From the NCBI GenBank assembly GCA_964613625.1, contig CAZTIC010000003.1, positions 1-40,419 of the forward strand: a stretch of DNA of 40,419 bases. The letters are read 5' to 3'. The position numbers were made by a program, and so were the translations under genes. This stretch comes from an uncultured Gammaproteobacteria bacterium (GTDB taxonomy: Bacteria > Patescibacteriota > Patescibacteriia > Patescibacteriales > CAZTIC01). Positions 1 through 40,419 of the stretch are shown here, piece after piece. Positions within the stretch are counted from its first letter, which is position 1. Every line of letters starts with the position of its first letter. The notes under the pieces were generated by a model, which searched no databases, was not told the DNA's origin, and saw nothing but the letters and a program-made list of their open reading frames with translations.

Positions 1-173
1 AGATTTTTTTCTGTTTTAGAAAATTTATTGTTTGCTATTAATATTTGATTATCATCATAAACTTTAAGAAATTTTAAATATATTATGTTTGGAACACCTT
101 CTTTTGTTGATGTTGACAAAATGTGTACTTCTTGATTATTAATAATATTTTGAATATGTTTTGGAATTTTCAT
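1..173 (-). CDS. Partial CDS (first 57 codons; continues past the window start), tentatively a PNPOx-like FMN-binding split-barrel family protein
   Basis: My own reverse translation from the ATG (complement of 171-173) gives MKIPKHIQNIINNQEVHILSTSTKEGVPNIIYLKFLKVYDDNQILIANNKFSKTEKN, open to the window edge. The pattern (K.G.PN ... DD..ILIANN..SKT..N) recalls pyridoxamine-5'-phosphate-oxidase-like proteins. It is absent from the track because it is truncated. Confidence 0.45.
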   Translation of the reverse strand, partial: MKIPKHIQNIINNQEVHILSTSTKEGVPNIIYLKFLKVYDDNQILIANNKFSKTEKN

Positions 174-243
174 AATAAAATAATAAATTTTTATAAGTAT
201 ATAAAACTTTTGTCTTTTTTGAATCATTAAAGCCTTTTTTTCG

Positions 244-344
244 ATTTCGTATAACATGTGCGTGTATGAGAAGTTTGTGAAGCAAATTTGGACGAAGACT
301 TTTGTAAAAAGTCGTAGTCTCATACACGTTGTTATGTGATGTAA
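244..344. repeat. Left palindromic module: ATTTCGTATAA (244-254) ... TTATGTGATGT (332-342) enclosing a long stem
   Basis: CGTGTATGAGA (261-271) is the exact reverse complement of TCTCATACACG (318-328). An inner hairpin GACTTTT/AAAAGTC is present. The outer 11-mers belong to the same family as those at 1145, 1311 and 1366. Confidence 0.55.
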
Positions 345-392
345 TGAAAAATTCTTTTTCGCTGATAAGCGAAAATTAATTGAAATATTTTA
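321..392. repeat. Left arm of the imperfect inverted repeat flanking ORF 427-1077
   Basis: The reverse complement of 321-392 aligns with 1096-1163. The first 17 nt are identical (TAAAATATTTCAATTAA). Both arms then carry a small GATA-loop hairpin (TCGCT-GATA-AGCGA versus TTGCTC-GATA-GAGCAA), a TTTTTC run and TCACATAA. Identity is roughly three-quarters by eye. Confidence 0.7.
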
Positions 393-426
393 GTAATTAA
401 AGAATTTAAATAAGCGAACAAGTTTT

Positions 427-1077
427 TCAAGCATCAAAAAGATTGTCAGTATTTCTTGGTAAGCCTAGATTGAAAAAATCACATTTAAATTTGTATACTA
501 TTAAAAATATCGTTATAAATAATATTAAAAATACAAGAGTATAACCAAAATATTTTAATACTTTCAATTCTCCACTCTCTTTAGCTTTTTCATTGGAAAT
601 ATAAGTTGTTTTATCTTTAAATATTTGTGTAATTTCATCAAATCGATTAACTGGAATAAAAATTGGAATATATTTCGTAAACAGTAGCCCCTTTTTAATT
701 AAATAAATAATATTAAATTTTGGAGAAGAGTAAAATTTATGAAGCTCCGGGACAATATTTGATGTTAATATATTTTTATCAAGTAGTATTTTATCATTTT
801 TTTTATCATAGCATAAGTTTAAATTATTATTTTCAATAGTATGTTTTGCATATTTTTTTTTAAATATCAGTTGAATATATCGTGCATGAGGATCTTTCTT
901 TCTTAAAAACAATTTAAGAAAAAAGCTAAGTGATAAAGTAATAAAAATAAAAAATGAACCGCCAGGATTAACTCCCGCAAATGTTAACAAAAAAGAAAAC
1001 ATTGATATCACCAAGATAATCATGATGATTTTTGGTACTGATGATATGTAATATGGTGCTTGCCATGAATGTGTCAT
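427..1077 (-). CDS. Hypothetical membrane protein (2 N-terminal and 1 C-terminal predicted TM helices)
   Basis: 216-aa ORF with hydrophobic stretches (IIMIILVISMFSFLLTFAGV, FFIFITLSLSFFLKLF, GYTLVFLILFITIFLIVY). I recognise no catalytic motif. It is bracketed by ~70-bp inverted repeats. Confidence 0.6.
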   Translation of the reverse strand: MTHSWQAPYYISSVPKIIMIILVISMFSFLLTFAGVNPGGSFFIFITLSLSFFLKLFLRKKDPHARYIQLIFKKKYAKHTIENNNLNLCYDKKNDKILLDKNILTSNIVPELHKFYSSPKFNIIYLIKKGLLFTKYIPIFIPVNRFDEITQIFKDKTTYISNEKAKESGELKVLKYFGYTLVFLILFITIFLIVYKFKCDFFNLGLPRNTDNLFDA

Positions 1078-1095
1078 ATGTATATTTTTAATTAA

Positions 1096-1163
1096 TAAAA
1101 TATTTCAATTAAATTTGCTCGATAGAGCAAAAGAGTTTTTCGTTATTTCACATAATGTGTGTG
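1096..1163. repeat. Right arm of the imperfect inverted repeat flanking ORF 427-1077
   Basis: See the left arm (321-392). The repeat runs from TAAAATATTTCAATTAA (1096-1112) to TTTCACATAATGTGTGTG. Confidence 0.7.
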
Positions 1164-1365
1164 CTTGATCCGAAGTTGGCAGATCGAAAACGGAGCGGAG
1201 CGGAGTTTTTGAGCTGACAATTTTGGATAAGCTGTGTTATGCGATGTGCGCGAGTTCGAGCGATAGCGAGGCTCGCGTGCAACGCATGGCACGGCTGGTA
1301 AGCACACACATTATGCAAAATGTTAGTGAGTGCTCCTGTAGCGATAGCGGAAGGAGTGCGAGTGC

Positions 1366-1391
1366 ATTTTGCATAACAAGTTATATGCGAA
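1366..1391. other. Candidate Xer-type core recombination site (dif-like): ATTTTGCATAA-CAAG-TTATATGCGAA
   Basis: The arms have dyad symmetry (..GCATAA / TTATATGC..) and lie 64 bp upstream of the Xer-like recombinase start. The left arm resembles the complement of the E. coli dif XerD arm (ATTTAACATAA, from memory). The central spacing is ambiguous (4-8 nt depending on how the arms are defined). Confidence 0.3.
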
Positions 1392-1406
1392 CTTGTTGTT
1401 TTTTTA
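1375..1406 (+). terminator. Rho-independent terminator (plus strand)
   Basis: AACAAGTT (1375-1382) pairs perfectly with AACTTGTT (1390-1397) around the loop ATATGCG, followed by GTTTTTTT. No plus-strand CDS lies upstream, which implies an unannotated plus-strand transcript or an insulator. Confidence 0.6.
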
Positions 1407-1454
1407 TTTAAAATTAGTTAAAATAAAGATAATTATTTCTAATCAGAAAGCTTT

Positions 1455-2303
1455 ATGAATGGAAATTATCAATATCCTAGTAAGGACCCTATGATTAAAC
1501 TTGGTCAAGAGCTAAGAATTAGAGGATTTTCTAAACAAACAATCAAAGCTTATCTTTATTATAACAAAGAATTGTTAAAATTTGCAAATAAATCACCAAA
1601 AGAAATAACAAAGCAAGATATAAAAGACTATATTGATTGTTTGATTGGATTAGGTAGGTCAGAATCTACAATAAACCTATTGATTAATTCTTTGAAATTT
1701 TATTACGAAAATGTTTTACAAAGAAGTTTCTTTGTTCCAAAAATTGGAATTATTCGTCCAAAAAAGTCTAAGAAATTGCCAGTTGTATTATCAAAAGAAG
1801 AAGTAGTGCAAATGATTAATGTATTAGATAATATCAAACATAAGCTAATGATACAGATTATGTATGGATCTGGTCTCAGAGTGAGCGAAGTAGTTAATTT
1901 CCAAATCAATAATATAGACTTTAGTCGAAAAATTATTCATATAAAAAATGCTAAAGGGAAAAAAGATAGGATTAGTATAATATCAGAAACTACTTTAAAT
2001 AATATTGAAAAATATTTACGAGAATGTCAACCTCTCGTTTTTTTATTTGAAAGTCATATAGCTGGTAGTAAGATTACTACAAGGACAGTACAAAAAATTA
2101 TTTTTGAATCAGCGAAAAAAGCTAAAATATTAAAAGATGTTAGTGCGCATAGTTTACGGCATAGTTTCGCTACGTCTTTACTAGAAAACGGTACTGATAT
2201 AAGGTATATACAGGAGCTATTGGGTCACGCTCGACTCGAAACAACACAAATTTATACCAAAGTAGCTACAAATAAATTGGAAGGGATTGAGAGTCCTATT
2301 TAG
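1455..2303 (+). CDS. Tyrosine site-specific recombinase, XerC/XerD-like
   Basis: 282 aa with an N-terminal SAM-like domain (SKQTIKAYLYYNKELLKF). The catalytic signature is GLRVSEV, HSLRHSFATSLLENGTDIRYIQELLGHARLETTQIYTKV (R, H-x-x-R, H, Y). Confidence 0.85.
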   Translation: MNGNYQYPSKDPMIKLGQELRIRGFSKQTIKAYLYYNKELLKFANKSPKEITKQDIKDYIDCLIGLGRSESTINLLINSLKFYYENVLQRSFFVPKIGIIRPKKSKKLPVVLSKEEVVQMINVLDNIKHKLMIQIMYGSGLRVSEVVNFQINNIDFSRKIIHIKNAKGKKDRISIISETTLNNIEKYLRECQPLVFLFESHIAGSKITTRTVQKIIFESAKKAKILKDVSAHSLRHSFATSLLENGTDIRYIQELLGHARLETTQIYTKVATNKLEGIESPI

Positions 2304-2325
2304 TTAGTAGAATAAATTATAAAAA

Positions 2326-3327
2326 ATGAAGTTAATAGAAATAAAAGATAAAAATATATATAACAATTTTGTTTCTGGGCAAAAACATAGTCAGTTTTTG
2401 CAGTCTTGGGAGTGGGGAGAATTTAATCAGAATATAGGTCTTAGAACAAAGGTGTTGGGATTGGAAAAAAATGGAGAATTAATAATGGGTTTAACTTTGT
2501 TAAGGAAAAATTTGGGTTTTGGTAAAAGTTATTATTATGTGCCAAGAATTGGGGTAAAAAATTTAAATGAAATACAATTAAATTTTCTTTTTGAAGAAAT
2601 TAGAAAAATTGCAAAACAAGAAGATGTTTTGTTTTTGCGCTTCGAACCTAGAAGTGAGCTGTCAAAAGTCAATTGTCAAAAGTCAATTGTCAAAACGCTT
2701 GACGTTCAACCTAGTAAGACTTTAATTCTCGATATCTCTAAATCTGAAGAGGAGCTACTAAAAAATTTCAAACAAAAGACTAGATACAATATTCGCTTGG
2801 CAGAGAAGAAGGGTGTTGTGGTGCGAGAAATGAAAGATGATAATGATTTTGAAAATTGGTGGAAGGTGATGGAAGAGACAAAAGACCGAGATGGATTTAG
2901 ATTGCATTCTAAAAAATATTATCGTGAAATGTTAACCTCACCCCAACCCTCTCTTTATAAAGGAGAGGGGGCTAATATAATAATTAAATTATTATTGGCT
3001 GAGTATAAAGACGAAATAATCGCAGGAAATATTGTAGCTATGTTTGGTGATATGGCAACCTATGTTCATGGTGCTTCTTCTAATAAATTTCGGAATGTAA
3101 TGGCGCCTTATTTACTTCAGTGGGAAACAATAAAAATAGCGAAAGAAACAGATATTAAGTATTATGATTTCTATGGTATTGATGAACAAAAATGGCCGGG
3201 AGTTACTAGATTTAAATTAGGCTTTAACGGCGAAGAAATAAATTATCCAGGTACATTTGATTTAGTTTTTGATATGAAGTCTTATGGTTTGTATAAATTG
3301 ATTAGAAAAATTAGACGAATGTTTTAA
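2326..3327 (+). CDS. FemAB-family peptidoglycan interpeptide-bridge aminoacyltransferase (FemX/MurM-like)
   Basis: 333 aa. Family-typical features are the N-terminal FLQSWEWGEF, KTRYNIRLAEKKGV, and C-terminal YVHGASS..FRNVMAPYLLQWE. It contains an in-frame GC-rich repeat at 2936-2972. Confidence 0.7.
   Translation: MKLIEIKDKNIYNNFVSGQKHSQFLQSWEWGEFNQNIGLRTKVLGLEKNGELIMGLTLLRKNLGFGKSYYYVPRIGVKNLNEIQLNFLFEEIRKIAKQEDVLFLRFEPRSELSKVNCQKSIVKTLDVQPSKTLILDISKSEEELLKNFKQKTRYNIRLAEKKGVVVREMKDDNDFENWWKVMEETKDRDGFRLHSKKYYREMLTSPQPSLYKGEGANIIIKLLLAEYKDEIIAGNIVAMFGDMATYVHGASSNKFRNVMAPYLLQWETIKIAKETDIKYYDFYGIDEQKWPGVTRFKLGFNGEEINYPGTFDLVFDMKSYGLYKLIRKIRRMF
2936..2972 (+). repeat. CCTCACCCCAACCC-hairpin unit (family U) embedded in frame in the FemAB-like CDS
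   Basis: The sequence is CCTCACCCCAACCCTCTCTTTATAAAGGAGAGGGGGC, with the hairpin CCCTCTC/GAGAGGG. It translates as SPQPSLYKGEGA. The same unit occurs intergenically at 4063, 20331 and 24329, and inverted at 4110 and 24242. Confidence 0.8.
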
Positions 3328-3331
3328 TTGT

Positions 3332-4018
3332 ATGGCTCAATTTAAAGTTTGGGAAAAGGAATATAGGGACTCAAAGTTTGTGACTAAGCATGATAAGCCA
3401 CAAAAGTTTTTTTTGAGATTTTTGAAGTATCTAAGAAGAGAGAAAAAAATTAAGCTTGAAAATTTAAAAATTCTTGATCTGGGATCTGGTACTGGTAGAA
3501 ATGCTAATTATTTAGCTGAGCTAGGTGCTCAAGTGTTTGGTCTCGAGATATCAGCTACAGCAGTAAAAGTTGCTAGAGAAAGAGCGAAGGAATTAGATAT
3601 TTCAGTTGAGTATTATCAATGTTCCATAGGAGAAAAATATCCTTTTGAAGATAACTATTTTGACTTGGTTTTAGATATTACTTCCTCTAACTCATTAGAT
3701 GAACAAGAATTGGAAATATATTTGAACGAAGTAAATAGGGTTTTAAAACCAGATGGAAACTTCTTTGTGAGATCGTTGTGCTTGGAAAGTGATAAAAATG
3801 CAAAGCAATTATTAAAGATGTTTTCTGGCAAGGAAGAAAATACTTATATTTTGCCAGAAGTAAAAATAATAGAGCGAGTATTTTCAAGAGAAGATTTTAT
3901 GAAGCTATACTCAGAAAAATATGATATTATTAAATTAATAAAAGAAATAGGGTATTCTAAATTTAATGATAGAAGCTATAAAAGAAATTTTTGGATAGGA
4001 TATTTAAGGAAAAAATAA
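3332..4018 (+). CDS. Class I SAM-dependent methyltransferase
   Basis: 228 aa with motif I ILDLGSGTGRNANYLAELG, then VFGLEIS and LKPDGNFFV, which are typical of Methyltransf_11/25-like proteins. The substrate is unknown. Confidence 0.75.
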   Translation: MAQFKVWEKEYRDSKFVTKHDKPQKFFLRFLKYLRREKKIKLENLKILDLGSGTGRNANYLAELGAQVFGLEISATAVKVARERAKELDISVEYYQCSIGEKYPFEDNYFDLVLDITSSNSLDEQELEIYLNEVNRVLKPDGNFFVRSLCLESDKNAKQLLKMFSGKEENTYILPEVKIIERVFSREDFMKLYSEKYDIIKLIKEIGYSKFNDRSYKRNFWIGYLRKK

Positions 4019-4062
4019 GCTTAAACTTTTTCTTTTTTATAGAAGAATATTAATGAATATAT

Positions 4063-4142
4063 CCCTCACCCCAGCCTTCTCCCGATTGGGAGAAGGGGTA
4101 AAATATATTCCCTCTCCTTTGCAGGAGAGGGTTAGGGTGAGG
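4063..4142. repeat. Composite palindromic element: two family-U units tail to tail
   Basis: The first unit is CCCTCACCCCAGCC-TTCTCCC-gatt-GGGAGAA-GGGG (4063-4098). The second is CCCTCTCC-tttgca-GGAGAGGG-TTAGGGTGAGG (4110-4142). The outer arms are mutually complementary. The element ends 11 nt before the murE-like ATG and supplies a GAGGT that could act as an SD. Confidence 0.8.
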
Positions 4143-4153
4143 TAGAAATAATT

Positions 4154-5542
4154 ATGAAAATTTTAAATAAAATAAAAAAAATAATACCAACAAAAATATT
4201 TAAAGCTTTGCAACCTTGTTACCACTATTTGCTAGCTTGGTTTTCAGCATTTATTTATAGATTTCCATCGGAGAAGTTAATAGTAATTGGTGTTACGGGT
4301 ACAACTGGAAAAACAACCAGTGTTTATATGATCGCTAAAATGTTGGAAGCGGCTGGCTATAAAACCGGCTATACATCTACAGCTATGTTTAATGATGGAA
4401 AGAAAGAATGGTTGAATGATAAAAAGATGACCATGCTTGGTCGGTTTTTTACTCAGAGAATGTTGCGAGAGATGGTGAGTAATGGTTGTAAATATGTAAT
4501 CGTAGAAACTACCTCAGAAGGAATAGTTCAGTTTCGTCACAAATTTATTAATTATGACATATTGGTTTTTACCGGACTTTATCCAGAGCATGTTGATTCA
4601 CACGGTGGATTTGAAAATTATAAAAAAGCTAAGGGAGAATTATTTAAATATTTAAAAAGTTGTAAAGTTAAATATGTGGATGAAAATAGAAATATTGTTA
4701 TTAGTAAGTCAGGAATTAAAAAATTAGACTTCAGTCGAATTAAGAAAACTACAATTGTTAATTTGGACGATGAGCATGTCGATTATTTCTTGGGATTTTG
4801 GTCTGGCCAAAAGTATGGCTATCGATTGAGTGGTGGTAAAAAAGAAGAGAATAAAAAAATTGATGAGTTGGTAGAATATGGAGATATCGAAGTGAGTGGA
4901 GAGGGAACAAGTATGAAGATAAATAATAAGACTATTAATCTAAAACTTTTGGGTAGTTTTAACGCCACTAATGCCATGAACGCGGTTTGTGTTGGTATGT
5001 CACAAAAAATGAATATAGATATTATTAAGAAAAGTCTTGAAGATGTAGTTGGTGTGCCAGGTAGGTTTGAATGTATTAATGAAGATCAGGATTTTATTGT
5101 TATCGTAGATTATGCTTATGAACCAAATGCAGTTATAAATCTTTATAAAACGCTAAAATTAATTCCTCATAAGAAAATTATTCATGTTTTGGGATCATGT
5201 GGTGGTGGACGAGATGTAGCTCGTAGACCAAAAATGGGTAAATTAGCAGGTGAAAACGCTGATTATGTAATTATTACCAATGAAGATCCATATGATGATG
5301 ATCCAGGTATAATCATTGATTCTGTAACAGCTGGTGCTGAAAATGTGGGCAAAAAAATAGATAAAAATTTATTTAAAATAATAGACAGGCGAGAGGCAAT
5401 AAAAAAAGCTCTTAGTTTAGCAAATAAGGGCGATATTGTGTTAATAACCGGAAAAGGCAGTGAACAAGCAATTTGTATTGCAAATGGTGAAAAAATATCT
5501 TGGGATGATCGAGCAGTTGTTCGAGGTTTATTGAATAAATAA
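4154..5542 (+). CDS. murE: Mur ligase family, MurE-like UDP-N-acetylmuramoyl-tripeptide synthetase
   Basis: 462 aa with the P-loop VIGVTGTTGKTTS, then DYAYEPNAV, GSCGGGRDVARRPKMG and ITNEDPYDDDP, which match MurE-type motifs (DYAHTPDAL, GCGGDRD..KRP, DNPR.EDP). Confidence 0.7.
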   Translation: MKILNKIKKIIPTKIFKALQPCYHYLLAWFSAFIYRFPSEKLIVIGVTGTTGKTTSVYMIAKMLEAAGYKTGYTSTAMFNDGKKEWLNDKKMTMLGRFFTQRMLREMVSNGCKYVIVETTSEGIVQFRHKFINYDILVFTGLYPEHVDSHGGFENYKKAKGELFKYLKSCKVKYVDENRNIVISKSGIKKLDFSRIKKTTIVNLDDEHVDYFLGFWSGQKYGYRLSGGKKEENKKIDELVEYGDIEVSGEGTSMKINNKTINLKLLGSFNATNAMNAVCVGMSQKMNIDIIKKSLEDVVGVPGRFECINEDQDFIVIVDYAYEPNAVINLYKTLKLIPHKKIIHVLGSCGGGRDVARRPKMGKLAGENADYVIITNEDPYDDDPGIIIDSVTAGAENVGKKIDKNLFKIIDRREAIKKALSLANKGDIVLITGKGSEQAICIANGEKISWDDRAVVRGLLNK

Positions 5543-5672
5543 GTGATTTGTAATATATTGTGGATAACTATTTTAATTTTAAATATAGATTATTATTAAA
5601 ATTGCTATAAATTATTTAAAATTAGCCAAAAAACAAAGAAACTTGCCAAAAATAAAAAAATTTGCATTAAAC

Positions 5673-5701
5673 TTGACATATTTTTTGTAAGTTGTTAATA
5701 T
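5673..5701 (+). promoter_or_regulatory. Sigma-70-like promoter: TTGACA-17-TAATAT
   Basis: TTGACA lies at 5673-5678, followed by a 17-nt spacer and TAATAT at 5696-5701. It lies in the 450-bp gap upstream of rpoB. Confidence 0.5.
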
Positions 5702-5753
5702 AAGAACAAGTTTTGAAAATTAACTTTATTAAATATAGTGTGGAGCAACTCAG

Positions 5754-5803
5754 AAAAAACGGAAAATGACGCGTAATTTGGATGCGCAAAGGACCGTTTT
5801 TTT
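5754..5803 (+). terminator. Terminator-like structure (bulged stem plus T7 run)
   Basis: AAAAAACGG (5754-5762) pairs with CCGTTTTTT (5794-5802) around an inner hairpin GCGTA/TGCGC (5771-5775/5783-5787). A T-run follows. Confidence 0.4.
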
Positions 5804-5896
5804 ATTTTTACCCTAAAATTAGAGAAGTTTTTATAAATTGTTTAACTTTTTAAAAAGTGATTCAATCTAGTTTAATAAATTAAATATTACCAAAAA

Positions 5897-5927
5897 CTCA
5901 AGCCAAATATGGCATTGAGCTTTTTTT
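5897..5927 (+). terminator. Rho-independent terminator or attenuator upstream of rpoB
   Basis: CTCAAGCC (5897-5904) pairs with GGCATTGAG (5911-5919, one bulged A), followed by CTTTTTTT. Confidence 0.55.
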
Positions 5928-5994
5928 GTTGTCTGAAAAGGACTGTTACCAAATGTTATGTTTGCCCTAAATTTACTTGAAATTATGAAAATTT

Positions 5995-8900
5995 ATGACT
6001 AAAAGAACATTTAGCAACAGCCCTCTAAAAATTATGAATAAGAATATTGAAAGAAAATTCTTTATAGATAAAGTGCAGGCCATGGATATGCCTGATTTGA
6101 TAGAAGTTCAGAAGGATTCTTATAATTGGTTTCTGGAGGAAGGTTTGAAGGAATTATTCGAAGAGATCTCACCTATTACTGATTTTATTGGCAGAGACTT
6201 AGAATTGTATTTTGAAGACCATTATTTGGATGAACCAAAGTTTGATGAAATACAAAGTAGGGCTAAGAATACAACCTATGAATCTCCTTTGCGCGTAAAA
6301 GCTAGATTGGTTAATAAAAGAACCAAAGAGACTGCAACTCAAGAAGTATTTTTGGGAGATTTTCCATTAATGACTAAGAGCGGAACGTTTATTGTAAATG
6401 GAAATGAAAGAGTTGTTGTGTCTCAGTTGATAAGAAGCGCTGGTGTGATATTTACTTCTGATTTTGTAAAAGGAAAGAAAACTTACGGAGCAAAAATTAT
6501 TCCAAATAGAGGAGCTTGGCTTGAAGTAGAAACCGATGCTAATAAAGTTATCTGGGTTAGAATTGATAGAAAAAGAAAAGTAGCCATTACATCATTGCTT
6601 CGTGCTTTTGGATTTGAAACTGATGAAGAAATAAAGGCCTTATTCAAAGATGTTGATTTGATTAAAAATGATGAAGAAGTTAGTTATATTGATGCTACTA
6701 TCGGAAAAGATATTGCCAAGAACGAAGCCGAAGGTTTAAAAGAAGTATACAAAAGAATACGTCCAGGTGATTTAGCTGCCACTGAAAATGCTCGTCAATT
6801 AATTCACTCTATGTTTTTTAGATTTGATAGATATGATTTTGGTAGAGTTGGTAGATACAAGTTTAACAGAAGATTTGGTTTTGATATTAAAAATAATAAA
6901 GAAAATAGAATACTTAGAAAAGAAGATTTAATTGCTGTTATATCAGAAGTTATTCGATTGAATATAACTCAAGAGAAAGAAGACGACATAGATCATTTGG
7001 GTAATAGAAGAGTAAGAGCGATTGGAGAGCTTATTCAAAATAGATTTAGAGTGGGCTTGGCTAGAATGGAAAGAATAGTAAAGGACAGAATGAGTACAGC
7101 GGATACTATAACATTAAACCCAAACAAGCTTGTGAATGCTAGACCGGTTATAAGTGTTGTGAAGGAATTTTTTATGTCTTCTCAATTGTCTCAGTTTATG
7201 GACCAGACAAATCCTTTGGCAGAGCTTGAGCACAAAAGAAGATTATCAGCTATGGGACCAGGTGGTTTAACTAGGGAAAGGGCCGGCTTTGATGTTCGTG
7301 ATGTACATACAACTCATTATGGAAGAATTTGTCCTATTGCTACCCCAGAGGGACCAAACATTGGATTGGTTGGTCATTTGGCTAGTTATACAAAATTAAA
7401 TACATATGGTTTTTTGGAAGCGCCTTATAGATTGGTATTGCATGATTTAGAAGTAGATTCAAAAGAGTTAATTGGAAAAATTGTACGTGAAGATATTTGT
7501 GAAATCAAAAAATTAGCTGAAAATCAAGAAGGTAAAAAACAATTATTGTACTCAAATATTTCAAGTGATCAAAAAGGAAAGGTAATTATTAGGGCTGGTG
7601 AAAAAATTGATTTACGAGTAGCTAAATTTATTAAAGAAAAAATAAATAATAAAGTTTTGATTCCAATAAAACCAGTTATCACTGATGAGATTCATTATTT
7701 GGATGCGTTTACTGAGGAGAGATATATTTCAACTGCTTTTACAACTTCTGTTGATGACAACGGTTCATTTTTGGTTGATAAATGTGAAGGTAGAAGATAT
7801 GGGCAGCCTACTACAGTATTGGTAACTACCGTAGATTATGTTGGCGTAGCTGCGAATCAGATTATTTCAGTCGCAACTTCTCTGATCCCGTTTATGGAAC
7901 ACAATGATGGACAACGTTCTTTGATGGGAACAAACATGCAACGTCAAGCAGTACCATTACTTGTTAGTGAAGCTCCAGTGGTTGGTACAGGAGTTGAGAG
8001 AAGAGCGGCTATAGATTCTGGTCACGCTATTATTGCTGAAGAGGGTGGAGTAATAAGTAAGGTTGATGCCTCAAAGATTGAAGTAAAAAATAAAAAAGGT
8101 GAAATTACACAATATGATGTAACTAAATTTTTACGATCAAATTCATCTACTTGTATAAATCAACGTCCGATAGTTGAAGTAGATCAAAAAATAGAAAAAG
8201 GAGACGTATTATCTGATGGGCCTTCTATTGATAATGGTGAATTAGCTTTAGGAAAGAATGTTTTAGTCGCTTTTATGACTTGGGAAGGTTATAACTATGA
8301 AGATGCTATTATTATTTCTGAACGTTTGGTTAGTGATGATGTTTACTCTTCTATACATATTGAAGACTACATTGTCGATGTTCGCGATACAAAACTTGGA
8401 CCAGAACTCATAACAAATGATATTTCAAATATTTCTGAAGAAAAATTAAAGAATTTGGATGAAGAAGGCATTGTAAGAGTTGGTGCTGAAGTATTGTCCG
8501 GAGGTATATTGGTCGGAAAGATTACTCCAAAAGGAGAAACAGAGCTATCAGCTGAAGAAAAACTACTTCGAGCTATTTTTGGTGAAAAAGCCAAGGACGT
8601 ACGTGATTCATCTCTATATCTAGAGCATGGCGAACATGGAAAAGTGGTTGATATAAAAATATTTTCAAGAGAAGATGGTGATAGATTGGCTGCTGGAGTT
8701 CTAAAATCAATTCATGTTTCAGTCGCGAATTTGAGAAAGATTCAAGTTGGAGATAAAATGGCAGGGCGTCACGGGAACAAAGGTGTTATCTCAAAGATAG
8801 TATCTGCCGAGGACCTACCCTACCTAGAAGATGGAACTCCTGTTGATATTATTTTATCTCCTTTAGGGATTATATCTAGAATGAACTTGGGTCAATTATT

Positions 8901-9522
8901 TGAGACTCATTTAGGTTTTGCTGCCAAGAAATTGGGCTACAACATAGCTACTCCTCCTTTAAATGGTCTAACAGAACAACAAATAAAAGATGAGCTTAAA
9001 AAAGCTGGATTACCTCTCGATGGTAAGTCAGTTTTGTATGATGGAAAAACTGGTAGAAAATTTGATAATAAAGTAGCGGTTGGATATAAATACATGTTGA
9101 AATTGAATCACATGGTTGATGATAAGGTTCACCAAAGATCAATTGGACCTTACTCATTAATTACACAACAGCCTTTGGGAGGAAAGGCTCAATTTGGTGG
9201 ACAGCGTTTCGGAGAAATGGAAGTGTGGGCCCTAGAAGGATATGGAGCCGCTCATATTTTGCAGGAAATATTAACCATCAAATCAGATGATGTTCCTGGA
9301 AGAAGCAAGGCTTATGAATCGATCATTAAAGGTGAAGAAATTACCAAGCTTAATGTCCCAGAATCATTTAATGTTTTGGTTCGAGAGTTAAAGGGACTTT
9401 GTTTGGATGTAAAATTGTTGGGACAAAAAGAAAAAGTTAGTGAGGAAGACAAAGATAATCAAGCTGAAAAAAAGGAAACAGTAGAGGAGAAAAAAGAAGA
9501 AGAGTTGAAAGAGGAAAAATAA
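5995..9522 (+). CDS. rpoB: DNA-directed RNA polymerase subunit beta
   Basis: 1175 aa with canonical blocks PDLIEVQKDSYNWFL, GTFIVNGNERVVVSQL, RRLSAMGPGGLTRERAGFDVRDVH, NMQRQAVPL, GRHGNKGVISKI and GGQRFGEMEVWALEGYGAA. The start could instead be the Met at 6034. Confidence 0.97.
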   Translation: MTKRTFSNSPLKIMNKNIERKFFIDKVQAMDMPDLIEVQKDSYNWFLEEGLKELFEEISPITDFIGRDLELYFEDHYLDEPKFDEIQSRAKNTTYESPLRVKARLVNKRTKETATQEVFLGDFPLMTKSGTFIVNGNERVVVSQLIRSAGVIFTSDFVKGKKTYGAKIIPNRGAWLEVETDANKVIWVRIDRKRKVAITSLLRAFGFETDEEIKALFKDVDLIKNDEEVSYIDATIGKDIAKNEAEGLKEVYKRIRPGDLAATENARQLIHSMFFRFDRYDFGRVGRYKFNRRFGFDIKNNKENRILRKEDLIAVISEVIRLNITQEKEDDIDHLGNRRVRAIGELIQNRFRVGLARMERIVKDRMSTADTITLNPNKLVNARPVISVVKEFFMSSQLSQFMDQTNPLAELEHKRRLSAMGPGGLTRERAGFDVRDVHTTHYGRICPIATPEGPNIGLVGHLASYTKLNTYGFLEAPYRLVLHDLEVDSKELIGKIVREDICEIKKLAENQEGKKQLLYSNISSDQKGKVIIRAGEKIDLRVAKFIKEKINNKVLIPIKPVITDEIHYLDAFTEERYISTAFTTSVDDNGSFLVDKCEGRRYGQPTTVLVTTVDYVGVAANQIISVATSLIPFMEHNDGQRSLMGTNMQRQAVPLLVSEAPVVGTGVERRAAIDSGHAIIAEEGGVISKVDASKIEVKNKKGEITQYDVTKFLRSNSSTCINQRPIVEVDQKIEKGDVLSDGPSIDNGELALGKNVLVAFMTWEGYNYEDAIIISERLVSDDVYSSIHIEDYIVDVRDTKLGPELITNDISNISEEKLKNLDEEGIVRVGAEVLSGGILVGKITPKGETELSAEEKLLRAIFGEKAKDVRDSSLYLEHGEHGKVVDIKIFSREDGDRLAAGVLKSIHVSVANLRKIQVGDKMAGRHGNKGVISKIVSAEDLPYLEDGTPVDIILSPLGIISRMNLGQLFETHLGFAAKKLGYNIATPPLNGLTEQQIKDELKKAGLPLDGKSVLYDGKTGRKFDNKVAVGYKYMLKLNHMVDDKVHQRSIGPYSLITQQPLGGKAQFGGQRFGEMEVWALEGYGAAHILQEILTIKSDDVPGRSKAYESIIKGEEITKLNVPESFNVLVRELKGLCLDVKLLGQKEKVSEEDKDNQAEKKETVEEKKEEELKEEK

Positions 9523-9554
9523 AATAATTTAAATTATAAAATTATCTTAAATAT

Positions 9555-12500
9555 ATGTTAAATCCAATAAAAACAACAGATTTTGATGCTATTAAATTAA
9601 AATTAGCCTCACCTGAAGAAATATTATCTTGGTCTCATGGAGAAATAGTTAGACCTGAGACTATTAATTATCGTACTCAAAAACCGGAAAAGGACGGTTT
9701 GTTTTGTGAAAAAATATTTGGTCCGTCGAAAGATTGGGAGTGTTATTGTGGAAAGTATAAAAAAATAAGGTATAAAGGAATTGTGTGTGACAAATGTGGA
9801 GTTGAGGTGACAAGAAGCGCTGTTAGGCGAGAAAGAATGGGTCATATTGCACTACAAACTCCTTGTACGCATATTTGGTTCCTTCGCGGTATTTCTAGCA
9901 AGATTGGCTTAATGCTTGGTTTGTCAATGCAAATATTAGAAAAGGTTGTATATTTTGCTAGCTTTATTATTACTGATATAGATGAAGATTTGAAGAACTC
10001 AACTATAGATCAAATCAAACAAGAATTTAAATCAAAGAAGAAGCAAATAAGCAATGATTTTGCTAATCAGGCAAATGAGATTAAAAACAAGAAAGGAAAG
10101 TTGTTACAAGACGGAAAAGAAGAAAAAGAAATAGAAAAAATTATATCTTCTGAAGTTGATGCTCTAGATATTGCAAAAGAAGAAAAATTGGATAAATTAA
10201 ATGATGCTTTTGATCAAGCTCAAAAAGAACTCAAAGATTTGAAAGTTAATATGATTATTTCAGAAGCAATATATCAAAATTTGAGTTTGAAATACGGTCA
10301 TATTTTTGAAGCTGGTATTGGGGCTGAAGCTATTAGGAAATTATTAGAAAGAATCGACCTAGATCAATCAGTGAGTGAATTGGAAGAAGAATTAGAAACA
10401 TGTATTGATTCAAAAAAAGAAAAACTAATCAAAAGATTAAAGTTATTAAAAAGTCTTCGAGGAAATAATATTAGACCTGAGTGGATGATACTTTATATGA
10501 TACCTGTTATTCCACCGGATCTTCGACCGATGGTGGCTCTTGATGGAGGTAGATTTGCGGCTTCAGATTTAAATGATTTATACAGAAGAGTTATTAATAG
10601 AAACAATCGTCTCAAACAACTTGTAGAATTAAACGCTCCAGAAGTAATATGTAGAAATGAAAAGAGGATGCTTCAAGAAGCAGTTGATGCTTTATTTGAT
10701 AATTCTTCAAGACATTCAAAAACTGTAACAGCGTCTACTGGTCAAAAAAGACAATTAAAATCATTAGCTGATTCACTAAAGGGTAAGCAAGGAAGATTTC
10801 GACAGAATTTGCTTGGAAAAAGAACTGATTATTCAGGCAGAAGTGTTATTGTGGTGAATCCTAAATTAAACCTAGATCAATGTGGTCTGCCGAAGGTTAT
10901 GGCCTTGGAATTATTCAAGCCATTTATAATTAGCAAGTTAATTAAAAACGAAACAGTTCATAATGTTCGAAGTGCTTCTAGATATATTGAAGCTGGACAT
11001 GAAGATGTTTGGGATATATTAGAAGATATAGTTAAAGAGGCCTATGTTTTATTGAATCGTGCTCCTACTCTTCATAGACTTGGTATTCAGGCTTTTAAAC
11101 CAATATTAATTGAAGGTAAAGCACTTCAGATTCATCCAATGGTTTGTGCGGCTTTTAATGCTGACTTTGACGGTGATCAAATGGCCGTTCATGTACCTCT
11201 AACAAAAGAGGCCGTAAATGAAGCTAAGAATATAATGCTTTCTTCTAAGAATTTATTAAAGCCTGCTACTGGAGATCCGGTTGTAGCTCCAGGGCAAGAT
11301 ATTGTTTGGGGTGCTTTTTACCTCACGCAAGAATTATCAGACGAGCAAGATAAGGAAAAAATAAAAAGTTTTTCAGATAAAACCGAGGCTTTATTAGCCT
11401 ATGAACTTGGATACTTCAAATTACATGATTTGATTAATGTTAGAATAAATAAAGAAGTGTTACAAACAACAGTTGGCAGAATAATATTCAATAGTTTTCT
11501 TCCTGAAAAATTACAGTTCTTAAATGAATTAGTTGGAAAGAATACTCTAAAAGATTTGGTTAAGGATAGTTTACGATATTATGGAAAAGAAGAAACAGCT
11601 GTATTTGTTGATGAGTTAAAAAATAAAAGTTTTGAGTATATCACAAAGAGTGGCTTGTCATTTGGCATGGATGATTTGCCAAGTCTAGAAGAAAAGGATG
11701 TAAAGATTCAGGAAACTGCTTCAGAGGTGGAGATTATTCAAGATCAATACGAGGAAGGTTTGTTAACTGAGAGTGAAAGATATAGTAAAGTGATTGAGTT
11801 ATGGACCAATACCAAAGAAAAAGTTACTGACATTTGTAAGGATAGCTTAACAATATATAATCCTGTTCATAGTATGGTTGAATCTGGTGCTCGTGGATCT
11901 TGGGCTCAGTTAACTCAGATTTTGGGAATGAAAGGTTTGGTTACATCTCCTTCTGGTGATATTATTGAGCTGCCTGTAAAAGGTAATTTCAAAAGAGGAT
12001 TTGAAGTATTAGAGTACTTTATTTCTACTCACGGTGTTCGTAAAGGTTTATCAGATACCGCTCTTCGTACTGCTAACGCTGGTTACTTAACTAGACGTTT
12101 GGTTGATGTGGCTCAAGATATTATTATCACTGAAGATGATTGTAAAGAAAAAGATGGCGTGCTTATCACAAAGGAAGAAAGCGAAGACATGGGGGAGACA
12201 ATTATAAAGAGAATGGCTGGAAGATATTTAGCGAAAGATTTAAAAGATGAAAATAAAAAATTATTAGTAAAAGCAGGTGAGTTAATTACTGAAGATGTGA
12301 TTGATAAGATAAAAGACAAGAAAATTAACGAAGCCTACATTAGATCAACTTTGACTTGTAAATTGAGCAGAGGAGTTTGTGTAAAATGCTACGGATATGA
12401 TTTGGGACACAATGCGCCTGTTAAACTTGGTACAGCTGTGGGTATTATTGCGGCTCAATCAATCGGTGAACCTGGAACTCAGTTGACTATGAGAACCTTT

Positions 12501-13496
12501 CATACCGGTGGTGTAGCTGGAAGTGAAGATATTACTCAAGGCTTGCCTCGTGTTGAAGAAATTTTTGAAACACGTCCACCAAAGAAAAAAGCTCTTATTT
12601 CTGATGTTGATGGTAAAGTAACCATAGAAGTTGGAGAAAGAACCATAGAGGATGAAAGTGGAAAAACAGTAGTTGTGAGCAATCCTCAAGTAAAGGTTCT
12701 AAAGATCGAGTATAAAGGCACTGATGTTGATAAATATTCTATCAAAGAATTTACTAACTCTCTCAAGCTAAAAGCAAAAGAGAAAAGAGAGCTTAAATCT
12801 AAAATTTTAGTTAAAGACGGAGATAAGGTAAGTAAAGGAGCTGAGCTATTTTTTGTGGGTGATCAAGCGGAAGTTGCTAAAAAATCAGGAATCGTAAATG
12901 TAGATAGCGAGATTGTAAAGATTGAAGTTAATAAAAACAAAACCAGAGAATATATTATTTCAAAGGGCACTGGAATATTAGTTGAAGACGGAGAAAGTGT
13001 TACCAAAGGAACGCAGTTAACTGAAGGAAGTCTTGATTTGCGACAGTTGTATAAATTAAGAAACATGCTGGAAGCTCAAAAATATATTATCAAAGAAATT
13101 CAACATGTTTATTCTTCACAAGGTCAACCTTTAAATGACAAGCATATTGAGATCATAACTAAACAGATGTTCTCAAGATATTTGATTACAGACTCGGGCG
13201 ATACCGATTTATTACCTGGTGAAATCGCAGAGGAGTCAGTACTCCAAAGAGGAAATAAAGGCGCTAAGAAGCCAGCCAAGACTGAAAGATTGTTAATGGG
13301 TATCACCAAGGCTTCGTTAACAACTGATAGCTTCTTGTCAGCTGCTTCATTTCAAGAAACTGCTAGAGTATTAATTGATGCGGCTGTTAGCGGTAAGATT
13401 GATTATCTAGAGGGATTAAAGGAAAATGTTATTATTGGTAGATTAATTCCAGCTGGAACTGGTTATAAAGGTAAGATTGAGAGAAAGGTTTACTAA
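9555..13496 (+). CDS. rpoC: DNA-directed RNA polymerase subunit beta'
   Basis: 1313 aa with the zinc finger CYCGKYKKIRYKGIVCDKCGVEV, the catalytic NADFDGDQM, then RAPTLHRLGIQAF and a trigger-loop region GEPGTQLTMRTFHTGG. Confidence 0.97.
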   Translation: MLNPIKTTDFDAIKLKLASPEEILSWSHGEIVRPETINYRTQKPEKDGLFCEKIFGPSKDWECYCGKYKKIRYKGIVCDKCGVEVTRSAVRRERMGHIALQTPCTHIWFLRGISSKIGLMLGLSMQILEKVVYFASFIITDIDEDLKNSTIDQIKQEFKSKKKQISNDFANQANEIKNKKGKLLQDGKEEKEIEKIISSEVDALDIAKEEKLDKLNDAFDQAQKELKDLKVNMIISEAIYQNLSLKYGHIFEAGIGAEAIRKLLERIDLDQSVSELEEELETCIDSKKEKLIKRLKLLKSLRGNNIRPEWMILYMIPVIPPDLRPMVALDGGRFAASDLNDLYRRVINRNNRLKQLVELNAPEVICRNEKRMLQEAVDALFDNSSRHSKTVTASTGQKRQLKSLADSLKGKQGRFRQNLLGKRTDYSGRSVIVVNPKLNLDQCGLPKVMALELFKPFIISKLIKNETVHNVRSASRYIEAGHEDVWDILEDIVKEAYVLLNRAPTLHRLGIQAFKPILIEGKALQIHPMVCAAFNADFDGDQMAVHVPLTKEAVNEAKNIMLSSKNLLKPATGDPVVAPGQDIVWGAFYLTQELSDEQDKEKIKSFSDKTEALLAYELGYFKLHDLINVRINKEVLQTTVGRIIFNSFLPEKLQFLNELVGKNTLKDLVKDSLRYYGKEETAVFVDELKNKSFEYITKSGLSFGMDDLPSLEEKDVKIQETASEVEIIQDQYEEGLLTESERYSKVIELWTNTKEKVTDICKDSLTIYNPVHSMVESGARGSWAQLTQILGMKGLVTSPSGDIIELPVKGNFKRGFEVLEYFISTHGVRKGLSDTALRTANAGYLTRRLVDVAQDIIITEDDCKEKDGVLITKEESEDMGETIIKRMAGRYLAKDLKDENKKLLVKAGELITEDVIDKIKDKKINEAYIRSTLTCKLSRGVCVKCYGYDLGHNAPVKLGTAVGIIAAQSIGEPGTQLTMRTFHTGGVAGSEDITQGLPRVEEIFETRPPKKKALISDVDGKVTIEVGERTIEDESGKTVVVSNPQVKVLKIEYKGTDVDKYSIKEFTNSLKLKAKEKRELKSKILVKDGDKVSKGAELFFVGDQAEVAKKSGIVNVDSEIVKIEVNKNKTREYIISKGTGILVEDGESVTKGTQLTEGSLDLRQLYKLRNMLEAQKYIIKEIQHVYSSQGQPLNDKHIEIITKQMFSRYLITDSGDTDLLPGEIAEESVLQRGNKGAKKPAKTERLLMGITKASLTTDSFLSAASFQETARVLIDAAVSGKIDYLEGLKENVIIGRLIPAGTGYKGKIERKVY

Positions 13497-13516
13497 GATA
13501 TTAGAACTTAGAATAT

Positions 13517-13557
13517 AAAAGGCTCAGCCTCCAAATTGGAGGCTGAGCCTTTTTTTG
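13517..13557 (+). terminator. rpoC rho-independent terminator
   Basis: AAAAGGCTCAGCCTCC-aaatt-GGAGGCTGAGCCTTTT followed by TTTTT. Confidence 0.85.
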
Positions 13558-13601
13558 TTTTTTGCAGAAAAGAGTTAGAAAATTTAACAATAAGTCACAT
13601 A

Positions 13602-13694
13602 CTCCTCCCAAACCTCCCCTTAAAAAGATATAATGAAAAGGGGAGGAGTTAGAACAATCTCCCTCCTTATTAAGGAGGGGTTAGGGGAGGTGGG
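13602..13694. repeat. Variant composite palindromic element (CCTCCC type) with the same architecture as 4063-4142
   Basis: CTCCTCCCAAACCTCCCCTT ... AAGGGGAGG forms hairpin 1 (13612-13620 pairs with 13638-13646). CCCTCCTTA/TAAGGAGGG forms hairpin 2 (13661-13679), followed by GTTAGGGGAGGTGGG. It lies between the convergent rpoC and alkD-like genes. Confidence 0.7.
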
Positions 13695-13705
13695 TGAATT
13701 TGCAA

Positions 13706-14419
13706 TTATATTTTTCCATGAAGATAATTTTTTCTTAATTTTTCGGGGAATTTTTCTATGGCGTAGCGAAGCGTTGTTCGTGGCATTGTTTTGTAGTGTA
13801 TTTTTAAGAATTTTTCTTCTACGTCTCTATTTCTGTTTCCGATTTCTCGGAGCATCCAGCCGACCGCCTTATGAATGAGATCGTGTTTGTCGTTTAGTAG
13901 TATTTTAGATATTTTTAAAGTATCTTGGAAGTCAAGATTTCTAATAAAAGCGAATGTTGAAATAATCGCAATTCTTTTTTGCCAGAGATTTTTTGATTTA
14001 GAAAATTTATACAAAATTTCTTTTTCTGATTTATTATTTAGTAAATACTTACCTATAACCCTAGGAACTGTGACATCAACTAGGTCCCAATTATTTATTT
14101 TTTTTGAATTTTTAATAAAAAAAGTATAGATTTGTTTTTGTTGTTTTTCATTTCCTTTTTCGAATTGAAGCACTCCGATAAGTAGGGCTATCATTCTATG
14201 TTCATGGACTTTGCTATCCAATAATCTCTCTAAGTCAGAAACAGGTGTGTTTATAAATTTCTTCGTTATGAGTCTTTGTTGAGGCATTTTTACACCGATA
14301 AAAACATCTCCTTCTCCATATTCGCCAGGACCAGTCTTAAAAAACCTTTGCTGAATTTCAGCCCTTTCTTTATTAGATATTTTTTTTAATCCGGCTATTA
14401 TTTTGTTATAGTTTGTCAT
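13706..14419 (-). CDS. DNA alkylation repair protein (AlkC/AlkD-like HEAT-repeat family)
   Basis: 237 aa with ERAEIQQRFFKTGPGEYGEGDVFIGVKMPQQR, NNWDLVD, LWQKRIAIISTFAFIR and HDLIHKAVGWMLREIG, which are typical of the DNA_alkylation family. Confidence 0.75.
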   Translation of the reverse strand: MTNYNKIIAGLKKISNKERAEIQQRFFKTGPGEYGEGDVFIGVKMPQQRLITKKFINTPVSDLERLLDSKVHEHRMIALLIGVLQFEKGNEKQQKQIYTFFIKNSKKINNWDLVDVTVPRVIGKYLLNNKSEKEILYKFSKSKNLWQKRIAIISTFAFIRNLDFQDTLKISKILLNDKHDLIHKAVGWMLREIGNRNRDVEEKFLKIHYKTMPRTTLRYAIEKFPEKLRKNYLHGKI

Positions 14420-14465
14420 GAGATATAATTATTTGTCATATGTTTTTTGTTAAAAAATTATATAA

Positions 14466-14909
14466 TTATTTATTTTTCTCACCAAAATTACTATAATGTT
14501 TTTTCTTTTTAATATTGTCCAAGGCAAATATAATTTCTGGTATAGTGCTCTTAGGTAAATTATCAATAGGGAACCAGCTTAGATCAGTACATTTTTTGGG
14601 TTCCATGTTTTTTATTTCCCCGTCCCATTCACTGCAAGTGATATAGATATCAATATATTCTCTATCAAAAGAGAATCGATGCATGATATGTACTACGGTT
14701 AAGTTTTTTAATTCCAATGTTATATTTGCCTCTTCTTTGGCCTCTCTAATAATGCATTCTTCCGCTGTTTCGTTGCCATCGAAATGTCCAGAAACCATAC
14801 TATATTTACCATCCTGAAAGCCAGAATTGGCTCTTTTGAGAAATAATATTTCTCCATCTTTTTCGAGAACTAGATATGCTGCTATATAGATTTTGAATTG
14901 TTCTTTCAT
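14466..14909 (-). CDS. NUDIX hydrolase
   Basis: 147 aa with the Nudix box GHFDGNETAEECIIREAKEEANI (G-x5-E-x7-REUxEE). Confidence 0.8.
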   Translation of the reverse strand: MKEQFKIYIAAYLVLEKDGEILFLKRANSGFQDGKYSMVSGHFDGNETAEECIIREAKEEANITLELKNLTVVHIMHRFSFDREYIDIYITCSEWDGEIKNMEPKKCTDLSWFPIDNLPKSTIPEIIFALDNIKKKKHYSNFGEKNK

Positions 14910-14913
14910 TTAT

Positions 14914-15207
14914 TTAATTATTTTTTCTATAAATAAAAATTTGATAAAGTATTATTCCGACAGTTATTATGCCTAATCCTTGTCCAAGGACTAAAACCAT
15001 GTCTTTTTGTAATATCCCATGTATGGTCCAGAGTGAATAGGCGACAAGGGACAGTACCATAAACGGAGTTGAGAGACCGTCGGTTGATTTACGATTATAA
15101 TTCTTTTTGATTTGATCTGGTAGACCAATTACTTTAACTAGGATACCAATTGCTAGTGTCAGGAAGCCGATAGCGCCCGCGAATGTAATTGTTTGTAATA
15201 AGCTCAT
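14914..15207 (-). CDS. Small 3-TM PQ-loop / SemiSWEET-like membrane protein (tentative)
   Basis: 97 aa with three hydrophobic helices. The segment LPDQIKKNYNRKSTDGLS resembles the PQ-loop motif (LPQ...K.KS...S) of SemiSWEET transporters. Confidence 0.5.
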   Translation of the reverse strand: MSLLQTITFAGAIGFLTLAIGILVKVIGLPDQIKKNYNRKSTDGLSTPFMVLSLVAYSLWTIHGILQKDMVLVLGQGLGIITVGIILYQIFIYRKNN

Positions 15208-15217
15208 AGTATTATTT

Positions 15218-16042
15218 TTATTTTTTTAATAGCTCTGCATTTAAAAAGTCCTGAATAAATTTTTTAATTTCAGGTCTGTCTGCAAAAGGATTTTTTCTTC
15301 TTGATTCATCATTGCAATAAGTGAAGCCTAGAACATCAGCTGTGAGCGCTTCGCTCATTTCTTCGCTAATTGGAATTTTTTTATTATAATCTGGGTCATT
15401 GCTTTCAAATTTATTATTGTCGCCTCTGTAGGTTGATGAATAATCAGATATTGGTGGATGCTGTTCTGCTAGTTTTGCAAAATGCATCATGGCTTCGTAG
15501 CCGTTAATTTTTTTTCCGTTTGGAAATTTCAGAGTGTGATTTTTCTCATACAGTAATGGTTGAACAATACTATGACCAATTTCATGAATAAAGCCTTGTG
15601 CCAAAACAATTTTTCTAATTTTTTCAGATACTATATCTTTTGGGATTTTGTATAAATAAACATTAGCAGTTAATTCCTTTGTTTCGTCTTCTTTATTGTA
15701 GTCAATATACGAAGGAACAATTGCAGTGGGTGATAAGGCTTCTATTTGGTTGTGTGTTTCTTGAGGTTGTTTATTGGTTGAGTTTTTATGAAACCAGGCA
15801 GAGGGTTTTCCTATGACTTTTTTCATGATTGACCTATTCCTGGCGTTCTCTGGGAACATAGAAAAAAGTCCACCTAATTCTTTTTCTGATAATTCAATTA
15901 AATCTTTATTTTCAATTGGACATGGCAAATCAATTTCTGGCACTTGTGGCATTTCTATTTTAGAACCCCCATACCAATCAAGGGTCTTTTTCATGTCTAG
16001 ACCCGAAGTTTTATCTTTTTCATTTGGTATATATTTTTCCAT
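15218..16042 (-). CDS. Hypothetical protein with a zincin HExxH motif (putative metallopeptidase-like)
   Basis: 274 aa. The only recognisable motif is FIHEIGHSIV (HEIGH). There is no signal peptide or TM helix. Confidence 0.5.
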   Translation of the reverse strand: MEKYIPNEKDKTSGLDMKKTLDWYGGSKIEMPQVPEIDLPCPIENKDLIELSEKELGGLFSMFPENARNRSIMKKVIGKPSAWFHKNSTNKQPQETHNQIEALSPTAIVPSYIDYNKEDETKELTANVYLYKIPKDIVSEKIRKIVLAQGFIHEIGHSIVQPLLYEKNHTLKFPNGKKINGYEAMMHFAKLAEQHPPISDYSSTYRGDNNKFESNDPDYNKKIPISEEMSEALTADVLGFTYCNDESRRKNPFADRPEIKKFIQDFLNAELLKK

Positions 16043-16047
16043 ATTTT

Positions 16048-16566
16048 TTATAATAATTTTAAATAATCAAGTCCTAGGTATCCATTTTCAACATCAGTTA
16101 ATTCACCGCTACGTAAATGGTTTCTGAAATCTTCAATGGACATTTTTATTACTTCGGCAAACTCAGTGTCATTTAATTTTTGATCTCCAACCTTTCGGCA
16201 ATTTGTGGCTACGAAATTGTAGCGAAACATAGTGGAGTAGGCACAGTCGTGGCTAGTTCCAACGAGCTCTACATCCCCAGTGTAGCCAGTCTCTTCAAGT
16301 AGTTCTCTTTTGATAGCATTAATTGGCTCTTCATATTTGTTGATAGCTCCACCTGGCATTTCGAGTAATACTTTTTCCATTCCAGGTCGATATTGTTTAA
16401 CGAGAACTACATTGTTATTTTCAGTTAAGGCCAAAACACAAACCGCAGGTCCTTCGTGTTTTATATCAAAATCATGTATTTTACCGTCAGGTAATCGAAA
16501 GGTCTTTTTTAAGAGTTTTCTAAATCCTGCGCCAAATGGTTCTTCTTTTATCTTTTTCCATTTCAT
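16048..16566 (-). CDS. NUDIX hydrolase, ADP-ribose pyrophosphatase-like
   Basis: 172 aa with the Nudix box GGAINKYEEPINAIKRELLEETGY. The overall layout resembles NudF/ADPRase. Confidence 0.8.
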   Translation of the reverse strand: MKWKKIKEEPFGAGFRKLLKKTFRLPDGKIHDFDIKHEGPAVCVLALTENNNVVLVKQYRPGMEKVLLEMPGGAINKYEEPINAIKRELLEETGYTGDVELVGTSHDCAYSTMFRYNFVATNCRKVGDQKLNDTEFAEVIKMSIEDFRNHLRSGELTDVENGYLGLDYLKLL

Positions 16567-16707
16567 AGATAATTTTTTCTTTCTTTAATTTTAGTTAAAA
16601 AAGAAAACATATTTATATATTACTATTATATCAATTAATCTAATATTGACAAATTAATAAACATTGATTTGAATTAAATAAGAAAGTATTTTAAAACCCC
16701 CAATAGG

Positions 16708-16736
16708 TTGACAATTATTGAATTATTTGGTAAAAA
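16708..16736 (+). promoter_or_regulatory. Promoter: TTGACA-17-TAAAAA with a TGn extended -10
   Basis: TTGACA lies at 16708-16713, TGG at 16728-16730 and TAAAAA at 16731-16736. It sits upstream of the small ORF at 16791. Confidence 0.45.
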
Positions 16737-16790
16737 GAATAATCAATTAGATGAATTTTCACATACAAAAACAAGCTAAAGGAGGGCAAA

Positions 16791-16988
16791 TTGGACATTA
16801 AAGTAAAACATGGTAATCGTATTGCTATTATTGATGACAAGACTGGGACAAGAAGTCCCGAGGGTAATGTTTTCGAAATTGATTACGGCACTGTTACTGT
16901 AACTGTAAATGGTGAGCGTATAAACTTCGATGGAGAAACCATGAAGGGCAAAACTGTATTTGGCCCTTGCACTCTTGAAGTTGTATAA
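16791..16988 (+). CDS. Small hypothetical protein (65 aa, TTG start)
   Basis: A strong SD (GGAGGG, 16781-16786) lies 4 nt before the TTG. It has its own promoter and the terminator at 17020-17057. No motif is recognised. Confidence 0.55.
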   Translation: MDIKVKHGNRIAIIDDKTGTRSPEGNVFEIDYGTVTVTVNGERINFDGETMKGKTVFGPCTLEVV

Positions 16989-17019
16989 GGGTGAAAAAAA
17001 AATTAAATTTTCAAAAGCA

Positions 17020-17057
17020 AACCCGTTATGTTGTTTATATGCATATCGGGTTTTTTA
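17020..17057 (+). terminator. Rho-independent terminator
   Basis: AACCCG (17020-17025) pairs with CGGGTT (17047-17052), enclosing the palindrome ATATGCATAT. A TTTTTT run follows. Confidence 0.6.
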
Positions 17058-17233
17058 TTTGTTTATGAAAAAAACAACTGATTTTTATTTAGATTATAAG
17101 TACTAATCACTAACATTAGAAAATAAAATAAATTAAGCATTAATTATAAAGAAGCATTGATTTTTCAGCGTATTATATATATAATGAGTTTATAACAAAT
17201 TAATCACGCTTTTGCGTGTTTTTTCATAATATT

Positions 17234-20122
17234 ATGAGTATAATGACAAAAATATTTGGTGATCCTAATGAAAAGATCATAAAATCGTTACAACCTATAG
17301 TTGATAGCATTAATAATCTTGAATCAAAATTTGAAAAACTTAGTGATGAAGAGCTTCGGGGGATGACTGCGGAATTTCGAAAAAGACTTGATATCAATCC
17401 GCCAGCTGGCGGAGAAATATCTCAAGAAGAGATTGATAAGAGAGTGGATGCGATACTGCCAGAGGCTTTTGCTGTAGTGCGAGAAGCGTCCAAGAGGGTT
17501 CTCGGTATGAGACATTATGATGTGCAACTTATCGGAGGAATCATTCTACATCGAGGGCAGATTGGTGAAATGAAAACTGGTGAAGGTAAGACCTTGGTTG
17601 CGACGGCTGCTCTGTACTTGAATGCACTAGTTGGTAAAGGTGTGCATCTCGTGACTGTGAATGACTACTTGTCTCGAGTTGGTGCTGGTTGGATGGCTCC
17701 AGTGTATGATGCTCTTGGAATGTCTGTTGGTGTTATAATCCATGACTCAGCTTTGGTATACGACAAGAGTTTTACAGACGACACTCAGTATGATCCACGT
17801 CTTAAGCACTTTTGTCTGGTTACTCGTGGTGAAGCATATCAGGTTGATATTACATATGGGACCAATAATGAATTTGGTTTTGATTATTTGCGAGATAATA
17901 TGGTGCCAACCCTTGATCGGATGGTACAGAGAAGTTTGTATTATGCGATTGTTGATGAGGTTGATTCTATTTTGATCGATGAAGCTAGAACTCCGCTTAT
18001 TATTTCAGCGCCAGCTGAGGAGTCAACTGATAAATATTTCAAATTTGCTGAACTTGTGAAGAGGCTCAAGGAAAATACAACCAAGCAAAAAGATGAAGAG
18101 CAGAGTGAAGAAGAAGAGGATGGTGACTATAATGTAGATGAAAAAATGCGATCAGTTACGTTATCAGAAAGTGGTATATCAAAGATGGAAAAATGGCTTG
18201 GGATGGATAATATATATGTGAGTGGAGGAATAAAAGAGGTCCATCATATCGAACAAGCTCTCAAGGCTCAAGTAATGTTCAAGCGAGAGAAGGACTATGT
18301 GATAAAGGACGGTGAGGTTATCATCGTGGATGAATTTACTGGACGCATGATGCATGGAAGACGATATAGTGAAGGTCTTCATCAAGCGATCGAGGCTAAA
18401 GAAGGAGTAAAGATTCAAAGAGAGTCACAAACTCTGGCTACTATTACTTTTCAAAATTATTTCAGAATGTTTACCAAACTTGGAGGTATGACTGGTACTG
18501 CTATTACCGAGGCTGAGGAATTTTCAAAGATTTACGAATTAGAAACTATTGTAATACCTACTAATAAACCAAATGTGAGAAACGACATGAATGATCTCAT
18601 CTATAGAACAGAAGAGGGTAAATACAAGGCTGTTATTGAAGACGTGAAAGAAAGAAGCAAAAAAGGTCAACCTATTTTGATTGGTACTATTTCTATTGAA
18701 AAAAATGAATTGCTTACTGATATGATGGAGCGAGAAGGCCTACATCCTCAATTATTAAACGCTAAAAATCACGAAAAAGAAGCCAAAATTATAGCTCAAG
18801 CTGGAAAACCTGGTTCTATTACTATTGCTACCAATATGGCTGGTCGTGGAGTTGATATTATCCTTGGTGGACCTTCGGAAGAAACTGGCGAAATGGATAA
18901 AGAGGAGCAGGAAAAAGTAAAGAAATTAGGCGGGCTTCATGTGATCGGAACTGAACGTCATGAATCTAGACGTATCGATAATCAGCTTCGTGGTCGTGCC
19001 GGTCGTCAAGGTGATCCTGGATCTTCTCAATTTTATGTATCTATGGATGATGATCTAATGAGAATATTTGGTGGCGACAAGATGAAAAACATAATGACAA
19101 CATTGCGTGTACCAGAAGACATGCCGATTGAGAACAAAATTATTTCTAAATCTATCGAATCAGCTCAAAGAAAAGTAGAGGGACATAACTTCGACACTAG
19201 AAAACATTTGGTTGAATATGATGATGTTATTAATAAACACAGAGAAACAATTTACAGTCGTCGGAAAGAAATACTTGAAGTTTTAGGTAGTGGTGTCATT
19301 CTGGAGGGAGAGAGTGACGAGCGATCGATAGAATCTCAAGACTCTATTGCTTCGCTCCAAGATAACAAGGGTCTGTCTAAGATTATTTTAGATATGGTTG
19401 AGGGTGAGATAGAGCAGGTGGTTAGCTTCCATACTGTGGATGATAATATCAAAGAATGGAATCTGGAAGAGATCTATCAAGTAGCGTCTACTATATTTCC
19501 AGTGGAGAAAAAACTACAAACTGATATGGGGGAATTTATCAAAGAAGACAATAAATTAGACAAGGCTAATGCTCGAACTGCGATTATTGAGTACTTATTT
19601 AAATTAGCAAATGAAAAATATGATTTTATTGATAACAAATTCAAAGAGGCAGGGCTGAAGTTCGCTGAGATTGAAAAGAGTGTATTGATTCGTTCTATAG
19701 ATACTTTATGGATAGAACACCTTGAAGCTATGACTGCTATGCGGCAGGGAATAGGTCTACGTGGTTATGGTCAACGTGATCCATTAGTAGAATACAAAAA
19801 AGAAGCTTATGGACTTTATAATGAGCTTAATAATCTAATTCAAAGACAAGTGGTTTACTCAATATTCAAAGTAGGAGATGTAACTGAATTCGGTTCTCCT
19901 AGTATCATTGATAGAGCCGCTAGCTTTAGCGCTCCTTCCAAGGTGATGGACTCAGGCTCTTTTTCTTTTTCTGGATTCAAACAAGGTGGTCAATCAGATA
20001 ACTCTAAGTCTAGTGATATTGTGAAGCCGAAGATGAAAGATGAAGAGGGCAATAAAGTGGGCAGAAATGATCCTTGTCCTTGTGGGAGTGGGAAGAAATA
20101 TAAAAAGTGTTGCGGTAAATAA
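17234..20122 (+). CDS. secA: Preprotein translocase ATPase SecA
   Basis: The N-terminus MSIMTKIFGDPNEK aligns with SecA N-termini. The track ORF starts at GTG 17216, and ATG 17234 or 17243 is more likely. Motifs include MKTGEGKTLVA, DEVDSILIDEARTPLIIS and TNMAGRGVDI, with the C-terminal zinc motif CPCGSGKKYKKCCG. Confidence 0.95.
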   Translation: MSIMTKIFGDPNEKIIKSLQPIVDSINNLESKFEKLSDEELRGMTAEFRKRLDINPPAGGEISQEEIDKRVDAILPEAFAVVREASKRVLGMRHYDVQLIGGIILHRGQIGEMKTGEGKTLVATAALYLNALVGKGVHLVTVNDYLSRVGAGWMAPVYDALGMSVGVIIHDSALVYDKSFTDDTQYDPRLKHFCLVTRGEAYQVDITYGTNNEFGFDYLRDNMVPTLDRMVQRSLYYAIVDEVDSILIDEARTPLIISAPAEESTDKYFKFAELVKRLKENTTKQKDEEQSEEEEDGDYNVDEKMRSVTLSESGISKMEKWLGMDNIYVSGGIKEVHHIEQALKAQVMFKREKDYVIKDGEVIIVDEFTGRMMHGRRYSEGLHQAIEAKEGVKIQRESQTLATITFQNYFRMFTKLGGMTGTAITEAEEFSKIYELETIVIPTNKPNVRNDMNDLIYRTEEGKYKAVIEDVKERSKKGQPILIGTISIEKNELLTDMMEREGLHPQLLNAKNHEKEAKIIAQAGKPGSITIATNMAGRGVDIILGGPSEETGEMDKEEQEKVKKLGGLHVIGTERHESRRIDNQLRGRAGRQGDPGSSQFYVSMDDDLMRIFGGDKMKNIMTTLRVPEDMPIENKIISKSIESAQRKVEGHNFDTRKHLVEYDDVINKHRETIYSRRKEILEVLGSGVILEGESDERSIESQDSIASLQDNKGLSKIILDMVEGEIEQVVSFHTVDDNIKEWNLEEIYQVASTIFPVEKKLQTDMGEFIKEDNKLDKANARTAIIEYLFKLANEKYDFIDNKFKEAGLKFAEIEKSVLIRSIDTLWIEHLEAMTAMRQGIGLRGYGQRDPLVEYKKEAYGLYNELNNLIQRQVVYSIFKVGDVTEFGSPSIIDRAASFSAPSKVMDSGSFSFSGFKQGGQSDNSKSSDIVKPKMKDEEGNKVGRNDPCPCGSGKKYKKCCGK
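17398..17413. repeat. Perfect 16-nt GC-rich palindrome inside secA
   Basis: TCCGCCAGCTGGCGGA is its own reverse complement. It encodes PPAGG within a segment that is longer than the corresponding E. coli region as I recall it. Confidence 0.75.
19295..19360 (+). repeat. GC-enriched hairpin element embedded in frame in secA
   Basis: The sequence is GTCATTCTGGAGGGAGAGAGTGACGAGCGATCGATAGAATCTCAAGACTCTATTGCTTCGCTCCAAG. One stem pairs GAGCGA (19319-19324) with TCGCTC (19352-19357). An inner stem pairs TAGAATC with GACTCTA (19329-19346). It contains GAGCGATCGATAG, related to the AGCGATAGCG loop motif, and encodes VILEGESDERSIESQDSIASLQ. Confidence 0.55.
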
Positions 20123-20143
20123 ATACTTCCTTCCTTCTTTGTT

Positions 20144-20175
20144 ATCCCGGATGAGCGATAGCGAAGATCCGGGAT
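20144..20175. repeat. Hairpin with the conserved AGCGATAGCG loop (copy 3)
   Basis: ATCCCGGAT (20144-20152) pairs with ATCCGGGAT (20167-20175). The loop is GAGCGATAGCGAAG. It lies 22 nt after the secA stop and has no T-run. Confidence 0.7.
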
Positions 20176-20231
20176 CCAGGGGTAGTCCGTAGGTTTGTGA
20201 ATTTTTAATAATCGTTTAGAAATAATTAATT

Positions 20232-20255
20232 TTACTTTTTGAAAGCAAAAAGTAA
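20232..20255. repeat. Perfect AT-rich hairpin
   Basis: TTACTTTTTG-aaag-CAAAAAGTAA forms a 10-bp stem. Confidence 0.6.
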
Positions 20256-20264
20256 CAAAAACTT

Positions 20265-20351
20265 TTGGGGTGAACAATTCGCTATTGCGCCAATTGTAAT
20301 TAATATGCGTCTAGCAGGGGCGCTCAGTGTCTCACCCCAAACCCCGGGAGG
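20265..20351 (+). repeat. Long stem-loop ending in a family-U half unit
   Basis: TTGGGGTGA (20265-20273) pairs with TCACCCCAA (20332-20340). An inner stem pairs GCGCC (20287-20291) with GGCGC (20319-20323). The 3' part, CTCACCCCAAACCCCGGGAGG followed by TTTTT, matches the CCTCACCCCAACCC family. Confidence 0.6.
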
Positions 20352-20389
20352 TTTTTAAACTATTTTTTGAAATAATATTTTAAAATAAT

Positions 20390-20947
20390 ATGAATACGAA
20401 AAAAGTTATTATAATTCATGGTTGGGAGACGGATCCTAGTTGTAACTGGTTTCCTTGGTTAAAGGCGGAATTAGAAAAGATTGGTTGTGAAGCGATTGTA
20501 CCGGAAATGTCGAATACGAATCATCCTCAAATGACAGAGTGGTTGAATTATTTGGATGAAGTGGTTGGAGGGATTAATGAAAATACTTATTTTGTTGGAC
20601 ATAGCTTGGGTGTGATTACAGCTTTGCGTTACTTAGAACGACAGTCATTTGATACCAAGGTTGGTGGGGCCGTGCTTGTGGCTGGTTTTCCGGATGTGAT
20701 TGGGTATCCTGCATTGGATAATTTTTTTGTGACTCCTTTGGATTTTGGGAAAGTAAAAAATAAAGCTAAGAAGTTTGTTGTTATTCACTCTGATAATGAT
20801 CAACATGTCCCACTGATGTGTGGTGATATTTTTCAAGATAAGCTTGAAGCAGAGTTAATTGTAATAAATAATGGTGGTCATTTGAATGATGGAGATAGAT
20901 CCTTTGGGTTTCCTTTGGTTTTGGAGAAGTTGAAGGAGATGTTTTAA
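20390..20947 (+). CDS. Alpha/beta serine hydrolase, YdeN/RBBP9-like family
   Basis: 185 aa with VIIIHGW, NWFPWLK, the nucleophile elbow GHSLG, and HSDNDQHVP plus GGH near the C-terminus. Confidence 0.7.
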   Translation: MNTKKVIIIHGWETDPSCNWFPWLKAELEKIGCEAIVPEMSNTNHPQMTEWLNYLDEVVGGINENTYFVGHSLGVITALRYLERQSFDTKVGGAVLVAGFPDVIGYPALDNFFVTPLDFGKVKNKAKKFVVIHSDNDQHVPLMCGDIFQDKLEAELIVINNGGHLNDGDRSFGFPLVLEKLKEMF

Positions 20948-20996
20948 TGTCATGTCAAAAATAAGGGTAAAAACAGCAAGTTATTAATAATTTAGC

Positions 20997-21017
20997 CGTA
21001 ATTCGTAATTCGTAATT
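20997..21017 (+). repeat. Tandem heptamer (CGTAATT)x3
   Basis: CGTAATTCGTAATTCGTAATT is followed by GAAAATTGATAATTGATT (AATTGA repeated). It lies immediately upstream of the secD promoter. Confidence 0.85.
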
Positions 21018-21041
21018 GAAAATTGATAATTGATTAAAGGC

Positions 21042-21070
21042 TTGCATTTATTTATATTATATTTTAAAAT
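21042..21070 (+). promoter_or_regulatory. Promoter: TTGCAT-17-TAAAAT (secDF)
   Basis: TTGCAT lies at 21042-21047 and TAAAAT at 21065-21070. Confidence 0.45.
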
Positions 21071-21156
21071 GTATCTACATGTTAATAATATAGGGGGTAT
21101 TTTTATAAATGCCTTTTATTTTATCAAAAAGTACTTAATTACAAAAAATTACAAAT

Positions 21157-23247
21157 ATGTCAGAAAATATTATTCAAAAGATACTAAAACCATCTGCGCG
21201 TGGAAGAGTGTGGCAGATGTTTATTGTTATTATTTTATTAGTTTTGATTGGAGGATTAATTGACGCTGGAAGTTATTATAATAAGGGAGTAGATGTGATA
21301 AAAGCAAAAACTGGAGATACTATTGCCTTACCTTATATGAAAGAGGTTCCTTTTCGTTTAGGTTTGGACTTACAAGGTGGTACTCATTTAGTCTATGAGG
21401 CTGATGTTAGTCTAATAGATTCAAAAGACAAAGATAGTGCGGTAGAGGGTGTAAGAGACGTTATCGAAAGAAGGGTAAATGTATTTGGTGTTAGTGAGCC
21501 TTTGGTGCAAGTAAACAAAACTACGGCTGGAGATTATAGAATCATTGCAGAGCTTGCTGGAATAAATGATGTTAATGAGGCTATTAAGATGATTGGAGAA
21601 ACTCCTCTTTTGGAATTTAAAGAACAAGCTATGGAGCAAAGAGATTTAACTGAAGAAGAGATCGCTCAAATAGAAGAATATAATAACAAAGCCAAAGAAA
21701 AAGGAGAAGAGGTGCTTGGTAAGGTTTTATCTGGCGGTGATTTTGGAGTTTTGGCAAAAGAGTTTAGCGAAGATGCTAGCACTAAAGACGCAGGCGGTGA
21801 TTTAGGTTGGATAACAGAAGATGTTAATAGCGAAATAGTGAGTATTGTTAAGAATTTAGAAATAGACAGCACTAATAGCGACATTATTCAAAAAAGTGCT
21901 GGTTACGAAATAGCGAAACTAGAAGAAAAAAGAGAAAAAACTGATCCATTTACAAATGAGGCAGAGAAGGAAATAGAAGCTTATCATCTTTTGCTTTGTT
22001 ATGAAGGGGTGGAAGGATGTGAGAGTGGTTTGAGTAAAGATGATGCTTATACCAAAATCAAAGAACTAAAAGATCAAGCTACGCCTGAAAATTTTATAGA
22101 TTTAGCTAAAGAAAATTCACAAGAGCCAGGTGCAAATGGCACAGGTGGTTATTTAGGATGGTTTGGAAAGGGTATGATGGTGGAGCCTTTTGAGGATACT
22201 GTATTTCCACAAGAGGTAGGTACTGTATCTTATGTAGTTGAAACTCAATTTGGTTATCATATTATTTACAAAAAAGATGAGAGGAATATCATTGAATATA
22301 AAGTTAGCCATATCTATATAGATAGAATGACAGAGGCGGAAATCCTAGGTCCCCAGGATGATTGGAAAAATACTGAGCTAACTGGAAAATATTTAGATAG
22401 AGCAGTGGTATCTTTTAATCCAAACGATGGTTCTCCTGAAGTATCTTTAGAATTTGATAGTGAGGGTGGAGACTTGTTTGCAGATATTACCGGCAGGAAT
22501 GTCGGTAAGCCAGTAGCTATTTTCTTGGATGGTTATCCAATCAGCGTTCCAAACGTGAATGAAAAAATAACTGGTGGTAGGGCTGTTATAAATGGAAGGT
22601 TTAATCTCGAAGAAGCTAAACTTCTCGTACAGAGACTTAATGCTGGTGCTTTGCCAGTGCCGATTGAACTTATTAGTCAAAAGACGGTTGGTGCTAGCCT
22701 TGGTCATCAATCAGTATTAGATAGTTTAAACGCATGCTTGATCGGACTTCTTTTGGTGGCGATATTTATGATTTTGTTTTATAGATTGCCTGGTATTCTA
22801 GCTGTTATTTCTTTGACTATTTACGGTATATTAGTGTTAGCAGTGTTCAAAATCTGGTCAGTAACGCTTTCGCTCGCTGGTCTTGCTGGATTTATATTAT
22901 CAGTTGGTATGGCGGTGGACGCTAATGTTCTTATATTTGAAAGATTTAAAGAAGAACTCAAAATGGGTAAGCCACTACTAAATGCAATTGACGAAGGATT
23001 CAAAAGAGCTTGGCCGTCAATTCGTGATGGAAACATCTCTACATTAATCACGTGTGTTATATTGTTTACTTTCTCAACTAGTATTGTGAAGGGGTTCGCT
23101 ATTACACTTGGACTTGGAGTACTCGTATCTATGTTCTCAGCAATTGTTATCACCAAGAACTTACTTTCATTGATACTCGGGAGATGGGCTGAAAAACACA
23201 CTTGGTTACTCGGAGTAAAAAAGAAAAATAATAATAACGAAGAATAA
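21157..23247 (+). CDS. secD: Protein translocase subunit SecD with inserted parvulin-type PPIase modules
   Basis: 696 aa. SecD blocks are LGLDLQGGTHLVYE, FGVSEPLVQ, PLLEF, ELTGKYL, PVAIFLDG and the C-terminal 6-TM region with VDANVLIFER. Residues ~160-395 carry GGDLGWI ... GYEI and AYHLLL ... GGYLGWFGKGMMVEPFEDTVF ... FGYHIIYK (PpiC/parvulin signatures). Confidence 0.9.
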   Translation: MSENIIQKILKPSARGRVWQMFIVIILLVLIGGLIDAGSYYNKGVDVIKAKTGDTIALPYMKEVPFRLGLDLQGGTHLVYEADVSLIDSKDKDSAVEGVRDVIERRVNVFGVSEPLVQVNKTTAGDYRIIAELAGINDVNEAIKMIGETPLLEFKEQAMEQRDLTEEEIAQIEEYNNKAKEKGEEVLGKVLSGGDFGVLAKEFSEDASTKDAGGDLGWITEDVNSEIVSIVKNLEIDSTNSDIIQKSAGYEIAKLEEKREKTDPFTNEAEKEIEAYHLLLCYEGVEGCESGLSKDDAYTKIKELKDQATPENFIDLAKENSQEPGANGTGGYLGWFGKGMMVEPFEDTVFPQEVGTVSYVVETQFGYHIIYKKDERNIIEYKVSHIYIDRMTEAEILGPQDDWKNTELTGKYLDRAVVSFNPNDGSPEVSLEFDSEGGDLFADITGRNVGKPVAIFLDGYPISVPNVNEKITGGRAVINGRFNLEEAKLLVQRLNAGALPVPIELISQKTVGASLGHQSVLDSLNACLIGLLLVAIFMILFYRLPGILAVISLTIYGILVLAVFKIWSVTLSLAGLAGFILSVGMAVDANVLIFERFKEELKMGKPLLNAIDEGFKRAWPSIRDGNISTLITCVILFTFSTSIVKGFAITLGLGVLVSMFSAIVITKNLLSLILGRWAEKHTWLLGVKKKNNNNEE

Positions 23248-23251
23248 AAAT

Positions 23252-24160
23252 ATGTTTAGAATAATACAAAAAAGAAAAATTTGGCTTAGTTTCTCTAGTC
23301 TATTAGTAGCGATCTCTGTATTGTTTCTAGTTATTTGGGGGTTAAATTTCGGTATCGATTTTACTGGAGGTAGTTTGCTGGAAGTTAAATTTTTGAATGA
23401 AAGACCGGGTGTTGATCAAGTTCAAAATGTATTAAGTGATTTAGACTTGGGTAGTTTAATTGTCCAGCCAGTTGGAGAAGAGGAACTAGTATTGAGATTT
23501 CAGGATATTACTGAAGAAAAACATCAAGAAGCTTTAGCTAAGATAGGTGAGATTAAAACATCAAGTGAAGAATTAGTTCAATTTGAAGAGCTCCGATATG
23601 ATTCGATCGGTCCATCTATCGGAAAAGAATTAAAACAAAAATCAGTTTATGCCATGCTTGTTGTTTTGATTGCTATTATTATTTATATTGCTTGGGCTTT
23701 TCGAAAAGTATCCAAGCCAATTGCTTCATGGAAGTATGGTATGTCTGCAATTATTGCTTTGTTTCATGATGTATTAATTGTATTAGGAGTATTTGCATTC
23801 TTGGGGCAATTCTACGGCATAGAAATTAATTCAGCTTTTGTAGCTGCTATTTTGACAGTATTAGGGTACTCAGTAAATGATACAATTGTTGTGTTTGATA
23901 GAGTTAGAGAAAACCTACCAAAGAGTGAAGAGGACTTTGAAAATACGATCAACACAAGTGTGAATCAAACAATTACTCGTTCAATTAATACTTCTGTTAC
24001 TACTTTATTAGTGCTTCTTTCAATCTTCTTTTTTGGAGGATCAACTATTAGAGATTTTGTATTAGCTTTATCAATCGGTGTGTTTATCGGTACTTATAGT
24101 TCTATCTTCTTAGCTAGTCCTACTTTGGTTCTTTGGGAGAAGCTTAAAAATAGGGGTTAG
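23252..24160 (+). CDS. secF: Protein translocase subunit SecF
   Basis: 302 aa with GIDFTGGS near the N-terminus, then 6 TM helices with YSVNDTIVVFDRVREN. Confidence 0.9.
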   Translation: MFRIIQKRKIWLSFSSLLVAISVLFLVIWGLNFGIDFTGGSLLEVKFLNERPGVDQVQNVLSDLDLGSLIVQPVGEEELVLRFQDITEEKHQEALAKIGEIKTSSEELVQFEELRYDSIGPSIGKELKQKSVYAMLVVLIAIIIYIAWAFRKVSKPIASWKYGMSAIIALFHDVLIVLGVFAFLGQFYGIEINSAFVAAILTVLGYSVNDTIVVFDRVRENLPKSEEDFENTINTSVNQTITRSINTSVTTLLVLLSIFFFGGSTIRDFVLALSIGVFIGTYSSIFLASPTLVLWEKLKNRG

Positions 24161-24187
24161 TTGATATATTTTAGATTATATATTGAA

Positions 24188-24219
24188 ATTTGTCTTCCAA
24201 TTGGAAGACAAATTTTTTT
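24188..24219 (+). terminator. secF rho-independent terminator
   Basis: ATTTGTCTTCC-aatt-GGAAGACAAAT followed by TTTTTT. Confidence 0.8.
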
Positions 24220-24241
24220 AGAAGAAATTATTAATTATCGT

Positions 24242-24276
24242 CCCCTCTCCTGGACAGGAGAGGGCTAGGGTGAGGT
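24242..24276 (-). repeat. Family-U unit, inverted orientation
   Basis: CCCCTCTCC-tggaca-GGAGAGGG-CTAGGGTGAGGTGG. Compare with 4110-4142. Confidence 0.75.
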
Positions 24277-24328
24277 GGAAAAGGTTGTGAATTAAAACAA
24301 TTTTTTTCTTTCATTATAATCTTCGTTA

Positions 24329-24368
24329 CCCCTCACCCCAACCCTTTCTCGAAAGAGGGAGAGGGGGA
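24329..24368 (+). repeat. Family-U unit, forward orientation
   Basis: CCCCTCACCCCAACCCTTTCTCGAAAGAGGGAGAGGGGG. It is separated from the inverted copy by a ~52-bp AT-rich spacer, so the pair is divergent, opposite to the order at 4063-4142. Confidence 0.75.
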
Positions 24369-24375
24369 TGACTGC

Positions 24376-24404
24376 TTGACTATGTGTAAATAATAATATA
24401 TTAT
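24376..24404 (+). promoter_or_regulatory. Promoter: TTGACT-17-TATTAT, positioned for a leaderless transcript
   Basis: TTGACT lies at 24376-24381 and TATTAT at 24399-24404. The ATG at 24411 begins 7 nt after the -10 element. Confidence 0.45.
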
Positions 24405-24410
24405 TAACAT

Positions 24411-24485
24411 ATGAAGAAAATTTTTGCGCAACAAACTCCACCAGCACCAAACTCAATTTATCAGTTTGGGAGTTTTGTTATGTAA
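24411..24485 (+). CDS. Candidate leaderless 24-codon ORF (MKKIFAQQTPPAPNSIYQFGSFVM)
   Basis: This is my own translation. There is no SD, but the ATG sits at the predicted transcription start. An intrinsic terminator follows 21 nt after the stop. It is too small for the ORF track. Confidence 0.25.
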   Translation: MKKIFAQQTPPAPNSIYQFGSFVM

Positions 24486-24506
24486 ATAAATAAAAAATTT
24501 TTATGA

Positions 24507-24530
24507 GACGACCCAAGCGGGTCGTTTTTT
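24507..24530 (+). terminator. Rho-independent terminator / attenuator
   Basis: ACGACCC (24508-24514) pairs with GGGTCGT (24519-24525) around the loop AAGC, followed by TTTTTT. The SD of the next ORF follows immediately. Confidence 0.65.
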
Positions 24531-24554
24531 AATTGGAAAAAAAAGGAGGGCAAT

Positions 24555-24758
24555 ATGCAGAAAAAAATAGACATAGCTCGAATAGGAGGTCATTTAAAAG
24601 AAGTAAGAAAGTATATTGGTGGTTTATTTGTGACTGTGCAAGCACAAATAATTAATAACAAAGCAATATGTCCAGTGTGTCATGAAAAATATCGATGTTA
24701 TGGCGAGGATGAATGCCTTTGCACAAAATGTCGGATATCATTCTTTGTATATTACTGA
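24555..24758 (+). CDS. Small zinc-ribbon protein (67 aa)
   Basis: A strong SD (GGAGGG, 24545-24550) lies 4 nt before the ATG. The Cys cluster is CPVCHEKYRCYGEDECLCTKC (CxxC ... CxxC). Confidence 0.55.
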   Translation: MQKKIDIARIGGHLKEVRKYIGGLFVTVQAQIINNKAICPVCHEKYRCYGEDECLCTKCRISFFVYY

Positions 24759-24770
24759 TTTTACATCATT

Positions 24771-24802
24771 TTGCTGTCTTATTATATTTAATAAGACAGC
24801 AA
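24771..24802. terminator. 14-bp perfect hairpin after the zinc-ribbon ORF
   Basis: TTGCTGTCTTATTA-tatt-TAATAAGACAGCAA. The downstream T-run is weak (AAAAATCTCTTTT). Confidence 0.5.
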
Positions 24803-24811
24803 AAATCTCTT

Positions 24812-24840
24812 TTGACATGAGTATTTAATTAAGTTAAAAT
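24812..24840 (+). promoter_or_regulatory. Promoter: TTGACA-17-TAAAAT (proS)
   Basis: TTGACA lies at 24812-24817 and TAAAAT at 24835-24840. Confidence 0.55.
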
Positions 24841-24900
24841 AGTATTAATTAATAAAAAGGCTGTATACAATTTTTACACAGCTTTTATAACAGTAACATT

Positions 24901-26142
24901 ATGCTTCAATCACAATTATTTACAAAAACTCGTAAAGAAGCCCCAAAAGACGAGATATCGAAGAATGCCCAATTGTTAATTCGGGCAGGTTTTATTAACA
25001 AGGAAATGGCAGGTGTATACTCATATCTTCCTTTGGGTTTCAGAGTGCTTAATAATATCGAAAATATTATTCGTGAAGAGATGAATGAGGCTGGAGGACA
25101 AGAGATCTTTATGACATCTCTCCAAGAAAAAGAGATATGGGAAAAAACAGGTAGATGGAGCGACAAAGAAGTAGACAATTGGTTTAAGACAAAATTAAAA
25201 AATGGCACCGAACTTGGTTTGGGTTTTACTCATGAAGAACCGATAGCTAAGATTATGAAGAATTACGTCTCTTCTTATAAGGATCTTCCATTTTGTGTTT
25301 ATCAGATTCAAACTAAATTTCGAAATGAAGAAAGAGCTAAAGCAGGATTACTTCGAGGACGAGAATTCAAAATGAAAGATCTTTATTCTTTTTCACGTAA
25401 CAAAGAAGAACACGATGAATTCTATGAAAAGATGAAAGAAGTTTACATGAAGGTATTCACTAGACTGGAAATGGGTGATAAAACATATTTAACAATTTCT
25501 AATGGTGGATCTTTTTCAAAATATTCATTTGAATTCCAGACATTATCAGAAGCAGGCGAAGATATGATATATATAGACGAGAAAAATAACATTGCTATCA
25601 ATGAAGATGATTATAATGATGAAGTTTTGAAAGATTTTAATATTAAAACACCAAAAGAAGAATTAATTAAAGAAAAATCTATTGAAGTGGGTGATATATA
25701 TTCACTGGGATATAAATATTCAGAAGCTTTTGATCTGAATTATAAAAATGAACAAGGGAAAGACGAATTAGTGTATATGGGTTCTTATGGTATGAGTCCA
25801 AGTAGGCTCATGGGTTCTGTAGTGGAGTTAAATAGTGATGATAAAGGTATTATGTGGCCTGAAGCAGTAGCACCGTTTAAAGTACACTTGGTTTCACTGA
25901 ATCAAAATGAAGAAGCAGAGAAGATATATAAAGAATTACAGAAAAATAACGTAGAAGTGTTATATGATGATAGAGATGCAAGTACTGGGGGAAAATTAGC
26001 CGACGCTGACTTGATGGGTTGTCCTATTAGATTGGTGGTTAGCGCCAAGACTTTAAAAGAAGATTCAGTTGAAGTTAAAAAAAGAAGTGAAGAAAAGGTT
26101 GAATTAGTTAAGATAAGTGATGTGGTTAAGTTTTTGAAATAA
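24901..26142 (+). CDS. proS: Prolyl-tRNA synthetase, bacterial-type core lacking the INS editing domain
   Basis: 413 aa. The N-terminus (SQLFTKTRKEAPKDEISKNAQLLIRAGFI..GVYSYLPLG) and YQIQTKFRNEERAKAGLLRGREFKMKDLYSF match bacterial ProRS motifs 1 and 2. Only a short segment separates motif 2 from motif 3. The anticodon-binding domain is C-terminal. Confidence 0.88.
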   Translation: MLQSQLFTKTRKEAPKDEISKNAQLLIRAGFINKEMAGVYSYLPLGFRVLNNIENIIREEMNEAGGQEIFMTSLQEKEIWEKTGRWSDKEVDNWFKTKLKNGTELGLGFTHEEPIAKIMKNYVSSYKDLPFCVYQIQTKFRNEERAKAGLLRGREFKMKDLYSFSRNKEEHDEFYEKMKEVYMKVFTRLEMGDKTYLTISNGGSFSKYSFEFQTLSEAGEDMIYIDEKNNIAINEDDYNDEVLKDFNIKTPKEELIKEKSIEVGDIYSLGYKYSEAFDLNYKNEQGKDELVYMGSYGMSPSRLMGSVVELNSDDKGIMWPEAVAPFKVHLVSLNQNEEAEKIYKELQKNNVEVLYDDRDASTGGKLADADLMGCPIRLVVSAKTLKEDSVEVKKRSEEKVELVKISDVVKFLK

Positions 26143-26162
26143 TCGTATTTTTAAGTTGCTAT

Positions 26163-26483
26163 ATGGATATAAAAGATCTATCAAAAAAAATTTTAGATTT
26201 AGTTAGAGAAAAAGGATTTGGTTTAAAGCCAGATGAGATAAATGTAGGTGAAAAAATTGCCTTGATACATAGCGAACTTAGCGAGGCACTAGATGCGTAT
26301 CGGAAGAAAAGATTCGAGGGTGCTGATAATTTCGGAGAAGAATTAGCCGATGTTATAGTGAGAACCTTACACTTAGCTGGTATTTTTGATATAGATATAG
26401 AGAAGGAGATAATAAAAAAAATAGAATCAAATAAAGATAGAGAGTGGGATTGGGAAAATTTGAATGAGCAGAATAGCTTATAA
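26163..26483 (+). CDS. Small MazG-like nucleoside triphosphate pyrophosphohydrolase
   Basis: 106 aa with IHSELSEALDAYRK and EELADVIVRTLHLA (the EExxE/D-type helical pair typical of MazG domains). Confidence 0.6.
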   Translation: MDIKDLSKKILDLVREKGFGLKPDEINVGEKIALIHSELSEALDAYRKKRFEGADNFGEELADVIVRTLHLAGIFDIDIEKEIIKKIESNKDREWDWENLNEQNSL

Positions 26484-26491
26484 TTAAATTT

Positions 26492-26512
26492 CGTTACGCG
26501 TTACGCGTTACG
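26492..26512 (+). repeat. Tandem heptamer (CGTTACG)x3
   Basis: CGTTACGCGTTACGCGTTACG followed by AGTTAT. It fills most of the gap between the MazG-like stop and the mreB GTG. Confidence 0.85.
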
Positions 26513-26526
26513 AGTTATATGATAAA

Positions 26527-27570
26527 GTGTTAAACAAACTTTTAGGAAAATTTAGTCAAGATTTGGGGATAGACTTGGGTACCAAAAATACCCTTGTTTA
26601 TACTGCAGACAAAGGGATTGTAATAAACGAGCCATCAGTAGTGGCTGTAAATATGCGAACTGATGAAATCTTAGCCGTGGGAGAAGAAGCTAGGAAAATG
26701 GTTGGTAAAACTCCTGCTCATATCCAAGCTATCAAACCATTGGTGGATGGTGTTATTTCTGATTTTGAAGTAACTGAAAAAATGATTAAGTATTTTATCG
26801 ACAAAGTGCATAGTGAAAATTTTACTCTTATGCCTAGACCAAGAGTTGTGATTGGCATCCCGCTTGATATTACTGAAGTAGAGAAAAAAGCCGTGGAAGA
26901 CGCGGCTAAGTCAGCTGGTGCTCGTCAGGTTTATTTAATTGAAGAATCAATGGCGTCTGCAATTGGCGCTCGTTTACCAGTAGCAGAGGCGACGGCTACA
27001 ATGGTCGTCGATGTTGGTGGAGGTACAACTGAGATTTCAGTGATATCTCTAGGCGGAGTAGTTACTTGGAAATCTCTTCGCACAGCTGGGAATGAATTTG
27101 ATAGTAATATTGTTGATTTTGCTCGAGAGGAGTTTAATATTTTGATTGGAGAACAGGTAGCTGAGAAAACAAAAATTAGAATTGGTTCAGCAACGCCCTT
27201 GAAAGAACCAATGGAAATGGAAATTAGAGGTAGGGATTTAATCAATGGTCTTCCTAGAGCAGTTCAGATTAGTGATTCTCAAGTTCGAGAGGCATTAAGT
27301 CGAACAATAAATCTAATAATTGAAAATATAAAAATAACTTTAGAAACCACTCCTCCAGAATTGGTGGCTGATATTTATGAAAAAGGGATATTTTTGACTG
27401 GAGGCGGTGCTTTACTTCGAGGTTTAGACAAAGAGATCGCTCAAGCTACCAAAATTCCAGTACGGATTGCCGATGATCCTTTGACTTGCGTGGTGCGCGG
27501 TGCTGGTATGCTTCTTTCTGATCCTGAGTTGTTAGATAAAATATTGCTTCCAGGAAATGATGGTATGTAA
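26527..27570 (+). CDS. mreB: Rod-shape-determining actin homolog MreB (GTG start)
   Basis: 347 aa with FSQDLGIDLGTKNTLVY, VVDVGGGTTEISVISLGG and GIFLTGGGALLRGLD. Confidence 0.93.
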   Translation: MLNKLLGKFSQDLGIDLGTKNTLVYTADKGIVINEPSVVAVNMRTDEILAVGEEARKMVGKTPAHIQAIKPLVDGVISDFEVTEKMIKYFIDKVHSENFTLMPRPRVVIGIPLDITEVEKKAVEDAAKSAGARQVYLIEESMASAIGARLPVAEATATMVVDVGGGTTEISVISLGGVVTWKSLRTAGNEFDSNIVDFAREEFNILIGEQVAEKTKIRIGSATPLKEPMEMEIRGRDLINGLPRAVQISDSQVREALSRTINLIIENIKITLETTPPELVADIYEKGIFLTGGGALLRGLDKEIAQATKIPVRIADDPLTCVVRGAGMLLSDPELLDKILLPGNDGM

Positions 27571-27610
27571 TTGTCAAAGTTAAATTTATCTAGTAATTAC
27601 CAAAATTGAT

Positions 27611-28420
27611 ATGATAAAAGTAAGCTACAAAAGAATATTTCAAATAGTAGCAGTGATAGTGCTGCTTATTTTTTTTCATTATACAAAAATCTTGAGTCCG
27701 CTTGAGAGAATTATTATTAATATTATTAAGCCTTTTTCTGGAGGAGTGTATTCTGTGAGTTCTGATATTAGAGTTTCCTACAATGATCAGGGGGATAAAA
27801 GGGATTTGCTGAATGCAATAAATCTTTTAGAGGAAGATAATAATCGATTAATAGCAGAAAATTCTAAATTAAAATCAGTCCAAGAGGAAAATGATGAGTT
27901 AAGAAAATATTTAGACTTCTTTGACTTAAAAGAATATAATTATTTAATGTCAAATATTATTGCCGAGGGATTAGTGGACGATGTTAGTATAAATGAAAAT
28001 AGTTTAATTATTGATAAGGGAAGCAATGATGGTGTTGTTCTAGGCTTACCAGTTTTGAATGCTCAAGGCATAATGATCGGTAAAATAACAAAAGTTGAAA
28101 AAGATGTTTCCAAGATAAGCTTGTTAACTAGCGGAAATTGTAAAATAGCAGCCTCTATTCAGGGAGAATCTAATACAATTGGTGTGACTGAGGGGGAGCT
28201 GGGCTTAACATTAAAAATGAATTTTATTCCACAGAAAGAAGAAATAAAAATAAAAGATATAGTTGTTACTTCTGGATTGGAAAAAGAAATACCGAAAGGG
28301 CTTGTCATCGGAGAAGTAACTCAAATAACTAACAACAAGAATGATATCTGGCAAAGTGTGGTGATAGAACCTTTGGTTGATTTTCGAGAACTGGATATTG
28401 TTACCGTTATTACACCCTAG
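27611..28420 (+). CDS. mreC: Rod-shape-determining protein MreC
   Basis: 269 aa with an N-terminal TM helix, a coiled coil (LEEDNNRLIAENSKLKSVQEENDELRKYL), then a beta-rich domain (GSNDGVVLGLPVLNAQGIMIGKITKV). It sits between mreB and mreD. Confidence 0.85.
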   Translation: MIKVSYKRIFQIVAVIVLLIFFHYTKILSPLERIIINIIKPFSGGVYSVSSDIRVSYNDQGDKRDLLNAINLLEEDNNRLIAENSKLKSVQEENDELRKYLDFFDLKEYNYLMSNIIAEGLVDDVSINENSLIIDKGSNDGVVLGLPVLNAQGIMIGKITKVEKDVSKISLLTSGNCKIAASIQGESNTIGVTEGELGLTLKMNFIPQKEEIKIKDIVVTSGLEKEIPKGLVIGEVTQITNNKNDIWQSVVIEPLVDFRELDIVTVITP

Positions 28421-28445
28421 AAATTTTTCAAATAATTTTTTAGAT

Positions 28446-28976
28446 ATGTATTATAAAATTTTCTTCAATATAATATTAATATTATTAGTAGCTATTTTTC
28501 AGATTTCTTTTGTGAATAATTTACCCCTATATTTTAATCAAATAAATATATTTCTTCTTATTTTGATATTTATTTTGAGTTTGACCAATTTTGAATATAT
28601 AGCTTGGTGGTCTATAGGTATAGGGCTGATATTAGATATTTTTTCTTTTTATTTTTTCGGTGTTTATTTAGTTTCTTATTTTTTGACTATATTACTCATA
28701 AATTATTTATACAAAAATTATTTTACTGATCGTTCTCTTTATTCCTTTTCTATACTTATAGTTATTTCTATAATTTTTTATGAATTTATTATTAAAACTT
28801 TTTATTATTTGTTATTTTTAATAAATAGTAAAGAGGTTTTTTTTCTAGTTAGTGAGATTTTTTGGTTTAATCTTTTTTCTGAATTAATAATAAATTTATT
28901 AGCAATGTCAATTTTGTTTTATATTTTTAGCTTATTGTCAGAAAAATTAAAACCTGTTTTTTTAATAAAAAAGTAA
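28446..28976 (+). CDS. mreD: Rod-shape-determining protein MreD (polytopic membrane protein)
   Basis: The product is highly hydrophobic and the gene follows mreC. I place the start at ATG 28446 (MYYKIFFNIIL...) rather than the track start 28377, which overlaps the mreC 3' end. Confidence 0.65.
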   Translation: MYYKIFFNIILILLVAIFQISFVNNLPLYFNQINIFLLILIFILSLTNFEYIAWWSIGIGLILDIFSFYFFGVYLVSYFLTILLINYLYKNYFTDRSLYSFSILIVISIIFYEFIIKTFYYLLFLINSKEVFFLVSEIFWFNLFSELIINLLAMSILFYIFSLLSEKLKPVFLIKK

Positions 28977-30943
28977 TGAAAAATAGATTTAAAATAAAAA
29001 AAGAAAATTCTGACAACCCTTTTGTAGTACAAGAAGGCAGGTATAAGAAAATTGAGGGTTATTCTTTCCGAACTAGCTGGATCGAAGATTCCTACGTTGA
29101 TGAAGCGGGCACAGGAGAGATTGTTGGTAATAGTTTTGATGTTGGTAAAATTCGTTTTATTGTCTTTTTTGTATTATTTTTTATTTCTTTTATATTTTTT
29201 CGCTTAGTTCAGCTTCAAGTTGCAAAAGGCGATTATTATTACGGCATGGCTGAGGGAAACCGTATCAGAATCGAAAGAATAGAAGCAAAAAGGGGCGTAA
29301 TTTATGACAGAAATATGATCCCATTAGTTAGAAATGTTGCTAATTTTTTATTATATTTTGTTCCATCTGATTTACCTAGAGATCCGATAGAAAAAGAAGA
29401 GCTAATAAAAAATATAAGCAATTTAATTGACGGTATCGATGAAAAAGAAATCAACGAAAAATTAAGCAAGTTGGAAATCGGCACCTTGGAATCTATGCAA
29501 CCTTTATTTATAGTTGATGACATAGCTTATGAAGCAGCTATGAAACTATACTTGCAATCTCAAAATATGCCGGGCGTTGTTTTGTCGAATAAAAGTAGAC
29601 GTGAATACAATTTGTACGCTGATACTCTTTCGCATGTTTTGGGTTATACGGGAAAAATTAATGAAAAAGAACTTTCTCAGTATGGAGATGAGTATTTGAT
29701 GATTGATTATATTGGAAAAACTGGTGTTGAGTATTTTTGGGAAAATGAATTGAAAGGTAATAGTGGCAAAAGACACGTCGAAGTCAACGCATTGGGTAAA
29801 AAGAGTAAAATACTTGGCTCTGAGGAGGCAGAAGATGGGCATAATCTGGTTTTATCTATTGATGCCTTAGTACAGAAAAAATTGGAAGAAATACTTGTTT
29901 CATATTTAGAAAAAATTAATAAAGAAAAAGCTTCTGGCGTGGTTATGAATCCTAATAATGGTGAAATAATCGCCTTGGTAAGTTATCCAGGGTATAATAA
30001 TAATTTATTTGCGCAAGGCATAAGTCAGAATGATTATGATGAGTTGATAAATCGGACTGATAACCCATTGTTTAATCGTGCAATTAGTGGAGAATTTCCT
30101 TCTGGGTCTACTATCAAGCCAGTAATTTCGGCGGCAGCTTTAGAAGAGGGTATAATTAATGAAAATACGTCCTTTAATAGTGTTGGAGGCATCCGAATAG
30201 GTCAGTGGTTTTTTCCGGATTGGAAAGCTGGTGGTCACGGAATAACAAACGTGAGAAAAGCCATTGCTCAATCTGTAAATACATTTTTTTATTTTATTGG
30301 TGAAGGTTATGATAATTTTGTTGGACTCGGAGTGGATAAAATTGTTAAATATGGACGTTTATTTGGCATGGGAGAACAGACCGGTATAGATTTGGTTGGG
30401 GAAGCGTCTGGCTTCCTGCCAACCAAAGAATGGAAAGAGAAGACTAAGGGAGAAATGTGGTATATAGGTGATACTTATCATATGGCTATAGGTCAGGGAG
30501 ATGTTTTGGTCACTCCTCTTCAGGTTGCGTTGTTTACCAGTGTATTTGCCAATGGAGGCAGTTTGTATAGACCTCATATTGTTAAGCAATTACTAAATAG
30601 CAATGATCATTTAGTTAGCGATATTGATACTGCGCCTATTCGTGATGGTTTTATTTCTGATCAAAATATTGAGATAGTCAGAGAGGGAATGAGACAAACA
30701 ATTACAGATGGATCAGCTCGAAGTATGCAATCTGTTCCGGTGGCCGTAGCTGGAAAGACAGGAACTGCGCAGTGGTCAAGTAAGTATGATTATCATGCTT
30801 GGTTTACTGGTTTTGCACCGTACGAAAATCCAGAATTGGTTATAACCATATTGGTTGAAGAGGGTGGAGGTGGTGATGTTGTTGCCGTTCCAATCGCAAG
30901 AGAGTTTTTGATTTGGTATTTTGGAGAGTATAAAAATGAATAA
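28976..30943 (+). CDS. mrdA: Penicillin-binding protein 2 (elongasome transpeptidase)
   Basis: 655 aa with an N-terminal TM helix and the SxxK motif (SGSTIKP), SxN (QSVN) and KTG (GKTGTAQ). The ATG overlaps the mreD stop (TAATG). Confidence 0.9.
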   Translation: MKNRFKIKKENSDNPFVVQEGRYKKIEGYSFRTSWIEDSYVDEAGTGEIVGNSFDVGKIRFIVFFVLFFISFIFFRLVQLQVAKGDYYYGMAEGNRIRIERIEAKRGVIYDRNMIPLVRNVANFLLYFVPSDLPRDPIEKEELIKNISNLIDGIDEKEINEKLSKLEIGTLESMQPLFIVDDIAYEAAMKLYLQSQNMPGVVLSNKSRREYNLYADTLSHVLGYTGKINEKELSQYGDEYLMIDYIGKTGVEYFWENELKGNSGKRHVEVNALGKKSKILGSEEAEDGHNLVLSIDALVQKKLEEILVSYLEKINKEKASGVVMNPNNGEIIALVSYPGYNNNLFAQGISQNDYDELINRTDNPLFNRAISGEFPSGSTIKPVISAAALEEGIINENTSFNSVGGIRIGQWFFPDWKAGGHGITNVRKAIAQSVNTFFYFIGEGYDNFVGLGVDKIVKYGRLFGMGEQTGIDLVGEASGFLPTKEWKEKTKGEMWYIGDTYHMAIGQGDVLVTPLQVALFTSVFANGGSLYRPHIVKQLLNSNDHLVSDIDTAPIRDGFISDQNIEIVREGMRQTITDGSARSMQSVPVAVAGKTGTAQWSSKYDYHAWFTGFAPYENPELVITILVEEGGGGDVVAVPIAREFLIWYFGEYKNE

Positions 30944-30960
30944 TTTTTATAGTAAAAAAT

Positions 30961-31003
30961 AAAGCGGTCCGACCTCTATATAGAGGTCGGACCGCTTTAT
31001 TTG
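30961..31003 (+). terminator. PBP2 terminator (long perfect GC-rich palindrome)
   Basis: AAAGCGGTCCGACCTCTA-ta-TAGAGGTCGGACCGCTTT followed by ATTTG. Confidence 0.8.
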
Positions 31004-31007
31004 ATTA

Positions 31008-31035
31008 TCACCTGCGTAGATATTTACGTAGGTGA
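31008..31035. repeat. Second hairpin between convergent genes
   Basis: TCACCTGCGT pairs with ACGTAGGTGA (10 bp, with one G-T pair that is wobble-compatible only on the + strand). The loop is AGATATTT. Confidence 0.5.
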
Positions 31036-31053
31036 ATAGTTTTTAAGAAAATA

Positions 31054-32466
31054 TTATTTTAATCTCTTCCTCATTCTCATATGTTCATCCTGAATATTAT
31101 CCTGAAGTCTACTTTCGTCTATTAATTGGTGGATTCTATTTTTTATTATAAATTCTCCATTTATCATAAGGTCTCTGACAGTGCGACCATTATGGGTGAT
31201 AATATTTCCTAGTAATGTAATTGGATTATTTTCGTCATATGGTATGAACCCTCTATCTTTTAGTTTCCAAAATATTAAATCAGCTTTCATACCAGGTTGT
31301 ATTTTGCCTCTATCAGACATATTTAGAACTCGAGCTCCATTTATTGTCATCATCCTAAAAAGATAACTAAATTTTAAGGTTTTTTTATACAAATGCGTTA
31401 AACGAGCCTGGTATGCTTCGGTTAAAATATCTAATCTATTTTTACTCACCACACTGTCAGTGCCAAGCGAAATATTTTTGAATCCTTTAGCCTCGATAAA
31501 GTCCCAAATAGGAAAAACGCCACTTTTGTGAATTGCATTTGATGTGGGTAGATGAGCTATGCCGACGTTATTTTTTGACATTAAGTTTATATCTTTTTTA
31601 TCGACATGTAATACATGAGAGGCGATCGATCTATTGTTTAGTAGTCCAACTTTTTTCATGAGCATGGTTTCGTTTAATCCGTGTTTTTTTATAGTTTCTT
31701 TTGCCACAAAAGGACTTTCAGCCATATGAAAAGTTACAAGCGCGTCATATTTTTCAGATAGATCTCTTATTTTTTCTAAAATATTAATTGGGGTTTTGTA
31801 TAGATAATGTAGAGAGATAGCAGGAGTAGAGTGATATGAATTTTGTTGTTTTAGAATTTTTTCAACCATTTTTGGATTATTGCTTGGTCGAGAGTTGCTT
31901 ACAGCACTAACAGCGTTAAATAAATTATGATGGCTAGCCTTTGATGCTATTTCGTGTGCTTGAAAACTTGGTCCATGAGTGAGCGTAGTGGTGATTCCAT
32001 TTTTTTGTTGTTCCGTCAGATCACCAATTGATGCAATAGCAAGAGAGCTATCAGTTTCATTTTTTTGCCATTTTGCCATTTCGTTAATAGTGCTATCAAC
32101 TTCTTGCCCCTCGTCTAGCATCATTGCACTACGCAGTAAGTACATATGAATGTGAGCATGAGTGTTTATAAGTCCTGGCATAACAACTGTTCCACCTCGT
32201 TTTCCAGCGTCATAGACTAAATCATATTTGGATTGATTGAATTTTTTAGATGGGATTACGGCTGTAATTATTTCATCTTTTATTTCGATGGAATAATTTT
32301 TTAGCGTTTTTATTTTGTCTTGTTCATCACAAGTAAAAATAAAAGGTATATTGTGAACAAGTATTTTCTTGTATTTTTCCTTGTTGATAATATAACGGCT
32401 GTGTTCTTTGTTTTCTTTGGTCTTAATTTTGGTGGGTTTTAATTTTTTAAATAAAGTATTGCTCAT
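31054..32466 (-). CDS. Metal-dependent amidohydrolase (TRZ/ATZ, nucleobase/nucleoside deaminase-like)
   Basis: 470 aa with the HxH metal site in PGLINTHAHIHMY, then a later HMAES and GTDS. It sits next to guaA/guaB, which is compatible with a purine deaminase role, but the substrate is not determinable here. Confidence 0.7.
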   Translation of the reverse strand: MSNTLFKKLKPTKIKTKENKEHSRYIINKEKYKKILVHNIPFIFTCDEQDKIKTLKNYSIEIKDEIITAVIPSKKFNQSKYDLVYDAGKRGGTVVMPGLINTHAHIHMYLLRSAMMLDEGQEVDSTINEMAKWQKNETDSSLAIASIGDLTEQQKNGITTTLTHGPSFQAHEIASKASHHNLFNAVSAVSNSRPSNNPKMVEKILKQQNSYHSTPAISLHYLYKTPINILEKIRDLSEKYDALVTFHMAESPFVAKETIKKHGLNETMLMKKVGLLNNRSIASHVLHVDKKDINLMSKNNVGIAHLPTSNAIHKSGVFPIWDFIEAKGFKNISLGTDSVVSKNRLDILTEAYQARLTHLYKKTLKFSYLFRMMTINGARVLNMSDRGKIQPGMKADLIFWKLKDRGFIPYDENNPITLLGNIITHNGRTVRDLMINGEFIIKNRIHQLIDESRLQDNIQDEHMRMRKRLK

Positions 32467-32479
32467 ATTTTAGTTGTTA

Positions 32480-32513
32480 TTTCCGTCCAAGGCGGATTCG
32501 CCTTGGACGGAAA
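32480..32513. terminator. 15-bp perfect hairpin, CCAAGGCGGAT family (between two minus-strand genes)
   Basis: TTTCCGTCCAAGGCG-gatt-CGCCTTGGACGGAAA. Confidence 0.65.
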
Positions 32514-32521
32514 TTATTTAT

Positions 32522-35881
<3,360 letters not shown>

Positions 35882-35903
35882 AATAATGTCTGGAAAAAAC
35901 AAA

Positions 35904-35930
35904 TTAGCACTCTCTTGACACGAGTGCTAA
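35904..35930. promoter_or_regulatory. CIRCE operator (HrcA binding site)
   Basis: TTAGCACTC-tcttgacac-GAGTGCTAA is a perfect match to the CIRCE consensus TTAGCACTC-N9-GAGTGCTAA. Confidence 0.92.
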
Positions 35931-35942
35931 TTTTGTTATAAT
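35915..35942 (+). promoter_or_regulatory. Promoter: TTGACA-16-TATAAT, overlapping CIRCE
   Basis: TTGACA (35915-35920) lies within the CIRCE spacer. TATAAT lies at 35937-35942. Confidence 0.7.
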
Positions 35943-35968
35943 TACTATTAAGTTAAAATTTTGAATAA

Positions 35969-36649
35969 ATGGACGATAGAAAGCAGGAAATACTTAATAT
36001 AATAATAAAAGAACATATTAAAACAGGTGCGCCAGTCGGGTCTTCTATTGTTGTAGATAGGTACAAATCAGATATATCTTCAGCTACTATCAGAAATGAA
36101 ATGTCTAGTTTGGAAAATGATGATTATATTATTCAGCCACATACTTCAGCTGGAAGAGTACCGACTGAAAAAGCGTATAGGCTGTATCTAGATAATTTGA
36201 AAGAAAAAAAAGTGAATGATCAAAATGCTAAAATCTTGGATCAGAATCTCAGTAAGGCAGATGAAGATAGTTTTAAAAAAACCGCTAAAGAATTAGCAAG
36301 ATTATCAGGCAATGCAGTATTTTGGGCAATACATAAAAATAATTTATATTATACAGGGATATCAAATTTATTAACTCAACCAGAATTTATTCAGACTAAT
36401 TTAATTTTAGATATATCTGCTGTTATCGATAGAGTGGATGAGATTATTAGTGAAATATTCGAAGACATAAAAGAGGAGCCGGAAATATTAGTTGGCTCCA
36501 CAAATCCTTTTGGAAATTTCTGTAGTACCATTATAGTAAAGTATAAAAAAGATGATAATATTGGCTTATTTGGAATACTTGGTCCGATGAGAATGGATTA
36601 TGAAAATAATTTAGCATTAGTAAATTATATAAAAGGGAAATTAACATAG
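35969..36649 (+). CDS. hrcA: Heat-inducible transcription repressor HrcA (short form, 226 aa)
   Basis: The N-terminal winged helix is GAPVGSSIVVDRY...SSATIRNEMSSLENDDYIIQPHTSAGRVPTEKAYRLYLD. It is preceded by CIRCE. Confidence 0.85.
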   Translation: MDDRKQEILNIIIKEHIKTGAPVGSSIVVDRYKSDISSATIRNEMSSLENDDYIIQPHTSAGRVPTEKAYRLYLDNLKEKKVNDQNAKILDQNLSKADEDSFKKTAKELARLSGNAVFWAIHKNNLYYTGISNLLTQPEFIQTNLILDISAVIDRVDEIISEIFEDIKEEPEILVGSTNPFGNFCSTIIVKYKKDDNIGLFGILGPMRMDYENNLALVNYIKGKLT

Positions 36650-36669
36650 AGACGCATAGCAATGCGTCT
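36650..36669. repeat. GC-rich hairpin directly after the hrcA stop
   Basis: AGACGCAT-agca-ATGCGTCT, with no T-run. Confidence 0.6.
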
Positions 36670-36690
36670 GTACGGATAATTTAAAAAATT

Positions 36691-37518
36691 ATGAGTGAGA
36701 AACAAGAAAATATAAGACCAATTGTAGGTGCTTTTATTTTTAATGAAAAAGAGGAATTGTTTTTAATGAAATCACCCAAGCGGCACGATAAATATGTTTG
36801 TCCGGGTGGAGGAGTGGATTTAGGAGAATCCCTGGAAGATGCTGTTATTCGAGAAATAAAAGAAGAAACAAATATAGATATTAAAGATATAGAATTTTTG
36901 GGAGTAGACGAAGATGTTAATCTTGGCAATGATGTTTATACTAAAAAAGAAAGTCATTTAATATTTTTTGATTACAGGGCAGTTGTTAAGAAAAATAATA
37001 AAATTATTTTAAATGAAGAAGCTGCTGATTATAAATGGTTAAAACCAGAAGAATGGATTAAACGCGGTAATTTGGGTCGGCCTACAGAAAAATCAATTAA
37101 AAAATATTTAATAGAAAAAAAAGAAGGTTTTGAAGGTCAGTATAAACGTGCATTGGCTGATTATCAAAATTTACTGAAGCAATCTGCTAAAGAAAGAGAA
37201 GAATTTGTAAAATATGCTAATGAGCAGTTAATATTAGAAATAATTCCAGTTTATAATAATCTAAAAATTTCGCTAGAACACGTAGATAAGACAGTTGAAA
37301 AAAATGGTTGGCTCGAAGGAGTAAAGTTTGTAACTAAGCAGTTCAAAGATATTTTAAATAATCTGGGAGTAAAGGAAATTGAAACTAAAGGAAAAAAGTT
37401 TGATCCAAGTATTATGGAAGCATTGGAAGGTAAAGGCAAGAAGGTAAAAAAAGAAGTAATGCCAGGGTATATACTCAAGGAAAAAGTGATAATGCCCGCT
37501 AAAGTTATTTTAGAATAA
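36691..37518 (+). CDS. grpE: NUDIX hydrolase domain fused to nucleotide exchange factor GrpE
   Basis: 275 aa. Residues ~8-135 carry a Nudix fold with the box GGVDLGESLEDAVIREIKEETNI. Residues ~150-275 carry GrpE signatures (RALADYQNLLKQSAKEREE, IIPVYNNLKISLEH, GKKFDPSIMEAL, PGYILKEKVIMPAKVIL). No Met lies between residue 26 and the GrpE core. Confidence 0.85.
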   Translation: MSEKQENIRPIVGAFIFNEKEELFLMKSPKRHDKYVCPGGGVDLGESLEDAVIREIKEETNIDIKDIEFLGVDEDVNLGNDVYTKKESHLIFFDYRAVVKKNNKIILNEEAADYKWLKPEEWIKRGNLGRPTEKSIKKYLIEKKEGFEGQYKRALADYQNLLKQSAKEREEFVKYANEQLILEIIPVYNNLKISLEHVDKTVEKNGWLEGVKFVTKQFKDILNNLGVKEIETKGKKFDPSIMEALEGKGKKVKKEVMPGYILKEKVIMPAKVILE

Positions 37519-37540
37519 TTTTAAAATTAATAATAAAAAT

Positions 37541-37969
37541 ATGTCATTAATAAAATGGAGACCAATATTTGATAATTTTGAGGATATGGATAAAATGTTC
37601 TCAGAGTTTATGCCTGTAGCAAAAAATTCAGTCGCAGATTTTACTCCAGCTATAGATATGTATGAAGACAAAGAGAATGTTATTGTTGAAACGCAATTAG
37701 CTGGAATTGATCCAGAAAAAGTAAGTATTTCAATTGATAATGATGTTCTCTCTATAAAAGGAGAGAGTGAGAAGCGTAGCGAAGTAGAAGATAAAAATTA
37801 TTATAGAAAAGAAATAAGAAGAGGAGGTTTTTATAGAAGTATTCCATTGCCAGCTCATGTTTTGGGTAACAAAGCTGTTGCTGAAGCTAATGATGGAGTC
37901 TTGAAGATATCTATTCCAAAGGCATCAGCTAAACAGCCAAAGAAAATTGAAATAAAAACTAAGAAGTAA
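37541..37969 (+). CDS. Small heat-shock protein, Hsp20/alpha-crystallin family
   Basis: 142 aa with the alpha-crystallin domain (PAIDMYEDKENVIVETQLAGIDPEKVSISIDNDVLSIKGE ... GVLKISIPK). Confidence 0.9.
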   Translation: MSLIKWRPIFDNFEDMDKMFSEFMPVAKNSVADFTPAIDMYEDKENVIVETQLAGIDPEKVSISIDNDVLSIKGESEKRSEVEDKNYYRKEIRRGGFYRSIPLPAHVLGNKAVAEANDGVLKISIPKASAKQPKKIEIKTKK

Positions 37970-37980
37970 AAGTAAAAATA

Positions 37981-38007
37981 TCCGCCCAAGGCGGATCAGC
38001 CTTGGGC
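37981..38007. terminator. Hairpin of the CCAAGGCGGAT family after hsp20
   Basis: GCCCAAGGC-ggatca-GCCTTGGGC forms a 9-bp stem. An alternative pairing is TCCGCC-caa-GGCGGA. No strong T-run follows. Confidence 0.5.
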
Positions 38008-38058
38008 TGAAAAACTAAGAAAAAATAAATTAAATATAATTATTAATAAAAAAATATT

Positions 38059-39042
38059 ATGTCTTCACGAATAAATAGTGTAAATGTGACTGTAAAAAAA
38101 GACGCTCCTAAAGAAAAGGCAGCGCGTAAAAAGAAAACAGTAAAGAAAAAAACAGTTTCAAGAAAACAAGTTAGCTTGACTCAGGATGTTCCTCCGAAGA
38201 TTGGTGCTAGTAAATCTAGTAATCAATTTGCGAGTTTGTTAATCTCAATAATTATCACCGCTATTGTAGTGGGTGGAGGAATATCTGTTATTCAAAAATT
38301 AATTAGCTCCAAAAACGTAATGGAAGCTAAAAATGAAACAGAAAGCGTGAAGTCAGAATTTCAGTCAAAGCTTGAAGAGTTAAAAAATAAACTTCAAGGT
38401 ACAGAAAGTGAAAACGAAGAATTAAAAAATAAAAAGGAAAAATTAGCTCAAATTTTGAGTAAAGCAAAAACTGAATATATAAATCAAGATTTAGGGATTA
38501 GTTTTTCTTATCCTGCTAGTTTTGGTGATGTGACTGTTGCTTATGAAAACGGGGATGCTGGGAGAAACTTCATAGGAAGTTTCTCAGATTTTGATAAGCT
38601 TGTTTTTGGAGGAGTAACAGAAGATTATAGCGTCATAAGAAAATTAGAATTAATCGATACTCAAGGATATCGAGTGAGAAGCGGGAAATATTATTTCAAG
38701 TCAATTGGCGAGGGGCCAGATCTATATGAATTTGAGCCATTTAAGATTTTAGAAGTAGATAATACTGAAATTCCAGTGATTGATAAAGAGGATTTTTTAG
38801 TAAAAGAGGATAGTGGTTTGACTTTTGATGAGGTTATAGCAGATGAATCTGTAATCACTGAAGTTTCGGTGGACAAAGAAAGAAATAGAATCCTTGCATT
38901 GGTAAATTTGGAAGGAGAAGAATTCACTGGAATGGCTTTCTTGGATAATAATACAGAGGCTTTACCATTAAGTAATTTTGAAGTAATATTGAGTTCAATA
39001 ATTATAAATGAGCCAGTGATAGATAGTGAAATAGTGGAATAG
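38059..39042 (+). CDS. Hypothetical bitopic membrane protein with a Lys-rich N-terminus and a coiled coil
   Basis: 327 aa with a basic N-terminus (KKDAPKEKAARKKKTVKKKTV), one TM helix (FASLLISIIITAIVVGGGISVI), a coiled coil (SKLEELKNKLQGTESENEELKNKKEKL), then an unassigned ~190-aa domain. Confidence 0.6.
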   Translation: MSSRINSVNVTVKKDAPKEKAARKKKTVKKKTVSRKQVSLTQDVPPKIGASKSSNQFASLLISIIITAIVVGGGISVIQKLISSKNVMEAKNETESVKSEFQSKLEELKNKLQGTESENEELKNKKEKLAQILSKAKTEYINQDLGISFSYPASFGDVTVAYENGDAGRNFIGSFSDFDKLVFGGVTEDYSVIRKLELIDTQGYRVRSGKYYFKSIGEGPDLYEFEPFKILEVDNTEIPVIDKEDFLVKEDSGLTFDEVIADESVITEVSVDKERNRILALVNLEGEEFTGMAFLDNNTEALPLSNFEVILSSIIINEPVIDSEIVE

Positions 39043-39090
39043 TAAAAAAGTAAATAGTTAATATTTTTAAATTAATAATATAATCATAAA

Positions 39091-39145
39091 TCGTTATACG
39101 TCTGCCTGCCGGTAGGCAGGTTATGCGTTGCGAGTTATGCGATAT
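39091..39145 (+). repeat. Degenerate CGTTAYG-type repeats flanking a GC hairpin upstream of dnaK
   Basis: TCGTTATACG precedes the hairpin CCTGCC-ggta-GGCAGG (39105-39120), followed by TTATGCGTTGCGAGTTATGCGAT. The repeats are related to the heptamers at 20997 and 26492. Confidence 0.55.
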
Positions 39146-39152
39146 AAAAGAT

Positions 39153-40419
39153 ATGAGTAAAATTTTAGGAATTGATCTTGGAACCACAAATTCAGCCATG
39201 GCAATCATAGAGGGGGGTCAACCAAAGATATTAGAGAATGCGGAGGGAAATAGAACCACACCTTCAGTTGTAGCTATTTCAAAAAATGGTGAGAGATTAG
39301 TAGGTCAAACTGCAAAAAGGCAGGCAGTTACAAATCCAGAAAATACAGTTTATGCTGTAAAACGTCTTATTGGCCGTAAATTTAACGATGAAGAGGTTCA
39401 AAAAGATTTAAAGAATTCACCATTTAAAATTGTTCAAGCAGGAGAGGGAGTAAAAGTAGCTATGAACGGAAAAGAATATTCTCCTCAAGAGGTATCAGCT
39501 ATGATTTTGTCAAAATTAAAAGCAGATGCCGAAGCTAAAATCGGAGAAAAAATAACTGAAGCTGTTATTACTGTGCCGGCTTATTTTAATGACTCTCAAA
39601 GGCAAGCCACAAAAGACGCTGGTAAGATTGCCGGACTTGAAGTGAAACGTATTATTAACGAACCGACTGCGGCGGCCTTGGCCTATGGTTTTGACAAGAA
39701 AAAAGGTCAACAGATCGCAGTGTATGATCTTGGTGGTGGTACTTTTGATATCTCTATATTAGACGTATCTGAGGATACAGTAGAAGTGAAATCAACCAAT
39801 GGAAATACTCATTTGGGTGGAGAAGATTTTGATCAAATAATCATTGGTTGGATAATTGATGAGTTTAAAAAAGATCAAGGAATTGATCTAGGTAAAGATA
39901 CTCTAGCTCTTCAACGTATCAAAGAGGCAGCTGAAAAAGCCAAGATTGAATTATCTACAACCATGGAAACTGAAATTAACCAACCATTTATAACTACTGG
40001 TGAAGACGGTCCGAAGCATCTTGTAATGAAAATGACTCGTTCAAAATTGGAGGAATTAGTAGGTGAATTAGTAGAGAAAACAATTGAGCCATGTAGGGCA
40101 GCTTTGAAAGACGCCGGATTTGATGTGAAGGATATCGAGGAGGTAGTGATGGTTGGTGGTATGACTCGAATGCCCTTGGTACAAAGTAAAATCAAAGAAT
40201 TTTTTGAAAAGGAGCCAAATCTTGGTGTGAATCCTGATGAAGTAGTAGCGATGGGAGCTGCTGTGCAAGCTGGTGTTTTGCAAGGAGATGTGAAGGATGT
40301 TTTGCTTTTAGATGTAACACCATTAACTCTTGGTATCGAGACATTAGGTGGTGTTTCTAGTCCTTTGATTGATAGAAATACAACTATCCCAACATCCAAA
40401 TCTCAGACATTTTCAACTG
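39153..40419 (+). CDS. dnaK: Molecular chaperone DnaK (Hsp70), 3'-truncated by the window end
   Basis: My own translation from ATG 39153 gives [41 protein letters not shown]..., then [20 protein letters not shown] and [12 protein letters not shown]. It is open to the end of the window and absent from the track because it has no stop. Confidence 0.97.

Follow-up and report, generated by a model that had tools for sequence, protein, structure and literature searches.

A probable integron-like gene-cassette array beside a XerA-type recombinase without the integron-specific domain

Results

The left end of the window resembles the recombinase-proximal end of an integron

We analysed a stretch of 40,419 nucleotides (CAZTIC010000003.1:1-40419, hereafter the window) and conclude from its sequence, with a probability of roughly 0.7, that its left end contains the recombinase-side part of an integron-like gene-cassette array, whose integrase is of the Xer type and lacks the IntI insertion. 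Long hairpins separate cassettes that are stacked at a dif-like site beside a Xer-type gene, and for this reason the region looks like an integron.

The repeated 11-mers form one dif-like site and the ends of two hairpins

The starting point was an 11-mer family upstream of the recombinase gene. By direct reading of the sequence, we confirmed all six copies of the original prediction (244-254, 332-342, 1145-1155, 1311-1321, 1366-1376 and 1381-1391), including their strictly alternating orientation. The motif ATTTYRYATAA is exact at 244, 1145, 1311 (- strand) and 1366, and 332-342 and 1381-1391 carry degenerate copies. In the whole 40-kb window, 7 matches were counted against 1.41 expected, and none of 100 shuffles reached 7, which is an enrichment within the window. 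The remaining matches (7386, 14007 and 15645) are located within genes and look like chance occurrences. Looser versions of the motif (ATTTYNNNTAAY, RTTRNNYRATGT) were unspecific in the AT-rich DNA of this genome; the structure-based model described below is specific. The six 11-mers are real and non-random, but none of them is an independent dif half-site: four serve as outer arms in two structured hairpins (244-342 and 1145-1321) and the last two belong to a single 28-bp dif-like site. The pairs 244/332 and 1145/1311, which had been taken for sites bracketing discrete modules, are actually the two ends of long hairpins.

The 28-bp site (1366-1393, + strand) has the organization of a XerA-type site, two partly symmetric 11-bp arms around a 6-bp centre. 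It reads ATTTTGCATAA-CAAGTT-ATATGCGAACT and consists of a cassette-derived arm (1366-1376), the centre (1377-1382) and a conserved arm (1383-1393). The last dyad of the original prediction is a genuine conserved recombination-type site, with a spacer of 6 bp instead of the proposed 4 bp. Its reverse complement, AGTTCGCATAT-AACTTG-TTATGCAAAAT, shares 8/11 and 9/11 arm positions with Escherichia coli dif (GGTGCGCATAA-TGTATA-TTATGTTAAAT), in agreement with the proposed dif-like character of the arms; the E. coli dif sequence was verified in NC_000913.3. Located 64 bp upstream of the recombinase gene, the 28-mer is, as we infer, the functional equivalent of an integron attI with its G^TT-type entry point, and the putative crossover lies at TAA^C (1376/1377). 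The crossover nucleotide is ambiguous by 1-4 nt; both an insertion and a divergence in related loci (see below) fall directly behind ...TAAC.

The site is followed by a leader and promoter-like block of the recombinase gene (1394-1454, + strand, with ATTTAAAATTAGTTAAAAT at 1406-1424), which is invariant across loci. The complete conserved block, (variable arm)-C[A/T]A[G/T]T[T/A]-ATAT[G/A]CGAACTT[G/A]TTG-N8-TT[T/A]AAAATTAGTTAAAAT, precedes recombinase orthologues with 60-73% amino acid identity in the loci of 6 species and in 30 metagenome contigs (about 36 other loci), and the DNA farther upstream is unrelated in all of them. Within the 28-mer, the gene-side arm and most of the 6-bp centre are fixed, and the other arm varies with the neighbouring cassette.

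The hairpins constitute a covarying family with a strand bias

Hairpin H1 (244-342, + strand) is an attC-like folded site that ends the cassette of gene 427-1077. It is composed of an outer arm ATTTCGTATAA (244-254), C255, a bulge (256-259), an inner helix (about 260-270/318-328) and the second outer arm GTTATGTGATGT (331-342). Hairpin H2 (1145-1321, + strand) forms a Y-shaped three-way junction and is the predicted folded site of the ORF-less first cassette. Its basal stem pairs 1145-1166 with 1300-1321, and the internal GAAGTT and AATTTTGG fit the family consensus. Both fold better as DNA on the + strand, with -18.8 kcal/mol (z -4.9) versus -14.9 kcal/mol on the - strand for H1 and -53.2 kcal/mol (z -10.3) versus -39.0 kcal/mol for H2. 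It is only upon folding of the + strand that the internal sites acquire an 11-6-11 geometry, the second arm being conserved as pairing and not as sequence.

Across 36 distinct hairpin copies, the inner helix was paired to 98% and showed compensatory changes at 8 of 11 pairs. The covariation score of 0.416 compares with 0.135 in shuffles (0/500 reached 0.416) and at most 0.066 in slid controls. The strand opposite to the cassette genes gave the better fold in 34 of the 36 copies (p = 2e-8), and at one hairpin column a U.G pair is kept in 32/34 copies. The outer 11-bp box pairs ATTTC-NNN-TAA with TTA-NNN-GATGT, including a conserved T.G wobble and a T.T mismatch. It is followed by a centre of 6 positions with about 3 extra unpaired bases on the 5' side, by an inner box in which the pairing is conserved and the sequence partly so (ATAT...G-AAGTT, similar to the fixed arm ATATGCGAACTT), and by a variable Y-shaped tip. 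Covariation alone fits folded DNA and folded antisense RNA equally well.

Model R1, built on this structure, scored H1 at 101 bits and matched the 40-kb window only at 240-346 and 1141-1251. In the CPR loci all matches lie upstream of the recombinase gene in a single orientation, and the same holds for the metagenome loci, with 32 of 32 matches upstream in one orientation and none in the summed ~70 kb downstream. Negative and positive background for the model came from species-representative genomes scanned with the recombinase alignment, where the matches listed were distant relatives with at most 50% identity. The hairpins share with attC sites the R and L boxes, the AAC/GTT triplets, an asymmetric centre, a variable tip and the bias towards bottom-strand folding; canonical extrahelical L-box bases were not seen in their inner helices. 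As R1 gave no significant matches on the attC sites of a class 1 integron, we do not claim that the hairpins are attC in the sense of a sequence family. Assignment to a known RNA family was rejected, because a search of the whole window against Rfam returned nothing at gathering thresholds and only chance-level matches in E-value mode (1-1500).

The recombinase is XerA-like and lacks the IntI-specific insertion

The gene at 1455-2303 (+ strand) encodes a tyrosine recombinase of 282 amino acids with a conserved, invariant catalytic R-K-H-R-H-Y set. It belongs to the XerA family (NF040815, 236.7 bits at a cut-off of 220), and its closest solved structures are XerA 4a8e (E 3.6e-45) and 5hxy. The integron integrase models stay below their cut-offs (TIGR02249: 208 versus 265, as a two-piece match; PRK15417: 131 versus 435). 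When aligned to IntI4 (2a3v), residues 17-179 and 210-282 correspond to 10-172 and 245-317, leaving a gap of about 42 amino acids, and 214 amino acids correspond to 253 in IntI1 (gap of about 39). Judged from these alignments, the additional domain specific to IntI (the I2 helix, around patch III) is absent, and in this respect the enzyme departs from integron integrases, in which I2 reads the extrahelical attC bases and blocks the second strand exchange (PMC4792948). The NCBI family name reads 'site-specific tyrosine recombinase/integron integrase'. Across CPR lineages, strong conservation of the protein and partial synteny point to vertical inheritance. The same system, with the recombinase gene in opposite orientation, occurs in Spirochaetota and Thermodesulfobacterium.

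Cassettes carry signs of a circular past

The first cassette contains a GC-rich 44-nt hairpin (1322-1365, + strand) as its only body. The second carries a gene for a predicted membrane protein of 216 amino acids (427-1077, - strand) without a Pfam or NCBIfam match or any family. Its sole detectable relative (49% identity) belongs to a different integrative element, flanked by direct repeats that contain a tRNA fragment; as the only relative sits in another kind of element, it lends no support to movement of this cassette between arrays. The third cassette is represented by the 5' part of a gene for a 158-amino-acid PNPOx_N-family protein (1-173, - strand), the rest of which lies left of the window. 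It is complete in L131, another assembly of the same genome, which agrees with the window at every position over 1292 nt and extends 9.6 kb to the left. L131 was found via the cassette protein; an exact lookup of the recombinase gave no record. There, the 158-amino-acid gene (PF01243 match) is followed by a further hairpin, a gene for 244 amino acids and ruvA; the cassette with the 244-amino-acid gene, the last of the array, has no recognisable distal hairpin.

Gene 427-1077 is flanked by an inverted repeat of about 70 bp that was absent from the original prediction. Its left copy (332-401) contains a small terminator-like hairpin (356-375), and its right copy (1087-1155) lies at the start of the cassette and ends in the arm 1145-1155 (ATTTCACATAA); the repeat was detected as two pairs, I1 (93%) and I2 (81%). 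In the predicted circular form of the cassette, 332-401 would extend the stem of H1. A similar relation was observed for the first cassette: arm 1311-1321 complements its own cassette start (1366-1376) at 11/11 positions and its hairpin partner (1145-1155) at 9/11, or at 11/12 versus 10/12 as a 12-mer. When the inner arm plus 24 nt was compared with the reverse complement of the arm at the recombinase-proximal end of the same cassette, 11 of 15 cassettes matched at 18-22 of 24 positions, whereas the hairpin partner matched at only 8-14 of 24 in the same cassettes; the complementarity is missing in the other 4. From its sequence pattern, this complementarity to the own start is the signature of a circular cassette, as expected from the circular permutation of integron cassettes, and in the window it appears as the ~70-bp inverted repeat.

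The cargo is of the accessory type and includes HicAB, type I restriction-modification, methyltransferases, NUDIX and radical SAM proteins as well as small proteins without known function. Nearly all cassette genes (23/25) point away from the recombinase gene. Unlike typical integron cassettes, some have genes within the hairpin loop or their own promoter (L001 3829-4403; L125). Leaders of 60-80 nt, the terminator-like hairpins and, in at least one cassette (L125), a separate TTGACA/RBS suggest autonomous expression, and a common Pc promoter was not identified.

Related loci differ by whole cassettes

Module-wise variation exactly at the 11-mers had been predicted for mobile modules, and this is what the relatives show. 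L125 carries an additional hairpin cassette of 627 nt exactly between ...CATAAC and AAGTT...: it is 100% identical to the window up to GCATAAC (1262-1378 of the window are identical throughout), continues with the cassette, which ends in ATTTCGTACAAC, and then resumes with the same AAGTTATATGCGAACTT. L001 and L002 have the recombinase and the first cassette in common and diverge at the hairpin's ...|CTAAC. All variation among the related loci was insertion or replacement of whole cassettes, and inverted variants were not found.

Discussion

A working model for cassette insertion

Based on these data and on analogy to known systems, we propose that the 28-mer is the cognate site of the XerA-type recombinase and that its variable arm derives from the cassette inserted last. 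In this model, each cassette is a former circle with zero to few genes, usually transcribed away from the recombinase, and one long imperfect hairpin, whose folded + strand recreates the geometry of the 28-mer and would be recognised. With the recombinase as the presumed catalyst, the folded single-stranded hairpin would be paired with the double-stranded 28-mer, as in integron attC x attI or CTX phage/XerCD recombination. One strand would be exchanged at TAA^C and the intermediate would be resolved by replication. By such a reaction, new cassettes would enter beside the recombinase gene and push the older ones outward.

Alternative readings

An alternative, clearly less probable reading is that the 28-mer is the real dif of the chromosome, the recombinase its housekeeping dimer-resolution enzyme and the cassettes a parasitic IMEX-like pile-up comparable to CTX, TLC or the gonococcal island. 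The XerA membership above the curated cut-off, an 11-6-11 site that agrees with E. coli dif at 17 of 22 arm positions, and the conserved, partly syntenic and thus seemingly vertically inherited protein would all fit. In addition, xerA and dif form one module in some archaea (PMC5357621), and CTX phage is a precedent for an I2-less Xer enzyme that recombines a folded single strand (PMC4792948). If the locus were the dif of the chromosome terminus, as the original prediction suggested, it should coincide with a skew switch, but the backbone GC skew of the window genome does not change sign (left, +0.315; right, +0.272) and the gene orientation is the same on both sides (including L131, about 8-12 kb per side; genome coverage about 50 kb). 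The relative L085 likewise shows no switch (+0.104 and +0.088), so that a terminus dif is not supported. The cassettes do resemble IMEX in being devoid of recombinases and bounded by dif-arm-like sequences; the skew data do not identify their target as the host dif. They are non-autonomous and form a polar array with one site family matched to the enzyme, which also argues against a pile-up, as does the occurrence of the system, in opposite gene orientation, in Spirochaetota and Thermodesulfobacterium. The latter phyla are expected to have ordinary XerC/D. Mechanistically, this reading overlaps with the integron-like array and differs mainly in the primary role of the enzyme.

We consider recombination between the alternating sites as duplexes, either pdif-like or by segment inversion, to be very improbable. 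The alternating orientation and the 70-bp inverted repeat around 427-1077 would suit an invertible segment, and small tyrosine recombinases are common beside such segments. As duplexes, however, the internal sites have one conserved arm and no second arm at the 6-bp spacing, and thus are not the complete XerC-6-XerD sites of pdif modules; the second arm is kept as pairing, a folding strand bias is unexpected for duplex sites, and related loci differ by cassette insertion or replacement instead of inversion. The Acinetobacter pdif analogy of the original prediction is not supported, and an integron layout, with one site by a divergent recombinase gene and a polar array of co-oriented cassettes with folded ends, fits better. 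Even less credit is given to the view that the hairpins lie near a recombinase gene by accident and are transcription terminators, small RNA genes or REP-like repeats. Genes do have them at their 3' ends, small hairpins of terminator-like form occur as well, and other GC-rich palindromes exist elsewhere in the genome (e.g., 4060-4145). Against this, in every locus the family stays on a single side of the recombinase gene, its outer arms and the variable arm of the conserved 28-mer are the same, both the L125 insertion and the boundaries of the cassettes coincide exactly with the arms, the strand that folds better is antisense to the cassette genes and no Rfam family matches. Least plausible of all is an ordinary integron that annotation pipelines missed. 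The layout is identical to that of a class 1 integron (L130), the core triplets are AAC...GTT with many cores fitting RYYYAAC/GTTRRRY (e.g., GCCTAAC...GTTAGGC), and the NCBI family name includes 'integron integrase'; yet the IntI insertion of about 42 (IntI4) or 39 (IntI1) amino acids is absent, TIGR02249 and PRK15417 remain below their cut-offs and the hairpin model finds no class 1 attC sites.

Comparison with known systems

The integron-like array shares with integrons, especially sedentary chromosomal ones, a recombinase gene divergent from a polar array of mostly co-oriented cassettes, a single insertion site by the gene with a crossover position equivalent to G^TT, and accessory and toxin-antitoxin cargo. 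The cassette ends are likewise imperfect palindromes: they have an outer box (R), an inner box (L) and the AAC/GTT triplets, their centre is unpaired and their tip varies; the first bases of a cassette pair with its own inverse core, and the best-folding strand is opposite to the cassette genes. In contrast to integrons, the enzyme has no I2 helix and scores as XerA, and the insertion site is nothing more than a dif-like 28-mer. The outer box comprises 11-12 nt and is XerD-arm-like, and asymmetry is provided by a 3-nt bulge in the centre and T.T/T.G in the outer box instead of extrahelical L-box bases. Moreover, the tips are conserved as Y-shapes, stems often reach 24-70 nt beyond the R box, genes may sit in the loop or carry their own promoters, and the model misses class 1 attC.

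CTX-type IMEX offer a parallel, as an I2-less Xer enzyme recombines a folded single-stranded dif mimic with duplex dif by one-strand exchange, with replicative resolution and tandem accumulation (PMC4792948, PMC5357621). The CTX case involves phages or islands and a housekeeping enzyme that they hijack at the terminus, whereas here minimal cassettes of one site family, with conserved unpaired hairpin features, adjoin a site beside the recombinase gene and no skew switch. With single-recombinase Xer systems (archaeal XerA/dif, XerS/difSL, XerH/difH), the array has in common one recombinase and an 11-6-11 site, which adjoins the gene in some genomes, and XerA (4a8e, 5hxy) is the closest relative in sequence and structure. 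These modules resolve chromosome dimers at the skew inversion and no cassette arrays have been described for them, whereas one site arm changes here with the cassette next to it. The pdif modules of Acinetobacter plasmids are also bounded by alternating Xer-type sites and often contain toxin-antitoxin genes, but they use complete duplex 28-mers and host XerC/D, are scattered on plasmids and have neither an adjacent dedicated recombinase nor hairpin covariation.

Possible significance

The platform was found in CPR/Patescibacteria and also in Thermodesulfobacterium and Spirochaetota. It is a tentative generalization, which we rate at somewhat below even odds, that widespread integron-like platforms exist in Patescibacteria/CPR, Peregrinibacteria, Thermodesulfobacteriota and Spirochaetota, in which XerA-type recombinases that never acquired or have lost I2 act on a dif-like attI and dif-mimicking folded hairpins. 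In the openly searchable full-text literature (subscription-only papers lay outside this scope), we found no account of such CPR arrays or of an integron integrase without the insertion.

Integron integrases are thought to derive from Xer-like enzymes by gain of the attC-reading I2, and whether attC or the domain came first is a chicken-and-egg problem (PMC4792948). An insertion-less Xer-type enzyme genetically coupled to folded attC-like arrays makes the question of this order testable. If our reading is true, the IntI-specific domain is not a prerequisite for folded sites of the attC type, and the platform could be a missing step from Xer/dif, or from CTX-like hijacking, to modern integrons. 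It would also be a dedicated gene-capture device in CPR bacteria, whose gene flux is poorly known, with defence and toxin-antitoxin genes among its cassettes. Programs that look for integrons and require the IntI insertion would overlook such platforms or label them as integrase-less attC clusters. The platforms might also be behind some of the many 'clusters of attC sites lacking an integrase' reported in uncultivated lineages.

Half of the metagenome contigs (15/30) stop within 150 nt of the site. We rejected these ends as evidence for strain variation: they are ambiguous, because a 60-nt conserved block common to co-occurring species would alone break assemblies. The strongly conserved site appears to break metagenome assemblies.

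A dif-like site upstream of an XerA-type recombinase gene

The locus occupies the first 1.45 kb of the window, directly upstream of the gene for a 282-aa tyrosine recombinase (1455-2303, + strand), in AT-rich chromosomal DNA (33% GC) of a Patescibacteria/CPR bacterium with rpoB/rpoC at 5995-13496. The recombinase has its closest homologues in Falkowbacteria, Parcubacteria and other Patescibacteria. Six alternating 11-mers resembling dif arms had been described here in the original prediction, and a direct check of the window sequence located all six at the positions claimed. The consensus ATTTYRYATAA occurs seven times in the 40-kb window compared with 1.41 expected matches, a count reached by no shuffle, and four of the seven fall within 244-1376. 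The E. coli dif sequence given in the original prediction is correct and was located in NC_000913.3 (GGTGCGCATAA-TGTATA-TTATGTTAAAT). On the minus strand, 1366-1393 reads AGTTCGCATAT-AACTTG-TTATGCAAAAT, and its arms agree with those of E. coli dif at 8/11 and 9/11 positions. This makes the terminal dyad a regular site with a spacing of 11-6-11 instead of 11-4-11.

Very many orthologues of the recombinase show 60-73% identity. On every long contig examined, same-strand housekeeping genes follow the recombinase gene and small or accessory genes on the opposite strand precede it, including HicAB, a metallophosphoesterase, a 7-kb type I restriction-modification unit, methyltransferases, NUDIX, radical SAM/SPASM and an AAA ATPase. 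Within 130 nt 5' of the start codon, six species share the block [variable arm]-C[A/T]A[G/T]TT-ATAT[G/A]CGAACTT[G/A]TTG-N8-TT[T/A]AAAATTAGTTAAAAT. A metagenome scan with this block retrieved 30 more loci, each with the fixed half preceded by an ATTTC-NNN-TAAC-type arm, and farther upstream the sequence is unrelated in each of them. Half of these metagenome contigs (15/30; L098-L127) terminate within 150 nt of the conserved site, and L131, a second assembly of the window's own genome, terminates inside the second hairpin described below (window 1292); these assembly breaks appear to be caused by the conserved block and/or cassette heterogeneity. In several species a leader of ~50 nt (…TTTTAAAACAATTGGGCGATAGCCCAAAAAAGAAAAGGAATA-TTTC…) borders the outer arm of a cassette (L085 7195-7256, L088 1-51, L093 5795-5849, L107 and L021 ~4330), with a partner, TATTCCTTTTCTTTTTT-CCGACAGCAGTCGG-…, at the opposite cassette end. 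It may represent a common cassette backbone or an accessory binding region.

A family of predicted hairpins in the array

The remaining 11-mers form two pairs, 244/332 and 1145/1311, which are the ends of two hairpins, H1 and H2. Region 240-346 folds as DNA at -18.8 kcal/mol (z -4.9) and region 1141-1325 as a three-way junction at -53.2 kcal/mol (z -10.3). The complement of the latter reaches only -39.0 kcal/mol, an energy gap that indicates G.T pairs on the + strand. In addition, an inverted repeat of ~70 bp (332-401 versus 1087-1155) lies either side of the gene for a 216-aa membrane protein (427-1077, - strand). No Rfam family matched these hairpin and repeat elements.

The intergenic hairpins in the arrays of these loci share the + strand architecture ATTTC-NNN-TAAC / GT[A/T]T / 10-12-nt inner stem / GAAGTT / hairpin / A[A/T]TTGGG / hairpin / inner stem' / T / GTT-NNN-[C/T]GATGT. 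Seven copies served to build a covariance model, which found further copies in CPR loci solely upstream of recombinase genes and in a single orientation; in the 30 metagenome loci, all 32 matches were on the array side. Pairing in the inner helix reaches 98% over 36 distinct copies, and compensatory changes occur at 8 of its 11 pairs; the covariation score is 0.416, compared with 0.135 for shuffles and no more than 0.066 for slid controls. The outer helix carries a conserved T.G wobble (32/34 copies), beside which one position is unpaired in 27/34. The strand opposite the cassette genes folds better in 34/36 copies (p = 2e-8). In the 3' half of this folded strand, the inner arm (…ATAT), 6 nt and TTA-NNN-GATGT reproduce the 11-6-11 spacing of the 28-mer at 1366-1393, and the 5' half holds about three extra bases. 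The resemblance is seen directly in the sequences: the inner arm with GAAGTT (e.g. ATATCTGAAGTT) is similar to the fixed arm ATATGCGAACTT of the insertion site.

Within the window the model gave just two matches, 240-346 at 101 bits and 1141-1251 at 31 bits, the latter an alternative match for H2. A second 11-6-11 dyad lies inside H2 at 1220-1247 (ATTTTGGATAA-GCTGTG-TTATGCGATGT), its right arm being a perfect inner-arm consensus; H2 could be one element nested in another or a duplication. Between a methyltransferase and a Mur-ligase gene, at 4060-4145, lies a GC-rich palindrome of Y shape, CCCTCACCCC...GGGTGAGG, which includes two internal hairpins; the hairpin model gave no match there. Related 'GGGTTAGGGGTGA' palindromes occur in L088 (240-290), L093 (4030-4080) and L131 (~2530-2600, adjoining ruvA) and may constitute a second repeat family of these genomes.

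L131, identical to the window over 1292/1292 nt, adds 9.6 kb to its left. From left to right, the array thus extended runs ruvA (+), a 244-aa gene (-), hairpin H0, a PNPOx-like gene (-) whose 5' part is window 1-173, H1, the 216-aa gene (-), H2, a 44-nt hairpin, the 28-mer and the recombinase gene (+).

Cassettes differ between loci and point to a probable crossover site

Module-wise differences exactly at the 11-mers, the test put forward with the original prediction, were seen in two comparisons. L125, from a related organism with 88-96% nucleotide identity in the recombinase region, matches window 1262-1378 at 100%, as far as GCATTTTGCATAAC. There follow 627 extra nt: a bulge and inner stem come first, a 70-aa gene under its own promoter occupies the loop, the inner stem then closes, and the insert ends in ATTTCGTACAAC. 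After it the sequence resumes with AAGTTATATGCGAACTT. L001 and L002 share the recombinase, the first cassette and its hairpin, and are unrelated from ...|CTAAC onward. Genetic architecture, site family and cassette turnover can be read from the sequences themselves. In L125 (reverse complement) the first-cassette fragment 1-117 is 100% identical to the window and 732-958, the adjacent recombinase gene region, only ~88%, a contrast that suggests either a recent cassette transfer between lineages or a chimeric contig.

In 11/15 cassettes the inner arm and its flank are reverse-complementary to the recombinase-proximal arm and flank of the same cassette (18-22/24 positions, reaching up to ~70 nt), whereas complementarity to the pairing partner in the array is far weaker (8-14/24). 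Complementarity of this kind is classically used to argue for the crossover point of integron cassettes, and it is the pattern that would be expected of a former circle with one long hairpin, opened within the stem. It puts the crossover at or beside TAA^C of the + strand (G^TT when read on the cassette strand). For the 427-1077 cassette, the predicted circular junction on the cassette-coding strand would read ...TCTCATACACGCACATG joined to TTATGTGAAATAACGAAAAAC...

Some hairpins hold genes in the loop between the inner stems, namely a hicA/antitoxin pair in L001 (3829-4403) and the 70-aa gene in L125 (reverse complement 118-699), the latter with a TTGACA-type promoter and a strong ribosome-binding site; genes can therefore occupy either side of the recombination stem. 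The sole detectable relative of the 216-aa cassette protein is P0122 (49% identity) in L134, flanked by direct repeats of ~250 bp with the 3' part of a tRNA gene (2440-2690 and 3640-3920), another kind of integrative element with the same gene family. At the distal array end of L001, beside a DUF2061 gene, a GC-rich and apparently structured non-coding stretch (3130-3300) may be a small RNA gene.

A probable integron-like platform without the IntI insertion

The locus had been read as a chromosomal terminus dif with pdif-like modules. The 11-mers and their placement were confirmed overall, and this reading was only partly right. The backbone on both sides of the array lies on the + strand with a GC skew of +0.315 to the left and +0.272 to the right, so the 28-mer is not at a skew inversion, which argues against a terminus dif, given flanks of 8-12 kb; L085 shows no skew switch at the locus either. 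The array is most like an integron and, in its working, also CTX-phage integration by XerCD. With the integron it has layout and logic in common, and the class 1 integron in L130 has the same geometry, but the insertion that defines the integrase is missing. The recombinase scored 236.7 bits against NCBIfam NF040815 (XerA type; curated cut-off 220), fell below the cut-offs of integron-integrase models, which it matched in two pieces, and has its best solved relatives in XerA of Pyrococcus abyssi (4a8e) and Thermoplasma acidophilum (5hxy). In the alignment with Vibrio IntI4 (2a3v), matching stretches flank a gap of ~42 residues corresponding to the IntI-specific insertion (I2), IntI1 gives the same gapped pattern, and the catalytic residues are invariant among 23 orthologues. 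Because this insertion is absent and the hairpin model detected no class 1 attC sites on the class 1 integron, we did not file the system as an integron.

In CTX-phage integration, a folded single strand is recombined with dif by an enzyme that lacks I2. Escudero et al. regard this as the sole reaction resembling cassette recombination and ask how either attC sites or the I2 domain could have arisen without the other (PMC4792948). Smyshlyaev et al. list a 'Cand' subgroup of Xer-related recombinases in candidate phyla and describe no associated elements (PMC8138268), and archaeal integrons are reported to be mostly attC clusters without an integrase (Ghaly et al., PMC9668308). Our full-text literature search found no description of such a system. 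The evidence best supports an integron-like cassette platform run by an XerA-type recombinase without the IntI insertion, with a dif-like site for insertion and with hairpins whose folded form mimics this site. We infer catalysis by the 282-aa recombinase, a single-stranded substrate and replicative resolution.

Occurrence in other phyla

A Peregrinibacteria genome contains the same hairpin family (GAAGTT and AATTTGG) and a matching site beside an insertion-less NF040815-type recombinase. Hairpins, site and recombinase type recur in Thermodesulfobacterium and in two Spirochaetota genomes, there with the recombinase gene directed towards the array, and a similar site adjoins a Flavobacterium homologue. 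Beside the Thermodesulfobacterium recombinase gene (L005 5975-6005), the fixed arm is present, in addition to the insertion site, in two inverted copies, ATATACGAAC-A-GTTCGCATAT, which recall the additional integrase-binding repeats of attI sites.

Follow-up and report, generated by a model that had tools for sequence, protein, structure and literature searches.

The window analysed here is the whole stretch of 40,419 nt of contig CAZTIC010000003.1 (GCA_964613625.1), which derives from an ultra-small Patescibacteria/CPR bacterium. The ORF list, Pfam searches and translation together delineate an operon with the order CIRCE, hrcA, nudix::grpE, hsp20, orf327 and dnaK (Table 1).

Table 1. Coordinates of the operon and of the parts of the fusion gene in the window
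Feature	Position	Strand	Evidence or remark
CIRCE operator, predicted HrcA binding site	35904..35930	+	TTAGCACTC-N9-GAGTGCTAA; perfect consensus match, read from sequence
Sigma-70-type promoter, TTGACA-16-TATAAT, extended -10 TG	35915..35942	+	12/12 matches; best site of the region
hrcA, short form, 226 aa	35969..36649	+	PF01628, 59.5 bits
nudix::grpE fusion gene, 275 aa plus stop	36691..37518	+	single ORF, Pfam, homologues
NUDIX domain, aa 8-141 in the model (Pfam aa 9-126)	36712..37113	+	PF00293, AF2, Foldseek
NUDIX box G40-I62, GGVDLGESLEDAVIREIKEETNI	36808..36876	+	strict pattern G..E..RE..EE
Hinge, aa 142-145, from last NUDIX helix to GrpE stalk helix	37114..37125	+	AF2 helix break
GrpE core, aa 146-275	37126..37515	+	PF01025, structure matches, AF2
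hsp20, small heat-shock protein, 142 aa	37541..37969	+	PF00011, 66.9 bits
orf327, predicted membrane-anchored coiled-coil protein	38059..39042	+	between hsp20 and dnaK
dnaK, 5' part, runs out of the window end	39153..40419	+	translation

A two-domain gene in the grpE slot of a heat-shock operon

The placement of the gene in an HrcA/CIRCE operon by the first-pass annotation is borne out by the perfect CIRCE, by hrcA upstream and by dnaK downstream, and the operator repeat at the promoter together with the hrcA gene marks the operon as a member of the CIRCE/HrcA regulon. The CIRCE spans the -35 hexamer, so that bound HrcA would be expected to occlude the promoter. The short HrcA scores 175.8 bits against TIGR00331, under the cut-off of 197.2, with the match split into two stretches. 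In related loci, which were viewed with 10 kb flanks, grpE is preceded by the same short HrcA in 77 of 80 cases (in the other 3, the contig ends first), hsp20 follows grpE in nearly all, and the position equivalent to the truncated dnaK is occupied by a full-length DnaK of 630-690 aa. A Pfam search with orf327 returned no family above threshold; homologues occupy the equivalent position in ten related loci (L005, L007, L008, L023, L026, L027, L028, L035, L051 and L066).

The fusion gene is one uninterrupted ORF with an ATG start and no gap, stop or change of frame. The initial reading of a single-ORF NUDIX and GrpE fusion holds, given that both Pfam domains are present and that the homologues are collinear with it. 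The domain boundaries were checked in Pfam, which places PF00293 at aa 9-126 (77.8 bits, E 1e-21, gathering cut-off 21.1) and PF01025 at aa 140-273 (106.5 bits, E 1.5e-30, cut-off 25.8, profile positions 23-162 of 165), both well over their cut-offs. All sequence strings quoted in the first-pass annotation were recovered, namely the NUDIX box at aa 40-62, RALADYQNLLKQSAKEREE at aa 153-171 and PGYILKEKVIMPAKVIL at aa 258-274. It had further stated that GrpE cannot easily be translated on its own from an ATG, and indeed no in-frame ATG lies past M26 until the GrpE core is reached. Other start codons in this frame are limited to GTG42, TTG70, TTG128 and TTG155; internal initiation of a separate GrpE at these codons was considered and rejected, as they carry no recognisable signal and the idea found no support. 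Shine-Dalgarno usage is not clear in this genome, even at true starts.

The two halves of the protein and their known relatives

The NUDIX half belongs to the NUDIX superfamily by profile and by fold: the AlphaFold2 (AF2) model has a pLDDT of about 97 over aa 10-140, and Foldseek matches are made with a probability of 1.00. The box had been described as nearly canonical, and so it is: GX5EX7REUXEEXGU is matched except for a G to N replacement at aa 61 (box position 22), where N is the family norm (88 N, 16 G and 8 D in 114 sequences). Across the 114 diverged fusion sequences, the strict catalytic box G..E..RE..EE is present in 111; E46, R54, E59 and W116 are invariant, and E55 and E58 are each found in 113. 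Mean pairwise identity in this set is 49.5% for NUDIX and 60.4% for GrpE, compared with 27% for the linker. By these sequence comparisons, the NUDIX half is under purifying selection.

The nearest characterised relatives are small MutT-like NUDIX enzymes, including NudI/YfaO (3OGA, 6DT3), the Rickettsia felis MutT/ADP-ribose pyrophosphatase (4KYX), the Thermus Ndx1 Ap6A hydrolase (1VC8), the Aquifex Ap4A hydrolase (3I7U) and AtNUDX1 (5GP0). With these, the fused domain shares a single-domain fold of about 135 aa (TM 0.75-0.83, normalised to the target, a range that holds for NudI, Rickettsia MutT, Ndx1 and the Aquifex enzyme; 22-30% identity) and an intact GX5EX7REUXEE catalytic box; it differs in its covalent GrpE partner and in lacking an equivalog among characterised enzymes. 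NudI is the structurally nearest PDB neighbour, and all NCBIfam equivalog models for this half fall under their cut-offs (NudI NF012016, 43.7 versus 95), with RppH-type models reaching only about 33 bits. The Foldseek neighbours span enzymes acting on NTPs, ApnA, ADP-ribose, GDP-mannose and prenyl diphosphates, and the likeness to the ApnA hydrolases 1VC8 and 3I7U is no better than that to NTPases. A tyrosine some 17-18 residues past the NUDIX box, which we take to be a marker of ApnA hydrolases, is absent here, and the conserved residues peculiar to the fused domain (N18, E22, H89, E110, W116 and W122) have no tie to a known specificity. With NCBIfam matches below threshold and fold neighbours of diverse specificity, assignment of a substrate by sequence or fold was abandoned. 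The NUDIX half is apparently a catalytically competent MutT/NudI-like pyrophosphohydrolase, and we infer that its substrate would be a nucleoside polyphosphate derivative of the NTP, damaged NTP or ApnA class.

Two other sources of information on the NUDIX half were discarded. The likeness of the window's two stand-alone NUDIX genes to the fused domain is confined to the surroundings of the NUDIX box, and they were rejected as recent paralogues; the stand-alone NUDIX relatives P0197, P0209 and P0241 have unrelated neighbours (radical SAM, serine hydrolase), and were rejected as a functional clue.

The GrpE half shows the expected layout of helix, bundle and beta domain in the monomer model, with a stalk and bundle helix at 146-196, helices over 200-224 and a beta domain at 227-274 (pLDDT 76-94). 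Matches to the solved GrpE structures from Geobacillus kaustophilus (4ANI, phmmer 1e-13), Thermus thermophilus (3A6M, 1.9e-10) and E. coli (1DKG, 1.1e-6) cover the stalk, bundle and beta domain, and the order of predicted secondary structures is the same, as is the operon position between hrcA and dnaK, here under CIRCE, an arrangement (hrcA-grpE-dnaK) that is classical for many bacteria. No NCBIfam GrpE equivalog scores above its cut-off (the best, PRK14153, reaches 85.9 bits versus 194), which we attribute to divergence and the missing N-terminus, given that these models are lineage-specific and full-length, rather than to absence of the domain. The GrpE half is the only grpE of the operon and very probably the single grpE of the genome.

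The difference from canonical GrpE lies at the N-terminus. In E. coli, the coiled-coil stalk is the thermosensor, and the tail is a pseudo-substrate of the DnaK substrate-binding domain (PMC12915176; bioRxiv 10.1101/2020.07.03.186056); from the stalk tip, canonical tails reach this domain and the linker of DnaK (PMC12915176). The fusion lacks both the disordered tail of about 33 residues with its motif binding the DnaK substrate-binding domain (PMC12915176) and, with aa 149 aligned to E. coli residue 60, roughly the initial third of the long helix of the stalk; both are replaced by a folded enzyme domain. No motif of the E. coli 17-IIM-19 type was found, aa 1-141 being the folded NUDIX domain, and only about 7 residues at the N-terminus are modelled with low confidence. 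The proposal that NUDIX replaces the usual unstructured N-terminus of GrpE is therefore upheld; the accompanying description of that N-terminus as a thermosensor is not, since in E. coli this role belongs to the stalk. The AF2 break between helices H130-141 and H146-196 defines a hinge (block pLDDT 73) that differs in length among homologues. For the whole fusion, mean pLDDT is 89.8 and pTM 0.59, so that the model does not predict how the domains are oriented to each other or whether they touch DnaK.

A partial parallel is All4144 of Anabaena sp. PCC 7120, in which, according to a preprint (bioRxiv 10.1101/2025.04.14.648684), an N-terminal region of about 67 residues ('HTH') adds a second function, and dimerisation and nucleotide-exchange activity stay intact when it is removed. 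The shared logic would be that of a GrpE core sufficient in itself, to which an accessory module is added at the N-terminus; the All4144 module, however, is DNA-binding and not an enzyme, comes from another phylum and is unrelated to NUDIX or DUF1653.

Distribution and the modular N-terminus

The fusion occurs in hundreds of protein clusters and homologues from Candidatus Falkowbacteria, Magasanikbacteria, Moranbacteria and Parcubacteria. The top homologues, about 120 sequences from many independent assemblies and down to 47% identity, all have the same two-domain architecture, and about 60 clusters of a 50%-identity representative library contain the same collinear fusion, down to approximately 30% identity; Moranbacteria/Parcubacteria make up a second lineage with the fusion. 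In every fusion locus examined, the fusion sits in the grpE slot.

The first-pass annotation knew of no description of this architecture. In the literature searched, including that on CPR and on Nudix domain architecture, we found no description of a GrpE-Nudix fusion, and a 2025 review of GrpE-like exchange factors does not mention enzymatic or domain fusions; PMC7159879, a candidate account of a link between GrpE and Nudix, was dismissed because the co-occurrence there is unrelated. To that extent its impression holds, but annotation pipelines already name the fusion (in IMG, for example, as 'molecular chaperone GrpE/8-oxo-dGTP pyrophosphatase MutT'), which goes part of the way to the refutation that the first-pass annotation had itself set out, a fusion catalogued before, and the survey of related genomes shows that it is not rare, with hundreds of clusters across several CPR candidate phyla.

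The N-terminus of GrpE was compared over 80 species representatives that share this operon and proved to be modular, which the first-pass annotation had not noted. A charged, disordered tail on an otherwise plain GrpE was found in 29, NUDIX-GrpE in 25, DUF1653-GrpE in 22 and DUF1653-NUDIX-GrpE in 4; NUDIX-NUDIX-GrpE was found beyond these 80. All N-terminal modules join GrpE at the same junction, just upstream of YKRALADYQNL, and minimal GrpEs of 129-143 aa also exist (L028, L071). The DUF1653-containing proteins of sister Patescibacteria (e.g., L046 and L012) share the operon and the junction, with a GrpE core 50-65% identical to that of the fusion, and differ in the module itself, a DUF1653 of about 62 aa (PF07866, 82-88 bits); the sole solved structure of this domain is 3BE3, an uncharacterised protein, and in the literature searched a single paper mentions it. 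In a neighbour-joining tree of the GrpE domain (135 columns, no support values, used qualitatively), plain and DUF1653 forms interleave with the fusions. As these forms occupy the same slot, NUDIX appears to be dispensable; its absence from the closest GrpE relatives and its status as one of several interchangeable modules argue for an accessory module that takes the place of the canonical tail, and not an obligatory one.

A few single-NUDIX fusions retain the domain with a degenerate box (L040, L060, P0117 and P0137), such that the NUDIX fold may also have a non-catalytic role. In the two-NUDIX cases (L011, L081 and P0088), at least one copy always has an intact box. L011 and L081 carry a stand-alone NUDIX gene between hrcA and grpE; the simplest story, that this gene is the ancestor from before the fusion, was rejected because the gene downstream is itself a NUDIX::GrpE fusion and because in P0088 a relic of a GrpE helix, YEDKYNTVQAKYQNLLKRTADEG, separates the two NUDIX domains. 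The sequences suggest that an existing fusion was duplicated and that its first GrpE half was then lost. As a test of a single origin, NUDIX and GrpE pairwise identities were correlated; the relationship is weak (Pearson 0.20, Spearman 0.075) yet above all 500 permutations.

Possible roles of the fusion

The reading that we favour, with a probability of roughly 65%, is that of a heat-shock protein with two functions, in which a GrpE working as exchange factor is joined to a MutT/NudI-like hydrolase, with the fusion serving mainly for stress-coupled co-expression. The C-terminal 130 residues would act as the nucleotide-exchange factor of DnaK, and the N-terminal 140 residues would form a minimal MutT/NudI-like NUDIX enzyme, connected by the short variable hinge to the tip of the shortened stalk, where canonical GrpE has its disordered pseudo-substrate tail. 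We infer that both halves are active. As the promoter is overlapped by CIRCE, release of HrcA under heat or proteotoxic stress would derepress the two activities together, and they would be produced 1:1; GrpE being dimeric, each stalk would be expected to bear two NUDIX domains at its distal end. The fusion would chiefly provide stoichiometric, stress-coupled co-expression of an enzyme that clears nucleotide derivatives, possibly with co-localisation with DnaK. In close relatives, the GrpE of this operon is a bare core of 129 aa, or has a charged tail or DUF1653 at that junction.

The chance that a frameshift, misassembly or lost stop merged two adjacent genes in this one assembly is negligible: a separate NUDIX gene directly upstream of grpE does occur in some relatives (L011, L081), but there the gene 3' of it is a fusion too, the frame is intact throughout, and hundreds of independently assembled homologues show the same collinear ORF, joined at the same position, comparative data by which the artefact is already refuted. 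A NUDIX fold that mainly caps the shortened stalk, for structural reasons or to sense a ligand, with catalysis secondary, would fit the degenerate boxes found beside GrpE in L011, L040, L060, P0088 (proximal copy), P0117, P0137 and P0141, as well as the attachment of the unrelated folded DUF1653 at the same junction, from which position might matter more than chemistry. We nevertheless regard such a cap as distinctly improbable: the near-universal retention of the strict catalytic box among the fusions, together with the invariant metal-binding glutamates, is not expected of a pure scaffold, the minimal GrpEs show that the stalk needs no cap, and where the proximal copy is degenerate (L011, P0088), an intact copy upstream is retained, which indicates selection for activity.

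A closer, mechanistic coupling, in which a nucleotide ligand of the DnaK cycle is processed in cis by NUDIX, be it Ap4A/ApnA that builds up under stress and binds DnaK, or else an inhibitory nucleotide at the site of exchange such as the ADP set free there, would give GrpE its own nucleotide-clearing activity. This fits the tethering of NUDIX at the stalk tip, the point from which canonical tails extend to the substrate-binding domain and linker of DnaK (PMC12915176), the conserved catalytic residues, the maintenance of the fusion over several candidate phyla and the presence of Ap4A and Ap6A hydrolases among the structural neighbours; in E. coli, furthermore, Ap4A crosslinks to DnaK, GroEL and ClpB, and apaH mutants are heat-sensitive (Johnstone & Farr 1991, as summarised in PMC10148737). 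We consider it doubtful all the same. The closest relatives have no NUDIX, or DUF1653 instead, so that the DnaK cycle would not need such coupling; the hinge is short, poorly conserved and variable in length; the presumed ApnA signature is not recognised; and NTPases of the NudI/MutT type are equally good structural matches. An Ap4A or alarmone link is thus possible but speculative, as hydrolases of NTP, ApnA, ADP-ribose and prenyl diphosphates fit the modelled fold about equally. The broader proposition that in a large part of the Patescibacteria the GrpE N-terminus is a dock for interchangeable modules acting on the DnaK cycle (NUDIX, DUF1653, both in tandem or duplicated NUDIX), with NUDIX hydrolysing Ap4A/ApnA or ADP in cis for nucleotide clearance or alarmone sensing and DUF1653 as a new co-factor domain of the Hsp70 cycle, seems unlikely.

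GrpE is commonly regarded as an invariant, single-purpose co-chaperone. In a whole section of the bacterial tree, its regulatory tail has been swapped for an apparently active nucleotide pyrophosphohydrolase or for DUF1653. If NUDIX acts on ligands of DnaK, this would be a new way of tuning the Hsp70 cycle and a concrete link between stress nucleotides, Ap4A among them, and chaperones, of the kind suggested since 1991. The bare core, tail, DUF1653, NUDIX and tandem forms amount to a natural deletion series for experiments. Even if the fusion is a mere co-expression device, it would tie this NUDIX subfamily to the heat-shock response of host-dependent bacteria with reduced genomes and would provide the first functional context for DUF1653.

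The fusion gene and its operon

The first-pass annotation had described a single uninterrupted ORF encoding both a NUDIX domain and GrpE; the ORF listing gives 275 amino acids with no break, and every sequence string quoted there was found where it had been placed. Pfam searches, proposed at the time to delimit the domains, confirm both NUDIX (aa 9-126, 77.8 bits) and GrpE (aa 140-273, 106.5 bits) far above the gathering cut-offs, and the NUDIX box (aa 40-62) is near-canonical as claimed, with N61 its sole deviation from GX5EX7REUXEEXGU. All sequence and fold criteria tested class the protein as both GrpE and NUDIX. Assignment of the gene to an HrcA/CIRCE heat-shock operon is borne out by a perfect CIRCE and the neighboring hrcA, hsp20, and dnaK, in the order hrcA, nudix::grpE, hsp20, orf327, dnaK.

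Features of the window discussed in the text
Feature	Position	Strand	Remarks
Four-gene cluster	13706-16566	-	Includes a DNA-alkylation-repair protein (PF08713)
NUDIX gene of cluster	14466-14909	-
274-aa ORF of cluster	15218-16042	-
Second NUDIX gene of cluster	16048-16566	-
secD homologue	21157-23247	+	696 aa
guaA/guaB, divergent	32522-34426 and 34286-35881	- and +	Directly upstream of heat-shock operon
CIRCE	35904-35930		Perfect; overlaps -35 hexamer of promoter
Sigma-70 promoter	35915-35942		12/12 match
hrcA	35969-36649		Short
Hairpin	36650-36669		Perfect, 8 bp
nudix::grpE	36691-37518	+	275 aa
orf327	38059-39042	+	327 aa; predicted N-terminal membrane anchor and coiled coil
dnaK	39153 to window end

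The window has a G+C content of 33%, includes rpoB/rpoC, secA, secDF, mreBC, PBP2, guaAB, Mur ligase, and FemAB genes, and has Candidatus Falkowbacteria and other Patescibacteria as its nearest kin. HrcA is short (~226-250 aa) here and across the clade (hrcA ORFs of related loci among L001-L080); against the 338-position TIGR00331 model it yields two matching stretches, below cut-off, and apparently lacks part of the canonical middle region. The hairpin (AGACGCAT-AGCA-ATGCGTCT) lies directly 3' of the hrcA stop, 21 nt before the nudix::grpE start, and has no T-tract; it is not conserved, because hrcA and grpE abut or overlap in many relatives. No Pfam family was found for orf327, which is kept at the hsp20-dnaK position only in a subset of loci (L005, L007, L008, L023, L026, L027, L028, L035, L051, L066). 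The longest mechanical guaA/guaB ORFs share ~140 nt, which makes internal true starts probable (one start candidate is MQEALTFDD...); IMPDH is the upstream neighbor of hrcA also in L003, L005, L006, L009, L024, L067, and L074. Elsewhere in the window, the SecD homologue contains one or more parvulin-type PPIase domains (PF13616/PF00639; aa ~251-372, in two stretches), inserted after the first periplasmic subdomain (aa 97-157) and ahead of the P1 head (aa 405-501); the arrangement suggests a foldase incorporated into the periplasmic domain of the translocon.

Spread of the architecture

When 5.8 billion clustered proteins were searched with the fusion, 963 relatives came up at E <= 1e-5; of the 120 listed, nearly all combine PF00293 and PF01025 in 270-300 aa, down to 47% identity, with Falkowbacteria, Parcubacteria, or 'Patescibacteria group' as named sources. 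A 50%-identity representative library gave 55 clusters at E <= 1e-30, with collinear full-length matches down to ~30% identity. With a distant member as query, 147 further relatives appeared (E <= 1e-10); all 120 listed have NUDIX and GrpE, and the named ones are mostly Candidatus Moranbacteria. The survey of related genomes suggested in the first-pass annotation thus recovered the same architecture in nearly all of the listed relatives and, the junction position being identical in both lineages, an artefactual fusion is excluded.

In a locus scan with each GTDB species represented by a single genome (457 related loci, best 80 kept), hsp20 and/or dnaK follows the GrpE homologue in 80/80 of the best loci, sometimes with orf327 between, and hrcA lies immediately upstream in 77/80; in L035, L042, and L062 either the contig ends before it or it was not seen. 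No other grpE lies in the operon of any fusion locus, and distant two-NUDIX forms occupy the same slot.

That the architecture had not been described stands as far as papers go: no published description was found in the searchable literature, and neither NUDIX nor fusions of any kind come up in a 2025 review of GrpE-like factors. It is, however, not rare and already catalogued by automatic annotation, as 'nucleotide exchange factor GrpE', to which IMG at times adds 'MutT (NUDIX family)' or 'nucleoside triphosphatase'.

A single entry, P0093 (389 aa), joins NUDIX, GrpE without its C-terminal beta strands, and HSP20 without its N-terminus, and probably reflects a deletion or misassembly across the junction of grpE and hsp20, not a genuine triple fusion. 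Many third-party MAG records with the Patescibacteria-type operon bear the title 'uncultured Gammaproteobacteria bacterium' (L004, L006, L009, L015, L016, L025-L027, and numerous further TPA MAG loci), and single odd labels among L040, P0098, and P0280 read Acholeplasmataceae, Planctomycetes, and Candidatus Fimivivens; such records are probably mislabelled or mis-binned.

A modular GrpE N-terminus

Alignment and Pfam scans place the start of the GrpE core at a conserved junction, [F/W]E..YKRALADYQNL, and the part preceding it varies. Among 80 species representatives, 29 have a K/E-rich disordered tail or almost nothing (129-200 aa; the barest, in L028, has 129 aa and begins MEGRYKRALADYQNL), 22 have DUF1653 (PF07866, 82-88 bits; ~205-235 aa), 25 have NUDIX (~270-313 aa, three with a degenerate box), and four have DUF1653 then NUDIX (~343 aa; L012, L014, L016, L020). 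DUF1653-GrpE with the same junction was seen in sister species (L033, L034, L038, L044-L049, L052, L053, L058, L059, L061, L062, L064, L065, L068, L070, L072, L075, L077); the only PDB entry for DUF1653 is 3BE3, 'uncharacterized', and one paper mentioning the domain was found. Other arrangements are degenerate NUDIX, DUF1653, GrpE (P0141); NUDIX, NUDIX, GrpE in ~450 aa (P0088, P0151, P0175); and NUDIX::GrpE preceded by a stand-alone NUDIX gene (L011, 1071-2371; L081, 5001-6309). P0088 (451 aa) still has a remnant of the GrpE stalk helix (YEDKYNTVQAKYQNLLKRTADEG) separating its two NUDIX domains, which suggests tandem duplication of a whole existing fusion gene. This modularity, DUF1653 included, appears to be unreported.

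The architectures are interleaved on a neighbor-joining tree of GrpE domains, short, without support values, and of qualitative use only, which suggests, equally qualitatively, that the module was repeatedly lost, replaced, or gained. After the L001 fusion, the nearest neighbors of the window GrpE are the NUDIX-less L023, L026, L028, and L035 (core 64-66% identical). This is a simple domain fusion, its NUDIX module dispensable in close relatives.

Alignment to E. coli GrpE begins at ~residue 57-60; missing from the fusion, therefore, are the disordered tail of ~33 residues and about the N-terminal third of the stalk. Unlike the fusion, E. coli GrpE has this canonical tail, whose 17-IIM-19 binds the DnaK substrate-binding site and promotes substrate release (PMC12915176); the thermosensor is the coiled-coil stalk (PMC12915176; bioRxiv 10.1101/2020.07.03.186056). 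The suggestion that an 'unstructured thermosensor N-terminus' is replaced merged these elements: an unstructured pseudo-substrate tail is replaced along with some of the stalk, but the tail is not the thermosensor. Anabaena All4144, as summarized in bioRxiv 10.1101/2025.04.14.648684, is a partial precedent, keeping exchange activity after deletion of its N-terminal 67 residues, which reportedly bind DNA.

An accessory NUDIX enzyme and its alternatives

Across 114 fusion proteins, mean pairwise identity is 49.5% in NUDIX columns, 60.4% in GrpE, and 27% in the linker. The strict G..E..RE..EE is kept in 111/114; E46, R54, E59, and W116 are invariant, and G39, G40, E55, E58, H89, E110, and W122 at least 90% conserved. 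Conservation of this kind marks an enzyme maintained by purifying selection. In the AF2 model computed from the fusion alignment (mean pLDDT 89.8; NUDIX ~97), a four-residue hinge (aa 142-145) lies within the lowest-confidence block (73) and is followed by a 51-residue helix (146-196), more helices, and a beta domain; relative domain orientation is undefined because pTM is 0.59. Foldseek neighbors of the N-domain (TM 0.75-0.83) are NudI/YfaO, Rickettsia MutT/ADP-ribose pyrophosphatase, Thermus Ndx1 (Ap6A), AtNUDX1, and Aquifex Ap4A hydrolase, and all NCBIfam equivalog models score below cut-off. The domain is a minimal MutT-like NUDIX belonging to no characterized equivalog, its substrate not readable from sequence or fold. 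Both stand-alone NUDIX proteins of the window are only distantly related to it.

From the observed architecture, conservation, and operator, we infer, with a probability of roughly 0.65, a bifunctional HrcA-controlled protein whose GrpE core is sufficient by itself and has an active NUDIX hydrolase attached as an accessory. Under proteotoxic stress this enzyme would be made 1:1 with GrpE, and the GrpE dimer would display two copies at the stalk tip. That position, and the crosslinking of Ap4A to DnaK (Johnstone & Farr 1991, as cited in PMC10148737), would also fit an enzyme whose targets are ligands of DnaK (Ap4A or ADP, for example), an unlikely reading weakened by the dispensability of the module in the closest relatives. 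A mainly structural or sensing cap is more doubtful still: the swap for DUF1653 speaks for it, as do domains retained after loss of catalytic residues (L040, L060, P0117, P0137, and the GrpE-proximal copies of L011 and P0088), but the catalytic box is near-universal. In L011 and P0088 the degenerate proximal box (RK..DE) has an intact copy upstream; in L081 both boxes are intact.

For Hsp70 specialists, a NUDIX-GrpE fusion would be a real surprise, and the modular GrpE N-terminus brings with it a natural, clean deletion series.
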